DNA from: Bacteroidota bacterium
GTDB taxonomy: Bacteria; Bacteroidota; Bacteroidia; AKYH767-A; OLB10
Direction: 5' to 3'
NCBI GenBank assembly: GCA_947453935.1
Contig: CANGJU010000002.1
Span: forward strand, 754-64,753
DNA length: 64,000 nucleotides
Every line of letters starts with the position of its first letter. The stretch's first letter is position 1. This document shows, one piece after another, positions 1 to 64,000 of this stretch. The notes below the pieces were generated by a model. It was not told the DNA's origin. It saw nothing but the letters and a program-made list of their open reading frames with translations, and ran no database searches. The translations under genes and the position numbers were made by a program.

Positions 1-674
1 ACAACAGCCACTTTACCAGCCATCATTAAATCGGTAGCACGACGAATCGCATCTACTAACGACTCACGACAACCATATTTATTATCGAATTTCGATTTAG
101 TAACTGAATCGTTGATATTGATAGCAGGAACTGGCAATGTACCATTTTTCACGCGCTCATGTAAACGTAAAACACCTGTTGTTGTCTCTTCTGATAATCC
201 ACGGATACCAGCGATTAACTCAGGGTATTTGTCGAATACCATATTTGTTAAATCACCACCATCATCTAAAATCATGTTTAATGGTTGACGATCTTCTCCG
301 AAGAATAATGTTTGCTCAATACACCAGTCGAACTCTTCTGCATTCATACCTTTCCAAGCATAAACAGAGATACCTGCAGCAGCAATAGCAGCCGCCGCGT
401 GATCTTGCGTAGAGAAAATGTTACAAGATGACCAAGTTACTTCAGCGCCTAACTCAACTAATGTTTCAATTAGAACAGCTGTTTGGATAGTCATGTGTAA
501 ACATCCTGCAACACGAGCTCCTTTTAATGGTTTTGAAGGACCAAATTCAGCTCTTAACGACATTAAACCTGGCATTTCTGCTTCAGCAAGTCTAATTTCT
601 TTTCTTCCCCATTCTGCAAGGGAAATGTCTTTCACCTTATATTTCACGAATTTTTCTGTTTGAGTGTTTATCAT
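1..674 (-). CDS. ahcY: Adenosylhomocysteinase, N-terminal part (3' end lies beyond the window start)
   Basis: Absent from the ORF track because it runs off the edge. My reverse-complement translation from the ATG at 674..672 reads [72 protein letters not shown]...[17 protein letters not shown]. This is the hallmark AhcY N-terminus. Confidence 0.9.
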
Positions 675-747
675 TTTATTGAAATTTTATGCAAATTTAG
701 TTATTCATTATGACTCTTGCAATGTTATCTTTGCCAATTACTACAAT

Positions 748-1383
748 ATGGCATTAATCTACCATACTACTGGGCCTTTAGGACAACATATAGCTGTTTG
801 GAGCATTTCCGAAACATATGATGAGCTTGTTTTGTTTTTAAATAACCCATCTTTTTTAAAAGAAATTCAGAACCTCGAGTTAAAGTCGGAATTAAGGATT
901 AAGCAAAAACTAGCGGCAGGCCTTTTATTGCAGCAACTTCTAAATAAAAACATTGATTTAATTTACGATGATCTGGGCAAGCCTCATTTAAAAAATCAAA
1001 CAGGTCATATATCCATTTCAAATACAAAAGAGTTTGTTGCAGTGATTTATCATCCAGCAAATGCGGTAGGCATCGATATTGAAATCCCCTCTGAAAGAAT
1101 TATAAAGATTGCTCCTAAATTCGTGAATGAACATGAGCAAAAATGGATGAATGAGCGCTCTACTAATTCTTATCAAAACACTTTCATTATTTGGTGTGTG
1201 AAGGAAACTGTTTTTAAACTGATTGGTGGTGGCGGCATCGACTTTAAAGAGCATATCATCGTACATGAACCCAATGATAATTTTGGAGATGTTCAGTTTT
1301 TAAAACAGGAACAAGAGTCAACTTATAATTATCAGCTTATAACTCTTGATGATTTACTCGTTTCGTATATCGTTGGAAACTGA
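748..1383 (+). CDS. 4'-phosphopantetheinyl transferase (Sfp/EntD type)
   Basis: The ORF track gives 664..1383 with a GTG start. I prefer the ATG at 748 (MALIYHTTG...) because 664-747 overlaps the divergent ahcY start. Motifs GKPHL, VGIDIE and WCVKETVFK fit the PPTase superfamily. Confidence 0.75.
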   Translation: MALIYHTTGPLGQHIAVWSISETYDELVLFLNNPSFLKEIQNLELKSELRIKQKLAAGLLLQQLLNKNIDLIYDDLGKPHLKNQTGHISISNTKEFVAVIYHPANAVGIDIEIPSERIIKIAPKFVNEHEQKWMNERSTNSYQNTFIIWCVKETVFKLIGGGGIDFKEHIIVHEPNDNFGDVQFLKQEQESTYNYQLITLDDLLVSYIVGN

Positions 1384-1408
1384 TGATATTTTCTCTTAAT
1401 TTGCAAAT

Positions 1409-2155
1409 ATGATTTACCAGAAAATTCAGGAGGCTGCTTTTAATGACCGCCGACTTCTTTCCGTACTCATAGACCCAGATAAATCGGGTGAGAAACACCT
1501 CGATAAAATCTGCGCGTATAGCAATGAAGCTAGCGTCGATTACTTTTTTGTAGGTGGTAGCTTACTTACCTCTGGCGATTTACAACGCACTGTTTTGGGA
1601 ATAAAAAAACGCTCGAATATCCCGGTTGTTTTGTTCCCTGGCAATCATCAGCAAATAAGTGAACATGCCGATGCTATCTTGTTACTCTCGCTTATCTCTG
1701 GAAGAAATCCTGATTTATTAATTGGACAACATGTAACAGCGGCTCAACGATTAAAGGCTTCTGAATTAGAAATTATCCCTACCGGCTATTTATTAATTGA
1801 TGGCGGCACCATGACAACCGTTCAGTATGTGAGTGGTACCGCTCCTATTCCAACTGACAAGGTAGAAATTGCTGCCTACACCGCATTAGCAGGTGAGCAA
1901 TTGGGCATGAAATTAATTTTTGCAGAGGCCGGTTCAGGAGCAAAACACCATGTACCAGTTGATGTAATCAAAGCAATTAAAAAAGAAGTCAATATTCCAT
2001 TGATTGTTGGCGGAGGTATTCGGACACCTGAGAGCGCTGCTGCTGTTTTTAGAGCGGGTGCTAATATGGTTGTTGTAGGCAATTCCTTTGAAAAAGACCC
2101 TGAGCTCATTCAGGATATTGCTGCTGCTCGATTTAATTTCAAAGATGCTGTATAA
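1409..2155 (+). CDS. Geranylgeranylglyceryl/heptaprenylglyceryl phosphate synthase family protein (PcrB/GGGPS)
   Basis: 248 aa. Shows the TIM-barrel family pattern: LIDPDK, FFVGGS, VLFPG, IFAEAGSGA, LIVGGGIR. Confidence 0.85.
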   Translation: MIYQKIQEAAFNDRRLLSVLIDPDKSGEKHLDKICAYSNEASVDYFFVGGSLLTSGDLQRTVLGIKKRSNIPVVLFPGNHQQISEHADAILLLSLISGRNPDLLIGQHVTAAQRLKASELEIIPTGYLLIDGGTMTTVQYVSGTAPIPTDKVEIAAYTALAGEQLGMKLIFAEAGSGAKHHVPVDVIKAIKKEVNIPLIVGGGIRTPESAAAVFRAGANMVVVGNSFEKDPELIQDIAAARFNFKDAV

Positions 2156-2157
2156 AA

Positions 2158-2718
2158 ATGGATACACTTGAAATTGTTGGATTCATTTCAGGATTTGCAG
2201 GTGTTTTTTTGACAGTTAAAAAAAATAAATGGTGCTTCCCTATCGGAATTATCAACGTTATACTTTCTTGTTTTTTATTTTATGAAAGTCGTTTGTATGC
2301 CGACTCCTTACAACAGTTAATTTATATCCCACTGTTGATTGTTGGATGGCTAAACTGGAATGCCAATACGAACGATGAATTTGCTGTTGAACACCTTAAC
2401 AAAAAAGAAATCGTCATTTACTTTTCATTGTTCGTTTCATCAGGTATTTTACTTGGCTATCTCTTAAAAACATTTTCGAATGCGAGTTATCCATGGATTG
2501 ATTCGTTGGCTACCACTGCCTCTTTTCTAGCGCAATATTTAATTGCTAAAAAGAAAATTGAAAACTGGATTGTATGGATTGCAGTTAATGTAGTTTACAT
2601 TGCTGTTTATCTGCAAAAAGACCTTGAACTATATGCCGTGCTTTACCTCGTATATTTAATTCTTGCTATTCAAGGTTATTACCAATGGCGTAAACATTTA
2701 ACGGAACAAGCAGCATGA
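2158..2718 (+). CDS. pnuC: Nicotinamide riboside transporter PnuC
   Basis: 186 aa polytopic membrane protein with a PnuC-like C-terminus (AIQGYYQWRK). Its stop overlaps the next start (ATGA at 2715-2718). Confidence 0.85.
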   Translation: MDTLEIVGFISGFAGVFLTVKKNKWCFPIGIINVILSCFLFYESRLYADSLQQLIYIPLLIVGWLNWNANTNDEFAVEHLNKKEIVIYFSLFVSSGILLGYLLKTFSNASYPWIDSLATTASFLAQYLIAKKKIENWIVWIAVNVVYIAVYLQKDLELYAVLYLVYLILAIQGYYQWRKHLTEQAA

Positions 2719-3245
2719 TTAAAATAGCGGTTATTGGTCCTGAGAGCTCTGGCAAATCGACCTTATGCGATATGCTGAATGCGCATTATAAAGGATTTGT
2801 TGTAAAAGAATTTGCTCGAGAATATTTAAATGATAAATCATCTTATGAGGAAGAGGACTTACTTGAGATAGCAAAAGGTCAGGCAAGCTTTGAAGAGGAA
2901 GGAATTAATTCGGATAAAAATGTAATCTTGTTTGATACTAATTTTTTAGTGCTTAAAGTGTGGAGCGATTTAAAATACAATCGATGTCATTCGTTTATCT
3001 TGGATGAATTGAACAATCGCACATACGACCTAACGTTAATACTACTTCCTAATATCCCCTGGCAATACGACCCGCTGCGTGAAAGTCCTTCGATAGAAGA
3101 ACGAATGAAGATTTTTAACGAATACAGAAATCATCTTTTGCTATTGAATCATCCCTACAAAATCATTCGTGATATTGGCTATGGTAGAACGGTTGAATCG
3201 ATACAGCATATCGACGAGGTGATTACTTCCAAGAATCGTTTATAA
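2715..3245 (+). CDS. NadR-type ribosylnicotinamide kinase-like P-loop ATPase
   Basis: 176 aa with Walker A GPESSGKST. Translationally coupled to pnuC, the usual PnuC/NadR-kinase pairing. Confidence 0.7.
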   Translation: MIKIAVIGPESSGKSTLCDMLNAHYKGFVVKEFAREYLNDKSSYEEEDLLEIAKGQASFEEEGINSDKNVILFDTNFLVLKVWSDLKYNRCHSFILDELNNRTYDLTLILLPNIPWQYDPLRESPSIEERMKIFNEYRNHLLLLNHPYKIIRDIGYGRTVESIQHIDEVITSKNRL

Positions 3246-3275
3246 TTTGTATTTTTGCGACTCAAAATTTAGACT

Positions 3276-4256
3276 ATGAAAATTTGTAATAACATCCTTG
3301 AAGCAATTGGTAATACACCAATGGTGCGTTTAAATAAAATTATTGGCGATACTCCTGCTACAGTGTTAGCAAAAGTAGAAACCTTTAATCCGGGTAACTC
3401 AATCAAAGACCGTATGGCGTTGAAGATGATTGAAGATGCAGAGAAAGCAGGCCTAATTAAACCAGGTGGAACCATCATTGAAGGAACATCAGGAAACACA
3501 GGAATGGGATTAGCCATTGCTGCTATTGTTAAAGGTTACAAATGTATTTTCACAACTACCGATAAACAATCGAAGGAAAAGGTAGATGCCTTACGTGCAT
3601 TCGGTGCTGAGGTAATTGTTTGTCCTACCAACGTTGAACCAGAAGACCCTAACTCTTATTATTCTGTTGCTAAACGTTTGAATAAAGAAATCGAGAATTC
3701 TTTTTACCCAAATCAATACGATAACTTATCGAACCGTACTGCTCACTATGAGCAAACTGGACCTGAAATCTGGGAACAGACAGAAGGGAAAATCACGCAT
3801 TTAGTAGTAGGTTCAGGTACAGGTGGTACTATAACGGGTACGGGTATGTACTTGAAAGAAAAAAATCCGAATATTAAAATCTGGGGTATCGATACATACG
3901 GTTCTGCGTTGAAAAAATTCCATGAAACAGGAGTTATCGATCAGAATGAAATTCACTCTTATGTAACAGAAGGTATCGGAGAAGATTTTATTCCTCAGAA
4001 CTACGACTTCAGCATTATTGATCATTTTGAAAAAGTCACTGATAAAGATGCTGCTGTTTACACAAGAGACATTTGTTTACAAGAAGGTATCTGGGTAGGT
4101 AATTCTGCAGGAGCAGCTGTTGCTGGATTAGTTCAATTGAAAGACCAGCTAACAAAAGATGATGTAGTAGTTATCATTTTCCATGACCATGGATCTCGTT
4201 ACATCGGTAAGATGTTTAATCCTGAGTGGATGAGGAAGATGGGGTACAGTGAGTAA
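3276..4256 (+). CDS. PLP-dependent cysteine synthase / cystathionine beta-synthase family enzyme
   Basis: 326 aa with fold-type II PLP motifs: NPGNSIKDRMA (PLP lysine), GTSGNTG, GSGTGGT. Confidence 0.85.
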   Translation: MKICNNILEAIGNTPMVRLNKIIGDTPATVLAKVETFNPGNSIKDRMALKMIEDAEKAGLIKPGGTIIEGTSGNTGMGLAIAAIVKGYKCIFTTTDKQSKEKVDALRAFGAEVIVCPTNVEPEDPNSYYSVAKRLNKEIENSFYPNQYDNLSNRTAHYEQTGPEIWEQTEGKITHLVVGSGTGGTITGTGMYLKEKNPNIKIWGIDTYGSALKKFHETGVIDQNEIHSYVTEGIGEDFIPQNYDFSIIDHFEKVTDKDAAVYTRDICLQEGIWVGNSAGAAVAGLVQLKDQLTKDDVVVIIFHDHGSRYIGKMFNPEWMRKMGYSE

Positions 4257-4261
4257 TGTGC

Positions 4262-4293
4262 TAATTTGACAATTTGCCAATTTGATAATTTGA
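4262..4293. repeat. Four tandem 8-bp units (Y)AATTTG(M)
   Basis: Sequence is taatttga caatttgc caatttga taatttga, directly after the stop at 4256. AATGTGCTA also recurs at about 4254 and about 4340. Confidence 0.6.
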
Positions 4294-4367
4294 AGATATA
4301 TAATAAAGTGTATCTGTAGGATTCTACTTTATTATTTGCTAATGTGCTAGCAATACAATAAATTTTT

Positions 4368-5141
4368 ATGATTACTGATCAGCTCGGAAGGAAAATAAAC
4401 TTGAATTTGCCGGCGAAGCGGATTGTTTCATTAGTTCCTTCGCAAACGGAATTGCTTTTTGATTTAGGTCTTGATGAGGAAGTAATTGGCATCACTAAAT
4501 TTTGCATTCATCCGGAAAATTGGCTTCAAGAAAAAACGATTGTTGGCGGCACTAAGAATTTTCATATTGAAAAAATCAAAGTGTTACAGCCGGATTTAAT
4601 CCTAGCCAATAAAGAAGAAAACACCAAAGAACTCATTGAAGAATTAGCGCTCGATTTTCCTGTTTACATAAGCGATGTAAATACGATTGAGAATGCATTA
4701 CAAATGATTTCCGATGTAGGAATTTTAGTTGGAAAGGAAGATAAAGCATTACAAATCGTTTCAGTAATTAAACAGGCAAGAAGAGATTTATCCAATCAAT
4801 TTAAAAAACCTGCATCCTGTTATTATTTTATCTGGAAAAATCCTTGGTTAACAGTGGGTGGCGATACATTTATCAATACGATGATTGAAGAAGCGGGCTT
4901 TATTTCGCTTTCAAAAAACCAAACACGCTATCCTGAAATCGACCTTGACAATATAGATAAACAGCCAGACTTTTTATTGCTATCGAGTGAACCCTACCCC
5001 TTCAAACAATCAGATGCCGATTATCTGCAAACAAAATTTCCTGCATCAAAGATTGTATTTGTAGATGGCACTTATTTCTCCTGGTATGGGTCCCGTTTAA
5101 CTAAGGCTTTTAGCTATCTATCTGACTTACCTTTTAAATAA
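4368..5141 (+). CDS. BtuF-like / helical-backbone metal receptor (TroA-superfamily substrate-binding protein, possibly cobalamin-binding)
   Basis: 257 aa. RIVSLVPSQTELLFDLGL...VIGITKFC...PDLILAN is typical of class III periplasmic binding proteins. No obvious signal peptide. Confidence 0.65.
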   Translation: MITDQLGRKINLNLPAKRIVSLVPSQTELLFDLGLDEEVIGITKFCIHPENWLQEKTIVGGTKNFHIEKIKVLQPDLILANKEENTKELIEELALDFPVYISDVNTIENALQMISDVGILVGKEDKALQIVSVIKQARRDLSNQFKKPASCYYFIWKNPWLTVGGDTFINTMIEEAGFISLSKNQTRYPEIDLDNIDKQPDFLLLSSEPYPFKQSDADYLQTKFPASKIVFVDGTYFSWYGSRLTKAFSYLSDLPFK

Positions 5142-5188
5142 GGCTGTATTTAATTGATTACTTACCTTTGTAACTCAAATCGCTCGAC

Positions 5189-7477
5189 TTGAAAAAGGTA
5201 CTAATTTGTTTTACACTTCTTATGCTTGCCTTATCACTGCAATGCTATTCCCAAAAAGTGGGATTAGTCTTGAGCGGTGGCGGTGCACGCGGTTTTGCGC
5301 AAATAGGCGTATTAAGGGCGTTGGAAGAAAATAAAATTCCTATTGATTATATCACTGGCGTATCGTCGGGTGCATTAATTGGTTGTTACTATGCAACGGG
5401 AACATCACCTTCGCAACTAGAGCGTTTAGTCACACAAAAAATATTTGCCAAACGAGCCGAAGGACAATTTGATGAAGACAATCTTTATTCTTTTTTAAAA
5501 AATCCTGTTGATGCCAGCTGGATAGAAATAAAGTTAATCAGCGATTCTGTTTTCAAAACTCAATTACCAAGCAACGTAGTCAATGCCGCTGAAATTGATT
5601 TTGCATTAATGGAGAATCTTTCAATTCCAATTGCACGCGCAGGAAATAATTTTGATAGTTTAATTGTTCCCTTTCGATGTGTAGCATCCGACATTACTGC
5701 AAAACGAGAAATCGTATATAATCAAGGCGACTTGTCATTTGCCGTACGTGCCTCTATGTCGTTTCCTTTTTATTACGCCCCTCTACTCGACCAAAACCAT
5801 ATTATCTACGATGGAGGCATTTACAATAATTTTCCAGCGGATGTTTTACAATCGGAGTTTAATCCTGATTTAATCATAGGAGTAAATACTGCAGACACGA
5901 TTGACAGACCGAGTGAAGTCAACTTTTTAAGTCAGCTGAAATCGATGATTCAGCGCTCAACGAATTATACCATGAATCGTGAGCAAGATATTATTATTAC
6001 ACCAAATGTATCCGGCATAGGACTCTTTTCATTCGATGATATCAGAGCAGCAATCGACAGCGGCTATGCGATGGGGTTACGAATGATTCCGCTCATCAAA
6101 TCAAGAATTGGAAACAGAGAAGCAGACACCTTACTACTCGCAGAAAAGCGTAAACAATTTAGTTTCTCGTATCAAGATTTATTAATTGATTCAATAGCCG
6201 TAACAGGTGTAAACACTAAGCAAGCAGATTATATCATCAAAACAATTAATCCAAAAGGTGAAATAATTACTGCAGCAGAATTAAAGCAGAAATGGTTTCG
6301 ATTAGTTGCAGATGAAAACCAGCGTTATTTATTTCCGAGTTTAAAATACAATCCGCAATCAGGGCATTTTATTTTGTGTGTTGATGTACGAAAGAACAAA
6401 GGTGTATCGATCAATTTCGGTGGAAATGTTTCATCGCGACCAATTAACACTGCCTTTATTTCGGCTCAGAAAAATTATTGGGATAAGTATAGTTTAAGAA
6501 CCTTTGCAAGTATTTATTTTGGTAAGTTATATAGCAGCGGACATATTCGTAGTCGTTTGGATGTACCGGGAACAATTCCGTTTTACATAGAGCCATCCGT
6601 CACATTAAACCAATGGGATTTTTATAAAAGCAGCAGTTCATTTTTTGAAGATGTTAAACCTTCTTATCTTGTACAATACGACGAATCCTATGCAATTAAA
6701 TTAGGAACGCCTCTCACCAACAAATTAAAACTAGAAGGTGGAGCGAGCCGCTTTGAAACGAAAGACAAATATTATTTGACGAGAGATTTTACGCAAGCAG
6801 ACACCAGCGACCTGACTGAATTTAATGGAAGCAGTTACTTTCTTGAAGTAGAACAAAACACCTTAAACCGAAAAATGTATGCAACCACCGGATCTAGTTT
6901 GTTTGCACGGTTACGCTATATAAATGGAGATGAAAAAACGTTCCCAGGATCTACAGGCATTCTGCGTGATACAACAACGTATTATCACGAATGGTTTCAA
7001 TTAAATGTAAAATATGAAACGTACTTTAATAGCTTGCGACGATTTAAATGGGGAGTGTTTGGCGAATTAATGTTGAGTGGACAACCTTTCTTTTCAAATT
7101 ATCGAGCGACTGTTTTAGCAGCTCCTGCATTCAATCCGATTGCTGATATGCAAACACAATTTCAGGAAACTTATCGTGCACACAATTATCTGGGCTTAGG
7201 AATTAAAAACCTCATTAGTATTAACGATAACTTTGATGTACGATTAGAAGGATATGCTTTTCAACCTTTCAGAGAAATTTTACAAGAGGAAAATTACAAG
7301 TCGCGCTACGGTGATAATTTTGGCAAGCGTTATTTCGTTGCCACGTTTAATACTATCTATAAAAGTCCGATAGGACCTGTTAGTTTAGCACTAAACTATT
7401 ACGATAAACGAGAGAATCCTGTAGGAATTATTTTCCATATCGGATACATCATCTTTAACAGGAAAGCAATTTACTAA
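5189..7477 (+). CDS. Patatin-like phospholipase fused to a C-terminal Omp85-like beta-barrel (PlpD/type Vd-like architecture)
   Basis: 762 aa with a TTG start and a signal peptide. Patatin motifs are GLVLSGGGARGFAQIGV and GVSSGA (nucleophile serine), plus DGG. The long C-terminal half is rich in alternating aromatic residues. Confidence 0.8.
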   Translation: MKKVLICFTLLMLALSLQCYSQKVGLVLSGGGARGFAQIGVLRALEENKIPIDYITGVSSGALIGCYYATGTSPSQLERLVTQKIFAKRAEGQFDEDNLYSFLKNPVDASWIEIKLISDSVFKTQLPSNVVNAAEIDFALMENLSIPIARAGNNFDSLIVPFRCVASDITAKREIVYNQGDLSFAVRASMSFPFYYAPLLDQNHIIYDGGIYNNFPADVLQSEFNPDLIIGVNTADTIDRPSEVNFLSQLKSMIQRSTNYTMNREQDIIITPNVSGIGLFSFDDIRAAIDSGYAMGLRMIPLIKSRIGNREADTLLLAEKRKQFSFSYQDLLIDSIAVTGVNTKQADYIIKTINPKGEIITAAELKQKWFRLVADENQRYLFPSLKYNPQSGHFILCVDVRKNKGVSINFGGNVSSRPINTAFISAQKNYWDKYSLRTFASIYFGKLYSSGHIRSRLDVPGTIPFYIEPSVTLNQWDFYKSSSSFFEDVKPSYLVQYDESYAIKLGTPLTNKLKLEGGASRFETKDKYYLTRDFTQADTSDLTEFNGSSYFLEVEQNTLNRKMYATTGSSLFARLRYINGDEKTFPGSTGILRDTTTYYHEWFQLNVKYETYFNSLRRFKWGVFGELMLSGQPFFSNYRATVLAAPAFNPIADMQTQFQETYRAHNYLGLGIKNLISINDNFDVRLEGYAFQPFREILQEENYKSRYGDNFGKRYFVATFNTIYKSPIGPVSLALNYYDKRENPVGIIFHIGYIIFNRKAIY

Positions 7478-8800
7478 TTACTCTACTTCTTTATTTCGCT
7501 CTTTACTACGGAAGTAAATCGTGATTGGCACTCCACTAAAGTCGAAGTTCTCACGCATTTTGTTTTCGATAAATCGTTTGTAAGATTCATTGATATACTG
7601 AGGCAGATTACAGAAGAATACAAACGTTGGAGCTTGTCCTGGTAACTGCGTAATGTATTTAATGCTAATAGCCTTTCCTTTTGTTGCAGGCGGTGGATAA
7701 TTATGCACGTACGGCAACATCACCTTATTCAACTTTGAGGTAGCCACTTTTGAAGTTTTATTTTTGAAGACCTGCAATGCAGTTTCTAAAGCTTTAAATA
7801 CACGCTGTTTATTGATTACAGATGTGAAAATGATAGGAACATCTACAAACGGACTTAACTTATCCTTGATTTTTTGCTCGTAATCACGCATAGTATTCGT
7901 TTCCTTTTCTACCAAATCCCATTTATTTACAAGAATAACAACACCCTTACGATTTCTCTCACACAAACGGAAAATATTCATATCTTGAACACCAAGCCCA
8001 TTAGTTGCATCCAGCATCATCAAACAAACATCAGCTTCTTCAATGGCTCTAACGGAGCGCATTACCGAATAAAATTCAATATCTTCTTTTACTACTTTTT
8101 TCTTTCTTAATCCAGCAGTATCAATCAGTAAAAAATCAAAACCGAAACTTTGATAACGAGTGTACAATGTATCACGCGTTGTTCCTGCAATAGGAGTTAC
8201 AATTGCACGCTCTACGCCGATTAGTGTATTCAAAAGAGATGACTTTCCTACATTCGGCTGACCAATAATTGCGATGCGTGGTAATTCAGGATCTATAACA
8301 TCTTCCGGATCGAATACCGCCACCATATCATCCAACAACTCTCCTGTACCACTTCCACTCATTGCAGAAATAGGATATACATCACCCATTCCTAATGCAT
8401 AGAACTCACCTGTTTCATTAATGCGTTTTGAATTATCTACTTTATTGGTAACGAGAAAAATTTTCTTATTACAACGACGTAACATATTCGCCACTTCTTT
8501 ATCCATGTCTGTTAATCCATCCGCAACATCCACCACAAACAAAATCACATTCGCTTCATCAATAGCTAATGCTACCTGCTTACGAATTTCCCCTTCAAAA
8601 ACATCATCCGATCCAGTGATATAACCACCAGTATCAATAACAGAAAAAGTTCTTCCTATCCACTCCGCCTTACCGTAATGTCTATCACGCGTAACACCTG
8701 CTGTTTCATCAACAATTGCTTTACGTGATTCAGTAAGTCGGTTAAACAATGTCGACTTACCCACATTCGGGCGACCAACGATCGCAACTATATTTGCCAT
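7478..8800 (-). CDS. der: Ribosome biogenesis GTPase Der (EngA), tandem GTPase domains
   Basis: 440 aa with two G-domains (GRPNVGKST and GQPNVGKSS) and a KH-like C-terminus. Confidence 0.95.
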
Positions 8801-8809
8801 ATCCTAAAA

Positions 8810-9688
8810 TTATATTTCGTAGCCAAATCGCTTCAGCATATTATCATTATCTCTCCAATCATCAGCCACCTTCACCGTCAGTTCAATAAAGACTTGCTTC
8901 TCTAAAACAGTCTCTAACTTTTTACGCGACTCCATTCCTAACTTCTTAATGGCCTTACCTTGATGTCCAATAAGAATTGCTTTTTGCGTTTCGCGTGCGC
9001 AGTAAATCACAACTGATATACGATCGATGGTTTCATCTTCTTTGTAAGATGTAACAACCACCTCTACCGAATAAGGAATCTCTTGCTGATATAAACTTAA
9101 TATTCGTTCGCGAACAATTTCAGCTGTAAAGAATCGCATGTTACGATCGCTCACCGCTTCATCTTTATCAAAATAAGCAGGACCTTCGGGAATATCTTTT
9201 AAAAGCTCTGTAACAATATTATCGACAGAGAAATTATGCAACGCTGAAATAGGCAGAATAACTTTAGGCTTCAACGTTTCTTTCCAGAATTCCACTGCCT
9301 CTTCTACAACACTTTGTTCGGCGGTATCGATTTTATTAATGATCACATAAAGCGGAACGGAAAGAACCGTTAACTTAACTTTTAAGTCCTCATCAATTTT
9401 TCGGTCATTCACTTCCGTTACATACACTACAACATCAGCATCAGTAAATGTTTCTTCTACCGCTGCCAGCATTTTATGATGTAGCTTATAAGCAGGCTTC
9501 ATGATACCAGGAGTATCCGAAAAAACAATCTGGTAATGCTCATCATTCAAAATACCTTTGATACGATGACGGGTAGTTTGTGCCTTAGGATTTACCATCG
9601 ACAATTCCTGACCCAGTAACGCATTCATTAGCGTACTTTTACCCACATTGGGCTTTCCTACAATATTTACAAAACCTGATTGATGCAT
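8810..9688 (-). CDS. era: GTPase Era
   Basis: 292 aa. [18 protein letters not shown] and DTPG motifs, with a KH domain at the C-terminus. Confidence 0.95.
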   Translation of the reverse strand: MHQSGFVNIVGKPNVGKSTLMNALLGQELSMVNPKAQTTRHRIKGILNDEHYQIVFSDTPGIMKPAYKLHHKMLAAVEETFTDADVVVYVTEVNDRKIDEDLKVKLTVLSVPLYVIINKIDTAEQSVVEEAVEFWKETLKPKVILPISALHNFSVDNIVTELLKDIPEGPAYFDKDEAVSDRNMRFFTAEIVRERILSLYQQEIPYSVEVVVTSYKEDETIDRISVVIYCARETQKAILIGHQGKAIKKLGMESRKKLETVLEKQVFIELTVKVADDWRDNDNMLKRFGYEI

Positions 9689-9738
9689 TTGTGTGCAAAG
9701 ATACCGATTTTATCCGTACCGATTAGAGAATGACCTTC

Positions 9739-11511
9739 TTAAAAAAGGTTGACTAAACCAAAGTGAATTTTTGCATCCTTAAACGACAGTGCCTGATCCT
9801 GTAAACTACCAACCGCATAGGTGAATGAAAAGATGCCTGCTTTTGTTTCGAAATTGATACCAGTACCTAATCCATATGGTTGATCTTTAAAAACATCAAC
9901 CTTCGATTTGTCCTCGTAAAAAGCCTGATTGAAGAACACAAACAAGAATGAATTCTGTTCCAGCAATAAACGATATTCTATTTTACCCATCACTAACGAT
10001 GAAGCTAAAAAACTCGTCTCGTTAAATCCGCGTAACGACTTTAATCCACCAAAACGAATCAATTCATTCGAAAAATATTTCTCTCCTTGAATATGCGAGG
10101 CCGTTGCACCGATATTTAAAACACCAGACTTACCAAGAGTAAAATAATAATCTGCATTTACATCAAAGCGATACTGATTGGTTTTGAAGTCGAGAGAATC
10201 ATACCATACATCTGGAAATTTAATATTCTTCTTAATCGTTCGCTGACCTGCAGTTCCAGTAATATTTACATCGTAACCTTTTGTAGGATTAAATCGATAA
10301 TCTAAATTTTGCCATTGCAATCCTAGCCCATAATTTATCAGTTGCATATCGGCTACATCGGGTAATGAAAGCTGATTTTTATAGGGCTCGACTGAAATCA
10401 GGTTATTTGTTTTTTTACCTGCAAAAATTTTCACCGAATTATTTCCATTCACTAAATACTGAATTCCTAATTGTCGATTAACTTCAAACCAAAGCGTATC
10501 TTTTTTAAACAAGGTAAATTCTCCTTCTACTCCGAATGGCAAATCGAAAATAAACGGATAGTTGATTTTAATTTTCAAGTCTTGCGTTCGAGGCTGCGGA
10601 TTATTCCAGTTGAAATCGATAAGCTCTGCACGCCCAAAAACATTCATCAATTTTATTTTTACATCACCTGTCAAATATACCTTTCCTGATTTTGTATTAT
10701 CAGATTGAAATCCGATTATTCCATTTAACATACTGGCCTTTTTATTTTGCAGATAAAAAACCGGATGGTATGTTTTTTCTCCATATTCAATTTCAAAAGG
10801 ACGAACCTCTGAAACGAATGGAATTTCTTTAATTCTGAATGCCCATTTGCTTAACTTACCTTCCGTAAATAAATCTCCTGTTGACAAATCCAGGTAATTC
10901 AAAAAATAATTTTGATTGAGCTTTGCGTTTCCTTTAATCAGAATAGTATCTAACGTAAAAAGCTCGCCTTTTTCAAAAAGCAAGTCAGCACTAAAATCAG
11001 ATGAATCGCTATTTAAATGAATATTCTCCAGCTTTGCTAACGCGAAGGGGTATCCGTTATTACATCCCCATTTTACAAGGGCATTCATAAGCTTGTTATA
11101 ATAGGCTGGTGTGAAGACTGATTTCGAAGTTTGAAAACCGAGGTTGCTCAATAATTCCTGATCTGCTTTGTTGATATTAATTGAAGAAAAAGTGAACTGT
11201 TTTCCCAACGACCAATACACAACAATTTCATTGGAAGAATAGGTTATGCTATCATAAGATGCTGTCAAATATCCTTTCGATTTTAATTCCGACTCAATTG
11301 CTTGCAAGAATGGAATCATTTTAACTGAATCGATTTTCGATTTGTTTATTTTCTTTTCGAAAGAAGATAACACCAATGACTCCTCTTTATTTTTTGCATT
11401 GAAGCGAATTGAAATATCTGAAAATATACTGGCATAAGCTGTCGATGCAACACCTAACAAAACGAAGAGTGCGACAAAACGAATCATAACTAAACAATTT
11501 CTATTTTTCAT
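9739..11511 (-). CDS. BamA/TamA (Omp85) family outer-membrane protein
   Basis: 590 aa with a signal peptide. POTRA-like N-terminal region, beta-barrel C-terminal region, and a terminal aromatic residue (LVNLF). Confidence 0.65.
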   Translation of the reverse strand: MKNRNCLVMIRFVALFVLLGVASTAYASIFSDISIRFNAKNKEESLVLSSFEKKINKSKIDSVKMIPFLQAIESELKSKGYLTASYDSITYSSNEIVVYWSLGKQFTFSSININKADQELLSNLGFQTSKSVFTPAYYNKLMNALVKWGCNNGYPFALAKLENIHLNSDSSDFSADLLFEKGELFTLDTILIKGNAKLNQNYFLNYLDLSTGDLFTEGKLSKWAFRIKEIPFVSEVRPFEIEYGEKTYHPVFYLQNKKASMLNGIIGFQSDNTKSGKVYLTGDVKIKLMNVFGRAELIDFNWNNPQPRTQDLKIKINYPFIFDLPFGVEGEFTLFKKDTLWFEVNRQLGIQYLVNGNNSVKIFAGKKTNNLISVEPYKNQLSLPDVADMQLINYGLGLQWQNLDYRFNPTKGYDVNITGTAGQRTIKKNIKFPDVWYDSLDFKTNQYRFDVNADYYFTLGKSGVLNIGATASHIQGEKYFSNELIRFGGLKSLRGFNETSFLASSLVMGKIEYRLLLEQNSFLFVFFNQAFYEDKSKVDVFKDQPYGLGTGINFETKAGIFSFTYAVGSLQDQALSFKDAKIHFGLVNLF

Positions 11512-11514
11512 TGC

Positions 11515-12192
11515 TTATAAACGCCAGTCGACGGGTTGAATATTGTTTTTAACGAGATACTCATTCGCTTTTGAGAAATGTCCGCAACCATTAAATCCTG
11601 TGCGGGCCAATGGAGAAGGATGAGCAGCATCTAACACCAAGTGTTTTTCGCGATTAATAATTTCACCTTTTTTCTTTGCATAATTTCCCCATAGCATAAA
11701 CACTACATGTTCTCGATGATTAGAAATCGCTTTTATTACAGCATCTGTAAATTGCTCCCATCCTTTTTTCTGATGCGAGCCAGCCTCATGTGCACGAACG
11801 GTAAGTGTTGCATTTAATAGCAGCACACCTTGTTTTGTCCATGCAGATAAATCACCATTCGAAGGTTTAGCAATCCCGAGATCTCGGTTTAATTCTTTGA
11901 AAATATTATTTAGTGAAGGAGGAATACGAACGCCATGCGCAACAGAGAAACAGAGTCCGTTTGCCTGACCTGCACCATGATAAGGATCCTGGCCGATGAT
12001 AACCACTTTTACGCTATAAAAAGGAGTATTTTCAAAAGCTGCAAAAACTTGTTCTGCGGGAGGATAAATAAGCTGGTTATTCGCCTGTTCTTCTCTTAAA
12101 AAACGGACAAGCTCACTATAATAGGGTTGTTGCCATTCATTAGCAATATGTCTGTGCCAGCTCTCTTCAATATTCAAACTTAAATAATCCAT
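11515..12192 (-). CDS. ung: Uracil-DNA glycosylase (family 1)
   Basis: Motifs VVIIGQDPYH, GVLLLN and HPSPL. The start is trimmed from the track's 12321 to the ATG at 12192 (MDYLSLNIEESW...), giving a typical ~225-aa Ung. Confidence 0.9.
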   Translation of the reverse strand: MDYLSLNIEESWHRHIANEWQQPYYSELVRFLREEQANNQLIYPPAEQVFAAFENTPFYSVKVVIIGQDPYHGAGQANGLCFSVAHGVRIPPSLNNIFKELNRDLGIAKPSNGDLSAWTKQGVLLLNATLTVRAHEAGSHQKKGWEQFTDAVIKAISNHREHVVFMLWGNYAKKKGEIINREKHLVLDAAHPSPLARTGFNGCGHFSKANEYLVKNNIQPVDWRL

Positions 12193-12315
12193 TTTATCTG
12201 TAACTGCACCCTGCATTATAAACAATTTATCGTGCGAAAAATAATTAAACCCCTTCTCCGTTCGAGAGATAAAAATACTTACTTTGTGCTGATTAATCAT
12301 ATTACCGGTAAAAAC

Positions 12316-12444
12316 ATGCAAAAATTAATTTTAATCTGTGGATTTATTTTAACTGTAACCTGTCTAGTTTCTTGCAAATCGCATGAAAAATGCCCTGCTT
12401 ACGGACAGAAAAATACAACTACCACTACGCAGCGTCCTGCCTAA
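12316..12444 (+). CDS. Small putative lipoprotein (42 aa)
   Basis: An internal ATG of track ORF 12232..12444 gives MQKLILICGFILTVTCLVSCKSHEKCPAYGQ..., with a lipobox LVSC. The 5' extension in the track would overlap the ung upstream region. Confidence 0.45.
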   Translation: MQKLILICGFILTVTCLVSCKSHEKCPAYGQKNTTTTTQRPA

Positions 12445-12476
12445 TTAGCAGTAAATCAAAAACGACATAGTTGGCG

Positions 12477-13856
12477 ATGCAATCGGAAAACGATAAACCG
12501 ATCGTACTAGAACTTCTTGAAAAAGGAGACATAGAACGTCTTGAGGAACAATTAGAGAATTGGTTGCCTCAGGAATTAGCCGAACTATGTTCCGAAGTTT
12601 CTTCTGCAGAACAAGCCATCATCTTTAATGTTATAGATCGTGAACAAGCGTATCAAACATTTGAAGAATTAGATTTTAGTATTCAGGTTGACTTATTAGA
12701 TGAGTTAAGAGCGCGACAAGTTCAGCTTATCCTGAATGATATGTCGCCCGATAACCGTACTGCATTTTTAGAGGAGCTGGAGCCGGAACGTTTAAACAAA
12801 CTATTGAAGCTCCTTACACAAAAAGAGCGTCGTGTTGCTTTATCGCTTTTAGGATATCCAGAAGATTCGATTGGCCGTTTGATGACGCCCGATTATGTAG
12901 CCGTTAATCAAGAGTGGACCGTTAAGCAAATCATCGATTACATTCGAAATAACGGAGAGAACTCTGAAACGCTCGATGTAATTTACATCGTTGATGAAAA
13001 GGGATACCTGGTTGATGATATTCGAATAGGCGACTTATTACTTGCTGAAGATAATATTCCAGTTAAAGAAATTCTTGATGGTAAATACATTTCGTTGTTG
13101 GTAACAGACGACGAAGAAGTTGCTGTAAAGGTTTTTAAAAAATCAAATCGTGTAGCCTTGCCTGTAACAAATGCAGGTGGATTGCTTTTAGGAATTATCA
13201 CAGTCGATGATATCTTAGAACTCGCACAAGAAGAAGACACAGAAGATATTCAGAAGATTGGTGCGGTAGAAGCACTTGAAGAACCATACATGGATGTAGG
13301 CTTGACACAAATGTTACGCAAGCGTGCACCGTGGTTAATCATTCTCTTCATTGGCGAAATGTTTACGGCATCTGCCATGTCGTTTTTCGAAAATGAAATT
13401 GACAAAGCAGTTGTACTTGCTTTATTTATTCCATTGATTGTAAGTAGTGGTGGTAATAGCGGATCACAAGCATCTACACTTATTATTCGTGCGCTTGCAC
13501 TCGGTGAGATTACAGTGATGGATTGGTGGAGAATTATGCGTAAAGAAATTGTAACTGGATTGTACCTCGGATTAATACTAGGCTTTATCGGATTTGCTCG
13601 TGTTACAACCTGGCATTTTTTCACTGATATTTATGGTCCTTATTGGATGCTGATTGCCTTCACCATAGGATTTGCTGTATTCGGTGTTGTACTATGGGGA
13701 ACGATAATGGGATCAATGATGCCCTTGTTCTTAAAGAAACTCGGACTCGATCCTGCAACATCATCCGCACCATTCATTGCTACCATGGTTGATGTAACAG
13801 GACTTGTTATCTACTTCTCATTTGCCTCGATGCTTCTTAAAGGAACCTTGTTGTAA
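12477..13856 (+). CDS. mgtE: Magnesium transporter MgtE
   Basis: N-domain, tandem CBS domains and a 5-TM C-terminus (SGGNSGSQ, PFIATMVDVTGL). The ATG at 12477 is preferred over the TTG at 12471. Confidence 0.9.
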   Translation: MQSENDKPIVLELLEKGDIERLEEQLENWLPQELAELCSEVSSAEQAIIFNVIDREQAYQTFEELDFSIQVDLLDELRARQVQLILNDMSPDNRTAFLEELEPERLNKLLKLLTQKERRVALSLLGYPEDSIGRLMTPDYVAVNQEWTVKQIIDYIRNNGENSETLDVIYIVDEKGYLVDDIRIGDLLLAEDNIPVKEILDGKYISLLVTDDEEVAVKVFKKSNRVALPVTNAGGLLLGIITVDDILELAQEEDTEDIQKIGAVEALEEPYMDVGLTQMLRKRAPWLIILFIGEMFTASAMSFFENEIDKAVVLALFIPLIVSSGGNSGSQASTLIIRALALGEITVMDWWRIMRKEIVTGLYLGLILGFIGFARVTTWHFFTDIYGPYWMLIAFTIGFAVFGVVLWGTIMGSMMPLFLKKLGLDPATSSAPFIATMVDVTGLVIYFSFASMLLKGTLL

Positions 13857-14821
13857 TGAATAAGCCAGTTGTACTTTTAATCGACACTCTTCATCCTGCT
13901 TTTATTGATACGCTGAAAGAAAATAATATTTCCATTGTTGAAGGTTATCATTTATCAAAAGATGAAATACTCGCATCCGAAGAGCAGTATAACGGGATGG
14001 CTATCCGTAGTCGCTTTAAGTTGGATGAATCGTTTTTAAATAGCCTAACCAATACTGTTGTAATTGGTCGTGCGGGTGCAGGCATGGAGAACATTGATGC
14101 AATTGCAGCTGCAAATAACAATTTAGAATTAGTTAATGCTCCAGAAGGAAATAAAGATGCTGTTGGAGAACACGCAATAGGAATGTTGCTTGCTTTAAAC
14201 AATCATTTGATTCGCGTCAATCAGGAAGTGCGTAATGGCATCTGGAAGAGAGAAGAAAATCGCGGAGTTGAAATACAGGGAAAGACAATTGCTATTATTG
14301 GTTTTGGAAACATGGGCAAAGCAATGGCAAAGAAACTTCAGGGTTTTGAAGCCCATGTTCTTGTGTATGACCCATACCTAACAATTTCAGAAGAATATCC
14401 GTATGTAAAACAAGTGACATTAAATCAAATTTTTGAAGAAGCGGATATAATTAGTTTACATGTACCACTTACTGAAGAAACTAATCAGATGGTAAATGAT
14501 GATTTTCTAAACTCCTTTAAAAAAGAAATTACCCTGATCAATACTGCCAGAGGGAAAGTCGTAAATACACAAGCGTTAGTAGATGCACTGAAATCGGGCA
14601 AAGTAAAATATGCAGCGTTAGATGTTTTAGAATATGAAAGTGTTTCTTATGAAAACCTGGATGCGTCTAAACTTCCGGAAGCCTTTCAATATCTTATTCA
14701 GTCAGACAGAGTGCTGCTTTCTCCGCATATTGCAGGCTGGACCTTGGAGTCGAATATAAAAATCGCAACAACGCTGGCTAATAAAATGATTGCCGTTTTT
14801 AAAGAGAAAAAACTACTTTAA
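13856..14821 (+). CDS. D-isomer-specific 2-hydroxyacid dehydrogenase (phosphoglycerate dehydrogenase-like)
   Basis: 321 aa. Rossmann motif GKTIAIIGFGNMGKA and the NTARG...D...E...SPH catalytic pattern. The start overlaps the mgtE stop. Confidence 0.85.
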   Translation: MNKPVVLLIDTLHPAFIDTLKENNISIVEGYHLSKDEILASEEQYNGMAIRSRFKLDESFLNSLTNTVVIGRAGAGMENIDAIAAANNNLELVNAPEGNKDAVGEHAIGMLLALNNHLIRVNQEVRNGIWKREENRGVEIQGKTIAIIGFGNMGKAMAKKLQGFEAHVLVYDPYLTISEEYPYVKQVTLNQIFEEADIISLHVPLTEETNQMVNDDFLNSFKKEITLINTARGKVVNTQALVDALKSGKVKYAALDVLEYESVSYENLDASKLPEAFQYLIQSDRVLLSPHIAGWTLESNIKIATTLANKMIAVFKEKKLL

Positions 14822-17227
14822 TCCGTTAGGTTGAAAAATCAGTTTTCCTGTTTTATTCTTGATAATATCTGTTCGATTCATTTTCATTTTTCTATACTTA
14901 CCATTAAGATATAATAATGCCTGATCGTCATACCAGCGACTCATCAAATTCCCCGATTGTCCATTAGGTAAAACAGACTTTGAATTTTCTATATCTGAAA
15001 AGTCGATTACGTTTCGCATTGCTGGTCCGAAGAGCGATGAATGAATCTTATCATCAGACAATGTAAATCCTGATTGATTAATTACTTCTGGACCACCAGA
15101 TGCAGGAAAAGGTCCCACATTAAACACCCAGTTGAACGGCTTTACTTTTCCAATAGCATGTTTGAATTCTAACTCGTGCACTCTACCCCACTCCCAGCTA
15201 TTCGTTTTAGAACCCAATTCTTTGATAAGCTCTTTAACTGTTTCATTAAATGCTTTATCAAGTATGTTATTTTTCGATTCAACTATATCTTTTGTATTTA
15301 TATTATTCCACCAAACCGAATTATCATTCTTAATGAAAGTTAAATAAGAATTTTTAGAAACATGCGTCATGAAATAAGCATCCAATTTTTCTTTACCCAA
15401 CTCATCGTTCATGGCTTCATATAACACATGATATAAAAGTTTATAGTAAATGGTTGGAGCAATATCATTCAGTCCGTGACTGCCATTCCAGCGAATTAAT
15501 TTACGCGCTACATCCTGATAAATTTTATTTTGATTTTTCACCTTGCTGGAAACACCATCAACAATGCATCTTGCTATTTGAGGCGTAATAGGAGATACAT
15601 CATCAAAAGCCATCAACTGAAAATCATCTATCAAATAATTGCTTTTCTCTGATAATAATTTATTGATGCGAATATACCGATCAAACGGAGTATAATATCC
15701 AGGATACCATTTACCATCTGACATTGTATCTATTTGCTGATTTGCGCTAACGATATATCCGCTTGAAGGATTTTCAATCGAAGGATGCTCCTCGAACGAA
15801 TAATAAGTAGTTGTGGTTGTATCATTCCATCCTGATTGTAACAATACAGGATCCATAGTTGCATTACGCTTTATTAATTTCCCTGCATGCCATAAAGCAA
15901 TATTATTTTCAGTATCGGCATAGGAAACATTTAATCCTGGAGAGATAATTTGAGAAACAGCATTTTTTACTTCTGTCATGGACGATGCATGATTCATCTG
16001 ATACGTCAGCTGCAATAAATTGCTTGGAAACTTAAGGTGCGTCCACGAAGCAGCTACAAGATTAACCGATACATCTTTCCATTCCGGCATTGCTGCGTTC
16101 ATAATTGGTCCATGACGGCTATCCTTTACCGTTACCGTAATATCATTTTCGCCTTTTACTTTAATAATTTCCTTTCTAACCTTAAATGATTCAACGCTAT
16201 TACCAGCAATGTATGCAGATGAATCATTGGCAAAAATTTTCTCTTCATAAAAATCCAAGTCATCATTTTCAAGCATTGTTAATCCCCATGACAATTTACG
16301 ATTATGACCTGTTGCGGCAAACGGCCATCCCGCTAGGTAGTCGCCATAAAAACTATATCCAGGATATTCTATATGTGCTTCATACCAAACACCAGGCTGA
16401 CCGTATGCGATATGCGTATCATTTTCTAAAAGTGGTTTGCCTGATTTTGTTTTTGCACCTGCAGCTACCCAAGAGTTACTTCCTGTAAGAGGTGCAACAG
16501 GAATCTTTTTGAAAATTTCGTCAATCGTGTTAAAGGCATGAGTAGCATTAACCGAAGGAGTTTGATGGACATTGTTTGATGCTTGAGGCTTGTTAAAATT
16601 AGTAACGAGCTCTTGATAATACTCATCACCCAATTTAGTTTTGATATACGACATCAAAGGATCAGTCTTGAATGCCATGGCGAAATTAAACGACATAAAC
16701 TCCATACTTAAGTACAAATCAGTTTGGGTAAACTCTTGCTTCGGAATTCCCAACATGGTAAACTCTATTGGTGTTTGTCCGTTGCGAATAAAAGCGTTTA
16801 ACCCTTTCAAATAAGCATTCGCAGATTTCTGATAAGGACTTTTATTCTCATTCAAATATTTTTTCTGAGATAGTGCTGCATGATCTTTAAGTCCAAGTGT
16901 GCGAAAAAACAAATCTACTTTTACCAGATCTTTTCCAAACACTTCCGCTAATCGTCCAGATGCTACACGACGAACCATCTCCATCTGAAACAAACGATCT
17001 TGCGCATGTACATAACCTAATGCATAGTAAGCATCTTCCTCACTTGATGCATAAATATGAGGCACTCCATAATAATCGTAAACAACCTCAACAGGTGCTG
17101 ACAAACCAGTTAAAGTTACAGCACCATCATATTGAGGTTTTTGTGATACGAAATAAATATAAACGGAAATTACGAGCAGAAATATGATTCCTAATATCCA
17201 AAAAAGTACTTTCCTGAAAAGCTTCAT
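14813..17227 (-). CDS. Penicillin acylase family Ntn-hydrolase (possible acyl-homoserine-lactone or beta-lactam acylase)
   Basis: 804 aa with an N-terminal TM/signal segment. YGVPHIYA and AQDRLFQM motifs, and an autoprocessing site GSNSW. Confidence 0.85.
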   Translation of the reverse strand: MKLFRKVLFWILGIIFLLVISVYIYFVSQKPQYDGAVTLTGLSAPVEVVYDYYGVPHIYASSEEDAYYALGYVHAQDRLFQMEMVRRVASGRLAEVFGKDLVKVDLFFRTLGLKDHAALSQKKYLNENKSPYQKSANAYLKGLNAFIRNGQTPIEFTMLGIPKQEFTQTDLYLSMEFMSFNFAMAFKTDPLMSYIKTKLGDEYYQELVTNFNKPQASNNVHQTPSVNATHAFNTIDEIFKKIPVAPLTGSNSWVAAGAKTKSGKPLLENDTHIAYGQPGVWYEAHIEYPGYSFYGDYLAGWPFAATGHNRKLSWGLTMLENDDLDFYEEKIFANDSSAYIAGNSVESFKVRKEIIKVKGENDITVTVKDSRHGPIMNAAMPEWKDVSVNLVAASWTHLKFPSNLLQLTYQMNHASSMTEVKNAVSQIISPGLNVSYADTENNIALWHAGKLIKRNATMDPVLLQSGWNDTTTTTYYSFEEHPSIENPSSGYIVSANQQIDTMSDGKWYPGYYTPFDRYIRINKLLSEKSNYLIDDFQLMAFDDVSPITPQIARCIVDGVSSKVKNQNKIYQDVARKLIRWNGSHGLNDIAPTIYYKLLYHVLYEAMNDELGKEKLDAYFMTHVSKNSYLTFIKNDNSVWWNNINTKDIVESKNNILDKAFNETVKELIKELGSKTNSWEWGRVHELEFKHAIGKVKPFNWVFNVGPFPASGGPEVINQSGFTLSDDKIHSSLFGPAMRNVIDFSDIENSKSVLPNGQSGNLMSRWYDDQALLYLNGKYRKMKMNRTDIIKNKTGKLIFQPNGLK

Positions 17228-17244
17228 TCTATTTGTATTTAATT

Positions 17245-19503
17245 TTATTTAATAATTTTCTCTACCAACTTACCTTGACTCGTTTGAATCACACAGTTAT
17301 AAATTCCTGATGAAAGCGTTTCGATATTTAATGTTATTTTAAATTCTTCCTCTGACTTCTGACCAGTTACAGATTGCACCAGTCTTCCTTGCACATCGAA
17401 TAATTGTAAATCGTAGGAACCTTTGTAATCGCCCAACCAATTGATATTTACAAAATCACTTGCAGGATTCGGACTTACAATTACCTGCTGACTCACCATT
17501 ACATTTTCTGATACACCTTGAGGTGCTGAGATGATAAAGTTCTTATTAGAAATATCAAAGAAAATATTATTAGTTGGCTTCACCATAATTCTTGCAGTAG
17601 TTGTTGTCAGATTAGGCATTGTTACCGAACAAGTACCATTATTAGGAACTGACGATGCTAACGTTATCGGATAGGTGAACCCACCATCCGTGCTTAGTGT
17701 AATATCAACATTGGCAGCACTGATTGGTGCAGCAGTTGTATTTGAAACATCCCAGGTTACTATTTGCTGACTTAATGCAGGCCATGTCAATAATACATTC
17801 GGATTAGTAACCAAAAATGGTGTAGTTGTATTAACAATAGTAAGAGTAACAAAACCCGGATCATACGTTACTCCGCCTCCACCAGTTTTATTATCGCGAG
17901 CAGTCAATCGAAACTTCATTGAACGTGCATAGGTAGGTAGTTTTTCGCCTAACGGATTTGCATTGTTTGCAATGATGTAATTGATACGAGGGAAAATTCT
18001 TGTTGGACTAAGTGATGCAGGTAACGAACGGAACAAAGGTGCGTTGCCACTTGGTGTAGAAGGTGCACCTGCAGGACCTAAATCATATTCTTCCCAAGAG
18101 TATGTTAACGTATCTCCGTCAGGGTCGTTAGCAGCACCGGTTAACATAAATGGCGTTGAAATAGGGATACTAACATTATTGCCTATACTCGTTATTACTG
18201 GAGCATTGTTTCCTGTTGCTGTTTGAACCGGGCAATTATTTCCTGTACTTATTGTAGTATAGTTTACAATCTCATCAAAACTTGCTGTATGAAAAAATGC
18301 ATCGCTATTACTTGCAATATCTTGTGGAGAACAGATTCCTGCATAAGCCATAATAGTAGACCCACTTCCTGGCTCGTATGCCGTGCTTGTATTACCATTA
18401 CCAGAACATGATCCTGTATTTCCATTGAACGTATGATTACCACCGTACTGATGTCCCATTTCATGTGCTACATAATCGATATCATACGGATCACCAACAG
18501 GTGCTGGAGAACCTGTAACACCGCGTGCTTTACTTCCACCACAAACAACACCTAAACCTGCGATACCACCACCGCCAGTACTGAACACATGACCAATATC
18601 GTAATTTGCTGAGCCGATATAGTTAGTAACGGTTGTCTGATTTTGACCAAGCATTGTTCCACCATTGTTATTGGTATAAGGATCTGTATTTGCATTTAAG
18701 AAAATTAATGTGTCAGTGTTTGCTATTAAATTTAATCGAACATCCACTTCGCGTTCATACACAGCCGTTACACGATTGATACTAGTAATCATTGCTGATA
18801 ATGTTGCTGGCTTTGTCCCGCCAAAAAAAGCAGCATACTCACCTGTACATGCTAATGCTAAACGATAAGTACGCAATGTTCCAGCAATACTTCTTGCATT
18901 CACTGGTAATGCACCTTTTAATTCAACATCGCTGGTAATTTCTTTTGCACGTTGTACATTTTCATCCGACTCAGGATTGAATGAACAAAAACTTCCATCG
19001 TATTTATTGATAGCATTAACCTTATAGTAGCATTGGTAAGCATTGCTCGTTCCACGATTATATGGATCAATAAAAAATGTTTTATCTCCATCTAAAATCA
19101 TTGCATGAAATCCTAAATAGGTTACATCTAATCTTCCGCATGCTGCAGGATTAGTAATACCTTGCACCAAATATGTTTTGATTTCTGGATACCTTACAGC
19201 CAAACCTTTTTCCATAATTGGTGATTCAACTACAGAAAAATCTTGTTGCTTTCCATCTGGAGTTGGCAACGTTAATTTTAGAGAAGCAACACCACTACGT
19301 TCTAAAGGTGCGGTTGAAAGAAAACTTTTTAACCCTGCTAAATCAAGATTAAAATAAGCTGAGCGATTTGTTTTGATGTCGGCAACTCCATATTGGGAGG
19401 CTACGTTCTCTTTTGTTGAAACTGCCCAATAAGGAACAGATACTGCATTTGCAAAAGAGACCAACACAAAGGCTAATGCCAATGTAGAAATTAACTTTTT
19501 CAT
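17245..19503 (-). CDS. Secreted reprolysin-like zinc metalloprotease with T9SS type A C-terminal sorting domain
   Basis: 752 aa with a signal peptide. Zinc site HEMGHQYGGNH (HExxHxxGxxH). The C-terminal ~80 aa (SPNPASDFVNI...LFDVQGRLV...GIYNCVI) match the T9SS CTD pattern. Confidence 0.8.
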   Translation of the reverse strand: MKKLISTLALAFVLVSFANAVSVPYWAVSTKENVASQYGVADIKTNRSAYFNLDLAGLKSFLSTAPLERSGVASLKLTLPTPDGKQQDFSVVESPIMEKGLAVRYPEIKTYLVQGITNPAACGRLDVTYLGFHAMILDGDKTFFIDPYNRGTSNAYQCYYKVNAINKYDGSFCSFNPESDENVQRAKEITSDVELKGALPVNARSIAGTLRTYRLALACTGEYAAFFGGTKPATLSAMITSINRVTAVYEREVDVRLNLIANTDTLIFLNANTDPYTNNNGGTMLGQNQTTVTNYIGSANYDIGHVFSTGGGGIAGLGVVCGGSKARGVTGSPAPVGDPYDIDYVAHEMGHQYGGNHTFNGNTGSCSGNGNTSTAYEPGSGSTIMAYAGICSPQDIASNSDAFFHTASFDEIVNYTTISTGNNCPVQTATGNNAPVITSIGNNVSIPISTPFMLTGAANDPDGDTLTYSWEEYDLGPAGAPSTPSGNAPLFRSLPASLSPTRIFPRINYIIANNANPLGEKLPTYARSMKFRLTARDNKTGGGGVTYDPGFVTLTIVNTTTPFLVTNPNVLLTWPALSQQIVTWDVSNTTAAPISAANVDITLSTDGGFTYPITLASSVPNNGTCSVTMPNLTTTTARIMVKPTNNIFFDISNKNFIISAPQGVSENVMVSQQVIVSPNPASDFVNINWLGDYKGSYDLQLFDVQGRLVQSVTGQKSEEEFKITLNIETLSSGIYNCVIQTSQGKLVEKIIK

Positions 19504-19585
19504 AGAATTGTTTTAGGTTGAACAAATCTAATAATATTCTTTTAAAAAAATTTAGTGGTTTAATAGGTTTATGACATGTTTATTA

Positions 19586-19593
19586 TAAATTTG
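19586..19593 (+). promoter_or_regulatory. Candidate Bacteroidota -7 promoter box (TAnnTTTG)
   Basis: TAAATTTG lies a few nt upstream of the riboswitch P1 stem. Confidence 0.4.
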
Positions 19594-19595
19594 TC

Positions 19596-19675
19596 CACAC
19601 ACTGGGGTGCCCTAAAGGGCTGAGATTATACCCATCGAACCTGAAGTGGTTAGTACCACCGTAGGAAGTGCGATG
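19596..19675 (+). promoter_or_regulatory. TPP (THI-box) riboswitch
   Basis: cacACTGGGGTGCCCtaaaGGGCTGAGAttatACCCatcGAACCTGAagtGGTTAGTACCACCGTAGGAAgtg matches the THI element core (CUGGGGUGCC, GCUGAGA, ACCC, AACCUGA, GGxUAxUACC, CGUAGGxA). Confidence 0.85.
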
Positions 19676-19711
19676 ACGAGTCTTTTGACACCCTATTATT
19701 AATTCGTCATT

Positions 19712-22183
19712 ATGAAAAAAACGCTATTCTTATCGCTCATCTTCATCGTAAATACGATGATTGCGAATGCTCAATCCATTAAAGGTTCTATTCTTGAGCA
19801 ACTCACAAAAACACCAGTAGCAGGCGCTATTGTTACGCTTAAATCGGATTCCAACGGGACAATGCTTTCTGCATGTATAACAAATGATTTTGGAAAGTAC
19901 TCGCTACCAGCAAAAATTTCAAAAGGTTATTTAGAAGTAAAATGTATAGGGTATAAAACCATTAATTATGCTTTCGATTTAGCATCTAATCCAAACCCAA
20001 TTATATTACTTCCATATAGTCCTTATACAATGAGCGACGTGGTGATTAATGCTTACTGGCTTAAAAAATATTCTCCAATAACGCACACCACTGTTACGAA
20101 AGAAGAACTTCAAAAAACAAATCTCGGGCAAGATGTACCTTATGTGATTCAAGATTTGCCATCGGTAGTTGTTACGAGTGATGCAGGAACAGGTATTGGA
20201 TATACAGGAATTCGTATTCGTGGTAGTGATCCAACAAGAATTAATGTATCAGTAAACGGAATTCCAATTAACGATGCCGAATCACAAGGAATGTATTGGG
20301 TAGATATGCCAGACATTGTTTCATCTACTGAAAATATTCAAGTTCAACGAGGAGTTGGCTCAAGTGTAAATGGTGCAGGATCATTTGGTGGAGGTATTAA
20401 TTTAACGAGCAAAAGTTTATCGACGACTCCTTTTGCAAAAAGTGAATGCTCGGTTGGTTCATTTAATACATTAAAGAATAATATTTCCTTTGGAACAGGT
20501 TCTTTAAAGGAGGATTTCGCTTTTGAAGGTCGTATATCAAGAATAAAAAGCGATGGATACATTGACCGTGGAAGCTCTGATCTAAAATCATTTTTCGTTT
20601 CAGGTTCTTACAATAGTCATCATTTATATTCACGTGTTAATATTTTTTCTGGAAAAGAAATTACTTATCAAAGCTGGAATGGAGTTCCTGAGTCAAGAAT
20701 TAATGGAGATGTGAATGCGATGAATGATTATATCATTCGCAATGGATTAGATGAAGAAGAAGCAAACAATCTTTTGAATAGTGGCAGAAATTATAACTAC
20801 TTCACCTATGCCAATCAGGTAGACAATTACCAGCAAGATCATTATCAATTTTTAAATACTATACGATTTAATTATAAAACTTCTTTAGATATCAATCTTC
20901 ACTACACAAGAGGTAAAGGATTTTATGAGGAGTATCAAAAAGATCAGTCCCTATCGAACTATGGCATCGCTGATATTTATTTAAATGCTGATACGATTAC
21001 TTCTTCCAATCTTATTCGTCAGAAATGGCTCGACAATGATTTTTATGGTACAACTTATAATTTTAGAAGAGTGATTTCAGAAAATGCAAAGGTGACTATC
21101 GGTGGTGGATGGAATAATTATATCGGAGGTCACTTCGGTACTGTTATTTGGGCGCAATATGCCGGAAATTCAGAAATCAATCAGAAGTACTATAACAACT
21201 CTGCACGTAAAAGCGACTGGAATAATTTTGTTCGATTAGAGAACTTTTTCCTTGATAGTAAAATCAACACCTACCTCGATTTACAAGTTAGAAATGTAAA
21301 TTATTACTTCACAGGATTAAATGACGATGGTACTACGAAACCTGATAATGCCAGCTTATTGTTCTTTAATCCGAAAGCAGGAATTGCCTATACTATTAAC
21401 TCGAAGAATAATGTATTTGTGAGTTTCGGTATGACCAATCAGGAACCTAACCGTGACGACTATACGCAATCAACCACTAAGAGCCGTCTGCAATCGGAGC
21501 AGTTAACAGATATTGAGTTAAATTATAAATACACAGACAAACATTTCTATAGCCAGGTAACTTTTTACAATATGAGTTACAGCGATCAATTAGTATTAAC
21601 GGGGGCAGTTAATGATGTTGGAAATTATACGCGCAGCAATGCCGCAGAAAGTTATCGTCGTGGAGTCGAGCTTCAAACTAAATGGATGCCTAATGATAAA
21701 GTTAATGTAGGAATGAATCTTACACTCAGTGAAAACAAAATAAAAGAGTTTGTAGAATACACGGATGAATACGATGCGGATTATAATTATGCTGGGCAAT
21801 CGAAGATTGTATTCAACAACACCAACATTGCTTTCTCCCCTGCTGTAATTGGAAATATCAATTTCACTTATCAGTTCAATGAGCATTTATCTGCATCAGT
21901 AATTGAGCGCTATATCGACAAACAATACCTTGATAACACTTCCAACGAAAGTCGTATGATTAAGACTTACATGGTAACCGATGCTCGCTTAAGTTATAAG
22001 CGTTCAACGAGCTGGTGTAAAGAAATTGCCTTTAATGTATTGCTAAACAATATTGGAAGTTCAATGTATTCATCTAACGGTTACACCTATGGGTACAATG
22101 TAGCTGGAAGTCGTAAGCAGGAAAATTTCTTCTATCCGCAAGCGCCATTCAACGCCTTAGGTCAAATTAGTCTGACGTTTTAG
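19712..22183 (+). CDS. TonB-dependent receptor with CarboxypepD_reg-like N-domain (likely thiamine-related uptake, given the riboswitch)
   Basis: 823 aa with a signal peptide and a plug domain (GIRIRGS, INGIPINDAESQG). The barrel ends in ...ISLTF. Confidence 0.9.
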   Translation: MKKTLFLSLIFIVNTMIANAQSIKGSILEQLTKTPVAGAIVTLKSDSNGTMLSACITNDFGKYSLPAKISKGYLEVKCIGYKTINYAFDLASNPNPIILLPYSPYTMSDVVINAYWLKKYSPITHTTVTKEELQKTNLGQDVPYVIQDLPSVVVTSDAGTGIGYTGIRIRGSDPTRINVSVNGIPINDAESQGMYWVDMPDIVSSTENIQVQRGVGSSVNGAGSFGGGINLTSKSLSTTPFAKSECSVGSFNTLKNNISFGTGSLKEDFAFEGRISRIKSDGYIDRGSSDLKSFFVSGSYNSHHLYSRVNIFSGKEITYQSWNGVPESRINGDVNAMNDYIIRNGLDEEEANNLLNSGRNYNYFTYANQVDNYQQDHYQFLNTIRFNYKTSLDINLHYTRGKGFYEEYQKDQSLSNYGIADIYLNADTITSSNLIRQKWLDNDFYGTTYNFRRVISENAKVTIGGGWNNYIGGHFGTVIWAQYAGNSEINQKYYNNSARKSDWNNFVRLENFFLDSKINTYLDLQVRNVNYYFTGLNDDGTTKPDNASLLFFNPKAGIAYTINSKNNVFVSFGMTNQEPNRDDYTQSTTKSRLQSEQLTDIELNYKYTDKHFYSQVTFYNMSYSDQLVLTGAVNDVGNYTRSNAAESYRRGVELQTKWMPNDKVNVGMNLTLSENKIKEFVEYTDEYDADYNYAGQSKIVFNNTNIAFSPAVIGNINFTYQFNEHLSASVIERYIDKQYLDNTSNESRMIKTYMVTDARLSYKRSTSWCKEIAFNVLLNNIGSSMYSSNGYTYGYNVAGSRKQENFFYPQAPFNALGQISLTF

Positions 22184-22961
22184 AAGACTTTATTGCCTGA
22201 GCTAAAATCACAAATTGCTCCCACGATAAAGCTTCGGCACGCAGATTTAAAAAAGGAATTGAACTAATATCTTCCGGTAACAAAGGGCGCAAAGCATTTC
22301 GTAGTGTTTTGCGTCTTTGATTAAATCCGGTTTTTACAATCATCTTGAAGTAAGATTCTTCAATCCCTAATTCCTGACGATCGTTACGAATCATGCGTAA
22401 CACGCCTGATTTTACTTTAGGCGGTGGATTAAATTTATTTTCATCGACAGAAAACAAATATTCTATTTCATACCAGGGTTGTAATAGTACGCTTAAAATA
22501 CCATAGTCTTTATTACCAGGACCAGAAGCAATGCGTTTAGCAACTTCCTTCTGAAACATACCGACCATAGCAGGGATATGTTCTTTATTTTCGAGTACGG
22601 CAAATAGAATTTGCGTTGAAATATTGTAAGGGAAATTTCCAACTAAATAAAAAGGCTGTGGAAAAATAGTTTTTAGATTTAGCTGCAAAAAATCACCTTG
22701 TATAATTTTATCTTTAAAAGTTGGATAATGCTGTTCAAGATAAATAACGCTCTCTTTATCCAATTCAACAGCACTTAGATTTAAATCATTCCGTTCTAAT
22801 AAAAACTTAGTAAGCACACCCATTCCCGGACCTATCTCCAACGCATCTACCCTATTTTCATTCTTCGGTAAGGCATCAGCGATAGCAGCAGCAATTGAAT
22901 CATCATTCAAAAAATGCTGACCAAAACTTTTCTTGGCTTTTACCGAATCGTATTGCGCCAT
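22167..22961 (-). CDS. rsmA: 16S rRNA (adenine1518/1519-N6)-dimethyltransferase RsmA/KsgA
   Basis: 264 aa. KKSFGQHFL, EIGPGMG and NFPYNIST motifs. Confidence 0.9.
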   Translation of the reverse strand: MAQYDSVKAKKSFGQHFLNDDSIAAAIADALPKNENRVDALEIGPGMGVLTKFLLERNDLNLSAVELDKESVIYLEQHYPTFKDKIIQGDFLQLNLKTIFPQPFYLVGNFPYNISTQILFAVLENKEHIPAMVGMFQKEVAKRIASGPGNKDYGILSVLLQPWYEIEYLFSVDENKFNPPPKVKSGVLRMIRNDRQELGIEESYFKMIVKTGFNQRRKTLRNALRPLLPEDISSIPFLNLRAEALSWEQFVILAQAIKSSKTSD

Positions 22962-23266
22962 TATTTAATAACTTCTAACAATGTGCGAAATGCGACAAAC
23001 TTTCCAGCGAACTTTTGCATAGCATCAGCTTGTAATGCTGGAGCGAACTCATCCTTATAGCGTTCATACATGGCCATGTTATGAGCACGATATTGAATCG
23101 CATAGGTAATCCCTCCCGACTTTTCATCGCCCACCAAACGTAAAATAGAATAACTCTCAAACATACCTGTATTTAACACATCAGGAATATGTGCATCTAT
23201 CATCCAACTCAACCAGTCTTCAGCAACGTCATGATCAACGTTCACAGTAACATTGTAAATAATCAT
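22961..23266 (-). CDS. DUF4286-like small protein
   Basis: 101 aa. MIIYNVTVNVDHDVAEDWLSWM... resembles the DUF4286 family as I recall it. Abuts the rsmA start. Confidence 0.55.
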   Translation of the reverse strand: MIIYNVTVNVDHDVAEDWLSWMIDAHIPDVLNTGMFESYSILRLVGDEKSGGITYAIQYRAHNMAMYERYKDEFAPALQADAMQKFAGKFVAFRTLLEVIK

Positions 23267-23302
23267 AAGTAAATTATTGTTGGGTAAAGGTAGAAAATAG
23301 TT

Positions 23303-25120
23303 TTAGAGTTTATCGCCTCTTAAACTACGAAAATGCTTTCGTGCATCAACTACAAACAAACTGCCTGGGTATTTCGATAAAAATGATTCGAATAGCGACT
23401 TTGCTTTTTCCTTGTCATTGAGTTGATCTTCATATAAACAAGCCAATTGATACATTGCATCATCACCTAAAACATCATCCGGGAATTTATCCACTATCTC
23501 TTGCATAAGCGTAGCAGCCATTAAATAGTTTCCCTGCATTTTATAGATACCTGATTTCTTATATAGCACTTCATCCGTTAAAGAATGATCAGGAAAATCT
23601 TTTAATAAGGAATCTAATGTGATCAATGCTAAACTATCTTTATTTTGAAAATCGAGTAAGTCGGCACGCGAATACATCAACAGCGCATCAGTTGTTGTAT
23701 CCATGTTCGTGTTATCGGTAATTATTAATCCAAGTTGCAATGCATCATTCGATATTAGCTGACTAGTTGCAGCCTTTAAAACTTTCAATTGGTCTTTCGC
23801 CCAATCAAATTCACCGAGGTAATACGACAAACGTGCGTTTCTAAATTTCGCTTCTCGACCAATGGCATCATTCTTAAAATCTTTATCAACTTGTCCGTAT
23901 AACAAAGCTGCATCCCAAACTTGTCCATCAAACACATAAATATCACCCAGCTCTAATTTGCAATCCGCTTGAAACTGTCGACTTACATTAGGTAATTCTA
24001 ACACCTCTTCAAGTAAGGTAATGGCTCCTTGCGTATCGTGAATATAAAACGCTTTCAGATGAGCATAGCTTTGAATTAATGAAGCTGTAGCAGCAGACTT
24101 TCCTAAATCAGCAATAGCAGTCTGATAATCTAAATCGAGCTTTGATAATTCAGCTTGCGTAAATCCACCGTTAGTAATGATTTTATTGTTCACAGAATTA
24201 ATCAATTCAATTCGCGCATTGATATAATTCATGCTTTCCTTACCTTTTTCCAAGACAGCCTGAAAACAATTAATCGCGGTTTCATATTCGCCGTTACTCG
24301 CACACGCACGACCTAAAACAATCAAACGATCGCCATCTTCGCCTAAACGCTTATCTAACGACTTCGCCTGAATAAAAGCAGATTCAAAATCTTTTTCCTG
24401 TAGGAAGAGCCAATACAACAACTCACTGAATGTTGATGAATTAGGATTCTTCTGAATTTTTCGCAATAAAATCTGACGTAGCTGATCAGCAAGATTACCG
24501 CTTAAATCGTTAATGATTTTAGATTGCAACAACGTTTGAACGCTTGGCATATAAGCAGCATTAAACTCAATTGCATCAATGTACTCCGTTAACATTTCTG
24601 CTGCCTTTCCATCTTGCGCATAAGCATCTGCCAGCTCAAATGAAAATGGATACGTGCCTTTTAAAATTTTTCTTCCTTGTAAATAAGTTTGCTGCGTGAA
24701 CTTAAAGAGTTGCCGTTGATTAAATGCATTACCCGTTTGAATAATCTGATTTACATCGGCAGGAAGATTTTTAATTACATCGCCATAAGCTTTATCGGCT
24801 TTGGTGCTATCTCCCATCAATTCATATAAAGAACCTAGCTCAATTCGTAAGCCGGCATCGCCTGGAAATTTCTTTTGTTGCTTTTTAATTAGCTTTTCTG
24901 CACCTTCAAAATCTTTTAATTCCTGAAAGCACTTTAGATAATTACCAAAAGCGCCATAAGGATCTTGCTGATAATATTTCTCGTAGTAAACAATGGCTTT
25001 ATCAAACTCGCCGGTATTAAAATACTGATTTGCCAATTCGGCATTTGATTGCTGCGCGAATACAGAATTAGTTCCTGCAACAAGAAAAACAAAAAGGAGT
25101 ATTTTAATTTTTTTCAGCAT
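23303..25120 (-). CDS. Tetratricopeptide-repeat protein, secreted/periplasmic
   Basis: 605 aa with a signal peptide (VFAQQ) and many TPR-like A/Y/L repeats. Confidence 0.7.
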   Translation of the reverse strand: MLKKIKILLFVFLVAGTNSVFAQQSNAELANQYFNTGEFDKAIVYYEKYYQQDPYGAFGNYLKCFQELKDFEGAEKLIKKQQKKFPGDAGLRIELGSLYELMGDSTKADKAYGDVIKNLPADVNQIIQTGNAFNQRQLFKFTQQTYLQGRKILKGTYPFSFELADAYAQDGKAAEMLTEYIDAIEFNAAYMPSVQTLLQSKIINDLSGNLADQLRQILLRKIQKNPNSSTFSELLYWLFLQEKDFESAFIQAKSLDKRLGEDGDRLIVLGRACASNGEYETAINCFQAVLEKGKESMNYINARIELINSVNNKIITNGGFTQAELSKLDLDYQTAIADLGKSAATASLIQSYAHLKAFYIHDTQGAITLLEEVLELPNVSRQFQADCKLELGDIYVFDGQVWDAALLYGQVDKDFKNDAIGREAKFRNARLSYYLGEFDWAKDQLKVLKAATSQLISNDALQLGLIITDNTNMDTTTDALLMYSRADLLDFQNKDSLALITLDSLLKDFPDHSLTDEVLYKKSGIYKMQGNYLMAATLMQEIVDKFPDDVLGDDAMYQLACLYEDQLNDKEKAKSLFESFLSKYPGSLFVVDARKHFRSLRGDKL

Positions 25121-26394
25121 TATTTAATCCATTCAAAACCTGTGTAAGGTACTAATGCCTTCGGAATTTTAATTCCCTCTGGCGTTTGATTATTCTCCAA
25201 CATAGCAGCTACTATACGAGGTAACGCTAACGCACTACCGTTTAGTGTATGTGCCAATTGAGGTTTATTACTTCCTTCGCGATAACGTAGTTTTAATCGG
25301 TTCGACTGGAACGTTTCAAAGTTAGATACAGAACTCACCTCTAACCAGCGCTGTTGTGCCGCCGACCATACTTCCATATCATATGTTAATGCAGAAGCAA
25401 AGCTCATATCACCACCGCATAAACGCAATGTACGGAAAGGCAATTCTAACTCGTGTAATAAGCCTGCTACATATTCTCTCATCTCTTCTAAAATTGCATA
25501 ACTCGTATCAGGATGTGCCACTTGAACAATCTCTACTTTATCGAACTGATGCAAACGATTTAATCCTCGTACATGCGCACCGTAAGAGCCCGCCTCACGA
25601 CGAAAACAAGGAGTATAAGCAGTATATTTAATTGGCAACGATTCAGCCTTTACAATTTCATCTCTAAAAATATTTGTCACTGGCACTTCAGCAGTAGGAA
25701 TCAGATAAAACCCATCGACAGTTACATGATACATCTGTCCTTCTTTATCTGGCAACTGACCCGTACCATAACCTGAATCGGCATTGATTAAGATTGGTGG
25801 CTGCACTTCATAGTATCCTGCTTTCTCTGCACGATCTAAAAAGAAATTAATCAATGCACGTTGCAATTTTGCTCCTTGTCCTTTGTAAACCGGAAAACCT
25901 GCACCCGTAATTTTATTCCCTAGCTCGAAATCGATGATATCATATTTTGTTGTTAACTCCCAATGCGGAACAGCAGAATCTGGTAATGTAGGTAATGATT
26001 CAGTACTCTGATAAACCACTTCATTTTCCTCTGGCGTTTTTCCAGCAGGAACAGAAGCATGAGGCATATTTGGAAGACTAACTAAAATATCATTAATAGC
26101 GGTTTCCGCTTGAGCTACTTCTTCCTCTAACACCTTACTGCGCTCTTTAAGTTGAGTGCTTTTCGCTTTTAACTCTTCTGCTCCGTCTTTATTGCCTGAC
26201 TTAAATAGCTCTCCTATTTGCTTCGCGATATTATTTTGCTCAGCAAGTAATCCTTCTAACTCTGTTTGTTTTTTTCTTTTCTCCACATCCAATGAAAGAA
26301 CCTGATCGAGCGTTGAAGAAGCATCGATATTTTTAATGGCCAATCGTTCTAATACAAACTCTTTCTTTTCACGAATAACGTTCAGTTGCAACAT
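25120..26394 (-). CDS. serS: Seryl-tRNA synthetase
   Basis: 424 aa. N-terminal coiled coil followed by a class II core (FRREAGS, GLNRLHQF, TLNGSALA). Confidence 0.95.
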   Translation of the reverse strand: MLQLNVIREKKEFVLERLAIKNIDASSTLDQVLSLDVEKRKKQTELEGLLAEQNNIAKQIGELFKSGNKDGAEELKAKSTQLKERSKVLEEEVAQAETAINDILVSLPNMPHASVPAGKTPEENEVVYQSTESLPTLPDSAVPHWELTTKYDIIDFELGNKITGAGFPVYKGQGAKLQRALINFFLDRAEKAGYYEVQPPILINADSGYGTGQLPDKEGQMYHVTVDGFYLIPTAEVPVTNIFRDEIVKAESLPIKYTAYTPCFRREAGSYGAHVRGLNRLHQFDKVEIVQVAHPDTSYAILEEMREYVAGLLHELELPFRTLRLCGGDMSFASALTYDMEVWSAAQQRWLEVSSVSNFETFQSNRLKLRYREGSNKPQLAHTLNGSALALPRIVAAMLENNQTPEGIKIPKALVPYTGFEWIK

Positions 26395-26502
26395 GACTTT
26401 TACAAATATTTTTTTAGTGCTACAAATGTAACCGATTTACATCTATTTTAGCAGCCGTAGTACGAAGCAAATGTAAAAACGTTTACCTTTAGCAATACGG
26501 AT

Positions 26503-26976
26503 ATGGAAGAATACAGAAAAAAATGCTGTTTGGCTCTAGTTCTCGATGAGAAACATGAGGACTCTTCTGTGGTTAAATCAGCTGCTGACCTTCCTTATCA
26601 CACTATCATTTACAATAAAAATGACTCTAGTGAAGGGCAATTACGTCTTACCGAAGGACCTATGCCTGAAGTGCTAAATACTGTTTTTGAAGATTGCTTT
26701 TCAAAGGGGTTCCGTAAGGTAGTTATTTTAAATCCGACCACTGAAATAAATCCTGCATTATTAGACGAAGCTTTTTTAAGTCTGAAACTGATAGAATGCT
26801 GCATCGGATTAAAAGATAATGGTGATTTTTATTTGATTGGCATGAATGATTTTCGTCCTGAGATACTTGCCTTTTTACCTCCTGAAGACGGAGCTGTCAG
26901 CAAAAAAATTATTCGTCGTATTGGGGATCAGAAATTAGCTTTGTATAAAACTCCGACTTTGAAGTCAGAACCGTAA
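26503..26976 (+). CDS. Hypothetical protein, weakly DUF2064-like (glycosyltransferase fold)
   Basis: 157 aa. VVILNPTTEINPALLDEAF...NGDFYLIGMN loosely resembles the DUF2064 core. No firm motif. Confidence 0.35.
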   Translation: MEEYRKKCCLALVLDEKHEDSSVVKSAADLPYHTIIYNKNDSSEGQLRLTEGPMPEVLNTVFEDCFSKGFRKVVILNPTTEINPALLDEAFLSLKLIECCIGLKDNGDFYLIGMNDFRPEILAFLPPEDGAVSKKIIRRIGDQKLALYKTPTLKSEP

Positions 26977-27507
26977 TATTTTAATTCGCGTTTGCAGAAA
27001 TATTAATTTAAAAGCCTCGATTTTTAATCTTAAAACCTATTTTTATTTGAATTTTATGAATGTTCTTTCTTTTGTCTTGACACAAAACGAAAGAACCAAA
27101 GAAAAAGTCAATCCCGATGGCTATCGGGAGCACTTTATTCTTTTGCGGTGCAAATTTTTTCCTTGATAAAATTACTACAAATTCAGTGATTTCCTCACAG
27201 GCTCGGAACTTCTAAATTTGTTTAACGCAATTTTACCATCGTCAAAAACCGAATAAACTGAGGCCGAATAATTTATCAGTTTGGGCATTATTTGGACAAA
27301 TGTCCGCCTTAAAAATATTGAGGATATAAGCTTCTGGAGAAAGTAGCGATCAGAAATAAGCGCTGTTTGCTTGTAGCGAGCGGAAGCCTCGGTAAGACCT
27401 GTATAAATTCATTAAAAAGTCGAGTTCGATTATTTTTACGTGGTTCATTGCATTCATTACTAATTTAAATCCGCGATGCACGAAAGTATCTCCTCAATTG
27501 GTCTACA

Positions 27508-27584
27508 GCGGTGGTATTTTTGCCTACTTTTTTTGTGGTGCCTGAGGTGACTCGAAGGCCAGAAAAAAGTAGGAGTTTCACCGC
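27508..27584. other. Three-tier imperfect hairpin (6 + 11 + 7 bp) with a GTGA (GNRA-type) apical loop
   Basis: Hand pairing: GCGGTG (27508-13) with CACCGC (27579-84). CCTACTTTTTT (27523-33) pairs with AAAAAAGTAGG (27563-73). GCCT-GAG (27540-46) pairs with CTC..AGGC (27551-59). Confidence 0.45.
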
Positions 27585-27721
27585 TCCCAATACCATGGGG
27601 GGACAGCAGCCCCACCCCGCAGTAAAATTATTTAATTGAAAACAATTAATCGGTTATTAAACGCTTATATCCATTTACAAACGTTTAATTCAAGCTACCC
27701 ACTAAATACCCAAATTTCCCT

Positions 27722-27729
27722 TACTTTTG
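27722..27729 (+). promoter_or_regulatory. Candidate -7 promoter box (TAnnTTTG) for the dehydrogenase gene
   Basis: TACTTTTG lies 26 nt upstream of the ATG at 27755. Confidence 0.3.
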
Positions 27730-27754
27730 CAGTTCAAAATACCAATAAGAAATC

Positions 27755-28966
27755 ATGTTAGACTTGCTAAAGAAATTTGAAGAAAAGAAACCAGAAATAA
27801 TTTTTGAGTGGAACGATGCATTAACCGAGGCTACCGGATGGGTTGTGATTAACTCACTACGCGGAGGTGCTGCAGGTGGTGGAACTCGTATGCGTAAAGG
27901 ACTTGACCGTCGTGAGGTGGAATCACTGGCTAAAACAATGGAGATTAAATTTACAGTGGCGGGTCCTGCTATTGGTGGTGCAAAGTCAGGAATCAACTTC
28001 GACCCTACCGACCCTCGCAAGCAAGATGTTTTAAAGAGATGGTATAAAGCTGTGCTTCCAATTTTAAAGCAGTATTACGGAACAGGCGGCGACTTATTTG
28101 TTGATGAAATTCATGAGGTAATTCCAATTACTGCCGATTTAGGTTTATTGCATCCGCAAGAAGGCGTTGTAACCGGACATTATGGTAGTTCTGCAAAAGA
28201 AGAACGCATTCAGAAATTACAAGAGGGCGTTAGCTTATTGGTAGATGATGAGAATTATGTCCCAACAGGAACTCAATACCGAATTGCAGATATGATCACG
28301 GGTTATGGAGTAGCTGAATCAGTGATTCATTATTACCGTCTGAAAAATGATTCTGTAGCTGGAAAGAAAGTGCTAATTCAAGGATGGGGAAATGTTGGAG
28401 CTGCTGCAGGATTTTATTTAACACAGCAAGGAGCAAAGGTTGTTGGTATTATTGATCGTAATGGCGGACTTACTAACAGTAACGGCTTTACGCAAAAAGA
28501 AATTGATCATTTATTCAATACCAGAGTTTCAAACATGTTTGATGGTTTTACTAAAGATGAGAACATCAATACTAATTTCTGGAATGAGCCTGCTGATATT
28601 TTTATCCCGGCTGCCGCATCGCGATTGGTTACTAAGGAAGAAGTGATGAGCATGCATAAAAACGGATTGCAAGTCATTGCATGTGGAGCCAATGTTCCTT
28701 TTGCAGATTCAGAAATTTTCATGGGCCCTATTGGACAATATACAGATGAAACGCTGAGCGTAATTCCTGACTTCCTATCCAATTGCGGAATGGCGAGAGT
28801 GTTTGCTTATTTGATGAGTAATCCGAATGATATTAGTGCAGGTGCTATCTTCAAAGATGTAGCTGCAACGATTCAAAAAGGGTTAGAAGCCATTCGCGAG
28901 ATAAATAAAGGCGACACACATATAACGGCTAGCGGATACGAAATTGCATTAAAACAATTAGTTTAA
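27755..28966 (+). CDS. Glu/Leu/Phe/Val dehydrogenase family protein
   Basis: 403 aa. Catalytic-region pattern GGAAGGGTRM...GGAKSGI and Rossmann motif QGWGNVGAAAG. Confidence 0.85.
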   Translation: MLDLLKKFEEKKPEIIFEWNDALTEATGWVVINSLRGGAAGGGTRMRKGLDRREVESLAKTMEIKFTVAGPAIGGAKSGINFDPTDPRKQDVLKRWYKAVLPILKQYYGTGGDLFVDEIHEVIPITADLGLLHPQEGVVTGHYGSSAKEERIQKLQEGVSLLVDDENYVPTGTQYRIADMITGYGVAESVIHYYRLKNDSVAGKKVLIQGWGNVGAAAGFYLTQQGAKVVGIIDRNGGLTNSNGFTQKEIDHLFNTRVSNMFDGFTKDENINTNFWNEPADIFIPAAASRLVTKEEVMSMHKNGLQVIACGANVPFADSEIFMGPIGQYTDETLSVIPDFLSNCGMARVFAYLMSNPNDISAGAIFKDVAATIQKGLEAIREINKGDTHITASGYEIALKQLV

Positions 28967-28981
28967 TAAAATCATCATTGT

Positions 28982-30079
28982 ATGAATACCGACTGGATAC
29001 ATCAATCGTTTTTAGATAACAACATGGATCATTGGCTGATTGCCTTTGGGATTATTGTTGGAGGATTAATTCTAAAACGATTTGTATCGCATCAGTTATC
29101 GGGATTTTTATATCGCTTTATTAAGCGACAAGCGGAAGGTGTTCAGGTGAATGAATTGCGTGCCTTACTACGTAAGCCTATTGGATTTTTCATTTTAGTT
29201 GTGTCATTGTATCTGGCAGCAATGCAATTGCATTTCCCTGGTGAATGGCATTTGACATCGAAAGAAGAATTCGGAATTTTATTTGTCATTAATAAAGTAT
29301 TCTTGATGGCATTGTTCTATTCCATTACTTGGATACTCTTACGTCTCGTAGATTTCTTTGCCTTGATTCTACAACAACGCGCATTAGCCACTGAAACGAT
29401 GGTCGATGATCAGCTCGTTCCATTCATCAAAGAATCGTTGAAGTTTGTGGTGATGATTGTTAGTTTCTTCGTGATGTTGGGTGCGGTGTTTCATGTAAAT
29501 GTTGCTTCGTTAATTGCAGGATTAGGAATTGGAGGATTGGCGTTAGCGTTAGCAGCAAAAGACACCTTAGAGAATTTACTCGGAAGCTTTACCATCTTTT
29601 TGGATAAGCCATTTACGCTAGGTGACATTGTTAAAGTTGGTAATGTGCAAGGTAAGATTGAAAAAATCGGATTTCGTTCTACGTTAATTCGAACGATGGA
29701 AAAAACCTTAATCAAGGTTCCCAATAAACGTATGATTGATGCTGATCTGGAAAATATTAGTCTTCGTGATATGATTCGTGCAAGTTTTCATCTCACTTTA
29801 AAAATGCATACTACCCGTGCGCAAATTGAGAACTTCATGAAAGAAGGCACAGCTATTTTACAAAAGCATAAAGAAGTCGCACACGACCCAGAGCCATTTA
29901 TTCGTTTAGATAAAATCACAGATATTGGCTTTGACTTACAGGTTCAGTTTTTCATTAACACTACAGATGCCGACTTCTTTCAAATAGAACGACAAGACAT
30001 TTTATTATCACTCATTGAACTTGCACATCAACACGACATCCGTTTTGATGCACGTTTGCAAGACACAGCTATTAAATAA
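28982..30079 (+). CDS. Mechanosensitive ion channel (MscS family)
   Basis: 365 aa. N-terminal TM helices and the MscS core (LAAKDTLENLLGS...FTLGDIVKVGNVQGKIEKIGFRSTLIRT). Confidence 0.85.
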   Translation: MNTDWIHQSFLDNNMDHWLIAFGIIVGGLILKRFVSHQLSGFLYRFIKRQAEGVQVNELRALLRKPIGFFILVVSLYLAAMQLHFPGEWHLTSKEEFGILFVINKVFLMALFYSITWILLRLVDFFALILQQRALATETMVDDQLVPFIKESLKFVVMIVSFFVMLGAVFHVNVASLIAGLGIGGLALALAAKDTLENLLGSFTIFLDKPFTLGDIVKVGNVQGKIEKIGFRSTLIRTMEKTLIKVPNKRMIDADLENISLRDMIRASFHLTLKMHTTRAQIENFMKEGTAILQKHKEVAHDPEPFIRLDKITDIGFDLQVQFFINTTDADFFQIERQDILLSLIELAHQHDIRFDARLQDTAIK

Positions 30080-30085
30080 AACATC

Positions 30086-30808
30086 ATGAAAAAATATTCC
30101 TTCCTCCTATTCTTTGTTACTTGCTTACTTTATGCATGCAGCAACGGACAAAACACTGGTAATTCTTTAATAGATCCAGCTACATTTAGCGAGAAACTAA
30201 AATCGACTCCCAACCTAACGCTGGTGGATGTCCGCACACCCGAAGAATATGCAGGAGGGCATTTACCAAACGCCATTAACATTGACTGGAACGGAGATCA
30301 ATTTAATGCCACAACAGAAAAACTAGACAAAAGCAAACCGGTATTTGTTTACTGCATGAGTGGCGGAAGAAGTCATAATGCAGCGCAGGACTTACAAAAG
30401 CGCGGCTTTAAAAGCGTAACGGAATTAAAAGGTGGAATATTAAAATGGAGAGCGGCAGGTTTACCAGAAGAAAATGGAACTACATCCAATACTGCTTCTG
30501 GTCTATCTGAAATGACCAAGATGGACATGGATAAAATGATCATTGAGAACAAGCTTATCATATTCGATTTCTTTGCTGAGTGGTGTGGGCCTTGTAAAAA
30601 GTTGAAACCTGAATTAGAAGCACTAGAAGCAGCGCACAAAGGTCAGGTGAAAGTAGTTCGCATCGACGTTGATAAAAACAAAGCCCTAGCCCGAGAACTA
30701 CAGATCACTGAAATCCCCATTATCATGATCTACAAAAACAAACAAATCCAATGGACTGGCACCGGCTATTTCCCGATGAAGGATATTGAGGCAAATTGCG
30801 GATTTTAG
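30086..30808 (+). CDS. Lipoprotein fusing a rhodanese domain to a thioredoxin domain
   Basis: 240 aa with lipobox LLYAC. Rhodanese active-site loop CMSGGRS and thioredoxin WCGPC. Confidence 0.85.
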   Translation: MKKYSFLLFFVTCLLYACSNGQNTGNSLIDPATFSEKLKSTPNLTLVDVRTPEEYAGGHLPNAINIDWNGDQFNATTEKLDKSKPVFVYCMSGGRSHNAAQDLQKRGFKSVTELKGGILKWRAAGLPEENGTTSNTASGLSEMTKMDMDKMIIENKLIIFDFFAEWCGPCKKLKPELEALEAAHKGQVKVVRIDVDKNKALARELQITEIPIIMIYKNKQIQWTGTGYFPMKDIEANCGF

Positions 30809-31036
30809 AGGAATAATTATTTTCAAAATTTTGTATTGCCTTACTACTTAGAAATTGTTTACTCGTTTTACTATTGTAGCTACATCAAAAGTAAAATGGT
30901 AAATTGATTTTAACATTGCTTGAAATTATTCAGGTTATAAAGGCATAAATTTTCAACACGACTACCATTTTAAAAAGCTTCATTAGTTAGCAGTTTTAAA
31001 AACTGCAAAAGACTTTCCCTAAATCATACCAATTGT

Positions 31037-32944
31037 ATGCTTCCCTACTTTAATTTCGCAACATTCAATTTCAAACATAAAACAATCGTGCGTAAACTAT
31101 TCTTATTTCTAATTATAACAACAGCGAGTCAATCGGTGGCTCAAATTAATCTAGATACTGTTATAATTCAAGAGAACCGTATTCAGCTTCCATTTAGCTC
31201 TCAAAATCGTGATATTCGCATCATTGGCAAAAAAGAAATAGCAGCGCTACCTGTTCGCACCGTTTCCGATTTACTTGGCTATACAGCAGGCATCGACCTT
31301 CGTCGCAGAGGACCTGTTGGAACGCAAGCCGACATCAGTATCGATGGTAGCAACTTCGACCAAGTGCTCGTACTGGTAAATGGCATTAAAATGAGTGACC
31401 CTCAAACTGGGCATCATATGCTCAACTTACCAATTCCACTTTCTGCTATTGACCATATTGAAGTACTTCGAGGACCGGCCGCTTCCGTCTACGGAGTTAA
31501 TGCCCTTGCTGGCGCCATCAATATTATTACCAAAACACCTGAATCAAATTCAGTCAGCGTAGAAATGTATGCGGGATCAAGCTTTCAAAGTGATAGCAGC
31601 AATGGAGATACTTACTTTAATATTGGAACACAAGCAGCAGTTTCATTAGTTGGCAAAACGAATAACCAATTGATAACGGCATCGCATGACCAAGGAAATG
31701 GTACGCGCTACAATACAGGATTTAATGCGAGTCGTATTTATTACAAATTACAACAGACAATAAACACCAAAAATAAACTTGACATTGAAGGGGCCTATAT
31801 CAATAATGATTTTGGTGGCAATGGGTTTTATGCTACTCCATACGATGTTAATTCTACCGAAAGAGTTCAAACAGCTTATGGAAGCATTCGACAGACTTAT
31901 TCTCCAAACGAAAAACTCACAATTCGACCTGGTATTGGTTTACGTTATAATGCAGATGATTATATTTTCATTAAACAAGATCCCGACTATTACAAAAACC
32001 ATCACGAGACCAATGTAATTACAGGCGAAGTTCAAAGTACCTACAAGATTAAAAACGGATTTTTAGCAAGCGGAATAGAATATCGCAAAGAAGCTATCAA
32101 CAGCAATAATCTCGGAGAGAGAAATCGTGATAATACTGGTTTTTATGCCGAATACCGCCAATTTATTAAACAAAGCTTTAGTACTACAATTGGTATTTAT
32201 GGAAACTATAACAGCGATTTTGGATGGAACCTCTACCCCGCTATCAATGCTGGTTTAATTATTTCCGACAATTGGAAAATTTATGCAAATGCAGGGACGG
32301 GTCAACGGTTACCAACTTTTACAGACTTATATTACGATGGCCCTTCGAATATAGGCAACGTTGAACTTAAACCGGAAAATGCAACATTCAGTGAAATTGG
32401 TATTCGATATAAAAAAAATATTATAAGTGCGCATTCTGCACTATTTTATAGAAGTGTGAACAATATGATTGACTATGTTCGCTCTTCCAATTCTGCGCCT
32501 TGGCAGCCGATGAACTATCAGACAGTTAACACTTCAGGATTAACAACCGATTTACTTATCGATTTTAATAAAGCTTTACATTGGGGCGAAGGCCACCCTT
32601 TTAATTTGCATGTATCGTATACCTATCTTGATATGTCAATTAAACTACCTGATGCATCATTATCAAAATATTCAATCGATGCACTAAGACATCAGTTCAT
32701 TGCTGGATTTACGATTCCTATTTCAAAGAAAATTTTATTGCACGCGAACGAACGCTATCTATATCGTATTAACGGTAACGACTATACCCTAATTGACGCT
32801 CGACTTGTTTATAAAAGAAATCAATTGAGCATAACTGCCGATATCAGTAATATTCTAAATACGCAATACAAAGAGATAGGAGCAATTCCAATGCCTGGCC
32901 GTTGGTATTCGTTAGGTGCACGCTATGATATTCCTTGGAAGTAA
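31037..32944 (+). CDS. TonB-dependent receptor (BtuB/CirA-size, 635 aa)
   Basis: Signal peptide and plug (DISIDGSNFDQVLVLVNGIKMSDPQTGHH, IEVLRGPAASVYGVNALAGAINIIT). 22-strand-size barrel ending in an aromatic residue. Confidence 0.85.
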   Translation: MLPYFNFATFNFKHKTIVRKLFLFLIITTASQSVAQINLDTVIIQENRIQLPFSSQNRDIRIIGKKEIAALPVRTVSDLLGYTAGIDLRRRGPVGTQADISIDGSNFDQVLVLVNGIKMSDPQTGHHMLNLPIPLSAIDHIEVLRGPAASVYGVNALAGAINIITKTPESNSVSVEMYAGSSFQSDSSNGDTYFNIGTQAAVSLVGKTNNQLITASHDQGNGTRYNTGFNASRIYYKLQQTINTKNKLDIEGAYINNDFGGNGFYATPYDVNSTERVQTAYGSIRQTYSPNEKLTIRPGIGLRYNADDYIFIKQDPDYYKNHHETNVITGEVQSTYKIKNGFLASGIEYRKEAINSNNLGERNRDNTGFYAEYRQFIKQSFSTTIGIYGNYNSDFGWNLYPAINAGLIISDNWKIYANAGTGQRLPTFTDLYYDGPSNIGNVELKPENATFSEIGIRYKKNIISAHSALFYRSVNNMIDYVRSSNSAPWQPMNYQTVNTSGLTTDLLIDFNKALHWGEGHPFNLHVSYTYLDMSIKLPDASLSKYSIDALRHQFIAGFTIPISKKILLHANERYLYRINGNDYTLIDARLVYKRNQLSITADISNILNTQYKEIGAIPMPGRWYSLGARYDIPWK

Positions 32945-32993
32945 AATACCGAGCACAAGACGATTAAAAACTTAAATTACCCACGAATTTAAA

Positions 32994-33098
32994 ATCACTG
33001 AAATCTACATTATCATGCTCTACAAAAACAAACAAATCCAATAGACCGACAAAGGTTATTTTCCTTTGAAGGATATTGAGGTTAATTGTGGGTTTTAG
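32994..33098 (+). pseudogene. Displaced copy B of the 3' end of the rhodanese-thioredoxin gene
   Basis: Ungapped hand alignment to 30704..30808 gives 89/105 identical. Reads IIMLYKNKQIQ*TDKGYFPLKDIEVNCGF* (TGG to TAG). Confidence 0.75.
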
Positions 33099-33104
33099 GA
33101 AAAT

Positions 33105-34088
33105 TTATTTCGACAACTTATTAAAGCGTGTTTGATACGCTTGCCAATAATTTCTTTTCATTCGATCATTTAAAAAAGATGCGTTAATCATCGCTTCTAC
33201 TTTTTCAGATTTAGATAACATAAATGTGATGATAGTATCACATTGCTTTTCACTGATACCTGCTCTATTGCCCAACACTTGAAATTGTTTTTTAATTTTC
33301 CCTTGCGCTAATGAAGGGGGCAAAAGACCATCATCCAGCGCGAAATCTTTATCGGCTATATGCAAGCGCGTATTTAATAAATCGTAAGCAGGACTCAATC
33401 GATAATCGCCCATTGGAGTTTCAATCACAGAAAAATTTTTCAGATGTGCATCACCGTTAGAGAAGAGGTAATTGAACAATATTAACTTAAATAGTTTAGG
33501 TGCCTCCGACTTATAAGCAGGTAAATACTTTTTCATTATTTCAAATAAGTCAGCGTAATTGCCCAGGTATTTATAATGTGCTCCATGAATTTGTGGTGTT
33601 CTACCTGCCAGAGAAGCAAAATCATCTTGTGCCCATTTACTACCATCCTCTTTTACATCGAAACGTTTGGTGAGATAAGCTGGCTCGCCATTACTAAAAA
33701 ACACCAATGCATTTTCTGCAGTATCAATACCATAAACTTGCTGCGCTAATTGCATGGTGAGGTGTTCATTCGCGGGTAGTTGATCGGCATTTTTATTTAC
33801 CGCCGGAATAGGTTTTAATATATAAGCCCCTCTCTCACCTTCATGCGTTAATCGTAATTTATTTTTATCAAGTAGCACTATAAATTTCTCTTGTACACCT
33901 GAGATAGAAATATGCACTACATTATCTTCAAATTTTTCATTTTGCTTGCTGTTAGATTTAGGCGCAGCATAAGGCAACACATGACTTACCTTTCGCCCAT
34001 TAAACATCCGCTTCAAACAAGTACGACTGTACGTATCGAATCCGGGAGCTAAAGTGCCAGGACAATATTTTATTTTTGGTGAGGGCAT
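33105..34088 (-). CDS. hipT: HipA-family Ser/Thr kinase toxin lacking the N-subdomain (HipT-like)
   Basis: 327 aa. Gly-rich loop ISISGVQEKF, catalytic loop GDAHLKNFS, and PAYDLLNT. Confidence 0.85.
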   Translation of the reverse strand: MPSPKIKYCPGTLAPGFDTYSRTCLKRMFNGRKVSHVLPYAAPKSNSKQNEKFEDNVVHISISGVQEKFIVLLDKNKLRLTHEGERGAYILKPIPAVNKNADQLPANEHLTMQLAQQVYGIDTAENALVFFSNGEPAYLTKRFDVKEDGSKWAQDDFASLAGRTPQIHGAHYKYLGNYADLFEIMKKYLPAYKSEAPKLFKLILFNYLFSNGDAHLKNFSVIETPMGDYRLSPAYDLLNTRLHIADKDFALDDGLLPPSLAQGKIKKQFQVLGNRAGISEKQCDTIITFMLSKSEKVEAMINASFLNDRMKRNYWQAYQTRFNKLSK

Positions 34089-34091
34089 GAT

Positions 34092-34412
34092 TTAATTTTT
34101 AATTACGCGAACGGCACCAATTGTATCGTACGATGCGACAGCCAATAGCAAACTGAAATAATCATCCTTATCAATTTTATTTTTTCTGCAAACTGCCTGT
34201 TTGTTGGAACCCTCTGGCAGCATATTATAAAAAAATGGAAATAACTCCTTGGAATGATATTCATTAACAATTTTGGGAAGCGTTAAGCTAATAGCAGGCT
34301 TGCTGGTATCCGACATCCACGAAGAAAAATAAGTGAACGAAAAAGTACCATCATCGTGCTGCATTAATTTTCCAGCTTGCTGATCTTTGTACAAAACGAT
34401 TGCGCTTCTCAT
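34092..34412 (-). CDS. hipS: HipA N-terminal-subdomain protein (HipS-like)
   Basis: 106 aa. MRSAIVLYKDQQAGKL...DGTFSFTY is the HipA N-terminal coupling-domain pattern. Ends 3 nt before hipT, and has a 4-nt overlap with the HTH gene. Confidence 0.8.
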   Translation of the reverse strand: MRSAIVLYKDQQAGKLMQHDDGTFSFTYFSSWMSDTSKPAISLTLPKIVNEYHSKELFPFFYNMLPEGSNKQAVCRKNKIDKDDYFSLLLAVASYDTIGAVRVIKN

Positions 34413-34645
34413 TGATTAGGTATTAATGATTTTACTTGCAGCAATAATTCTAGTCCTAGTACATCTGCCAATTTTTCAATGGTGAGCAATGTAGGATTAC
34501 CTTTTCCGCTCTCCAATTGTTTAAGAGTTCGCAGTCCTACACCCGAGAGTTCGGCCAATGCTTCCTGCGTTAAATGTAGGACTTCGCGTCTTGCTTTTAG
34601 TTGTTGAATTAAATCAGCGTGGTGCATTATATGGCATTTTAGCAT
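34409..34645 (-). CDS. hipB: XRE-family helix-turn-helix protein (HipB-like)
   Basis: 78 aa. HTH region LTQEALAELSGVGLRTLKQLESGKGNPTL. An alternative ATG is at 34627. Confidence 0.85.
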   Translation of the reverse strand: MLKCHIMHHADLIQQLKARREVLHLTQEALAELSGVGLRTLKQLESGKGNPTLLTIEKLADVLGLELLLQVKSLIPNQ

Positions 34646-34685
34646 GCAAATATAACACGATAATCAATAAAATACAATATAATGT

Positions 34686-34697
34686 GCAATATATTGC
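34686..34697. promoter_or_regulatory. Perfect 12-bp palindrome GCAATATATTGC in the hipB upstream region (candidate operator)
   Basis: Self-complementary by inspection, ~40 nt upstream of the hipB start. GTGCAAT recurs at 34746-34752. Confidence 0.35.
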
Positions 34698-34742
34698 TCT
34701 TTAAAAGTGTTTTATTTACAATTTTAGCCTAAATTCGTAAAT

Positions 34743-34762
34743 AAGTGCAATTTAATACACTT
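34743..34762. promoter_or_regulatory. Inverted repeat AAGTG-N10-CACTT (candidate second operator)
   Basis: aagtgcaatttaatacactt. Shares GTGCAAT with the first palindrome. Confidence 0.3.
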
Positions 34763-34806
34763 TCGAAAGGCTAAACTATAATTTATCAATGGCTACAATC
34801 TTTTAA

Positions 34807-34904
34807 AAATCTCCCTCATCATGAACTACAAAAACAAGCAAATGTCATGGACAGGCACGGGATATATTCCGATGAAGTATTTAGAGGTGAATTGTGTGTT
34901 TTAG
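34807..34904 (+). pseudogene. Displaced copy C of the 3' end of the rhodanese-thioredoxin gene
   Basis: Ungapped hand alignment to 30711..30808 gives 77/98 identical. Reads ISLIMNYKNKQMSWTGTGYIPMKYLEVNCVF*, with no upstream coding body. Confidence 0.7.
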
Positions 34905-34974
34905 ACTTTAGAAAAACAGCAGAACCCAATCATAAATAAAAAGCTATCCAATTACTTTTCTTGAATAAGGAATA

Positions 34975-35250
34975 TTAAATGGATTTTCCTCTAATAAAAA
35001 CCATCATCACCCAAACCACCACCTGAGCAATCAGGATAATCGCAGAGTAAAACAAAACCGCAAGGGAGCCACCACCTTTAAAATTTTCCAGGTCGGTGAA
35101 AAGAAGGATGTTTAAGAAAAGTCCACCGAGCAATAGGGTTGTTTTTAAGATCCTTTGTGATTTATTTCTAATCAAACCAACAATTGCCATTAGATAAAAT
35201 ACAAAGTAACAGGCATACAAAACACTAAACTCATTATCGGTGGGCAGCAT
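34975..35250 (-). CDS. Small membrane protein with three hydrophobic helices
   Basis: 91 aa. The helices are VLYACYFVFYLMAIVGLI, TTLLLGGLFLNILLF and LAVLFYSAIILIAQVVVWVMMVF. Lies 22 nt downstream of the 53-aa ORF. Confidence 0.45.
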   Translation of the reverse strand: MLPTDNEFSVLYACYFVFYLMAIVGLIRNKSQRILKTTLLLGGLFLNILLFTDLENFKGGGSLAVLFYSAIILIAQVVVWVMMVFIRGKSI

Positions 35251-35272
35251 CGAAAAATGAAATTAAATGCGA

Positions 35273-35434
35273 CTAACCAACTTTTACTTTTGATTTACGA
35301 ATTATAGAAGATGGTCTAGATTTTTTCGCCTTTAATTTCTTTATAAATACACTTAATGCAATCTCCTCCTCCTTAGTTAGCGGTTTGGGATCAACAATAA
35401 TTTCTAAATCGTCTTTTATAGTCTTTTTTTTCAT
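35273..35434 (-). CDS. 53-aa charged protein (acidic N-half, Lys-rich tail), not in the ORF track
   Basis: My translation is MKKKTIKDDLEIIVDPKPLTKEEEIALSVFIKKLKAKKSRPSSIIRKSKVKVG*. Its ATG overlaps the TGA of the upstream 173-aa ORF (ATGA at 35431-35434). Confidence 0.4.
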   Translation of the reverse strand: MKKKTIKDDLEIIVDPKPLTKEEEIALSVFIKKLKAKKSRPSSIIRKSKVKVG

Positions 35435-35952
35435 GGATTGTATTTGTTTAATAAATGAAGTGAGGCTTTGGTATCTAAAATCAATAAATGACCACCGAAG
35501 TGAATTGCGCCTATCTTTTCAACGTAGTGCTTAATTAATACCGTTTTGGCTCTAAAGGAAACGAAGCCTTCTTTCCCATTTTGGAAAGATAATTTACATG
35601 CGTAGGCTATTAAATTACCCGCAACACCAAGATATACTTTATTCCTGCCAATATTAAAGGGGGCATTTTCAATTAAATGAATATACACGTTATCAGCAGT
35701 AATGGAAACACTAATTAGACCTTGGATAATTTCCGTGTTATTTACGATTGTTAATTTAAAAACATCCCGATCTGGATATAACAACTCCCCTTTCCAGTCG
35801 AATTTCCATCCATTCTTTTTTGCAATTCCCTTCAGATCAACTTTTGTTAAAGGCAATATACATGTTGGAAAGCTGTCTCCTGTAATGGCGTTTTCAATAG
35901 AGTTTGTTAATTTGTCTACCTGTATATCAATAAGAATGCTTCTGCTTTTCAC
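35431..35952 (-). CDS. Hypothetical 173-aa protein with a possible GNAT-like fold
   Basis: GTG start. The core IHLIENAPFNIGRNKVYLGVAGNLIAYACKLSF...GFVSFRAKTVLIKHY resembles an acyl-CoA N-acyltransferase beta4-alpha3 region. There is no clean Q/RxxGxG/A motif. Confidence 0.5.
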   Translation of the reverse strand: MKSRSILIDIQVDKLTNSIENAITGDSFPTCILPLTKVDLKGIAKKNGWKFDWKGELLYPDRDVFKLTIVNNTEIIQGLISVSITADNVYIHLIENAPFNIGRNKVYLGVAGNLIAYACKLSFQNGKEGFVSFRAKTVLIKHYVEKIGAIHFGGHLLILDTKASLHLLNKYNP

Positions 35953-36098
35953 ATAATAAAGATAAGGAATTCAATAGATTATTTTCAACGAAAAATTTCA
36001 TTTTTGATATTACGATGCATTTAACGTAGATTTTTATTTTCGAAGCAATTTTCGCCATAATACAAATCACTTTCGCGTGCACACTTCAACGTTGCATT

Positions 36099-36170
36099 TT
36101 CAAATCGCGATGCCCTTCGAGCCACCTTACCTCGACAAGCTCGGCACAAGCAGGGACCGCCTTGCGATCA
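36099..36170. repeat. GC-rich intergenic repeat element, long form
   Basis: Starts with TTCAAATCGCGATGCCCTTCGAG and contains CAGGGACCGC..GCGA.CAAA. The 23-nt head is identical to 36233-36255. Confidence 0.55.
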
Positions 36171-36232
36171 AAGTAGCCTAATGCGTATTTCTAAAATTCC
36201 AAATACTGACGGAAAAATCAACTCATTACATC

Positions 36233-36285
36233 TTCAAATCGCGATGCCCTTCGAGTCGCCTCAGGGACCGCGTCGCGAGCAAATC
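36233..36285. repeat. GC-rich intergenic repeat element, short form
   Basis: Has the same 23-nt head and the CAGGGACCGC core, but lacks the ~29-nt insert CCACCTTACCTCGACAAGCTCGGCACAAG. TCGCGA arms can pair. Confidence 0.55.
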
Positions 36286-36343
36286 AGCACATTATCAAAT
36301 TAACGTAAAGCGTGTTCCGAACCTTTGGAACTCTGCTTTGCGG

Positions 36344-37150
36344 CTACCAGCCTCCGCCAGCGCCACCGCCGCCTGAGCTGCCGCCGCCGAAACCACCGAA
36401 GCCACCGCTAGAGCCACCATAACCACCGCCGTAACCAAAGCCACCGCTACCTCTAGTAAAATCAGAATAGCGCCCACTCTGCGTGCGAGTAGCTACGTTT
36501 AAAAGCTGCCAAGCTACCCAAAAGGATATACCATTGTTAACAGCGTATCTGCGAACACTGATAACTTTGAAAATAATTATCAATGCAAAAAAGAATAACA
36601 CGAAAAATATTGGTCCTGATCTAAACTTTCGAAAGCCCTTTTTCTGAGCTGTCGCTTTATAAGGCTCGCCTTTTACAGCATTAATTATCTTACTAACGCC
36701 ATTGTCTATACCCTCAAAGTATTTTCCTGATTTAAAAAACGGACGAATATCATTGGTGATTATCTTACCACACAAAGCATCAGGCAATGCGCCTTCAATC
36801 CCGTAACCAGTAGTAATAAACATCTGACGATCATTTATTGCTACACAAAGTAATACACCATTCTCATTACCCTTCGTTCCTATCTTCCATTCGTTAAACA
36901 AACCTGTTGAATACTCACTGATAGGCATATCCGAAGTTGTCTCAATTACTACGACTGCAATCTGTGTGGACGTAGAATCTGCAAAGGCAACCAGTTTATC
37001 TTCTAACGCCTTTACCTGATTAGCTTCTAACGTATTTGTGAAATCATTAACAAGTCTTGGTGGATCTGATGGTTTCGGATACTCGACCTGCGCCCAGCTA
37101 TTGCTGAACATAGTAATTAATAATACGAGTACAATTCCGAGTTTTTTCAT
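36344..37150 (-). CDS. TPM-domain protein (YgcG-like) with TM segment and Gly-rich C-terminal tail
   Basis: 268 aa with a signal peptide and a TPM phosphatase-like domain. The tail is GSGGFGYGGGYGGSSGGFGGFGGGSSGGGGAGGGW. Confidence 0.8.
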   Translation of the reverse strand: MKKLGIVLVLLITMFSNSWAQVEYPKPSDPPRLVNDFTNTLEANQVKALEDKLVAFADSTSTQIAVVVIETTSDMPISEYSTGLFNEWKIGTKGNENGVLLCVAINDRQMFITTGYGIEGALPDALCGKIITNDIRPFFKSGKYFEGIDNGVSKIINAVKGEPYKATAQKKGFRKFRSGPIFFVLFFFALIIIFKVISVRRYAVNNGISFWVAWQLLNVATRTQSGRYSDFTRGSGGFGYGGGYGGSSGGFGGFGGGSSGGGGAGGGW

Positions 37151-37585
37151 CTATCCAATCACTATGTCGTTAGGTAATTCATTTTTGTCGTTAGCTCGCG
37201 GAGGAAAAAACTTACTCAACACTTCACCTGTATCCTGAATGGCAGTTGTTAATCCATCGACATAATTGCCAACTTTAAAGGCAGCCACAATCTTTTGCTT
37301 CACCGATCTCCAGAATTCTTCTCCTACTTTCTGATGAATACCTGCATCACCAATAATTGCAAACTTTTTATGTCCGAATGCGACGTATAACAGTACGCCG
37401 TTACGAAGTTCCGTCTCATGCATTTTTAACTTTTCAAAAATAAATGCCGCACGGTCCATCACATCCGCTTCACATTCTTCTTCTAAGTATAAACGTATCT
37501 CGCCCGAAGTCTTTTCCTCCGCACTCGTAATCGCAGCTTTCAATTGCTGCAAATTTTGCTCTGTTAAACTTCCGGTGATAGGCAT
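37151..37585 (-). CDS. TPM-domain protein (cytoplasmic/short form)
   Basis: 144 aa. SGEIRLYLEEE...NGVLLYVAFGHKKFAIIGDAGI is the TPM/DUF477 pattern. Abuts its neighbours. Confidence 0.75.
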   Translation of the reverse strand: MPITGSLTEQNLQQLKAAITSAEEKTSGEIRLYLEEECEADVMDRAAFIFEKLKMHETELRNGVLLYVAFGHKKFAIIGDAGIHQKVGEEFWRSVKQKIVAAFKVGNYVDGLTTAIQDTGEVLSKFFPPRANDKNELPNDIVIG

Positions 37586-37589
37586 ATTC

Positions 37590-38195
37590 TTAATTGAAAT
37601 TAGGAACTACCGGTTTGTTAGTGCCTGGATCAGCCTGAAAGAACGCTTTCTCCTGAAATCCGAAAAAGCCAGCAACTATATTTCGTGGAAATGTCTTTAT
37701 CGTTAAATTATAATCCTGCACCGACTCATTAAATGTCTTTCTTGCAAATGAAATTCTGTTTTCTGTCCCTGCCAGCTCATTCATCAATCCTTGAAAAGCT
37801 TCGGTAGTTTTTAGCTGAGGATAATTTTCAGCAACAGCTAACAAACGACTAATAGCACCACCAGCTTGATTTTGTGCAGCCTGAAATTTTGCTAATTGTT
37901 CAGGAGTAATATTACTAGGGTCTATTTTCATTGATGTTGCATTCGCTCTCGCTTCCATCACCTGCGTCAATGTTTCCTGTTCAAACTTAGCGGAACCTTT
38001 GATTGTTTCTACTAAACTTGGGATTAAATCTGCACGACGTTGATAGTTATTCTCTACCTGTGCCCAAGCTGTTTTAATAGCAAGATCTTTTGCTACCATT
38101 GCATTATAATTACCTGCAATAAATTGGTAAGCTGCAAAAATAATTAGTAAGAAAGCTGCGAAGATGATCAGCAATACTTTGTAAATAGGTTTCAT
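37590..38195 (-). CDS. lemA: LemA family protein
   Basis: 201 aa. N-terminal TM segment and the LemA core (WAQVENNYQRRADLIPSLV...AENYPQLK...NRISFARKTFNESVQDYN). Confidence 0.9.
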   Translation of the reverse strand: MKPIYKVLLIIFAAFLLIIFAAYQFIAGNYNAMVAKDLAIKTAWAQVENNYQRRADLIPSLVETIKGSAKFEQETLTQVMEARANATSMKIDPSNITPEQLAKFQAAQNQAGGAISRLLAVAENYPQLKTTEAFQGLMNELAGTENRISFARKTFNESVQDYNLTIKTFPRNIVAGFFGFQEKAFFQADPGTNKPVVPNFN

Positions 38196-38242
38196 AGTTG
38201 AATAGGTTTGATTGCGTTAACGAATGTAGTGTTAATTTATTT

Positions 38243-38905
38243 TCACATTATGAATCGAAGGTAATTTATTTTATAACCCTCGGCCATAAATTTCTTTTCG
38301 TAGGTGGTTTGTATACTTAAATTAAATCCTTCGGGCGTATCGGTGTATAAATCCTTTGTGCAGACTTCCATCTCGCCTTCTTCTGTCGTCAATACATCTA
38401 GCGTATATTCAAACAATCCGATGTTATCTGTTTTCAAATGTAGTTTACCACCTGGTTTCAATAACATGCGATAAAGATTCATGAATTTCTTGTTCGTCAA
38501 TCGTCGGTTCTCACGTGTTAACTGCGGCTGTGGATCAGGAAAGGTAATCCATATTTCACTTACCTCACCTTTCTCGAAAAATTGTGCAAGCCATTCGATG
38601 TGCACACGTAAAAAAGCAGCGTTTAAAATATTTTCTTCATTAGCAGTTTTAGCTCCTCTCCAGATTCTTGCTCCCTTGATATCGATGCCAATAAAATTTT
38701 TATCAGGATTATCTTGCGATAAAGCCACCGTATATTCTCCTCGACCGCAGCCTATTTCAAGCACAATCGGATTATCATTCTTGAATACATTTTTATTCCA
38801 GTTGCCTTTCATTCCGTGATCGGTATGCACCAACGGAAAAGGGAATTGATAAACACGCTCTAAACGGGTGAGCTCATCAAATCGTTGTAGTTTTTTCTTC
38901 GACAT
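38243..38905 (-). CDS. trmB: tRNA (guanine46-N7)-methyltransferase TrmB
   Basis: SAM motif LEIGCGRGEY, then FPDPQP. The start is trimmed to the ATG at 38905 (MSKKKLQRF...) rather than the track's TTG at 38947. Confidence 0.85.
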   Translation of the reverse strand: MSKKKLQRFDELTRLERVYQFPFPLVHTDHGMKGNWNKNVFKNDNPIVLEIGCGRGEYTVALSQDNPDKNFIGIDIKGARIWRGAKTANEENILNAAFLRVHIEWLAQFFEKGEVSEIWITFPDPQPQLTRENRRLTNKKFMNLYRMLLKPGGKLHLKTDNIGLFEYTLDVLTTEEGEMEVCTKDLYTDTPEGFNLSIQTTYEKKFMAEGYKINYLRFIM

Positions 38906-38976
38906 AATTTCAGCAAACGAAAATAAGCAACCCTGCGCATCATTCAAAATAGAATTGGTTCACTAACTTTGTTTTT

Positions 38977-40050
38977 ATGCAACAGCAAAAACGGGTTTTA
39001 TTTACAGTACTTGATTGGGGACTTGGACATGCTACGAGAAGCATTCCCGTGATAGAAGCTTTTTTGCAACATGGTTATGATGTACATCTTGCCGGTGAAG
39101 GCAACTCACTTTTATTGTTAAAAATTCGTTTCCCCAATTTATGTACGCATAACTTATACGGAATCCAAGTGAGCTTTTCTAATTCGTCTTTCGGTATAAT
39201 CATGATGATTCCTCAATTGTTAAAGTCCATTAAAAGAGAGCATCAACAGTTTCTTACTCTATGTAACGAAATAAAGCCTGACTTAATCATTAGCGATAAT
39301 CGTTATGGCGCATGGCATCCAACAATACAAAGTATTTTTATAGGACAACAGTTATATTTGCAAGCACCTAATCGTTTTACAAAATGGATTGAACCCATTC
39401 TATTTCATTTTCACTCGATATTTTTAAAACGATTTTCGAAAATCTGGATTCCAGATGCAGCAGGTGAAAATAATTTAAGTGGAATTTTAGCTCACCATCC
39501 TTCGATTGCTCAAAGTCTAAATTGTGATTTCATTGGACCTTTATCTCGTTTTAATATTTCAAATAATCATCCAACAGAAAATAATTACGAAGTAGTTGTG
39601 CTTATTTCAGGACCAGAACCACAGCGAAGTATTTTTCAAGAAGCCTGCTTAAATGAAGCAATGCGAATCAATAAAAAAACATTAATTCTATTAGGTCAGC
39701 CGAATAAAAACGAGCAAGTAACTAAAGGAAATATAACACTCGTTTCACATCTTTCGAAAAACGAACTCGCACCAATTATTCAAAGCGCAAAATACATTGT
39801 TTGCCGTTCGGGCTATTCAACTTTAATGGACTTAGCCAAACTGAACAAAACTGCATTGTGTATCCCTACTCCTGGACAAACAGAGCAATTATATCTAGCA
39901 AAGCATTTATCCAAACAACATAAAATTGTTTTTCAGGAACAACATAAAATGAACTGGGAGAAAGGATTTCAAAAGCTTTCAGATGTTGAGCAATTGTCAT
40001 TTTCGTCGGACGATTTGTTAAACCAGGCCATCACCAAGTTATCGTTTTAA
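38977..40050 (+). CDS. Glycosyltransferase (GT28/MurG-like fold)
   Basis: 357 aa. N-terminal LDWGLGHATRS and a C-terminal nucleotide-sugar-binding-like region (CRSGYSTLMDL...PTPGQTEQ). Confidence 0.6.
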   Translation: MQQQKRVLFTVLDWGLGHATRSIPVIEAFLQHGYDVHLAGEGNSLLLLKIRFPNLCTHNLYGIQVSFSNSSFGIIMMIPQLLKSIKREHQQFLTLCNEIKPDLIISDNRYGAWHPTIQSIFIGQQLYLQAPNRFTKWIEPILFHFHSIFLKRFSKIWIPDAAGENNLSGILAHHPSIAQSLNCDFIGPLSRFNISNNHPTENNYEVVVLISGPEPQRSIFQEACLNEAMRINKKTLILLGQPNKNEQVTKGNITLVSHLSKNELAPIIQSAKYIVCRSGYSTLMDLAKLNKTALCIPTPGQTEQLYLAKHLSKQHKIVFQEQHKMNWEKGFQKLSDVEQLSFSSDDLLNQAITKLSF

Positions 40051-40071
40051 TTTTTTCGCTACTATTGCAAT

Positions 40072-40240
40072 GCGTTAAGGTTCCCGCCTAAAAAACGGGA
40101 TTAATAGAGAATCCGGTGTAAATCCGGGACAGTCCCCGCTGCTGTAAACAGCTTTGGCATTAGCCATTGAATGCAACAACCACTGTGAAAACGGGAAGGT
40201 GCATGAACTGTAAGTCAGAAGACCTGCCTCAATGCCATAA
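40072..40240 (+). promoter_or_regulatory. Cobalamin (B12) riboswitch
   Basis: AATAGAGAATCCGGTGTAAATCCGGGACAGTCCCCGCTGCTGTAA matches the core. It is followed by the B12 box CCACTG...GGGAAGG...AGTCAGAAGACCTGCC. Confidence 0.85.
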
Positions 40241-40336
40241 CAACGAAACCTTCGGAGGAAAGGTATCCATTGTAAAGCGTATAACGGCTATGCCTTTACG
40301 CATCATGGATATTTTTCTCCATATAAATTTATATCT

Positions 40337-41404
40337 ATGAAAACAATCAATTCTATTATTGCAGTTTGTTTAACAGTTTTATTTTTTTCTTCATGTGATG
40401 ATACGCCTGAAACAACTCCATCAACTGTTCCGAGTAATTTAAAAGGTGTATTCATTTGTAATGAAGGAGCATTCGGACAAGGAAATGGAAGTATTTCATT
40501 TTTAAATTCTGATTCAGGAACATTCAATCTAGATCTTTATCAGGCAGCTAACAATCTTCCATTAGGTGATGTTGTACAGTCGATTGCGTTATACGATAAC
40601 CGTGCTTTTATTGCAGTAAACAACTCTCAAAAAATGGAAGTCGTTTCATTGCAAAATTTCAAACGTCTAGCAACCATTAATGGACTTTCATCACCCCGTT
40701 ACTTTGTAGGCAATGGAAGTAAAGGATATGTTTCGGATTGGATATCTAATAAAGTGTATGTTTTAAATTTGAATTCTTATCAAATAATTGATACAATTCC
40801 TACGGGAAGTGGCCCTGAAGAAATGGCAATTGTAAACAACAAATTATTTGTATGCAATAGCGGTGGATTTGGAGACGATAGCAGCATGACCGTTATCGAT
40901 ATTAATTCGAATTTTGTCCTAGCAACGATTAACACACCTGTAAATCCTTCTTCCATCAAACAAGATGTTAATGGTAAATTGTGGGTGCTTTGCAGAGGCA
41001 GTTTAGGTAGCGACTTTACACCTACTCCTGATGATGCAGCTGGTTCGCTGATTCAAATCAATCCAACAACTAATGCAATTGAACAACAATTTACGTTTGC
41101 TTATAACAATCATCCCATCAAATTACAAATCAATAAAACAAAAGATGAATTGTATTTCTTAGAAGGAGAATATGGTTATGCTGGAGAAATTAAAAAGTTA
41201 AGTATTAATACAACAACACAATCGCCTGCAACTGTGGTAGGCTCTTCGTTTTACGGTTTGGGAATTAATCCGAAGGATGATTTAATATACGCAAGTCGCG
41301 TTGATTTTTCTGCCAGAACTTATGTATTACGCTTTCAAGCAGACGGAACATTGATTGATTCTGTATTAGCAGGAATTGCTCCTAATGGATTTGCGTTTAA
41401 CTAA
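40337..41404 (+). CDS. Surface lipoprotein with YncE/YVTN-like beta-propeller repeats (candidate B12-capture protein, BtuG-like role)
   Basis: 355 aa with lipobox FFSSC. Repeated ~40-aa propeller-blade-like units. Directly downstream of the cobalamin riboswitch. Confidence 0.55.
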   Translation: MKTINSIIAVCLTVLFFSSCDDTPETTPSTVPSNLKGVFICNEGAFGQGNGSISFLNSDSGTFNLDLYQAANNLPLGDVVQSIALYDNRAFIAVNNSQKMEVVSLQNFKRLATINGLSSPRYFVGNGSKGYVSDWISNKVYVLNLNSYQIIDTIPTGSGPEEMAIVNNKLFVCNSGGFGDDSSMTVIDINSNFVLATINTPVNPSSIKQDVNGKLWVLCRGSLGSDFTPTPDDAAGSLIQINPTTNAIEQQFTFAYNNHPIKLQINKTKDELYFLEGEYGYAGEIKKLSINTTTQSPATVVGSSFYGLGINPKDDLIYASRVDFSARTYVLRFQADGTLIDSVLAGIAPNGFAFN

Positions 41405-41405
41405 A

Positions 41406-41957
41406 CTACTTGCTTAGTAATAAATCTGTACTTACAGCTGTGTTGCTGATATGATTTGCTCGGTCACGAATGTAAAACTGAAATCTTCCCTGCGTATTTA
41501 ATAAAATTAAAGCACTGATATAATCCATTCGATAAGTAACAGTCGCTTCAATCGATTTACTATTTCCCGGAGGTTCGATGTATTGCATGCGCTGATTAAA
41601 TTTCACTTGTACGCTATCGAAATAAATATTGGTATCGCAGTTTGTCGTGATATCTGTTACCTGCGTCCATATTTTCTTTGGACGATAGACCGTTCCATTT
41701 TTCTCTTCGTATGCAATGTAAAGGTTGCTATTATCAGCACCACAAGAAGTATTAAATTCATTCTCTAAAAATCCGATGTCACCATCACCATCTTTAATGG
41801 TAAAAATAAAATCGACTGCTGTATCAACACCAGCAGCATCGGAATATTTAATAAAATTATCAAATGTCACTTCGGGCGTGGTAGAAAATGTCTGATCTTT
41901 TTTACAAGAAGAAATCATCGCAAAAATCACCAACGCCGATAGAAAATATTTTGTCAT
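41406..41957 (-). CDS. Hypothetical lipoprotein
   Basis: 183 aa with lipobox MISSC. No recognisable domain. Confidence 0.5.
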   Translation of the reverse strand: MTKYFLSALVIFAMISSCKKDQTFSTTPEVTFDNFIKYSDAAGVDTAVDFIFTIKDGDGDIGFLENEFNTSCGADNSNLYIAYEEKNGTVYRPKKIWTQVTDITTNCDTNIYFDSVQVKFNQRMQYIEPPGNSKSIEATVTYRMDYISALILLNTQGRFQFYIRDRANHISNTAVSTDLLLSK

Positions 41958-41985
41958 ACTGCTAAATTACGAATTTGATTTTATA

Positions 41986-43218
41986 CTAAACAGGTTTATA
42001 AATTAATGCAGATCGTTCTTTATTGCCTAATAAATCTTTTGCTGCCGACTGAATGTCTTTAGCTGTAACGCTTTTTACTTTCGCTCTAATTTCATCAACA
42101 GTAATCACAGAACCAAAATTCAAAAATGCCTTCGAGCGGGAAAGTAAAACGCTTAATCTGTTTTCCTGGGCCATCATAATCTGACCTAACAATTGCTCAC
42201 GATATTGCAAAAATAATTTATCGCCAAGTGGCTTATCGCATAGCTTATCCAGCTCTTGATTCGCCAGTTTTAATGTTTTATTAAAATGCTTTTGATCTGT
42301 AGCAAAATACAAGAAGAAAATTCCTGTATCGCTATAGGTGTGGTAACCCGATTCAATCGTATAGGTAAATCCGTACTTCTCACGCACATTCAGATTCAAA
42401 CGGGAATTCATTCCTGGTCCGCCTAATAAATTATTTAACAAAACCAATGTATAACGCCTTGGATCATTCAATGCATAACCAGGAATTCCGCTAATATAAT
42501 GTACCTGAGAAATTGATTTAGAAATTTCTACTTCAGATGATTTATAGTTTTTATATTTTGTTCGAACAGGAACTTTATTGCTCGATTTTTTTGTTCCGAA
42601 AAATTCTTCCGCTAATGCTATCGCTTTTTCTAATCCGATAGAACCACTCACAGAGAATACCGTAACGGAAGGATGATAATTACGCTTGATAAAGTCGACA
42701 ATATTTTTACGCTTGAAAGAGCGAAGTGATTTTTCTGTACCTAATATCGGATGTCCTAGTGTATGTCCTTTAAAAACCTGCCCTTCAAAATCATCAAAAA
42801 TCTGTTCGTAAGGAGTATCCTGATAGGAATGAATTTCATCAATGATCACATCCTTTTCTTTCTCAATTTCTTTTTCAGGAAAAATAGAATTATGAAAAAT
42901 ATCGGCAATTAATTCAACGGCTCTTGGTAAATACTGATTCATCACAGAAGCATGCAAACAAGTCTCTTCCTTAGTTGTGTAAGCATTCAAATCGCCTCCT
43001 ATAACTTCTAAGCGATTTAAAATATGATACGACTTACGATTCTTAGTTCCTTTAAATAAACAATGTTCGATGTAATGCGCAAGTCCTTCTTCGTTCTTAC
43101 CTTCGTCACGTGTACCTGCTTTCACCATTACCGCCACATGCGATACTACAGCAGTGGGATGATGCTCGTATAAAACTTTAAGTCCGTTTTTAAGAATAAC
43201 CGTTTCACTGTTAACCAT
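41986..43218 (-). CDS. M16 (pitrilysin/insulinase) family zinc peptidase
   Basis: Inverted zinc motif HYIEH (HxxEH). ATG at 43218 is preferred to the TTG at 43224. Confidence 0.85.
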   Translation of the reverse strand: MVNSETVILKNGLKVLYEHHPTAVVSHVAVMVKAGTRDEGKNEEGLAHYIEHCLFKGTKNRKSYHILNRLEVIGGDLNAYTTKEETCLHASVMNQYLPRAVELIADIFHNSIFPEKEIEKEKDVIIDEIHSYQDTPYEQIFDDFEGQVFKGHTLGHPILGTEKSLRSFKRKNIVDFIKRNYHPSVTVFSVSGSIGLEKAIALAEEFFGTKKSSNKVPVRTKYKNYKSSEVEISKSISQVHYISGIPGYALNDPRRYTLVLLNNLLGGPGMNSRLNLNVREKYGFTYTIESGYHTYSDTGIFFLYFATDQKHFNKTLKLANQELDKLCDKPLGDKLFLQYREQLLGQIMMAQENRLSVLLSRSKAFLNFGSVITVDEIRAKVKSVTAKDIQSAAKDLLGNKERSALIYKPV

Positions 43219-43334
43219 GCACAAACTTACTTAACTGTTAGGAATATTCAATCAATTTTGAAAATACTTGCCACCTAATTTTACCTTTGCATGAACAAAA
43301 CACCTATTGCATTGTTTAAGTGCTTTAAATATCT

Positions 43335-45710
43335 ATGAAAAAACTAATTCTCCTCTTCGCTCTTCTATTTTCGATTACCTACACCAATGCCCAAAATTGT
43401 ATTGTTTCAGGCACAATTACCAATATCATTAACAATGAACCACTACCCTTTGCGGTGGTAGTTGTCAAAAACGGAACGTCTGTTTCAAGTACAACGTCTG
43501 ATACACTTGGGAATTACTTTTTAAATATTGAAAAACCCGGAACCTACAATATCGAAGTTATGCTTACGGGTTTTGTAAAAGGATCTGCATTTGAAGTCGT
43601 GCTTCAACCCAACAAGCGAGCTATAATCAATATTGCTTTAGAAGAAGATGTAAAGAAATTAAGTGAAGTAGTTATTACGACTGCTGTTTATCCGAAAAAA
43701 GAAGAGAGTCCTGTTTCCTTAAGAACATTAGGTGTTGCAGAGATTAAACGTAATCCTGGAGGAAACAGAGATATTTCTAAAGTGATTCAATCGTTACCGG
43801 GTGTTGCATCGATTCCTACTTTTCGTAACGACCTCATCGTTAGAGGAGGTTCATCCAACGAAAATCGTTTTTACCTAGATGGAATTGAGATACCAAACAT
43901 CAATCACTTTGCTACGCAAGGGGCATCAGGCGGACCTGTTGGAATGTTGAATGTGGATTTTATTCAGGATGTGAATTTTTATTCTGGGGCATTTCCTGCT
44001 AATAGAGGAAACACTTTGAGTTCGGTTTTGGATTTTAAATTTAAAGATGGAAGAAACGACAAACCGTTCTACTCACTTACATTAGGCGCGAGCGATTTAG
44101 CGGCAGTTTATGATGGACCAGTTTCTAAGAATTCTACATTGATTGCTTCTTATCGTCGTTCGTATTTGCAGGTTTTGTTTAGCGCATTAGGCTTGCCGTT
44201 CTTACCAATTTACAACGACTTTCAATTCAAATACAAGATTAAGCCAGATAATAAAAATGAATTCACTTTTATTGGCTTAGGTGCTTTTGATAATTTCAAA
44301 TTGAATTTAGACGCAAACGAAACGGATGAACAAAAATATTTATTGGGCACATTGCCATCAAGCCAACAGTGGAATTACACCATTGGTGGATCTTACAGAC
44401 ACTTTTCAAAGAATCGTTTCATTACACTTGTTATCAGCAGAAATCACTTAGAAAATTCGAGTAATAAGTATAAGAATAATGATTTGACAAATCCATCAGG
44501 CAAAATATTAGATTATCAATCGGCGGAAATTGAAAATAAATTAAGATTAGAAGAAACAGTTCGTATTAGCGATTGGAAAATTAATTACGGAGTTGGTTTA
44601 GAAGATGCGAATTATTCTAACAGCACTTACAACAAACTTCCCAATGATATCACGTTGAATTTTAATTCTAACATTAATTTTCAAAAGTATAGTGGCTTCG
44701 GACAAATAAGCAGAACATATTCTAAGACGAATACAACAATATCATTTGGAGCAAGAATAGATGGAAACAATTATGGATCGAAAATGAAAAATCCATTGGA
44801 TCAATTTTCACCTCGATTATCTGTAAGTCAGCAATTGTATAAAGCGCTTTACTTTAATGCAAGTGCAGGTGTGTTTTATCAGTTACCAGCCTATACTATT
44901 TTAGGATATAAAAATAACGCTGGCCAATTTACAAATACAAACATACCTTACATTATGAACCAGCAAGCAGTGGCAGGACTTGAATATGTAAGTGAGAAAA
45001 ACATTCGCGTGACCTTAGAAGGCTACTATAAAATTTACGAGAATTATCCTTTTAATCTAATAGACTCTATCAGCATTGCTAATTTGGGTGGCGATTTTGG
45101 TGTGGTTGGAAATGTCCCAGTTAATGAGAATTCAAAAGGACGTGCTTATGGTGTTGAATTATTAGTGCAGCAAAAGCTATACAAGAACTTTTACGCATTG
45201 CTTGCCTATACTTTTGGCAAGAGTGAATTTACTAATGGAGATGATAAATATGTTGCTTCTGGTTCCGACTATCGTCATACACTAAGTTTAACAGCTGGAA
45301 AGATCTTCAATAAAAACTGGGAAGCGGGATTGAAATTCAGAATGAGTTCAGGCGCTCCATACACTCCTAACGATTATGCCGCGAGTGCATTAATTTCAAA
45401 CTGGAATGTAACGGGACAGGCTATCCGCGATTATTCATTATTGAATACAGGAAGAACAAATACTTTTACGCAATTAGATATTCGCGTCGATAAAAAGTAC
45501 TTCTTTAAAAAATCGGCATTGAATTTTTATCTGGATATTCAGAATTTCTTAAATCAGAAAACCTATTTCAACCCGTACTTAACGACAGTGCTTGATGCAA
45601 ACGGATTGCCTGAAATAGACCCCGACAAACCAGACTCTTACAAGTTGAAAGAATTGGAAAACTCTTCTGGAACAGTGGTGCCTACGTTAGGAGTGATATT
45701 TGAGTTTTAG
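43335..45710 (+). CDS. TonB-dependent receptor with CarboxypepD_reg-like N-domain
   Basis: 791 aa with a signal peptide and plug (NRFYLDGIEIPNINHFATQGASGGP). The barrel ends in ...GVIFEF. Confidence 0.85.
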   Translation: MKKLILLFALLFSITYTNAQNCIVSGTITNIINNEPLPFAVVVVKNGTSVSSTTSDTLGNYFLNIEKPGTYNIEVMLTGFVKGSAFEVVLQPNKRAIINIALEEDVKKLSEVVITTAVYPKKEESPVSLRTLGVAEIKRNPGGNRDISKVIQSLPGVASIPTFRNDLIVRGGSSNENRFYLDGIEIPNINHFATQGASGGPVGMLNVDFIQDVNFYSGAFPANRGNTLSSVLDFKFKDGRNDKPFYSLTLGASDLAAVYDGPVSKNSTLIASYRRSYLQVLFSALGLPFLPIYNDFQFKYKIKPDNKNEFTFIGLGAFDNFKLNLDANETDEQKYLLGTLPSSQQWNYTIGGSYRHFSKNRFITLVISRNHLENSSNKYKNNDLTNPSGKILDYQSAEIENKLRLEETVRISDWKINYGVGLEDANYSNSTYNKLPNDITLNFNSNINFQKYSGFGQISRTYSKTNTTISFGARIDGNNYGSKMKNPLDQFSPRLSVSQQLYKALYFNASAGVFYQLPAYTILGYKNNAGQFTNTNIPYIMNQQAVAGLEYVSEKNIRVTLEGYYKIYENYPFNLIDSISIANLGGDFGVVGNVPVNENSKGRAYGVELLVQQKLYKNFYALLAYTFGKSEFTNGDDKYVASGSDYRHTLSLTAGKIFNKNWEAGLKFRMSSGAPYTPNDYAASALISNWNVTGQAIRDYSLLNTGRTNTFTQLDIRVDKKYFFKKSALNFYLDIQNFLNQKTYFNPYLTTVLDANGLPEIDPDKPDSYKLKELENSSGTVVPTLGVIFEF

Positions 45711-45717
45711 AAGACTC

Positions 45718-46299
45718 TTAATTTAATACAACCCTCTTACTAATTACCCCATCTTCTTTAGTAAGCATGATTAAATAAACACCAGAAGGAATGTTAATTG
45801 TTTGCATTGATAAAGCATTCCTACCCTGATTTAACACACCTTCAAAAACAGTTTCGATTAATTGTCCATTTATATCACACAAAGTAATTTTAACTTTCTG
45901 TGATTTATTATTGATGATTTCTAACTGCGGATTTTGTGATTGAATAACATTCATACTAAATCCATCAGCATTATTATTTTGAATTCCAGTTGCAACAATT
46001 ACAACAGTATCGTTTTTATTCGACAAAGATGCACTGCAACTATTAGGTCCACCATAAACCGACAAGGCCGAGATGTATTGTCCGGGTGCACTATAATTAA
46101 CAACAGGATTCTGCTGACTGGATGTTAGAGGAGAACCACCATTAAAAAACCAACTCCATCCACTTGGATTAGATGCACAAGAACCATAATACTGAACCTG
46201 ATTACCATTAATAATGTGAGTAATAACTACTGGACAGATTTGCGCTTGACTTAATGATGTTGTAAGGATTAATCCAAGAATGATAAATAGTTTTTTCAT
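45718..46299 (-). CDS. Secreted protein with T9SS type A C-terminal sorting domain
   Basis: Start trimmed to MKKLFIILGL... (signal peptide). The C-terminus (ITLCDINGQLIE...GVYLIMLTKEDGVISKRVVLN) matches the CTD pattern. Confidence 0.7.
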   Translation of the reverse strand: MKKLFIILGLILTTSLSQAQICPVVITHIINGNQVQYYGSCASNPSGWSWFFNGGSPLTSSQQNPVVNYSAPGQYISALSVYGGPNSCSASLSNKNDTVVIVATGIQNNNADGFSMNVIQSQNPQLEIINNKSQKVKITLCDINGQLIETVFEGVLNQGRNALSMQTINIPSGVYLIMLTKEDGVISKRVVLN

Positions 46300-46415
46300 G
46301 GGAGTGATTTTAAATCTTTTAGTTTGCGAATGTGGCAATTATATGACAAGTTATTTCAAAACTACAATAAAAAAATTAGTAATACAATCAGATTTTTTAT
46401 ACATTTGTTTAGCCC

Positions 46416-46610
46416 ATGAAATTCCACGATAAATATCCTATTCTCAAACAAAAAGAATTTTTAGCTCAAATGCTTACAAATAGTGTATTCACTACAATGT
46501 CGCTGGAAAATCAGCAAGTAGAATTATCGAAAGTAAATGAGATTGTGCAAGGCCTATTAAAAGAAAAAGAATCAAAAGGCAATCAGTTCTTTTCTAATCA
46601 AATCAGCTAA
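46416..46610 (+). CDS. 64-aa ORF carrying a Fic-inhibitory-type motif (possible VbhA-like antitoxin, or an N-terminal Fic gene remnant)
   Basis: TMSLEN (46494..46511) fits [ST]xxxE[GN]. The 3' end overlaps the convergent fic gene by 39 nt. Confidence 0.4.
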   Translation: MKFHDKYPILKQKEFLAQMLTNSVFTTMSLENQQVELSKVNEIVQGLLKEKESKGNQFFSNQIS

Positions 46611-47153
46611 AGGCTTTTCGTTTCCTTTATCGGCTTCTTTCATGGCATTGATATAAATCTTTCTTGCATCTCCTTCTCGGTGATATAAATCTATAGGCTG
46701 ATATCCTAATTGCATTGCTACCAAATTCATTAAAATTCGTCCAGTTCTTCCATTGCCATTATTAAAAGGATGAATCCTTACAAATTCATAATGACTATAA
46801 ATCAAACAATCTACCACAGAAGGTTCATCTGCGCAATTTTCGATTTTATAATTCAAATGATCTAAAAATTGATACATCAATTGTAAAACCATGTTTGGTG
46901 CAGGAGGTAATAATTGACCAACAACAACATCAGACAATCTCCAACTACCTGCCCAATCATATAATTCTTCAAAAGCAATTCGATGGATTTCTAAAATCAG
47001 CTGCGTTGTGATTTTTATTTCACTATCGAGCTCAAAAACATAAAGCTCTGCTAGTGCAATACCCTTTGCTTCGATTTGATTTATTTGATCAAAATCGGAA
47101 ATATTTAATTTATTTCCTTCTGGCGAAGGAGTCCAATTGGTATTGCCTGTCAT
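46572..47153 (-). CDS. fic: Fic family protein (AMPylase-type toxin domain)
   Basis: 193 aa with the canonical Fic motif HPFNNGNGRTGR. Confidence 0.85.
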   Translation of the reverse strand: MTGNTNWTPSPEGNKLNISDFDQINQIEAKGIALAELYVFELDSEIKITTQLILEIHRIAFEELYDWAGSWRLSDVVVGQLLPPAPNMVLQLMYQFLDHLNYKIENCADEPSVVDCLIYSHYEFVRIHPFNNGNGRTGRILMNLVAMQLGYQPIDLYHREGDARKIYINAMKEADKGNEKPLADLIRKELIAF

Positions 47154-47262
47154 TAATCAAATTTATCAATTTTAATTAATAAAGCACACATGTTTTATAT
47201 CAAAAATAATTCGACTCAAAAATCTTATATCTAGCCTCATAATTATCAAACTTATTAAAGCA

Positions 47263-48726
47263 TTACATTTTATTTATGTAATTCCCAATCATATCGCTGA
47301 ACTGATAACCATCAACAATACGATCTTTTGATAATTTATCGTACGATACTAATCCCCAAAGAATAAATTCTTTGATGAAATAAATATCTTCTTTCGCTAA
47401 CTCTGGCTGGTATTTTTGAATTAGCTCATCAAGTGGTTTAATCAAATCAAGTTGCTTCTTGTACTCAACATCGCTGATGTCATCTAATAACTCAAATCCT
47501 GATTCATTAAAAAACCATTCGATGATTTTTGCATACGGACTTTTATCTGGATTCTTTTCTAACTTCTCAATCTTCGGAAAATATGCAGGGAAATAACTTT
47601 TAATTGCATCGTTAATTAAATGCTGAGCAACAATAGCCGCACCCTCTTGCTCTCCCTCGTAAACTAATTCTACCTTGCCCGTTATTGCAGGAATAATTCC
47701 CATAAAATCTGATAAACGAACACTTGTTTTCGACGAACCTGTTTTTAATGCACGACGCTCTGCTGTACTAATTAAATTTTCATAAGCCGTAATACTTAAG
47801 CGTGCACTCACACCACTCTTGTTATCGATATACTCACTATCACGTGCCTCAAATGAAACCTGCTCTAATAAATCCTTTGCTAAACTTGGTACATATACAT
47901 TTTCAGATTGCTCTTTATTCAACTTTGCTTCCTGACTCGTAATGGTTCGTGCAATTGTAATTGAATCTGGATAGTGTGTTAATATCTGTGAACCGATACG
48001 GTCTTTCAACGGAGTTACAATGCTACCGCGATTCGTATAATCTTCCGGGTTTGCAGTAAATATAAATTGAATATCTAAATTCAATCGGATTTTAAAACCG
48101 CGAATTTGAACATCGCCCTCTTGCAAAATATTAAACAGCGCTACTTGAATTCTTGCTTGTAAATCGGGCAACTCATTAATCACAAAAATACATCTGTTAG
48201 CACGAGGAATCATTCCGAAGTGAATCACTCTATCATCTGCAAACGACAATTTCATATTAGCTGCTTTTATAGGATCTATATCGCCAATTAAATCTGCAAC
48301 CGTTACATCTGGCGTAGCTAATTTTTCAAAAAAACGATTACTTCTGTGAAGCCATTCAATCGGAGTATTATCTCCATGCTCTTGAATTAAATCTTTTGCA
48401 TAACGAGAGATAGGTTGCAATGGATCATCATTAATTTCAGAGCCTGCAACAAATGGAATATACTCATCTAACAACTCCACCATCTTACGCGCTAACCTTG
48501 TTTTAGCTTGTCCGCGTAGACCTAATAAGTTTATGTTATGTCGAGATAAAATTGCACGCTCCAACTCAGGAATAACTGTATTTTCAAATCCATGTACACC
48601 TTCAAAAACTGGCATGCCTGATTTTAATTTTTCAATTAAGTTATCGCGCAATTCATCTTTTATCGACTTCGATTGATAGCTTGATTTTTTTAAATCGCCT
48701 AGGGTTTTTATTTTATCTGCTTTCAT
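47263..48726 (-). CDS. AAA+ ATPase of the ChlI/MoxR-like group
   Basis: 487 aa. Walker A-like GLRGQAKT and Walker B-like VINELPDL. Paired with a VWA protein. Confidence 0.7.
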   Translation of the reverse strand: MKADKIKTLGDLKKSSYQSKSIKDELRDNLIEKLKSGMPVFEGVHGFENTVIPELERAILSRHNINLLGLRGQAKTRLARKMVELLDEYIPFVAGSEINDDPLQPISRYAKDLIQEHGDNTPIEWLHRSNRFFEKLATPDVTVADLIGDIDPIKAANMKLSFADDRVIHFGMIPRANRCIFVINELPDLQARIQVALFNILQEGDVQIRGFKIRLNLDIQFIFTANPEDYTNRGSIVTPLKDRIGSQILTHYPDSITIARTITSQEAKLNKEQSENVYVPSLAKDLLEQVSFEARDSEYIDNKSGVSARLSITAYENLISTAERRALKTGSSKTSVRLSDFMGIIPAITGKVELVYEGEQEGAAIVAQHLINDAIKSYFPAYFPKIEKLEKNPDKSPYAKIIEWFFNESGFELLDDISDVEYKKQLDLIKPLDELIQKYQPELAKEDIYFIKEFILWGLVSYDKLSKDRIVDGYQFSDMIGNYINKM

Positions 48727-48788
48727 TATTTGAGATTGTAAATTGTTTTAAGTGTTTTTTTATTTATCAATTCTTGATATATCAACTA

Positions 48789-49907
48789 TTATTTAATTCT
48801 CTTTTTTCGATTGGCCTCATAATCTTCAAAAATCATTTCACCTAATCCTTTTAATCCTGTGTAAAATGCTTTCCCTTGATTTGCTTCTGTAAAACGATTG
48901 ACAAATCGCTGCAAGTAGGGATCATTTGCAATCATAAATGTCGTAATCGGAATATGTAATTTTCTTGCTTGGGCCGCCTGATTATAACATTGTTCAACGA
49001 TGTATTCATCAAGTCCGTTTGAATTCATGTAATAGGTTCCATCTTTTTCACGAACACAACTTGGCTTCCCATCGGTAATCATAAAAATTTGCTTGTTGGT
49101 ATTTCTCTTCCGACGTAATATATCCATTGCTAATTGTAAACCCGCAACGGTATTCGTATGATAAGGACCCACTTTTAAATATGGTAAATCTTTAATAGCA
49201 ATAGGCCAGGCATCATTACCAAATACTAAAACATCAATCGTGTCTTTCGGATAACGGGTTGTGATTAATTCTGCTAATGCCATCGCTACTTTTTTAGCAG
49301 GTGTGATGCGATCTTCTCCGTATAAAATCATACTATGACTAATATCAATCATCAGCACAGTACTCATCTGCGCTTTGTATGTCGACTCTTCAACGATCAA
49401 ATCATTTTCGGTAAGTTTAAATTCATCAACTCCATTATTGATTTGAGCATTGCGCAAACTTTCGGTCATTGAGATACTCTCTAATCCATCGCCGAAATTA
49501 TAATTCCGAAACTCGCCTGTTTGTTCATCACCACTTCCAACATGTTTTGTTTTATGATTTCCATTACCCGCCTTTTTCAAATTACCAAAAATCTGATCTA
49601 AGGCCTGCTGACGAATTGCGCGTTCTGTTTTTGCAGTAATACCAATTCCACCTGTACCATCTTCATTAATTTCATCTCGGATATATCCTTTCTTTTTCAA
49701 GTCTTCGATGAAATCATCAATCGTATAATCTTTATCTGTGAGCTTATACTCAACATCTATTTCACGAAGCCACGAAATCGCCTCGTCGAAGTCGCCAGCC
49801 GTATGAATAATAAGTTCCTTAAAAATATCAAACAGCCTATCAAAGGGTGATTGAAACGGCGCTTCGTATTTTTTAAATAAAAATCCTTTTTTTATTTGCT
49901 TATTCAT
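48789..49907 (-). CDS. von Willebrand factor A (VWA) domain protein
   Basis: 372 aa. MIDAS motif in MIDISHSM (DxSxS), with downstream T and D positions. Confidence 0.8.
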   Translation of the reverse strand: MNKQIKKGFLFKKYEAPFQSPFDRLFDIFKELIIHTAGDFDEAISWLREIDVEYKLTDKDYTIDDFIEDLKKKGYIRDEINEDGTGGIGITAKTERAIRQQALDQIFGNLKKAGNGNHKTKHVGSGDEQTGEFRNYNFGDGLESISMTESLRNAQINNGVDEFKLTENDLIVEESTYKAQMSTVLMIDISHSMILYGEDRITPAKKVAMALAELITTRYPKDTIDVLVFGNDAWPIAIKDLPYLKVGPYHTNTVAGLQLAMDILRRKRNTNKQIFMITDGKPSCVREKDGTYYMNSNGLDEYIVEQCYNQAAQARKLHIPITTFMIANDPYLQRFVNRFTEANQGKAFYTGLKGLGEMIFEDYEANRKKRIK

Positions 49908-50021
49908 TTTGTAACAACTGCTAAATTCTAAGATTGTAAAATGTAAACAAGTGGATTACTTTTAAGTTATAAAAAACAGAAAAAGTTTATTTCACTTACT
50001 CTAATGTAGAAAGAAAACTCA

Positions 50022-50059
50022 AATAAAAAAGCCCCTCAGATTTAATTTTCCGAGGGACC
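50022..50059 (-). terminator. Rho-independent terminator downstream of the M20 peptidase gene
   Basis: On the minus strand: GTCCCTCGG...CTGAGGGGC stem followed by TTTTTTATTT. Confidence 0.6.
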
Positions 50060-50078
50060 TTTCAATATTTTCTAGCAA

Positions 50079-51449
50079 TTACTTACTCATGTCTGTGAAG
50101 TTCTTATAGAACACTGGAATGGTCTCAATACCTTTCAAGAAATTGAAGATTCCATAATGCTCATTTGGAGAGTGAATCAAGTCACTATCTAATCCAAAGC
50201 CCATCAACACACTCTTCAATCCTAATTCTTTTTCAAACAATGCAACGATCGGAATACTTCCGCCACCACGTGTAGGAATTGGCTTCTTACCAAATGTAGT
50301 TTCCATTGCCATACTCGCTGCTTTGAAGGCAATCGAATCAGTTGGTGTAACAACTGGCTCACCGCCGTGATGCGGAGTCACTTTTACTTTCACTGATTTA
50401 GGTGCAAGCGATTCGAAATGTTTAGTAAATATTTCTGTGATTTTATCAGTTGTTTGATTAGGCACCAAACGCATAGAGATTTTTGCATACGCTTTACTTG
50501 GTAAAACTGTCTTCGCACCTTCTCCGATATATCCGCCCCAGATACCATTCAACTCAAACGTTGGTCGAATACCAGTACGCTCTAAGGTTGTGTATCCTTT
50601 TTCTCCGTGCACATCTTCAACATTCAAATCTTTCTTGTATTCATCAAGACTGAATGGCGCGCGATTTAATTCTTCACGTTCTGCATCAGTTAAAACAACT
50701 ACATCATTATAAAATCCTGGTATCGTGATATGATTATTTTCGTCTTTCATCTTCGCAATCATCTCGCACAAAATAGTAATCGGATTCGCAACAGCTCCAC
50801 CATAAACTCCTGAATGTAAATCTCTATTTGGACCTGTAACTTCTACTTCAACATAACTCAATCCACGTAACCCAACATCAATCGAAGGAATATCATTCGC
50901 GATAATAGAAGTATCACTAATCAGAATGATATCGCCTTTCAAGCGGTCTTTATTATCACGAATCCATGTTCCTAAATTTGATGAGCCCACTTCTTCTTCA
51001 CCTTCAATCATGAATTTCACATTGCAAGGAAGCGAATTCGTTTTCATCATCAATTCAAAAGCCTTCACATGCATGAACATCTGACCTTTGTCATCGCATG
51101 ATCCACGCGCCACGATTAAACCATCTTTAATCACAGGCTCAAAAGGAGGTGAATCCCATAACTCTAATGGATCAGCAGGCTGAACATCATAGTGACCATA
51201 AACAACCACAGTTGGTAATGCAGGGTCAATCATTTTTTCTCCGTAAACGATAGGGTGTCCTGGTGTAGGACAAACTTCTACCTTATCAGCACCGGCTGCA
51301 ATAAGGCTGTTTTTTACAAATTCTGCATTGCGTTGTACGTCTTCTTTATACTTAGAATCAGCACTCACAGAAGGGATGCGAAGCATATCCATCAGCTCCG
51401 CTAAAAATCGATCTTTATTTTCTTCGATGTATTGTTTAATATGTTCCAT
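50079..51449 (-). CDS. M20-family dipeptidase/metallohydrolase
   Basis: 456 aa. GHYDVQP, SCDDKG and EGEEEVGS metal-site motifs. Confidence 0.85.
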   Translation of the reverse strand: MEHIKQYIEENKDRFLAELMDMLRIPSVSADSKYKEDVQRNAEFVKNSLIAAGADKVEVCPTPGHPIVYGEKMIDPALPTVVVYGHYDVQPADPLELWDSPPFEPVIKDGLIVARGSCDDKGQMFMHVKAFELMMKTNSLPCNVKFMIEGEEEVGSSNLGTWIRDNKDRLKGDIILISDTSIIANDIPSIDVGLRGLSYVEVEVTGPNRDLHSGVYGGAVANPITILCEMIAKMKDENNHITIPGFYNDVVVLTDAEREELNRAPFSLDEYKKDLNVEDVHGEKGYTTLERTGIRPTFELNGIWGGYIGEGAKTVLPSKAYAKISMRLVPNQTTDKITEIFTKHFESLAPKSVKVKVTPHHGGEPVVTPTDSIAFKAASMAMETTFGKKPIPTRGGGSIPIVALFEKELGLKSVLMGFGLDSDLIHSPNEHYGIFNFLKGIETIPVFYKNFTDMSK

Positions 51450-51512
51450 AATTTTGGCTTAACTTTGTTGAATTACACTCCAAATATAGTTTAAAAGCCA
51501 ATTCATTTAAGA

Positions 51513-54500
51513 ATGAAAAACAGAATATTGGTAAATAAATTCAGTTACCTGTTTATTACCTTATTGATAATCACATCAAAAGTTTTTGCCCAGGTTCCGG
51601 CTAACGATAATTGTTTAAATGCAAAGTTTATCAACCTCGATGCTACGGGAAATCTTTGCTTTACCAGCACTAACCAATTTGCCTCAGGTGATGGGTATTC
51701 TAACTCTTGTGATGCAGGTGCTACAACACCACTTCCTCCAGGCGGACATGAGGTTTGGTTTACTTACATAACATCTGGCCCAATTAATACAATTACTGTT
51801 GTCCCTTCGGGAGGAACACCCATTCAAAAAGCATCGGTAACCGTCTCTAACGGAAACTGCGCAGTAGGTGGAACTAATGTTTGTAATGCAGCAACTACTA
51901 ATGGAGGAACGGCATCAACGGCTTTTAGCATTGCAACAGGAACACAAATCTGGTTTTCGGTAACGGCACTCGTTAGCGACGGAAGTTTCTCCGTTTGCAT
52001 TAATTCAACACAAGGATTTGTAAGCCCAGGAATCAATTGTGCTAGTGCTGTTCAGATTTGTAACAAAGTCGATTTTAGCTGCCCTGGTTCTGCTATCAAT
52101 AGTTCAACAGTTTTACCATCTTGTTTTTCGACACCTCCTAATCGTGAGATGTGGTATAAATTTACACCAGGGAATACTGCTCCTTTAGAGTTCACTTGTA
52201 CCCCAACAGGTATTGGCGGATTCCGTTGGGCTTTGTATGATATTACAACTGGTTGTCCAGGAACTCAAGTAGCATGTAATAATATTTACAACTCGTCTCT
52301 TCCATTCGGATTATCGGCAAGTGCATTAAACTGTAACACTACTCCATTTTGCCCTCCGGTTACCGTTACATCGGGAAGAACCTACGCATTGATGATAGAC
52401 GACACCAGCGAATCGGGTTCTGGTTTCAACATGAAATGGGGAACTGCATTAAACATGCTTCCTACAGCAGGATTCAATGTGGATAGTGTTTCTGCTTGTG
52501 GATCTTTAACATTAAACATTTCTGACTTTTCAACTTACTCAAATAACACTACTACATTCACTCTAGATTACGGTGATGGTTCACCGTTAGTAAATGGCAA
52601 TGGACTAACAGGGCCTTTTATATACCCATCGCATTCGTATGGACCAGGGACTTATTATGTAACACTTACACTCAATAATCCAACAGGTTGTTCGAGCACT
52701 TTTACTCGACAAATTGTAGTTACACCAAAACCGAGTGCAACATTTTCAGTGAATACTAACAGCGGATGCACGGATGGAACGAATCCTATAACAGTCGACT
52801 TTTCTGTTAACTCAGTTTCGTTTAATGCCAACTATAATTGGAACTTCCCCAACAATGCTGGTGTTATAGGAACAGGCATTGGAACAAATACCGTATTTTG
52901 GAATACGGTTGGTGCTCAGCCTGTCTGGTTGGTTGCAACAGAGAATGGCTGCGTATCAGATACTGCTAGAGATACTATTTATGTTTATGATTATCCAACA
53001 TCGACATTCAGTCTTGCAGCTACAGGATGTACAGATAATCCTATATCAGTAACCTATACTGGAAATGCAAGTAGCTCGGCAACTTATGGTTGGTCCTACG
53101 GAACAGGAACAGTAACTAATTCAACGAATCAGTCATTTAATATTTCATGGCCTGCACCAGGTAATTATTCTGTTGGCCTCGCGGTTCAAGAGCATGGTTG
53201 CTTATCCTTCCCTACTTCTAACAATATTTCAATTGGTCAGTCCCCTACCGTTAGTGTTACCGCTCCTAATTCTGTTTGCGAAGGCGATACACTTACGGTT
53301 AACAATATTGTCAGTGGAAATCCTGCTGGTTTAACTTATGTTTGGAATTTCGGAACTACAACAGTTGTTTCTGGTAATCCTGCTACAACAGGCAACGGAA
53401 CTTTTACATGGCCAACAGCAGGAGCTACTTCATGGATTGTTGCAGGAACATCTGCTAATGGATGTACATCTACGGATACTGCAAGTATTTTGGTGCGAGC
53501 TAATCCAGTATCAACCTTTACTGTCAGCAACAACCAAGTTTGCGGAAACGATAATACCATTTTGACATTCACAGGAAGCACGCAACAGCCGAGCACCACA
53601 TTTACATGGGGATTCGATGGAGGTAACGGATCAGGCCCTGCAAGTGGACCTCAAACAGTCAACTTCTCAAGTGCAGGAAACTATACAGTTTACCTTGTAT
53701 TAGCGGATGCATTTTGTACTTCAGACACAACTAAAGCAACTATAACGGTTGCGGATTACCCCACAGCAAATGCAGGGCTTGCAACTACTACTTGCGCAGA
53801 CCAGTTAGTAAATTTAGGCACAGCTTTTACACCTGGATATACCTACTCATGGACACCGACTAGCTTTTTAAACAATTCAACTATTTCGGATCCGTTAGCC
53901 AGCATTCCTAATTTTGGTAATACAGATACGCTAGTAAAATATATTGTTACAACCACAGAGGGATTCTGTAGTTCGAAGGACAGTATTATTGTAACGGTTC
54001 ACCCTGTTCAGCTGGCATTATTCAATCGACCGGGCCCACAATGCGAAACGGGAAATAGTTATAATTTCAGTCCTGCGAATGCAATCGTTCCAGGAGCATT
54101 ATTTAACTGGAATTTTGGAGCAAATGCAAGCACTCCAACTGCCAATAGTGCCAACGTAAGCAATGTATCATTTAACACAGCAGGATGGCAAGTAATTACA
54201 CTTAGTACCTCAACCCCAGGATGTCTTGCAGATTTGTATACCGATAGTGTATTTATTAAAACTAATCCGCAAGTGCTTTTAGGCTCTGATGTCACTGGTG
54301 GATGTCCACCGGTGGTAGTAAACTTCAGTAATAACTCTCCTGCATTGCCTGGATCGTCGTTAGAATGGAACTTTGGTGATGGAAGCACATCAACAACTGC
54401 AAATCCAACATACACGTATTCGCTGGCAGGATCATACCAACCAACTCTGACAATAACAAGTGCGGACACCTGTTCTACAACGCAAAATTTAGCAACAACA

Positions 54501-55037
54501 ATCAATGTAACAACGCTACCTAACGCAGCATTTTCAGCAAATCCATTAGTAGTAACATCTATAAGTCCGTTAATCACATTCACTGCTGTTGCTCCAGGAA
54601 GTAATTGTTATTACGACTTCGGAGATGGATCAGTTGATAGCTCATGCTATACGCAACATATCTATCAAGATACCGGAGTGTTCATTGTAAAATTTGTAAC
54701 GATCAATGCAGGTGGCTGTGCCGATTCTTCATTTATCACTGTAGAAGTAAAAGACATTTACAATCTTACTTTGCCGAATGCATTTTCTCCGAATAACGAT
54801 GGACTAAATGATAACTTTCAAATCTTTGCTAAAGGAATTAGAAACTTTGAATTATGGGTTTATAACAGACGAGGACAAATCGTTTGGACAACAACTAACC
54901 CTGATGACGCATGGAATGGCAAATACCTAAATCAATACGAGGATTGTCCTTCGGGAGTTTATGTTTATCGAGTTAGAACGAAGGATGTCAATAACAAAAA
55001 GCATGAAGAAACGGGCGATATTACAATCATTCGATAA
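51513..55037 (+). CDS. Large PKD-repeat surface protein with T9SS type B (gliding-motility-associated) C-terminal domain
   Basis: 1174 aa with a signal peptide. N-terminal PANDNC module and repeated YGDGS/FGDGS PKD-like units. C-terminus is LPNAFSPNNDGLNDNF...GVYVYRV. Confidence 0.8.
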   Translation: MKNRILVNKFSYLFITLLIITSKVFAQVPANDNCLNAKFINLDATGNLCFTSTNQFASGDGYSNSCDAGATTPLPPGGHEVWFTYITSGPINTITVVPSGGTPIQKASVTVSNGNCAVGGTNVCNAATTNGGTASTAFSIATGTQIWFSVTALVSDGSFSVCINSTQGFVSPGINCASAVQICNKVDFSCPGSAINSSTVLPSCFSTPPNREMWYKFTPGNTAPLEFTCTPTGIGGFRWALYDITTGCPGTQVACNNIYNSSLPFGLSASALNCNTTPFCPPVTVTSGRTYALMIDDTSESGSGFNMKWGTALNMLPTAGFNVDSVSACGSLTLNISDFSTYSNNTTTFTLDYGDGSPLVNGNGLTGPFIYPSHSYGPGTYYVTLTLNNPTGCSSTFTRQIVVTPKPSATFSVNTNSGCTDGTNPITVDFSVNSVSFNANYNWNFPNNAGVIGTGIGTNTVFWNTVGAQPVWLVATENGCVSDTARDTIYVYDYPTSTFSLAATGCTDNPISVTYTGNASSSATYGWSYGTGTVTNSTNQSFNISWPAPGNYSVGLAVQEHGCLSFPTSNNISIGQSPTVSVTAPNSVCEGDTLTVNNIVSGNPAGLTYVWNFGTTTVVSGNPATTGNGTFTWPTAGATSWIVAGTSANGCTSTDTASILVRANPVSTFTVSNNQVCGNDNTILTFTGSTQQPSTTFTWGFDGGNGSGPASGPQTVNFSSAGNYTVYLVLADAFCTSDTTKATITVADYPTANAGLATTTCADQLVNLGTAFTPGYTYSWTPTSFLNNSTISDPLASIPNFGNTDTLVKYIVTTTEGFCSSKDSIIVTVHPVQLALFNRPGPQCETGNSYNFSPANAIVPGALFNWNFGANASTPTANSANVSNVSFNTAGWQVITLSTSTPGCLADLYTDSVFIKTNPQVLLGSDVTGGCPPVVVNFSNNSPALPGSSLEWNFGDGSTSTTANPTYTYSLAGSYQPTLTITSADTCSTTQNLATTINVTTLPNAAFSANPLVVTSISPLITFTAVAPGSNCYYDFGDGSVDSSCYTQHIYQDTGVFIVKFVTINAGGCADSSFITVEVKDIYNLTLPNAFSPNNDGLNDNFQIFAKGIRNFELWVYNRRGQIVWTTTNPDDAWNGKYLNQYEDCPSGVYVYRVRTKDVNNKKHEETGDITIIR

Positions 55038-55040
55038 AAC

Positions 55041-55072
55041 AAAAAAGGGACGATATAACGTCCCTTTTTTTT
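55041..55072. terminator. Bidirectional rho-independent terminator
   Basis: AAAAAA-GGGACG-atataa-CGTCCC-TTTTTTTT, between convergent genes. Confidence 0.75.
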
Positions 55073-55087
55073 ATTCTGGCTTTCGAA

Positions 55088-55930
55088 TTACCTTAATTGA
55101 ATCACATAAGTATATCCGTTAATTGTAACCTGCGCTAAATTATCCCAATCGCCATTTGGATAGCCATAATTGATATAACGAGTGTACTTACCTTGCGGAG
55201 TAAAAGCTAATGTTCCATCGGTGATATGTCGATAGCCAATTTCTTTCTTTAATGGAGATACAGTTGTAGCCGTATATGATGAACCTGTATGTGTAACGCC
55301 ACTCTGAGTCCCACTTATCAAATACACATCATCGGTCCAAAGCAGTGTAGATTCACCTTCGCTCCATTCGCGTGTGCGGTTGGCTGTGTAGCTGCTAGTA
55401 CAAACGCTTCCGAAGTAAGCAGCATCCCAAGTAATAGTTCCATTTACAACGATATCAAAAGATAAATTTCCATTCAAATTACGGCCTTTGTTAGTGACCG
55501 TTTTGGAACCCTCAATTTTATTGTTATTTACATAATAATTATCGAAAGCGATTGTATGAGTGCTACCGCTATCACGATAAAACCCTTGGTATGAAACAAT
55601 GATTTTTCCTCGTCTATAATTGACATCATTACACAAGCAATTAGTTGTTCCAAAATCGATGGTGAATGATTTAGGATTGGCCGAAGTATCAAAAGAAACA
55701 GAAGCACAATTTGATAAAAACACAGGAGGAACACTGCCTTTGTAAGAGCTTACTGAACCTGTATATCCCTCATCGGCAATATTAGCAACATCGTTAAATG
55801 CAGCATCAGCCATTGCGTTTTCTATAGCAGTGGACGTGTCATTATCGCCTTCTGGTTTCGGAGTTTCTTTCTTACAAGCGGTTAATGCAAAAAGTATTGA
55901 GGCAAATACTATAAGGCTGAAATTTTTCAT
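55088..55930 (-). CDS. Hypothetical lipoprotein
   Basis: 280 aa with lipobox LTAC. No recognisable domain. Confidence 0.5.
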   Translation of the reverse strand: MKNFSLIVFASILFALTACKKETPKPEGDNDTSTAIENAMADAAFNDVANIADEGYTGSVSSYKGSVPPVFLSNCASVSFDTSANPKSFTIDFGTTNCLCNDVNYRRGKIIVSYQGFYRDSGSTHTIAFDNYYVNNNKIEGSKTVTNKGRNLNGNLSFDIVVNGTITWDAAYFGSVCTSSYTANRTREWSEGESTLLWTDDVYLISGTQSGVTHTGSSYTATTVSPLKKEIGYRHITDGTLAFTPQGKYTRYINYGYPNGDWDNLAQVTINGYTYVIQLR

Positions 55931-56114
55931 TTTATGTGGATTTGTTTTTCTATAACGAAGTTAGGAAGTTTTTGTTGCTACACTCTAAAATCAAGGAAAG
56001 AGGGGTTTAATTATATACACTTTGTTGTTGATAAAATAGGACATTAATACACTATTTCATTCTCGACTGCCGTTTCATAGATGTAATTTTGATTTTTCAT
56101 AGGTGTACCCAATC

Positions 56115-59100
56115 ATGAAGCATAAACTTAAATTTTTAATCCTAGCAGGAATTCTTTGCACAAGGATTTCATTCGCGCAGCATACAGAATTTTATACTGA
56201 GGCCGACAGAAATTACAAAACAGCTTACGAGCTATTCATCAAAGAAAAATATGGTGCGGCCATCGAATTGTTCGATAACTATGCAGCCTCTTCAAAAGGA
56301 ACATTGCCTTATAAAATAAATGCAGCCTACTACTCGGCTGTTTCATCATTTGAGCTTTTTAATCCAGATGCAGAATCGAAGTTGCAGACATTTATTGATA
56401 AATATCCTGAAAGCACAAAAGCACCATTAGCCTGGTTTTATTTAGGGCGCATGCATTACAGAACGAAACAATATGGTAAAGCACTTACAGCACTTGAGAA
56501 AGCAGATGTTTATTATTTATCAGGTGATGAAGTAGCCGAATATTATTTTAAAACTGGCTATTGCTATTTTTCAAAAAACGATCAGGAAAAAGCATCCAAG
56601 AATTTTCATGAAATTATTGAAGTACAGTCAAAGTATCAAACTGCGGCGCAATATTACTACGGACATATTGCCTATACACAAAACAACTTTAATACAGCAT
56701 TAGAATATTTTAAGAAACTGGATTCATCTGCTACGTTTGGACCATTAGTTCCTTATTACATCACTCAAATGTATTTCGAGCAAGAAAATTATAATGAAGT
56801 AATTAAATACGGAACGGATATCCTGAAAAAATCTAATCCGCAAAATGCTTCTGAAATTAATCGCATTATTGCAGAGTCTTATTACCGATCTAACGATTAT
56901 AAAAATGCATTAATCTATTTTGACGTTTATCAATCTTCAGTGCCTGCTATCAATCGTGATGATCGCTATTCAATTGCTTATTGTGAATATAAAAATGGGG
57001 ATTACAAAACAGCTGCTGCGAATTTCGAGAAGGTGACCGAAGTGAATGATTCATTAGCGCAAAATGCATACTACCATTTAGCAGATTGTTATCTGAAAGC
57101 AAAAAACAAACAAGCAGCGAGAAACGCATTTCAATTTGCAGGCAAGAATACTTTTGATCCAAGCATCAGCGAATCATCGCAATTTAATTATGCTAAACTA
57201 TCTTATGAATTAGGATTTCAGCCTGTAGCACTTAATGCTTTCAGAAATTTTTTAGTTAACTATCCAAATTCAAAATATGCTGATGAGTCGAACGAGCTAA
57301 TTGCGGTTCTATACCTAAACACTAGAAACTACAAAGACGCCTTAACAGCACTAGATAACATTAAAGTAAAAACCAATCGTTCAAAAGAAGCTTATCAGAA
57401 AGTAGCTTATTACCGAGGTGTTGAATTATTTAATGATGGTTATCTTGATAATGCAATTTCAATGTTCGAGAAAGCAATTGTAAATGATATCAATCAGAAT
57501 TTAAGAGCACTTGCAATGTATTGGAAAGCAGAGGCACTTTACAAACAAAACAAATTCGAAGCTGCAATTAAGCAATATCGCATTTTCATTTTTAATCCAG
57601 CATCTGTTAACACCGACTTCTACGAATTAGGTCATTATAATTTAGGATATGCATATTTTAAAAATACAGAATACAACGAAGCTGCAACATGGTTCAGAAA
57701 ATACTTAGCGAAAAAAGGCGAAGTATCGAAAACCAGTTACGACGATTGTCTCTTAAGAACTGGTGATTGTTTTTATGTAACAAGACAATTTGAAACAGCA
57801 CTTCCGTATTATCAACAGGCTATCGATAATCAAGCTGCATCAAGCGATTATGCGTTATTTCAGAAAGGAATCTTACAAGGATTATTAGGTGATGTTGATG
57901 GAAAGACCAGTACGATGAATACATTACTAACGCAGTATCCAAAATCAAAATTCAAAGCAGATGGATTATTTGAAAAAGGCAAAGCGCAATTGTCGTTAGG
58001 CAATTCTGCAGAAGCAAAGAAACTATTTAATGATTTACTAGCTGAATTTCCAAATAGTGTTTATGCTAAAAAAGCGCAGTTGAATGTTGGCTTGATTCAC
58101 TTTAACAGTAATGAAGATGATGAAGCATTAAATATCTTTAAAAAGGTTGTAAGCAATTATCCAGGATCGCCAGAAGCAGCAGAAGCATTAGCAACAATCA
58201 AAAGTATTTACATTTCGAATGGCACTCCAGATAAATATTTTGAATATGCAAAAACAGTATCAAACGTAAGCATCAGTGAAGGGGCACAAGATTCTATTAC
58301 GTTTGAAGCGGCAGAGCAACAATATTTAAGTCAGAAATTTGATGAAGCTAAAATTTCATTCAAAAAATACTTAGAACAATTCGACAATGGCATTTTCAAA
58401 CTAAATGCAACTTTCTATATTGCTGAATGTGATTATCGATCGAATAAATTTGAAGATGCATTAACAGGATATGAATTTATAGTTGCTCAACCGAAAAATA
58501 TTTTCTCTGAAAAATCATTGCTTAAAGCAGGTAATATTAATTACAAAAACAAAGCTTACGATCGTGCCATACCACATTATGCAAAATTAGAACAGACTGC
58601 TGATTTAAGAGATAATATCATTTATGCACAAACAGGCTTGATGAGATGTTATTTTAAAAACAAACAATACGACCAGTCGCTTTTATATGCTCAGAAATTA
58701 TTGTCAGCTGAAAAAGTATCTAATGAAATTACCGCTGAGGCACATTTAACTAATGGTCGTTGTGCTTTATTGACGGATGATTTTGCAACAGCTAAAAAAG
58801 AGTTTCAGGCTACCGCAAAACAAAGCAGTGCTGTTGGTGCTGAATCGCGCTACAACCTAGCATTAATTGAATACAAGCAAAACAACTTTAAAACTTCACA
58901 AAACAAGTGCTTCGAAATCATCAATGAAGTACCATCGTATGACTACTGGATTGGAAAGTCATTTATCTTACTTGCAGATAATTATGTTGCATTAAAAGAC
59001 ACTTTCCAGGCAAAACAAACATTACAAAGTTTAATTGACAACTTTGAAGTGGACCCTTCGGACCCAGAAGACATTAAGGCGTTAGCAACTGCAAAATATA

Positions 59101-59186
59101 ATGAACTAGATGCAACAATTGAAAAAGATTTGTTGAAACCAGAAGAGCCTAAAGAACAAGAAACAGATTTAAACAATTCGAAATAA
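56115..59186 (+). CDS. Large tetratricopeptide-repeat protein (about 1020 aa), secreted
   Basis: ATG at 56115 (MKHKLKFLILAG...FAQ signal) is preferred to the GTG at 56103. TPR-like repeats run throughout. Confidence 0.7.
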   Translation: MKHKLKFLILAGILCTRISFAQHTEFYTEADRNYKTAYELFIKEKYGAAIELFDNYAASSKGTLPYKINAAYYSAVSSFELFNPDAESKLQTFIDKYPESTKAPLAWFYLGRMHYRTKQYGKALTALEKADVYYLSGDEVAEYYFKTGYCYFSKNDQEKASKNFHEIIEVQSKYQTAAQYYYGHIAYTQNNFNTALEYFKKLDSSATFGPLVPYYITQMYFEQENYNEVIKYGTDILKKSNPQNASEINRIIAESYYRSNDYKNALIYFDVYQSSVPAINRDDRYSIAYCEYKNGDYKTAAANFEKVTEVNDSLAQNAYYHLADCYLKAKNKQAARNAFQFAGKNTFDPSISESSQFNYAKLSYELGFQPVALNAFRNFLVNYPNSKYADESNELIAVLYLNTRNYKDALTALDNIKVKTNRSKEAYQKVAYYRGVELFNDGYLDNAISMFEKAIVNDINQNLRALAMYWKAEALYKQNKFEAAIKQYRIFIFNPASVNTDFYELGHYNLGYAYFKNTEYNEAATWFRKYLAKKGEVSKTSYDDCLLRTGDCFYVTRQFETALPYYQQAIDNQAASSDYALFQKGILQGLLGDVDGKTSTMNTLLTQYPKSKFKADGLFEKGKAQLSLGNSAEAKKLFNDLLAEFPNSVYAKKAQLNVGLIHFNSNEDDEALNIFKKVVSNYPGSPEAAEALATIKSIYISNGTPDKYFEYAKTVSNVSISEGAQDSITFEAAEQQYLSQKFDEAKISFKKYLEQFDNGIFKLNATFYIAECDYRSNKFEDALTGYEFIVAQPKNIFSEKSLLKAGNINYKNKAYDRAIPHYAKLEQTADLRDNIIYAQTGLMRCYFKNKQYDQSLLYAQKLLSAEKVSNEITAEAHLTNGRCALLTDDFATAKKEFQATAKQSSAVGAESRYNLALIEYKQNNFKTSQNKCFEIINEVPSYDYWIGKSFILLADNYVALKDTFQAKQTLQSLIDNFEVDPSDPEDIKALATAKYNELDATIEKDLLKPEEPKEQETDLNNSK

Positions 59187-59204
59187 AATCCTTTTCTAAA
59201 TAAA

Positions 59205-60947
59205 ATGATTATGACAAATTCAGCATATAAAATAGTAGTCAGCAGCATTTTAGTTGCACTCCTAATTTCGTTTAATGCAACTCCAGTTAATGCACAAGCA
59301 AATCCTGATAGCACAAAAGGTGGCGTTAAAAATCTAGGAAACGAAGATATTAATGTATACAAGGAATACACGCCGGTATTAAACGATGCATTTAAGATTA
59401 ATATTACACCCGTTGGCGATACCTCGATATTTAATCCTCCAACTTTAACCTATGCTATCGAACCTAAGCCGATGAATTCAAACTATAATTTATCGCCTAT
59501 CAAGCCTGTTAAAATCAAGGATGATAATATTAAAAAATTATACAAGGGATTTATTAAGGCTGGTTACGGATTAGAGAATCTTCCAATGGTTGATTTATAT
59601 TTTAATTCGCTTCGTTCGAAAGAATTTAATGCTGGAGTTCGATTCAACCACTTGTCAAGTACTGGTGGAATTACAGATTATGGAAATCCATCTAACAGCC
59701 ATGATGCACTAAACGCTACGGGTATACGCTATTTTGACAAATTAAGTATCAATGCTGACTTAGGATTTAAAAGAGACCTTGTACATTACTATGGATATAA
59801 AGCACCTGATTTATTTTCAAAAGCAGAAACAAAGCATATCCTACAAGATGTAAATGCAGCATTCGGAATACAAACGAAAAAGAAAAATGATGATGCCATT
59901 GCGTTTAATGGTGGCGCTGCATTCTATACTTTTTCTGATAACTATAAATCATCAGAAAATAACATAACGATAAAAGCTGGCGCAGAGAAAACAGTTAACA
60001 AAGGAAACGCTACATTGGATGTTTCTTATGATGCAGGAAAATACAATGCAGACACTCTTGAATTCACAAGAAATATTTTGAGAATTATGCCAAGAGTGAA
60101 TATCAAAAAGAATTTATCGGCCTTAACAGTTGGAGCAAATTTAATTGGAGAAACAGAAAATGGAATTGGGGCATTTCGTATTTATCCTTACTTAGTAGGT
60201 TCTTATCAGTTAATCCCTGAAACGTTTTCTGTGTATGGAAAAGTAAGTGGCGATTTACAACGTAACGACCTTCGCTCATTCGGAAATCAGAATCCATATT
60301 TTGGTAAATACACCTTCCTTCAAAACACTAACAACAAAATTATGTTTGAAGCAGGAACTAAGATTAAGCTTGATCACAATTTAATTTTAACGGCATCGGC
60401 TTCTTATTCCGACTTATCGAATATGCCTTTTTTCTACAACACTGTTGATACAGTAAGTCCTGGTACATTGCGCGATTTCCCAACCACATTTAATGTTGTG
60501 TATGACAAAGTAAAATACATTAAAGCTACAGGAGCATTGGAATACAAATTTGCAGAGAAGACAACAGCAGGAATCAGTGTTGAATACAACAACTACAAAA
60601 CAGATAAATTAAGTAAGCCACTTTATATTCCAGCTTTACGAGCGGGCTTACATGGATCGTATGCAATAGCAGAAAAAATATTTGCAAAGGCTGATATATT
60701 CTATGTTGGTGAATCAAACGGGTTACAATACAGCATTGATACAACACAAGCATCAAGAACGCTCGTAACAAAAGAAATAAAATTAAAAGGCTATGTTGAT
60801 GCTAATTTGACTGTTGATTACCGTTACACGAAATTGCTTTCTGTATTTATGAGTTTAAACAATGTTGGATTTACTCGTTACTTCAGATATTATAATTATC
60901 CAAACTATCGATTCATAGGAATGGCAGGCTTGACCTATTCATTCTAA
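59205..60947 (+). CDS. Putative outer-membrane beta-barrel protein
   Basis: 580 aa with a signal peptide (NATPVNAQ). Alternating-hydrophobic strand pattern and a terminal ...GLTYSF. Starts 18 nt after the TPR gene. Confidence 0.5.
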   Translation: MIMTNSAYKIVVSSILVALLISFNATPVNAQANPDSTKGGVKNLGNEDINVYKEYTPVLNDAFKINITPVGDTSIFNPPTLTYAIEPKPMNSNYNLSPIKPVKIKDDNIKKLYKGFIKAGYGLENLPMVDLYFNSLRSKEFNAGVRFNHLSSTGGITDYGNPSNSHDALNATGIRYFDKLSINADLGFKRDLVHYYGYKAPDLFSKAETKHILQDVNAAFGIQTKKKNDDAIAFNGGAAFYTFSDNYKSSENNITIKAGAEKTVNKGNATLDVSYDAGKYNADTLEFTRNILRIMPRVNIKKNLSALTVGANLIGETENGIGAFRIYPYLVGSYQLIPETFSVYGKVSGDLQRNDLRSFGNQNPYFGKYTFLQNTNNKIMFEAGTKIKLDHNLILTASASYSDLSNMPFFYNTVDTVSPGTLRDFPTTFNVVYDKVKYIKATGALEYKFAEKTTAGISVEYNNYKTDKLSKPLYIPALRAGLHGSYAIAEKIFAKADIFYVGESNGLQYSIDTTQASRTLVTKEIKLKGYVDANLTVDYRYTKLLSVFMSLNNVGFTRYFRYYNYPNYRFIGMAGLTYSF

Positions 60948-60967
60948 TTAAAATAATTTCAAGAGTT

Positions 60968-61000
60968 AAGTCCTGCAGTATTGCAGGACTTTTTTATTTT
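60968..61000 (+). terminator. Rho-independent terminator
   Basis: AAGTCCTGCA-gtat-TGCAGGACTT followed by TTTTATTTT. Confidence 0.7.
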
Positions 61001-61019
61001 TATATAAACTTTTACGACT

Positions 61020-61265
61020 ATGAAATTTGGCTTCCGGGTACCGAGTATTAAAAAACGAATTGCCGCACGAACATCTGTCAAGCGTTATATTCGTCATAGC
61101 TTAGGATTAAAAGCACCTCGTGGATGGGGATGGCTTACCAATCCGAAGAAAGCAGCTTACAATAGAATTTATAATCGAACAACGGTAGGTAGTGGATGTA
61201 TGATTGTTTTACTAAGCTTTGTAAGTTTTGTCTTGATAGCTGTGTTTACAATTTGCTGGATATAA
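61020..61265 (+). CDS. Hypothetical small protein with basic N-half and C-terminal TM helix
   Basis: 81 aa. Flanked by terminator-like hairpins on both sides. Confidence 0.4.
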   Translation: MKFGFRVPSIKKRIAARTSVKRYIRHSLGLKAPRGWGWLTNPKKAAYNRIYNRTTVGSGCMIVLLSFVSFVLIAVFTICWI

Positions 61266-61291
61266 AAAAAGGCGCATCAGATGATACGCCT
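61264..61291 (-). terminator. Rho-independent terminator for the acyl-CoA dehydrogenase gene
   Basis: On the minus strand: GGCGTATC-atct-GATGCGCC (one mismatch) followed by TTTTTTTATA. Confidence 0.55.
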
Positions 61292-61312
61292 TCAAACTTG
61301 TAGTTTTATTAT

Positions 61313-62455
61313 TTAAGCTGATAATATATTTCTTGCAATAACCAGCTTTTGAATTTCAGATGTTCCCTCTCCTATCGTACATAACTTCGAATCACGATAG
61401 AATTTTTCAACTGGAAAATCTTTCGTGTAACCATAACCACCAAAAATTTGCACTGCTTCTGTCGAGCATCTAACAGCAACTTCACTTGCATAATATTTTG
61501 CAAAGGCTGATTGTTTCGTCATTTTCTCTCCACGATTTTTCAAATCTGCTGCTTGAAGCGTTAACAACTCAGCAGCTTCAATCTGAGTCGCCATATCAGC
61601 TAACTTAAACGATATCCCTTGAAAATTTGATATTGGCTGACCGAACTGCTGACGTTCCTGAGAATATTTCACTGAAGCATCAAACGCACCTTTTGCGATT
61701 CCTAAACTTAATGCTGCAATTGAAATACGACCACCATCTAAAATTTTCATGGCTTGCTTAAATCCGTCACCTACTTTACCAAGTACTTGACTTTGGTGAA
61801 CACGACAGTCTTCAAAAATCATTTCTGCTGTTTCTGAAGCACGCATTCCTAATTTATTTTCTTTCTTACCAGCATTAAATCCTGGAGTGCCACGCTCAAC
61901 AACAAATGCTGTGATTCCGTTTGAATCTAACAATTCGCCTGTGCGAGCCAACACTACTGCTACATCACCAGAGATTCCATGCGTAATCCAGTTCTTTGCT
62001 CCGTTAATGACCCAATACTCGCCATCTTGCTTAGCAACACAACGCATACGCATTGCGTCTGAACCTGTATTGGCTTCGGTTAATCCCCATGCCCCGATAT
62101 GTTCTGCTGTAGCTAATTTTGGAAGATATTTTTTCTTTTGTTCTTCGTTACCGAAAGTTAGGATATGTCCAGTGCAAAGCGAATTATGTGCAGCCATTGA
62201 CAATCCCACAGAACCACAAACACGGGCTAACTCCTGAATTGCTGTTACATATTCGAAATAACCTAAGCCTGCTCCACCATATTCTTCCGGCACTAACACT
62301 CCCATAAGTCCTAACTCTCCTAACTTTTTGAATACTTCAATTGGAAAAGTCTGCGATTCATCCCAGTCCATTAAGTAGGGACGAATATTTTTTTCTGCAA
62401 AATCACGCACTGTTTGCGCAATCATTTCCTGGTTTTCTGTTGACTTAAAATCCAT
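61313..62455 (-). CDS. Acyl-CoA dehydrogenase (short/medium-chain type)
   Basis: 380 aa. [11 protein letters not shown] and [34 protein letters not shown]. Confidence 0.9.
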
Positions 62456-62458
62456 TGT

Positions 62459-63358
62459 TTAAGGCTTTACTGTTAAATAAGGTGCAATTTTACGCATGAT
62501 TTTGTCATCATACAAGGGCAAAATGCGCAAGTCTTCAATTCGTTGATAATTTCCGTGCTGTTGTCGATAACTAACGATCATTTTAGCAAACGATTTAGGC
62601 AAGTATGGATGAAACAAGCTATCGGCGTTAATGTTTAGGGCACGATCAACTTTTCCGTCCGTAAAAATACGACTTTGCAAGACCTGAAAAACCGAATCAT
62701 GAATACATTTTAGTTCGAGTAATTGATCGATATTTATGAAACCACCTAGCTTATCCCTGTAGGAAATAATTGCCTTCGCCCGACCCTCTCCAATAAGTGG
62801 GAGTTTGTCGAGGTCTTCAATGGAAGCCGTATTAATGTTCTGTTTGCTTAATAAATCTTTTTGCTTGATGTTATATTGATTCGAACGTTCGCTTTTTTCA
62901 ATCATTTCTTCGGGTAATAAAATATAATTCCACCATTGATGTAGCAAATTCGGTTTTATTACATGCATTTTCTTCAAATCATCTTTAACCTTAAACGAAC
63001 CTCCTTTACTAATGTACTTTACAATCGACTGACCTTGCTTTTCCGACAATCCTAATTTTATCCAATCGTTGATTGAATTCGTGTTGGGATTAAACGAGAA
63101 TAATTTTATAGAGGGCGAATTGACTTTAGCTTTTACTTCTGATGAATTAGAGTTTGCTATGTTTAATATATTATTCGAGTCAATTATTCGAGTCAACAAA
63201 TGGTTTCGAGATTTTCCATTAACAGGAACCCAGTGCAGAACAATTAATGCTACTTGCAAAAGTGAAATTACAATCATTAAAACAACAATAGCCCTTTGTT
63301 CTTTTACAGTATAATTAAAGTAGGCTTTGAAGAGATACTTCCATTTATTTAATCGCAT
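62459..63358 (-). CDS. Helix-hairpin-helix (ComEA-like) domain membrane protein
   Basis: 299 aa. N-terminal TM segment and two HhH units (INTASIEDLDKLPLIGEGRAKAIISYR; second copy near the C-terminus). Confidence 0.6.
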   Translation of the reverse strand: MRLNKWKYLFKAYFNYTVKEQRAIVVLMIVISLLQVALIVLHWVPVNGKSRNHLLTRIIDSNNILNIANSNSSEVKAKVNSPSIKLFSFNPNTNSINDWIKLGLSEKQGQSIVKYISKGGSFKVKDDLKKMHVIKPNLLHQWWNYILLPEEMIEKSERSNQYNIKQKDLLSKQNINTASIEDLDKLPLIGEGRAKAIISYRDKLGGFINIDQLLELKCIHDSVFQVLQSRIFTDGKVDRALNINADSLFHPYLPKSFAKMIVSYRQQHGNYQRIEDLRILPLYDDKIMRKIAPYLTVKP

Positions 63359-63486
63359 GAAAAATAATTTTGAGTAAAATTATAATGCAAAAAAATATTA
63401 TTCGGTTGTTAAGTACTTATAGTCGTTTACAAACGATTAACTTAAACAAATCTGCTAGTCTAAAAAATCAAGAAATAAATTGCAGT

Positions 63487-64000
63487 TTACACTAGGCCAG
63501 CTTCCGACAACAATGCTTCCATCTCTTGCTGAACTTTCCTTGCTTCTTCACCTGCTCTCAAAGCAAAATCTTCCTGATTACCAGCATAAATAATTTGTCG
63601 AGAAGAATTGACAAGCAATCCGCATTGATTATTAAATCCTGCTTTTGAAATTGTTTTTAAGTCGCCACCCTGCGCACCAACACCTGGCACCAGAAAAAAA
63701 TTGTTTGGCGCCAGTGAACGCACATGAGCAAATTGCTCTGCACGCGTTGCACCAACAACAAACATAATCTGATCTTCATTGCCCCAAGATTGTACAGAAC
63801 GAATAACTTTTTCATATAATGGTGCATTTGATTCTTCCAATAAAGATGTTTGAAAATCATTAGCGCCTTCGTTAGATGTCAGAGCCAAAACAATTACCCA
63901 TTTATTTTCAAAATTCAAAAAAGGAGTAACTGAATCTTTTCCCATATAAGGAGCCACTGTAACTGCATCGGCTTTCAGTTCATTAAAAAAAGCTTTCGCA
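63487..64000 (-). CDS. pyrF: Orotidine-5'-phosphate decarboxylase (type 2), C-terminal part; 5' end lies beyond the window
   Basis: The frame stays open to the window edge (…AKAFFNELKADAVTVAPYMGKDSV…). Motifs LTSNEG, VVGAT and LVPGVGAQGG. Confidence 0.85.
   Translation of the reverse strand, partial: AKAFFNELKADAVTVAPYMGKDSVTPFLNFENKWVIVLALTSNEGANDFQTSLLEESNAPLYEKVIRSVQSWGNEDQIMFVVGATRAEQFAHVRSLAPNNFFLVPGVGAQGGDLKTISKAGFNNQCGLLVNSSRQIIYAGNQEDFALRAGEEARKVQQEMEALLSEAGLV

Follow-up and report, generated by a model that had tools for sequence, protein, structure and literature searches.

The interval between a rhodanese-thioredoxin lipoprotein gene (trx) and a convergent TPM-phosphatase gene (TPM268) is hypervariable, and its cargo units are delimited by displaced, decaying copies of the trx 3' end. 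The window analyzed here is the whole 64-kb stretch of DNA, and the interval covers positions 30809-36343. The hypervariability is seen among ~15 related metagenome/MAG loci, which represent at least 10 lineages as partial genomes. On balance, we regard the interval as a small flexible genomic islet that serves as a recombination hotspot in uncultured freshwater Bacteroidota belonging to one genus-level clade. For its origin we lean slightly towards serial gene-end displacement, in which the arrays would have arisen as segments of related lineages recombined homologously and illegitimately, and no new kind of mobile element would be involved. What is observed directly is the polymorphism, the decay of the relics, the remains of full-length pseudogenes and the mosaic breakpoints; in the searched set, no recombinase was found.

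The locus and its cargo genes

The left flank consists of an MscS-type channel gene (28982..30079, plus strand, Pfam MS_channel domains) and trx itself (30086..30808, plus strand, Pfam Rhodanese and Thioredoxin), the live gene from which the repeated 3' end derives. The channel protein shows 88-95% amino-acid identity across all related loci. For trx, 2041 homologues were detected at E<=1e-20, and the close relatives are 82-93% identical. The right flank is the conserved TPM268 gene (36344..37150, minus strand, 268 aa), which is convergent to trx. Homology of the window to relic-free relatives restarts exactly at the TPM268 stop codon.

The initial annotation had named a TonB receptor and an opposite-strand hipB-hipS-hipT operon as cargo, and the Pfam domains agree with this assignment. 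Cargo unit 1 (30809..32964, plus strand) is composed of an AT-rich 228-nt spacer and a TonB-dependent receptor gene (TBDR, 31037-32944, plus strand, Pfam Plug and TonB_dep_Rec_b-barrel). Cargo unit 2 (33105..34645, minus strand, Pfam HTH_3, Couple_hipA and HipA_C) is a HipBST-type toxin-antitoxin operon containing hipT (33105-34088, 327 aa, HipA_C E 1.2e-40), hipS (34092-34412, 106 aa, Couple_hipA E 2.6e-22) and hipB (34409-34645, 78 aa, HTH_3/HTH_31), all on the minus strand. The predicted products fit the HipBST layout, with an HTH protein HipB, a ~100-aa HipS corresponding to the HipA N-terminal subdomain and a ~330-aa HipT kinase corresponding to the HipA C-terminal domain. The region upstream of hipBST (34646..34799, minus strand) carries short repeated palindrome-like motifs (repeat family D3), and is collinear with locus L004 as far as 34763. 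The distal cargo (34975..35952, minus strand) comprises orf91 (34975-35250), orf53 (35273-35434) and orf173 (35431-35952). As orf91-like genes adjoin TPM268 in L047, L049, L050 and L150, orf91 is probably the oldest resident of the array.

The three copies of the trx 3' end and their decay

The trx gene end was searched against the whole 64-kb window by blastn, and exactly three copies were found, the next best match having an E value of 0.15. Copy A is the functional gene end, namely the last ~145 nt of trx (30664..30808, plus strand; blastn self-match 30560-30808), and the most conserved 23-mer, CTACAAAAACAAACAAATCCAAT, is located in it. Copy B (32994-33098) is 84.8% identical to the trx end over 105 nt (89/105, E 3e-29), and copy C (34807-34904) is 78.6% identical over 98 nt (77/98, E 2e-18). 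These identities reproduce the hand counts of the initial annotation. A repeat search of the window recovered the same family in register at 30690-30808, 32980-33098 (82%) and 34786-34904 (68%). All three copies finish on TTTTAG, and similarity is lost within a few nucleotides after it, as had been claimed for their common TAG.

Relic B (32965..33098, plus strand) is a decaying trx 3' fragment and a recombination junction. According to the comparison with relatives, its homology to trx is robust from ~32975-32980 and weaker to 32965. The gap between the relic and the hipT stop codon is 6 nt. The earlier description of discrete cargo between the copies stands, with a small correction to the left limit of B. 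The TGG>TAG change in B and the open frame of C were both seen again. Relic C (34800..34904, plus strand) is the oldest of the trx 3' fragments and has decayed furthest. It reads KISLIMNYKNKQMSWTGTGYIPMKYLEVNCVF and then a stop, and the open frame is due to chance. Relic C is a member of the R3 relic family, which lies beyond hipB in L004, L046, L146 and L150, and occurs without HipBST in L047. The longest identical run is 23 nt between A and B and 12 nt between A and C, and this segment is conserved as coding sequence as well. Robust homology starts at trx nucleotide 605 in relic B and at 607-608 in R3 (of 723). Relic B and R3 may share odd features further left.

Copies of the trx end were found neither elsewhere in the window, nor outside the interval in the related loci, nor in viral, plasmid and phage collections. 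In the searched sets, a dispersed repeat or MITE, listed in the initial annotation as a refuting alternative, is thus not supported. An assembly artefact is unlikely, because three further contigs share the neighbourhood and L150 and L151 both yielded the TBDR-B-HipBST-C-orf91 array in independent assemblies.

The relics are neutrally decaying, non-functional pseudogene pieces. Nearly all of them contain stop codons. Identity to the best trx allele is 90/87% for B and 77/81% for C, so that decay grows with distance from the gene. This fits the newest end lying beside the gene and older ends having been pushed outward, as had been proposed earlier. The differences between relic C and the gene consensus are distributed over the codon positions as 7/4/6 (p = 0.52), whereas the variable sites of live trx alleles are distributed as 3/3/33, that is, 33 of the 39 fall at third positions. 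The suggestion that C evolved as coding sequence, made from its synonymous differences, is not borne out by these distributions.

One relic class retains more than a 3' end. Coding remains of the trx N-terminus precede the hipT-adjacent copy in L004/L005, L148 and L142. These remains (trx_b) cover aa 2-56 and are 60% identical to P0009 (E 6e-15) versus 49% to the resident allele. In the TM_HPP arrays, the second trx has a ~420-nt internal deletion between its N- and C-terminal stumps. Over this stretch, L046 and L004 are collinear at 97.5%, and the N-terminal piece of L046 falls below the tblastn cut-off. These results indicate that this relic class derives from a complete trx copy that has since decayed, and does not represent a bare att site; traceable upstream coding remains, named in the initial annotation as a refuting outcome, are present in this class. 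In L150, the second trx is reduced to its first ~15 codons, which are fused to the TBDR start over a ~20-nt patch of partial similarity. This is the only microhomology junction seen among the arrays.

The genes to the right of the relics are mostly on the minus strand, and their ends lie 6-70 nt away from the trx stop. The repeat might be retained alongside each convergent cargo gene as a functional RNA or DNA element, such as an antisense terminator or a 3' UTR for hipT, orf146 or orf91. The minus strand of copy A has a weak terminator-like hairpin and a T-run (30765-30748), and in the right half of win_B paired substitutions convert CACCGG...CCGATG into a perfect CAAAGG...CCTTTG hairpin. However, the hairpin is lost in most relics, and the T-run is not beside the hairpin in B. 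The folding energies of the copies do not differ from those of shuffled sequences (minus-strand z -0.9 to +1.3), the folds are not common to the copies, and no Rfam match was obtained. We consider a functional element improbable. It would explain the survival of the ~100-145-nt stumps, and would add to gene-end displacement rather than replace it.

Related loci and mosaic breakpoints

Relic-free loci carry a single cargo beside the live trx: orf146 in L002/L003, an 85% TBDR orthologue directly after trx in L048, and an orf91-like gene in L049. HipBST lies directly 3' of the live trx in L059, L146 and L147, and in L146 the R3 relic is present past hipB. Every cargo is thus a plain neighbour of a live trx in some lineage. 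The pairs of relic and cargo have single-neighbour counterparts: the right half of B or L004_2 with HipBST corresponds to L059/L146, L045_2 with orf146 to L002, and C or L047_2 with orf91 to L049. Equivalent direct repeats of the trx 3' end are present in L004, L045, L046, L047, L142, L146 and L150. Cargo unit 1 recurs in L045, at 97% amino-acid identity, and in L150, at 95%. The unit of TBDR and B has two right-hand contexts, orf146 in L045 and HipBST in the window and L150. The TM_HPP+HipBST arrays represent another locus type, and a TM_HPP-TBDR-B-HipBST-C-orf91 array stands behind a different trx allele. The synteny comparison suggested in the initial annotation therefore gave relic-free single-cargo sites, these same repeats enclosing other cargo, and a given cassette in more than one background, and this polymorphism upholds the idea that the copies are displaced trx ends delimiting cargo units. 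HipBST at 75-78% identity also occurs at unrelated sites without flanking repeats, which indicates that the repeats belong to the trx locus and not to the cargo.

Identity steps are located at or within the relics. Between the window and L150, TBDR and the left half of B are 97% identical, and the right half of B and HipBST are ~91% identical; the step falls in the interval containing the 23-nt identity block. L150 and L046 show a breakpoint in the same interval of R3. L004 and L046 are 99% identical to a point ~150 nt short of the R3 stop, drop to ~75% from there, and then carry unrelated cargo. L150 and L045 diverge from the stop codon of B. Two breakpoints thus lie in the 23-mer-containing interval, and two others at relic edges. 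Compared with the window, L150 shows 91.6% identity in the array but only 79.5% in trx. An array is thus not tied to its trx allele, and the arrays are mosaic and exchanged between lineages by homologous recombination.

The former full-length second trx of the TM_HPP arrays and its evident deletional decay could also be reconciled with a purely vertical history, in which an ancient in-situ tandem duplication of trx and its neighbours was followed by differential loss, with no horizontal input. We judge this highly improbable. The trx_b remnant is nearer to the allele of another lineage than to the resident one, the array and trx identities of L150 are discordant, with step changes at the relics, and the near-identical strains L004 and L046 differ in cargo past R3. 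Moreover, outgroups at 59% identity and below have a single trx copy.

No integrase, transposase or excisionase domain was detected by Pfam in the scanned ORFs, which cover the whole 64-kb window, in line with the initial annotation. Recombinase domains were likewise absent from the cargo proteins tested by Pfam in the ~15 loci, and the viral, plasmid and phage collections yielded none beside a trx-end copy. No tRNA was found either. These results argue against the serial site-specific integration first proposed. In its fuller form, integrase-less CIME- or satellite-like cassettes, with an attP mimicking the last ~120-145 nt of trx and a tyrosine or serine recombinase encoded elsewhere, would have integrated serially at the trx 3' end, and B and C would be attR-type sites. 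The same-orientation gene-end repeats around polymorphic cargo units and the two right-hand contexts of TBDR+B speak for such accretion, as do the two independent breakpoints in the interval of the conserved 23-mer. The left limits of B and R3 nearly coincide, which likewise speaks for accretion, is not expected from random illegitimate joins and counts against gene-end displacement. The restriction of relics to the trx side, with no TPM268 relic in any array, counts in the same way for the one and against the other. On the other hand, in the TM_HPP insertion the duplication begins at the gene start and not at a 3' site, and the remaining breakpoints are at relic edges and not at one core. The copies have no identical core beyond the coding-conserved stretch, and neither dyad symmetry nor significant structure was found in them. 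The live gene end shows no cargo specificity in its right half, since win_A is 97% identical to L002_g despite different cargo. The single-cargo loci L002, L048 and L049 have no second trx-end copy, a state equally expected from homologous recombination as from excision. Taking both sides together, we regard site-specific accretion as rather unlikely.

Proposed displacement and comparison with known systems

In serial gene-end displacement, DNA of a related lineage would enter with its own trx end, or a whole trx, plus its downstream neighbour. The conserved left flank GDH-MscS-trx would anchor the recombination, and replacement of the cargo would be the usual outcome. Occasionally the distal join may be illegitimate, as presumed for the first events, or lie within an earlier relic. 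The incoming trx end and cargo would then be added beside the gene, and the resident gene end would be pushed downstream with its own cargo. Decay through substitutions and deletions would reduce the displaced, redundant trx to a 3' stump of ~100-145 nt, as in B and C, or, in the relatives, to an N-terminal plus a C-terminal stump. Such a relic would give a cassette two-sided homology, with trx on the left and the relic on the right as portable homology arms. Ordinary RecA-type recombination could then suffice to transfer, exchange or delete units of cargo and relic, and a dedicated recombinase would not be needed.

The same architecture and mechanism have been published for the effector-immunity arrays of the Vibrio T6SS and for Rhs C-terminal displacement (Kirchberger et al., 2017, PMC5361080). 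Homologous and rare homology-facilitated illegitimate recombination was proposed for these arrays, followed by shuffling between strains by homologous recombination, and for sequential displacement that paper cites Jackson et al. (2009). The trx locus has the features of a displacement array, namely truncated older trx copies with cross-lineage neighbours, neutral decay, remnants of differing extent (N- plus C-terminal, or N-terminal only) and mosaicism. As in the Rhs/CDI orphan cdiA-CT/cdiI and T6SS arrays, an older truncated fragment precedes its own former downstream partner, and new modules enter beside the live gene without a recombinase. In those arrays, however, the gene is a polymorphic toxin gene with a conserved core before a variable tip, whereas at the trx locus a housekeeping-type lipoprotein gene has its conserved 3' end repeated. 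The cargo here is unrelated to the gene (TonB receptor, TA system, HPP membrane protein, defence-like genes), and no selection for displaced units, such as immunity retention, is obvious.

Integrase-less elements also accrete at gene 3' ends, as in the cis-mobilizable elements (CIMEs) beside streptococcal ICEs, tRNA-linked additive islands and tycheposon-type arrays. In such systems, an integrase can be recognized in some or all of the elements occupying the site, and the att cores are short and identical. The trx locus resembles them in its tandem cargo split by direct repeats of the target gene 3' end and in the integrase-less units. It differs in that no integrase was found, one repeat class is a whole-gene pseudogene, and the repeats are not short cores but long, diverged, heterogeneous stretches of 100-145 nt. 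Integron cassettes likewise lack their own recombinase, enter promoter-proximally, push older ones outward and carry a repeated linker. At the trx locus, however, the linkers are gene fragments and the cargo orientation is mixed; the absence of intI among the window ORFs and of a significant attC-like fold in the linkers speaks against an integron.

Integration hotspots and flexible genomic islets flanked by core genes, with defence or TA cargo, are a general concept. The trx locus conforms to it in its variable interval between two conserved convergent core genes, in its TA cargo, and in the HEPN protein and MkoA-like helicase that belong to the cargo of L004. Most described hotspots, to our knowledge, have no fossil record of successive events, whereas at the trx locus the displaced gene ends record their order and junctions.

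Gene-end copies and the variable interval

The last 249 nt of trx, the rhodanese-thioredoxin lipoprotein gene (30086–30808, + strand), was searched by blastn against the whole 64-kb window, and it matched itself and two more segments downstream on the same strand. Copy B (32994–33098) is 84.8% identical over 105 nt (E = 3e-29), and copy C (34807–34904) is 78.6% identical over 98 nt (E = 2e-18), which reproduces the hand counts of 89/105 and 77/98 in the initial annotation. A fourth copy is absent from the 64-kb window, the next match having an E value of 0.15. According to a repeat search of the window, the live gene end (copy A), B and C are in register over 119 nt. All three terminate in TTTTAG, and the likeness ends within a few bases beyond. 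At the protein level, B corresponds to trx residues 201–240 and C to residues 207–240; a protein-level search found no further trx-like sequence upstream of B or C in the window. The gene for a TonB-dependent receptor (TBDR; 31037–32944, + strand) is located between A and B, and the tripartite toxin–antitoxin operon hipB-hipS-hipT (HipBST; 34645–33105, − strand) between B and C. Scans of the window gave no tRNA and no Rfam match. The gene-end copies in the window are real.

The window comes from an ENA metagenome contig, and its gene neighbourhood is also present on three other contigs. In related metagenome and MAG loci (designated L002 to L151), the core genes are arranged as GDH-MscS-trx-[variable]-TPM268-TPM144-LemA-methyltransferase, where TPM268 is a convergent TPM-phosphatase gene. 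Against L002 (trx 88% identical in amino acids), homology continues until 3 nt beyond the trx stop and restarts exactly at the TPM268 stop (36344). Thus, the variable interval is 30809–36343, between two convergent core genes.

The content between trx and TPM268 differs widely. It is an orf91-like gene only in L049, orf146 only in L002 and L003, and TBDR only (85% amino acid identity, with no second copy) in L048. L050 contains two other genes and the orf91-like gene; L047 contains ~210 nt, a relic (a downstream gene-end copy) and the orf91-like gene; and L045 contains TBDR, relic B and orf146. HipBST lies immediately 3' of trx in L059, L146 and L147, and L146 has a relic beyond the hipB promoter. 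The order TM_HPP, trx pseudogene, HipBST is found in L004, L005, L046, L142 and L148; L004 and L046 continue with a relic and unrelated distal cargo, and the sequences of L005, L142 and L148 end after HipBST. L150 and L151 show TM_HPP, TBDR, B, HipBST, a relic and orf91, and L150 covers the entire trx–TPM268 interval. The initial annotation had predicted empty sites or different cargo in relatives. Relic-free sites do exist, and the same repeats enclose different cargo. The polymorphism of the locus is richer than could be seen from the window. The distal cargo genes of different arrays show no homology to one another, and no relics of TPM268 were found in the arrays. More distant loci, with trx identity of 59% or less, have a single copy and no downstream gene-end copies. 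These results indicate that the arrays are confined to one clade. An exact look-up of the LemA protein gave no new locus variants, and the matches listed in a metagenome scan with protein alignment were mostly distant thioredoxins, L059 alone being useful.

Relics as decayed trx genes

In L004, the 150 nt directly upstream of the hipT-adjacent copy encodes stop-ridden trx residues 2–56, with 60% identity to P0009, the trx allele of another lineage, versus 49% to the resident allele (E = 6e-15). The remnant then continues in another frame with residues ~198–240. L142 has the same remnant, which is collinear with the live gene of L059 except for a ~420-nt internal deletion. The N-terminal remains and the collinearity indicate that this copy is what is left of an entire second trx from another lineage. 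Upstream coding remains of trx paralogues, which the initial annotation named as evidence that would refute its own model, are thus present in relatives. In L150, the first ~15 codons alone remain of the second trx, joined to the TBDR start. This TM_HPP/trx/TBDR junction (3840–3940 of the L150 reverse complement) falls in a ~20-nt patch (CTAATTCAACTATTGTATTC) similar to both partners, and may have formed by a microhomology-mediated deletion or as an illegitimate join.

Live trx alleles vary 3/3/33 over the three codon positions, nearly all at the third. The differences from the gene consensus are 7/4/6 in C (p = 0.52) and 3/5/6 in B, and stop codons are present in every relic except C. The initial annotation had argued from synonymous differences that C evolved as coding sequence; C differs at all codon positions, and the argument fails. 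The relics are neutral pseudogene stumps. On the right they break off abruptly at the stop codon, simply because conserved coding sequence ends there and lineage-specific cargo starts; a recombination site is unnecessary.

Breakpoints and origin of the arrays

The window and L150 have the array in common from the TBDR start to orf91, with 91.6% identity over 4.2 kb, whereas the two trx genes match at only 79.5%. The identity changes stepwise: ~97% over TBDR and B's left half, ~91% over B's right half and HipBST, 61–79% over C, and ~89% in orf91. L004 and L046 are 99% identical until ~150 nt short of the third copy's stop, ~75% inside the copy, and unrelated past it. Between L150 and L046, the left half of the relic of family R3 (the relics after hipB, including C) is exactly alike and the right half is different. 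L150 and L045 have the whole of B in common, and divergence begins at the B stop codon. The breakpoints are located either at the edge of a relic or inside it, in the interval holding the 23-mer of highest conservation, CTACAAAAACAAACAAATCCAAT, as explained by homologous recombination where the relic is the sole homology between otherwise different arrays. Edge breakpoints would not be expected from a single-core site-specific enzyme. A constant association of each relic with the cargo to its right was considered and rejected: in the window, L045 and L150, B goes together with TBDR, its left-hand neighbour.

We give about even credence to an origin of the arrays by homologous plus illegitimate recombination. 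DNA of a related lineage would enter, anchored in the conserved left flank, carrying its own trx end or an entire trx plus cargo. Where the distal join is illegitimate or lies in an older relic, the resident gene end and cargo would be shifted downstream. Relic decay grows with distance from the gene, which fits this displacement order. The structural reading in the initial annotation, of serial insertion beside trx that displaces the older ends, is right. The window probably passed from trx/orf91 through trx/HipBST/R3/orf91 (L146 type) to trx/TBDR/B/HipBST/C/orf91. An existing relic would give the unit of cargo plus relic two-sided homology, allowing double crossover into any trx-bearing genome; this accounts for TBDR with B in both the orf146 background (L045) and the HipBST background (window, L150). 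The same architecture, and an origin by the same mechanism, have been suggested for the effector–immunity arrays of Vibrio T6SS, as well as for the orphan modules of Rhs and CDI systems (PMC5361080). The trx locus is a variant of this known kind of array, and not a new class of element.

Accretion of cassettes at the trx 3' end by a recombinase acting in trans is a doubtful alternative. Its stricter form is more improbable still: the trx end would be a true attachment site for recombinase-less Bacteroidota cassettes, each with a ~120–145-nt tail mimic, inserted serially by a recombinase encoded elsewhere. This would be an integron-like cassette system that uses a housekeeping gene's 3' end, and the recombinase, if found, would define a new cassette system in Bacteroidota. 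Three observations speak for site-specific insertion: robust homology begins at nearly the same trx position in the two 3'-only relic families (nt 605 in B, 607–608 in R3), the relics are one-sided, being trx-derived only, and a single ~25-nt interval at the conserved 23-mer holds two independent breakpoints. Survival bias, in which long repeats are lost by recombination, could explain part of these coincidences, as could a join biased to the end of the anchor. In the leftmost ~25 nt, where derived features shared by B and R3 were sought, every pairwise comparison gave about 55–62% identity. On the other hand, no recombinase was found in ~15 loci or, by Pfam, in the ORFs scanned across the window, leaving the site-specific machinery of the initial annotation unsupported. 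The viral, plasmid and phage collections have no copies of the repeat, and the C-terminal peptide has no match in viral contigs; the 37 matches of a 17-nt core pattern in viral contigs were all chance, none with extended similarity. Whole-gene trx pseudogenes (L004, L142) and single-cargo loci without a second copy exist, and HipBST at other genomic sites is without flanking repeats. The repeat lacks structure or symmetry: attC-like or RNA structure was not significant, and an antisense terminator search gave one weak match, in copy A only.

Most core-gene exchange hotspots reveal present content only. Here the displaced trx ends record arrival order, junctions and later shuffling, and the value of the locus is this readable record of hotspot evolution. 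The material shuffled among wild, uncultured lineages includes a toxin–antitoxin system, a receptor and defence-like genes. The locus suggests that, once a gene tail has been duplicated by chance, neighbouring genes can become portable cassettes flanked on either side by homology arms, with no need of mobile-element machinery.

Additional features of the locus

Beyond the third relic of L004 (3761–10816), the same hotspot of a sister lineage carries defence-like cargo. It encodes a HEPN pEK499_p136 protein, a helicase of the SF1 type similar to MkoA of Mokosh (PADLOC E = 8e-55), an unknown protein of 624 aa and a radical-SAM/B12-binding protein. Up to the relic, L046 is 97.5% identical to L004, and its genes beyond are unrelated. 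In the window, orf173 and orf53 (35273–35952, − strand) share a 4-nt overlap, a layout resembling that of a two-gene toxin–antitoxin module; they match no Pfam or PADLOC family and are restricted to the array version of the window.

Long metagenome contigs (L146, L059, L142, L147) repeatedly stop close to a relic, at most a few hundred bases away, and the 191-kb contig of L146 ends 190 nt past R3, as expected if co-existing strains differ at the locus. The MAG records of L045 and L046 (GenBank CAMBYJ010000207 and CALQOD010000107) are labelled 'Chitinophaga pinensis'. The window has a GC content of 36.6%, and its nearest named trx relatives are Fluviicola-type Flavobacteriales (~50% identity); the species label looks wrong.

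A 299-aa protein (62459–63358, − strand) contains three HHH_3 helix-hairpin-helix stretches (E = 2.7e-30), presumably of the ComEA-type DNA-binding fold. If it marks DNA-uptake capacity, it would bear on the entry of relatives' chromosomal DNA.

In the right half of B in the window (33040–33075), paired substitutions relative to B of L150, the second copy of L045 and the live genes convert CACCGG-N7-CCGATG to a perfect hairpin, CAAAGG-TTATTTT-CCTTTG. The live-gene hairpin pairs better on the minus strand, where G-U replaces the C-A mismatch. The hairpin in B may have arisen by chance, or may reflect a constraint imposed by 3'-end formation of hipT.

Two copies of a ~60–70-nt, relatively GC-rich unit with internal inverted symmetry (TTGCATTTTCAAATCGCGATGCCCTTCGAG...CAGGGACCGC..TGCGA) are located at 36092–36288, between orf173 and TPM268, close to the right-hand boundary of the variable interval and within it. 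The unit has no other copies in the window, and a 31-nt piece matches L049 near the TPM268 end. Upstream of hipB (34622–34760), short repeated palindrome-like motifs (GTGCAnTATATnGC..; AAGTGCAATTTAATACACTT adjoining relic C) are kept in L004, L046, L047, L146 and L150. These motifs may serve as operators for HipB.

What the first reader, a model, noticed from the sequence alone, without database searches (positions are those of the whole stretch)
34975..35952. Uncharacterised tight three-gene cassette: GNAT-like 173-aa protein, hidden 53-aa charged protein, 3-TM 91-aa protein
Three same-strand ORFs are tightly packed. The TGA of the 173-aa ORF overlaps the ATG of a 53-aa ORF that the ORF track misses (ATGA at 35431-35434). 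After 22 nt a 91-aa ORF with three hydrophobic helices follows. The 173-aa protein has a core reminiscent of the acyltransferase fold (IHLIENAPFNIGRNKVYLGVAGNLIAYACKLSF...GFVSFRAKT) but lacks a canonical acetyl-CoA motif. The 53-aa protein is acidic at the front and strongly basic at the end (KKLKAKKSRPSSIIRKSKVKVG). The cassette lies immediately right of the outermost displaced thioredoxin gene end and left of GC-rich repeat elements. It is therefore in the accessory segment next to a toxin-antitoxin system. An enzyme plus a small charged partner plus a small membrane protein resembles toxin-antitoxin or abortive-infection modules, including GNAT toxins that acetylate aminoacyl-tRNA. However, the gene order (enzyme first) and the third membrane gene fit no named system I know.
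Basis: partly seen in the sequence, partly recalled or inferred. Interest (0 to 1): 0.6.

Follow-up and report, generated by a model that had tools for sequence, protein, structure and literature searches.

The report
Mobile GNAT-fold toxin-antidote gene pair
Two of the three genes form a widespread, unannotated mobile pair (an acetyltransferase-fold enzyme plus a tiny partner) whose enzyme also occurs fused to phage head proteins of the "MuF toxin" type, so it is most likely a new toxin-antidote module; the third, membrane gene is only a resident neighbour.

Summary
The three ORFs are exactly as described: 173 aa, 53 aa with an ATGA overlap, then 91 aa with 3 TM helices after 22 nt. The conserved unit, however, is two genes.

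- **The pair.** In all 51 stand-alone loci examined, the ~175-aa gene is followed at once by a ~50-80-aa gene (most 53-66 aa). Flanks are unrelated, and no third gene recurs.
- **The 3-TM gene is resident.** Four same-genus genomes and related contigs have LemA-TPM-TPM, then 3-TM, then a convergent thioredoxin gene, with no pair. In the window, about 824 bp (35251-36074) is inserted there.
- **The enzyme.** The 173-aa protein matches no Pfam, NCBIfam, PADLOC or PHROG model. It folds confidently (pLDDT 91) as a GNAT acyltransferase, and E95 and Y143 are near-invariant.
- **The phage link.** The same domain forms the C-terminus of phage MuF/minor-capsid proteins, each followed by its own small ORF. 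This is the MuF polymorphic-toxin/immunity layout.
- **A distant branch** pairs the enzyme with an Xre-HTH protein instead.
- **Accessory behaviour.** Distribution is patchy (20 of 300 phylum genomes), with 0-4 copies per genome. About a quarter of enzyme genes are broken, while the partner is intact in 13 of 13 such loci.

Best reading: a toxin-antidote cassette with a GNAT-fold toxin (confidence about 0.6). Toxicity and target are untested.

The parts
35431..35952 (-). 173-aa divergent GNAT-fold acyltransferase-like protein, the proposed toxin/effector
   Evidence: ORF. No Pfam, NCBIfam, PADLOC or PHROG family. 4136 homologues and 1364 clusters at 50% identity. AF2 pLDDT 90.8 with GNAT topology. 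GNAT-only fold hits in the PDB. TM 0.85-0.87 to two phage 'minor capsid proteins'. E95, Y143, K136, N100 and the W49-F51-W53 motif are near-invariant over 109 diverse members.
35273..35434 (-). 53-aa partner, the proposed antidote (immunity/antitoxin). It is translationally coupled through an ATGA overlap and has an extended N-terminal segment, one helix and a disordered Lys-rich tail.
   Evidence: Homologues follow every stand-alone enzyme gene. dN/dS is about 0.03-0.3. AF2 gives a helix at 21-38 (pLDDT about 96) and a low-confidence tail. The partner is intact in 13 of 13 loci where the enzyme gene is broken.
35251..36074 (.). About 824-bp segment present in the window but replaced by about 82 bp in the close relative L047. 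This is the inserted two-gene cassette with its own upstream region.
   Evidence: blastn of L047, L048, L044 and L046 against the window. Sequences read. Same-genus synteny.
34975..35250 (-). 91-aa 3-TM protein. It is a resident gene of the LemA-TPM-TPM neighbourhood and NOT part of the cassette. After the insertion it may be co-transcribed by accident.
   Evidence: Only 11 homologues, 71-88% identical over the aligned part. It follows TPM directly and precedes the convergent Trx-rhodanese gene in L047, L044 and genomes G004, G007, G008 and G009, with no GNAT pair. It is absent from all other GNAT-pair loci.

Best explanation
The window carries a self-contained, horizontally mobile two-gene toxin-antidote cassette (35273-35952, minus strand).

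Gene 1 encodes a divergent GNAT-fold acyl-CoA-dependent transferase. I infer that it uses invariant E95 (end of strand beta4) and Y143 (helix alpha4) as general base and acid. I also infer that it inhibits growth by acylating an essential target. The leading guess for the target is the amino group of charged tRNA, or a translation or other protein. That guess rests on analogy with the TacT/AtaT/KacT toxins and on the enzyme's basic pI.

Gene 2 overlaps gene 1 by 4 nt and so is made in step with it. It encodes a 53-aa neutraliser. I infer that its extended N-terminal segment plus amphipathic helix dock on the enzyme, while the disordered basic tail may make it labile or bind nucleic acid.

The same enzyme domain is used by phages as the C-terminal cargo of MuF/SPP1-gp7-type minor head proteins. 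These proteins are packaged in the virion, and each fusion gene is followed by its own small protective ORF. The chromosomal pair is the free-standing form of that effector/immunity unit.

Shown here: the fold, the conserved residues, the obligatory pairing, the phage fusions, the mobility, and the decay pattern. Inferred: toxicity, neutralisation by binding, and the substrate. The adjacent 3-TM gene is a resident neighbour next to which the cassette landed.
For: 1. GNAT fold. The AF2 model has pLDDT 90.8. All 47 PDB hits with E <= 0.001 are GNATs, among them AtaT, TacT3 and KacT.
2. Candidate catalytic residues are near-invariant over 109 diverse members: E95 108/108 and Y143 99/100.
3. All 51 stand-alone loci have a small ORF directly downstream, overlapping or a few nt away.
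4. At least ten 50%-identity cluster representatives are C-terminal fusions to Phage_Mu_F or Phage_min_cap2, or to SNF2.
5. Ten IMG/VR loci and Fusobacterium phage phiPaco show terminase-portal-MuF::GNAT followed by an overlapping 58-62-aa ORF. The BFVD fold hits agree.
6. MuF C-terminal domains with a small downstream ORF are the described MuF polymorphic toxin/immunity layout (PMC5576092). This layout has been shown experimentally for Bxa and cited for Apk2 (PMC11699363).
7. Partner swapping. The stand-alone partners (A2) and the phage partners (A3) are not detectably homologous (hhalign probability 3.8%). A distant branch has a 165-aa Xre HTH_3 protein downstream instead.
8. Accessory behaviour. 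The family is in 16 of 61 relatives, 3 of 12 same-genus genomes and 20 of 300 phylum genomes, with 0-4 copies per genome. There are two copies in the window's own genome. Between loci, homology stops at the cassette edges. 115 neighbouring ORFs hit 117 Pfam families, none shared by more than three of the 115 ORFs.
9. Decay pattern. 13 of 51 enzyme genes are broken by stops, frameshifts or truncations, yet 13 of 13 keep an intact partner. No locus has an intact enzyme with a broken partner. Neutral expectation from gene size is about 0.74^13 = 0.02.
10. The cassette is an indel relative to close relatives.
Against: - There is no experimental evidence for toxicity, neutralisation or acetyl-CoA use.
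- The canonical Q/R-x-x-G-x-G/A CoA motif is replaced by Y-x-G-V-(P/A)-G-N-L after an unusually long beta4-alpha3 loop. No GNAT profile matches by sequence.
- Fold similarity to the known GNAT toxins (TM 0.53-0.56) is no better than to SpeG or RimI, so the target cannot be inferred.
- The partner has no recognisable DNA-binding domain and is basic overall, unlike many antitoxins.
- MuF and polyvalent-protein cargo domains may be anti-defence or host-takeover effectors rather than toxins (PMC5512222).
- Some disruptions lie in nanopore-derived MAGs and could be assembly errors. The decay statistic is modest (p about 0.02).
- No complex model could be computed.
Confidence: 0.6

Rival explanations
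1. The pair is a non-toxic effector plus helper. On this reading the GNAT-fold enzyme modifies a phage or host component, for example to block or trigger defence, or to modify a small molecule or antibiotic. The small protein would be a specificity adaptor, chaperone or regulator rather than an antidote. Chromosomal copies would be domesticated or remnant phage genes.
For: GNAT domains in virion-delivered polyvalent proteins have been proposed to modify host proteins during invasion (PMC5512222). Fold hits include many non-toxic GNATs such as SpeG, RimI and PaiA. One stand-alone pair lies on an IMG/VR viral contig (L028). The neighbours are mostly housekeeping genes rather than defence islands.
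Against: A helper or adaptor does not explain why the partner stays intact and under purifying selection in 13 of 13 loci where the enzyme is broken. It also does not explain why three unrelated partner types, one an Xre-HTH protein, occupy the same downstream slot. Most chromosomal copies lie between housekeeping genes with no phage genes nearby.
Confidence: 0.22
2. The small protein is the enzyme's substrate rather than its inhibitor. The GNAT would acetylate lysines in the Lys-rich tail, or the N-terminus, of the 53-aa protein to switch its activity. The pair would then be a self-contained regulatory unit.
For: The Lys/Ser/Thr/Pro-rich tail is a consistent feature of the stand-alone partners. 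The enzyme and its partner are always co-encoded.
Against: The tail is the least conserved part of the partner; the conserved part is the N-terminal 40 residues. The phage partners (A3) are acidic to neutral and have no Lys-rich tail. The HTH-type partner of the distant branch does not fit either. Retention of the partner without the enzyme argues that it functions on its own, as an anti-toxin would.
Confidence: 0.06
3. This is the first reader's version: a three-gene system in which the 3-TM protein is a functional third component, for example a membrane effector or sensor.
For: The 3-TM gene starts only 22 nt after the partner's stop on the same strand. It is therefore probably co-transcribed in this genome.
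Against: The 3-TM gene has only 11 homologues, all from one narrow lineage. In six relatives' loci it occupies the same place after LemA-TPM-TPM without the GNAT pair. It is absent from all 50 other stand-alone GNAT-pair loci and from the phage loci.
Confidence: 0.03

Closest known systems
MuF polymorphic toxins of temperate phages with downstream immunity ORFs (Jamet et al. 2017, PMC5576092; Bxa/Bsi and Apk2, PMC11699363)
   Same: Homologues of the 173-aa protein form the C-terminal domain of Phage_Mu_F / Phage_min_cap2 minor head proteins encoded after terminase and portal. Each is followed by an overlapping 58-62-aa ORF. The toxin-then-antidote gene order matches the window.
   Different: The window's gene has no MuF domain and is not in a prophage. 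A GNAT-fold C-terminal domain is not among the toxin domains listed in that work, where 'GNAT' and 'acetyltransferase' each occur 0 times. The stand-alone partner family is not detectably homologous to the phage partner family.
GNAT-RHH type II toxin-antitoxin systems (TacAT, AtaRT, KacAT, ItaRT)
   Same: Both have a GNAT-fold enzyme of about 175 aa in a tight two-gene operon with a small neutralising protein. AtaT, TacT3 and KacT are among the fold hits. An invariant Tyr lies in helix alpha4, where these toxins carry their catalytic Tyr; that position is from my own knowledge. The enzyme is basic.
   Different: There is no sequence similarity and no Acetyltransf Pfam hit. The partner lies downstream rather than upstream. 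It has 53 aa and no RHH/DUF1778 DNA-binding domain. The enzyme has a distinctive conserved N-terminal extension and a W-x-F-x-W motif. The target is unknown.
GNAT domains of phage/plasmid polyvalent proteins, with solo versions (Iyer et al. 2017, PMC5512222)
   Same: The concept matches: GNAT domains embedded in virion-delivered multidomain proteins (MuF, SNF2) with free-standing relatives. One family representative here is fused to an SNF2-related domain.
   Different: The two families described there are in gammaproteobacterial prophages next to ART domains, or in T4SS elements of Firmicutes, Actinobacteria and Proteobacteria. This family is mainly Bacteroidota plus phages of Fusobacterium and unknown hosts. 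Identity with either described family could not be tested.
Toxin-first type II TA systems with Xre-HTH antitoxins (HigBA, MqsRA)
   Same: The distant branch of the family (L075, L076) has the enzyme followed by a 165-aa HTH_3 protein. That protein has a weak MqsA_antitoxin match.
   Different: The toxin fold is unrelated to the RelE or MqsR folds. The window's own partner has no HTH.

Membership tests
GNAT (GCN5-related N-acyltransferase) superfamily | Mixed alpha/beta fold with beta1-alpha1-alpha2-beta2-beta3-beta4-alpha3-beta5-alpha4-beta6 topology | tested here: met
   The AF2 model has pLDDT 90.8 with this order of elements. Foldseek gives 47 PDB hits at E <= 0.001, all GNATs, with best E 3e-6 and TM 0.52-0.60.
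GNAT (GCN5-related N-acyltransferase) superfamily | Pyrophosphate-binding motif Q/R-x-x-G-x-G/A at the beta4-alpha3 junction, and a sequence-profile match | tested here: inconclusive
   No Pfam or NCBIfam acetyltransferase profile matches even at E <= 1. No PDB sequence matches either. A variant Y-x-G109-V-(P/A)-G112-N-L lies at the N-terminus of alpha3 and is highly conserved. It is not the canonical motif.
GNAT (GCN5-related N-acyltransferase) superfamily | Acyl-CoA-dependent transferase activity | not testable with these tools
   This needs biochemistry. The conserved E95 and Y143 are compatible with it.
GNAT-RHH type II TA (TacAT/AtaRT/KacAT) | Upstream antitoxin with an RHH (DUF1778) DNA-binding domain | tested here: not met
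   The partner lies downstream and has 53 aa. No Pfam or NCBIfam family was found. The model shows one helix and no RHH.
GNAT-RHH type II TA (TacAT/AtaRT/KacAT) | Toxin acetylates aminoacyl-tRNA | not testable with these tools
   Only fold-level similarity is available (TM 0.53-0.56), plus a basic pI.
MuF polymorphic toxin system | N-terminal MuF (PF04233/PF06152) head-protein domain carrying the C-terminal toxin domain, encoded in a (pro)phage head module | tested here: not met
   The window protein is the domain alone. Its neighbours are HipBST and LemA-TPM, not phage genes. The feature is met by homologues: P0205, P0227, P0232, P0235, P0255, P0256, P0261, P0268 and P0269, phiPaco and L030-L039.
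MuF polymorphic toxin system | A small ORF immediately downstream as putative immunity | tested here: met
   The window has a 53-aa ORF with a 4-nt overlap. Phage homologues have 58-62-aa ORFs that overlap the fusion gene.
Type II toxin-antitoxin module (generic) | Compact bicistronic unit, mobile and patchily distributed, often multi-copy | tested here: met
Type II toxin-antitoxin module (generic) | Toxin arrests growth, and the antitoxin neutralises it by direct binding | not testable with these tools
   Only indirect evidence exists: 13 of 13 broken-enzyme loci keep the partner, and 0 of 38 intact-enzyme loci lack it.

The most novel reading that the evidence does not exclude
This would be a previously undescribed and very large family of acyltransferase toxins (over 4000 proteins; 1364 clusters at 50% identity). 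It has its own fold embellishments: a conserved N-terminal hairpin-helix and a W-x-F-x-W motif. The family would shuttle between two lifestyles. One is virion-packaged cargo on phage MuF head proteins, injected into the next host. The other is free-standing chromosomal toxin-antidote cassettes in Bacteroidota. It would be neutralised by at least three unrelated antidote types, and it might hit a target different from the aminoacyl-tRNA attacked by TacT- and AtaT-type toxins.
Probability: 0.4. Interest if true: 0.7.

Novelty: new variant of a known kind. Interest (0 to 1): 0.5.

Why it matters
If confirmed, this would give a function to a large, entirely unannotated protein family that is common in environmental Bacteroidota and in some phages. 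It would add an acyltransferase to the catalogue of MuF phage-delivered toxin domains. It would also provide a clean example of one toxin domain exchanged between virion cargo and chromosomal toxin-antitoxin cassettes, with interchangeable antidotes. Practically, it supplies a defined two-gene unit, two candidate catalytic residues to mutate, and a small peptide-like inhibitor to study. It also corrects the locus annotation: the 3-TM gene belongs with the LemA-TPM neighbourhood, not with the cassette.

Tried and rejected
- **Profile searches.** I searched all three proteins against Pfam, NCBIfam and PADLOC, and the 173-aa and 53-aa proteins against PHROGs. Nothing significant came back.
- **PDB sequence search.** A profile of the enzyme family found no GNAT by sequence.
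- **Partner homology.** hhalign between the stand-alone (A2) and phage (A3) partner families gave probability 3.8%. A joint MAFFT alignment suggests a shared '(D/E)-D-hydrophobic ... P ... helix ... K' pattern. I do not count this as homology.
- **Three-gene unit.** Rejected by synteny.
- **Defence-island enrichment.** 115 nearest neighbours gave 117 Pfam families with no recurrent one and only scattered PADLOC hits. I drop this as an argument.
- **Sigma-70 promoter and terminator scan.** Results were at the shuffle expectation and uninformative for Bacteroidota.
- **Insertion scars.** A search for flanking target duplications found only a perfect 12-nt inverted repeat bracketing the cassette (35253-35264 and 35994-36005). 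That is about what chance gives in this AT-rich DNA, and it is not conserved in other loci.
- **Complex model.** An enzyme-partner complex model was not possible, because only single chains can be submitted.
- **Literature.** No paper describing this family was found.

Full report
**Observation.**
- 35952..35431 encodes 173 aa from a GTG start.
- 35434..35273 encodes 53 aa. Its ATG lies inside the ATGA at 35431-35434, a 4-nt overlap with the first gene.
- 35250..34975 encodes 91 aa with three hydrophobic segments, after a 22-nt gap.

None of the three proteins matches a Pfam, NCBIfam or PADLOC model at a meaningful level. The first two also match no PHROG.

**The conserved unit is two genes, not three.** The 173-aa protein belongs to a very large unannotated family. 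It has 4136 homologues in the 5.8-billion-protein set and 1364 representatives at 50% identity. I examined 51 distinct stand-alone loci:
- 26 species genomes;
- metagenome contigs;
- one viral contig;
- a second copy in the window's own genome on contig C114;
- relatives' genomes.

In every one, the ~175-aa gene is followed immediately by a ~50-80-aa ORF (most are 53-66 aa), either overlapping by 4 nt or a few nt away. These ORFs share the pattern 'EPxGVDFxVxP..LT..(D/E)...IS..I..YK' followed by a variable Lys/Ser/Thr-rich tail. The small gene is under purifying selection, with dN/dS about 0.03-0.3. DNA similarity between loci stops at the cassette edges, at window 35964..35321. The two nearest ORFs on each side in 35 loci, 115 ORFs in all, hit 117 different Pfam families. 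None is shared by more than three of them. PADLOC hits among them are scattered. So there is no conserved third gene, and the pair is not tied to defence islands.

**The 3-TM gene is a resident neighbour.**
- It has only 11 homologues, all 71-88% identical over the aligned part.
- In contig L047, which is about 89% identical to the window, the order is TrmB-LemA-TPM-TPM, a short spacer, the 3-TM gene, then the convergent rhodanese-thioredoxin gene.
- blastn shows that window 36074..35251 (about 824 bp, the GNAT gene plus the small gene and their upstream region) replaces about 82 bp of spacer in L047.
- The same pair-free arrangement holds in four same-genus genomes (G004, G007, G008, G009) and in L044-L046.
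- The HipBST-like operon and the TonB receptor are likewise absent there.

**What the enzyme is.** With a 30-sequence alignment, AlphaFold2 gives a confident model: pLDDT 90.8 and pTM 0.88. It has the GNAT order of strands and helices plus an N-terminal beta-hairpin. All 47 PDB fold matches with E <= 0.001 are GNAT acyltransferases. The best is Coxiella CBU0801 (E 3e-6), followed by RimI, SpeG and PaiA. The tRNA-acetylating toxins AtaT, TacT3 and KacT also appear, at TM 0.53-0.56. Over 109 diverse members, including phage fusions and a distant branch, several residues are almost invariant:
- E95 at the end of beta4, 108/108;
- Y143 in alpha4, 99/100;
- K136, N100 and G129;
- the W49-x-F51-x-W53 motif.

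From general knowledge of GNAT enzymes, E95 and Y143 sit where GNATs place their general base and acid. The canonical Q/R-x-x-G-x-G/A motif is replaced by Y-x-G-V-(P/A)-G-N-L after a long beta4-alpha3 loop. This explains why sequence profiles miss the family.

**The phage connection.** Among the family representatives, P0205, P0227, P0232, P0235, P0255, P0256, P0261, P0268 and P0269 carry the domain at the C-terminus of Phage_Mu_F or Phage_min_cap2 minor head proteins. P0219 carries it after an SNF2-related domain.
- In Fusobacterium phage phiPaco the gene order is terminase small, terminase large, portal, then a 524-aa 'minor head protein' whose last ~170 residues are this domain. A 58-aa ORF follows and overlaps it by 4 nt.
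- Ten IMG/VR loci show the same fusion of 419-566 aa, where complete, followed by an overlapping 58-62-aa ORF.
- The best BFVD fold matches are two 'minor capsid proteins' at TM 0.85-0.87.

This is the architecture of MuF polymorphic toxins with downstream immunity ORFs (PMC5576092). That architecture has been shown experimentally for the ADP-ribosyltransferase Bxa, which is neutralised by Bsi, and is cited for Apk2 (PMC11699363). A GNAT domain is not among the toxin domains listed there. GNAT domains in virion-delivered polyvalent proteins, with solo versions, were noted by Iyer et al. (PMC5512222), but in other taxa.

**Signs of a toxin-antidote relationship.**
1. *Partner swapping.* The stand-alone partners (A2) and the phage partners (A3) are not detectably homologous (hhalign probability 3.8%). 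A joint alignment hints at a shared N-terminal pattern. A distant branch of the enzyme family (L075, L076) has a 165-aa Xre-type HTH_3 protein in the downstream slot. That protein scores 29.4 bits against a cut-off of 23 and has a weak MqsA_antitoxin match.
2. *Patchy, multi-copy distribution.* The family is in 16 of 61 relatives and 3 of 12 genomes of the same genus, with 0-4 copies per genome. It is in 20 of 300 evenly sampled high-quality genomes of the phylum, spread over 18 of 143 genera.
3. *Decay pattern.* 13 of the 51 enzyme genes are broken by in-frame stops, frameshifts or truncations. All 13 keep a full-length partner, and no locus has an intact enzyme with a broken partner. By gene size alone the chance is about 0.74^13 = 0.02. 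Some frameshifts in nanopore-derived MAGs may be errors, but seven cases are stop codons or truncations in other assemblies.
4. *Partner shape.* The partner is predicted as an extended segment, one confident helix (residues 21-38, pLDDT about 96) and a disordered basic tail. This is the shape of a peptide that folds on its target.
5. *Enzyme charge.* The enzyme is basic (median pI 9.2).

**Mechanism proposed.** The pair is a mobile toxin-antidote cassette. The GNAT-fold enzyme would use an acyl-CoA to modify an essential target. The best guess is charged tRNA or a component of translation, but this rests on analogy only, because fold similarity does not discriminate among GNAT classes. The coupled small protein would bind and block the enzyme. 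Phages use the same enzyme as head-packaged cargo on MuF and protect the producing cell with their own small ORF. I put the toxin-antidote reading at about 0.6. The rivals are:
- a non-toxic effector plus helper, about 0.22;
- the partner as substrate, about 0.06;
- a true three-gene system, about 0.03.

**Novelty and verdict.** The kinds are known: GNAT toxins in type II TA systems, and MuF toxin/immunity pairs. This family differs from them in several ways:
- it has no sequence relation to the known GNAT toxins;
- its antidotes differ, and the antidote lies downstream rather than upstream;
- it has a distinctive N-terminal embellishment;
- it bridges the phage-cargo and chromosomal lifestyles.

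I found no description of it in the searchable literature. I rate it a new variant of a known kind, of moderate interest (0.5). Toxicity, binding and target all remain to be shown.

Noticed in passing
window 33105-34645 (minus strand): A tripartite HipBST-like operon: an Xre HTH protein (78 aa), a HipA N-terminal-domain-only protein (106 aa, Couple_hipA) and a HipA_C kinase core (327 aa). It is absent from the same position in same-genus genomes and in L047, so it is an inserted cassette like the GNAT pair.
   Followed up: partly
window 32977-33099 and about 34816-34904, versus the gene end at 30312-30808: Extra copies of the 3' end of the rhodanese-thioredoxin gene lie downstream of the inserted TonB-receptor and HipBST cassettes. 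The same stretch of L047 (4314-4436) matches the window at several places. In relatives the thioredoxin gene converges directly on the 3-TM gene.
   Followed up: partly
window 36092-36127 / 36226-36261 and 36151-36177 / 36262-36288: Two copies of a GC-rich repeat lie between the TPM gene and the GNAT cassette. L047 and L044-L046 carry related copies at the same place, so the repeats are resident and pre-date the cassette. The insertion begins right after the second copy.
   Followed up: partly
window 35253-35264 and 35994-36005: A perfect 12-nt inverted repeat (AAAAATGAAATT / AATTTCATTTTT) brackets the GNAT + small pair almost exactly. About one such match is expected by chance in this AT-rich stretch, and it lies outside the part conserved between loci.
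   Followed up: no
own genome contig C114 (locus L043, 1168-1891): A second, 52%-identical copy of the pair (175 aa plus about 61 aa) lies between a TonB-dependent receptor-like barrel gene and a convergent gene of 360+ aa. There is no 3-TM gene.
   Followed up: yes
L075:950-1998 and L076:455-1504: A distant branch of the enzyme family (168-169 aa) lacks the first ~35 residues. It is followed after about 40 nt by a 165-aa protein with an Xre-type HTH_3 domain, a different candidate antitoxin for the same enzyme fold.
   Followed up: partly
protein P0219 (332 aa; representative library): The GNAT-like domain (residues 162-331) is preceded by an SNF2-related helicase fragment. This suggests membership of a larger polyvalent phage or plasmid protein.
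   Followed up: no
L044-L046 (relatives of the window locus): In these contigs an IS30-type transposase gene (HTH_38 + rve) follows the 3-TM gene where the window has HipBST. This is further evidence that the spot is a recombination or insertion hotspot.
   Followed up: no
L078 (G009:C29), the 3-TM homologue: The same-genus 3-TM homologue carries an in-frame TAA. About 630 nt separate it from the TPM gene, against about 245 nt in L080. I did not examine what fills the gap; it contains no GNAT or small-partner remnant detectable by tblastn.
   Followed up: no
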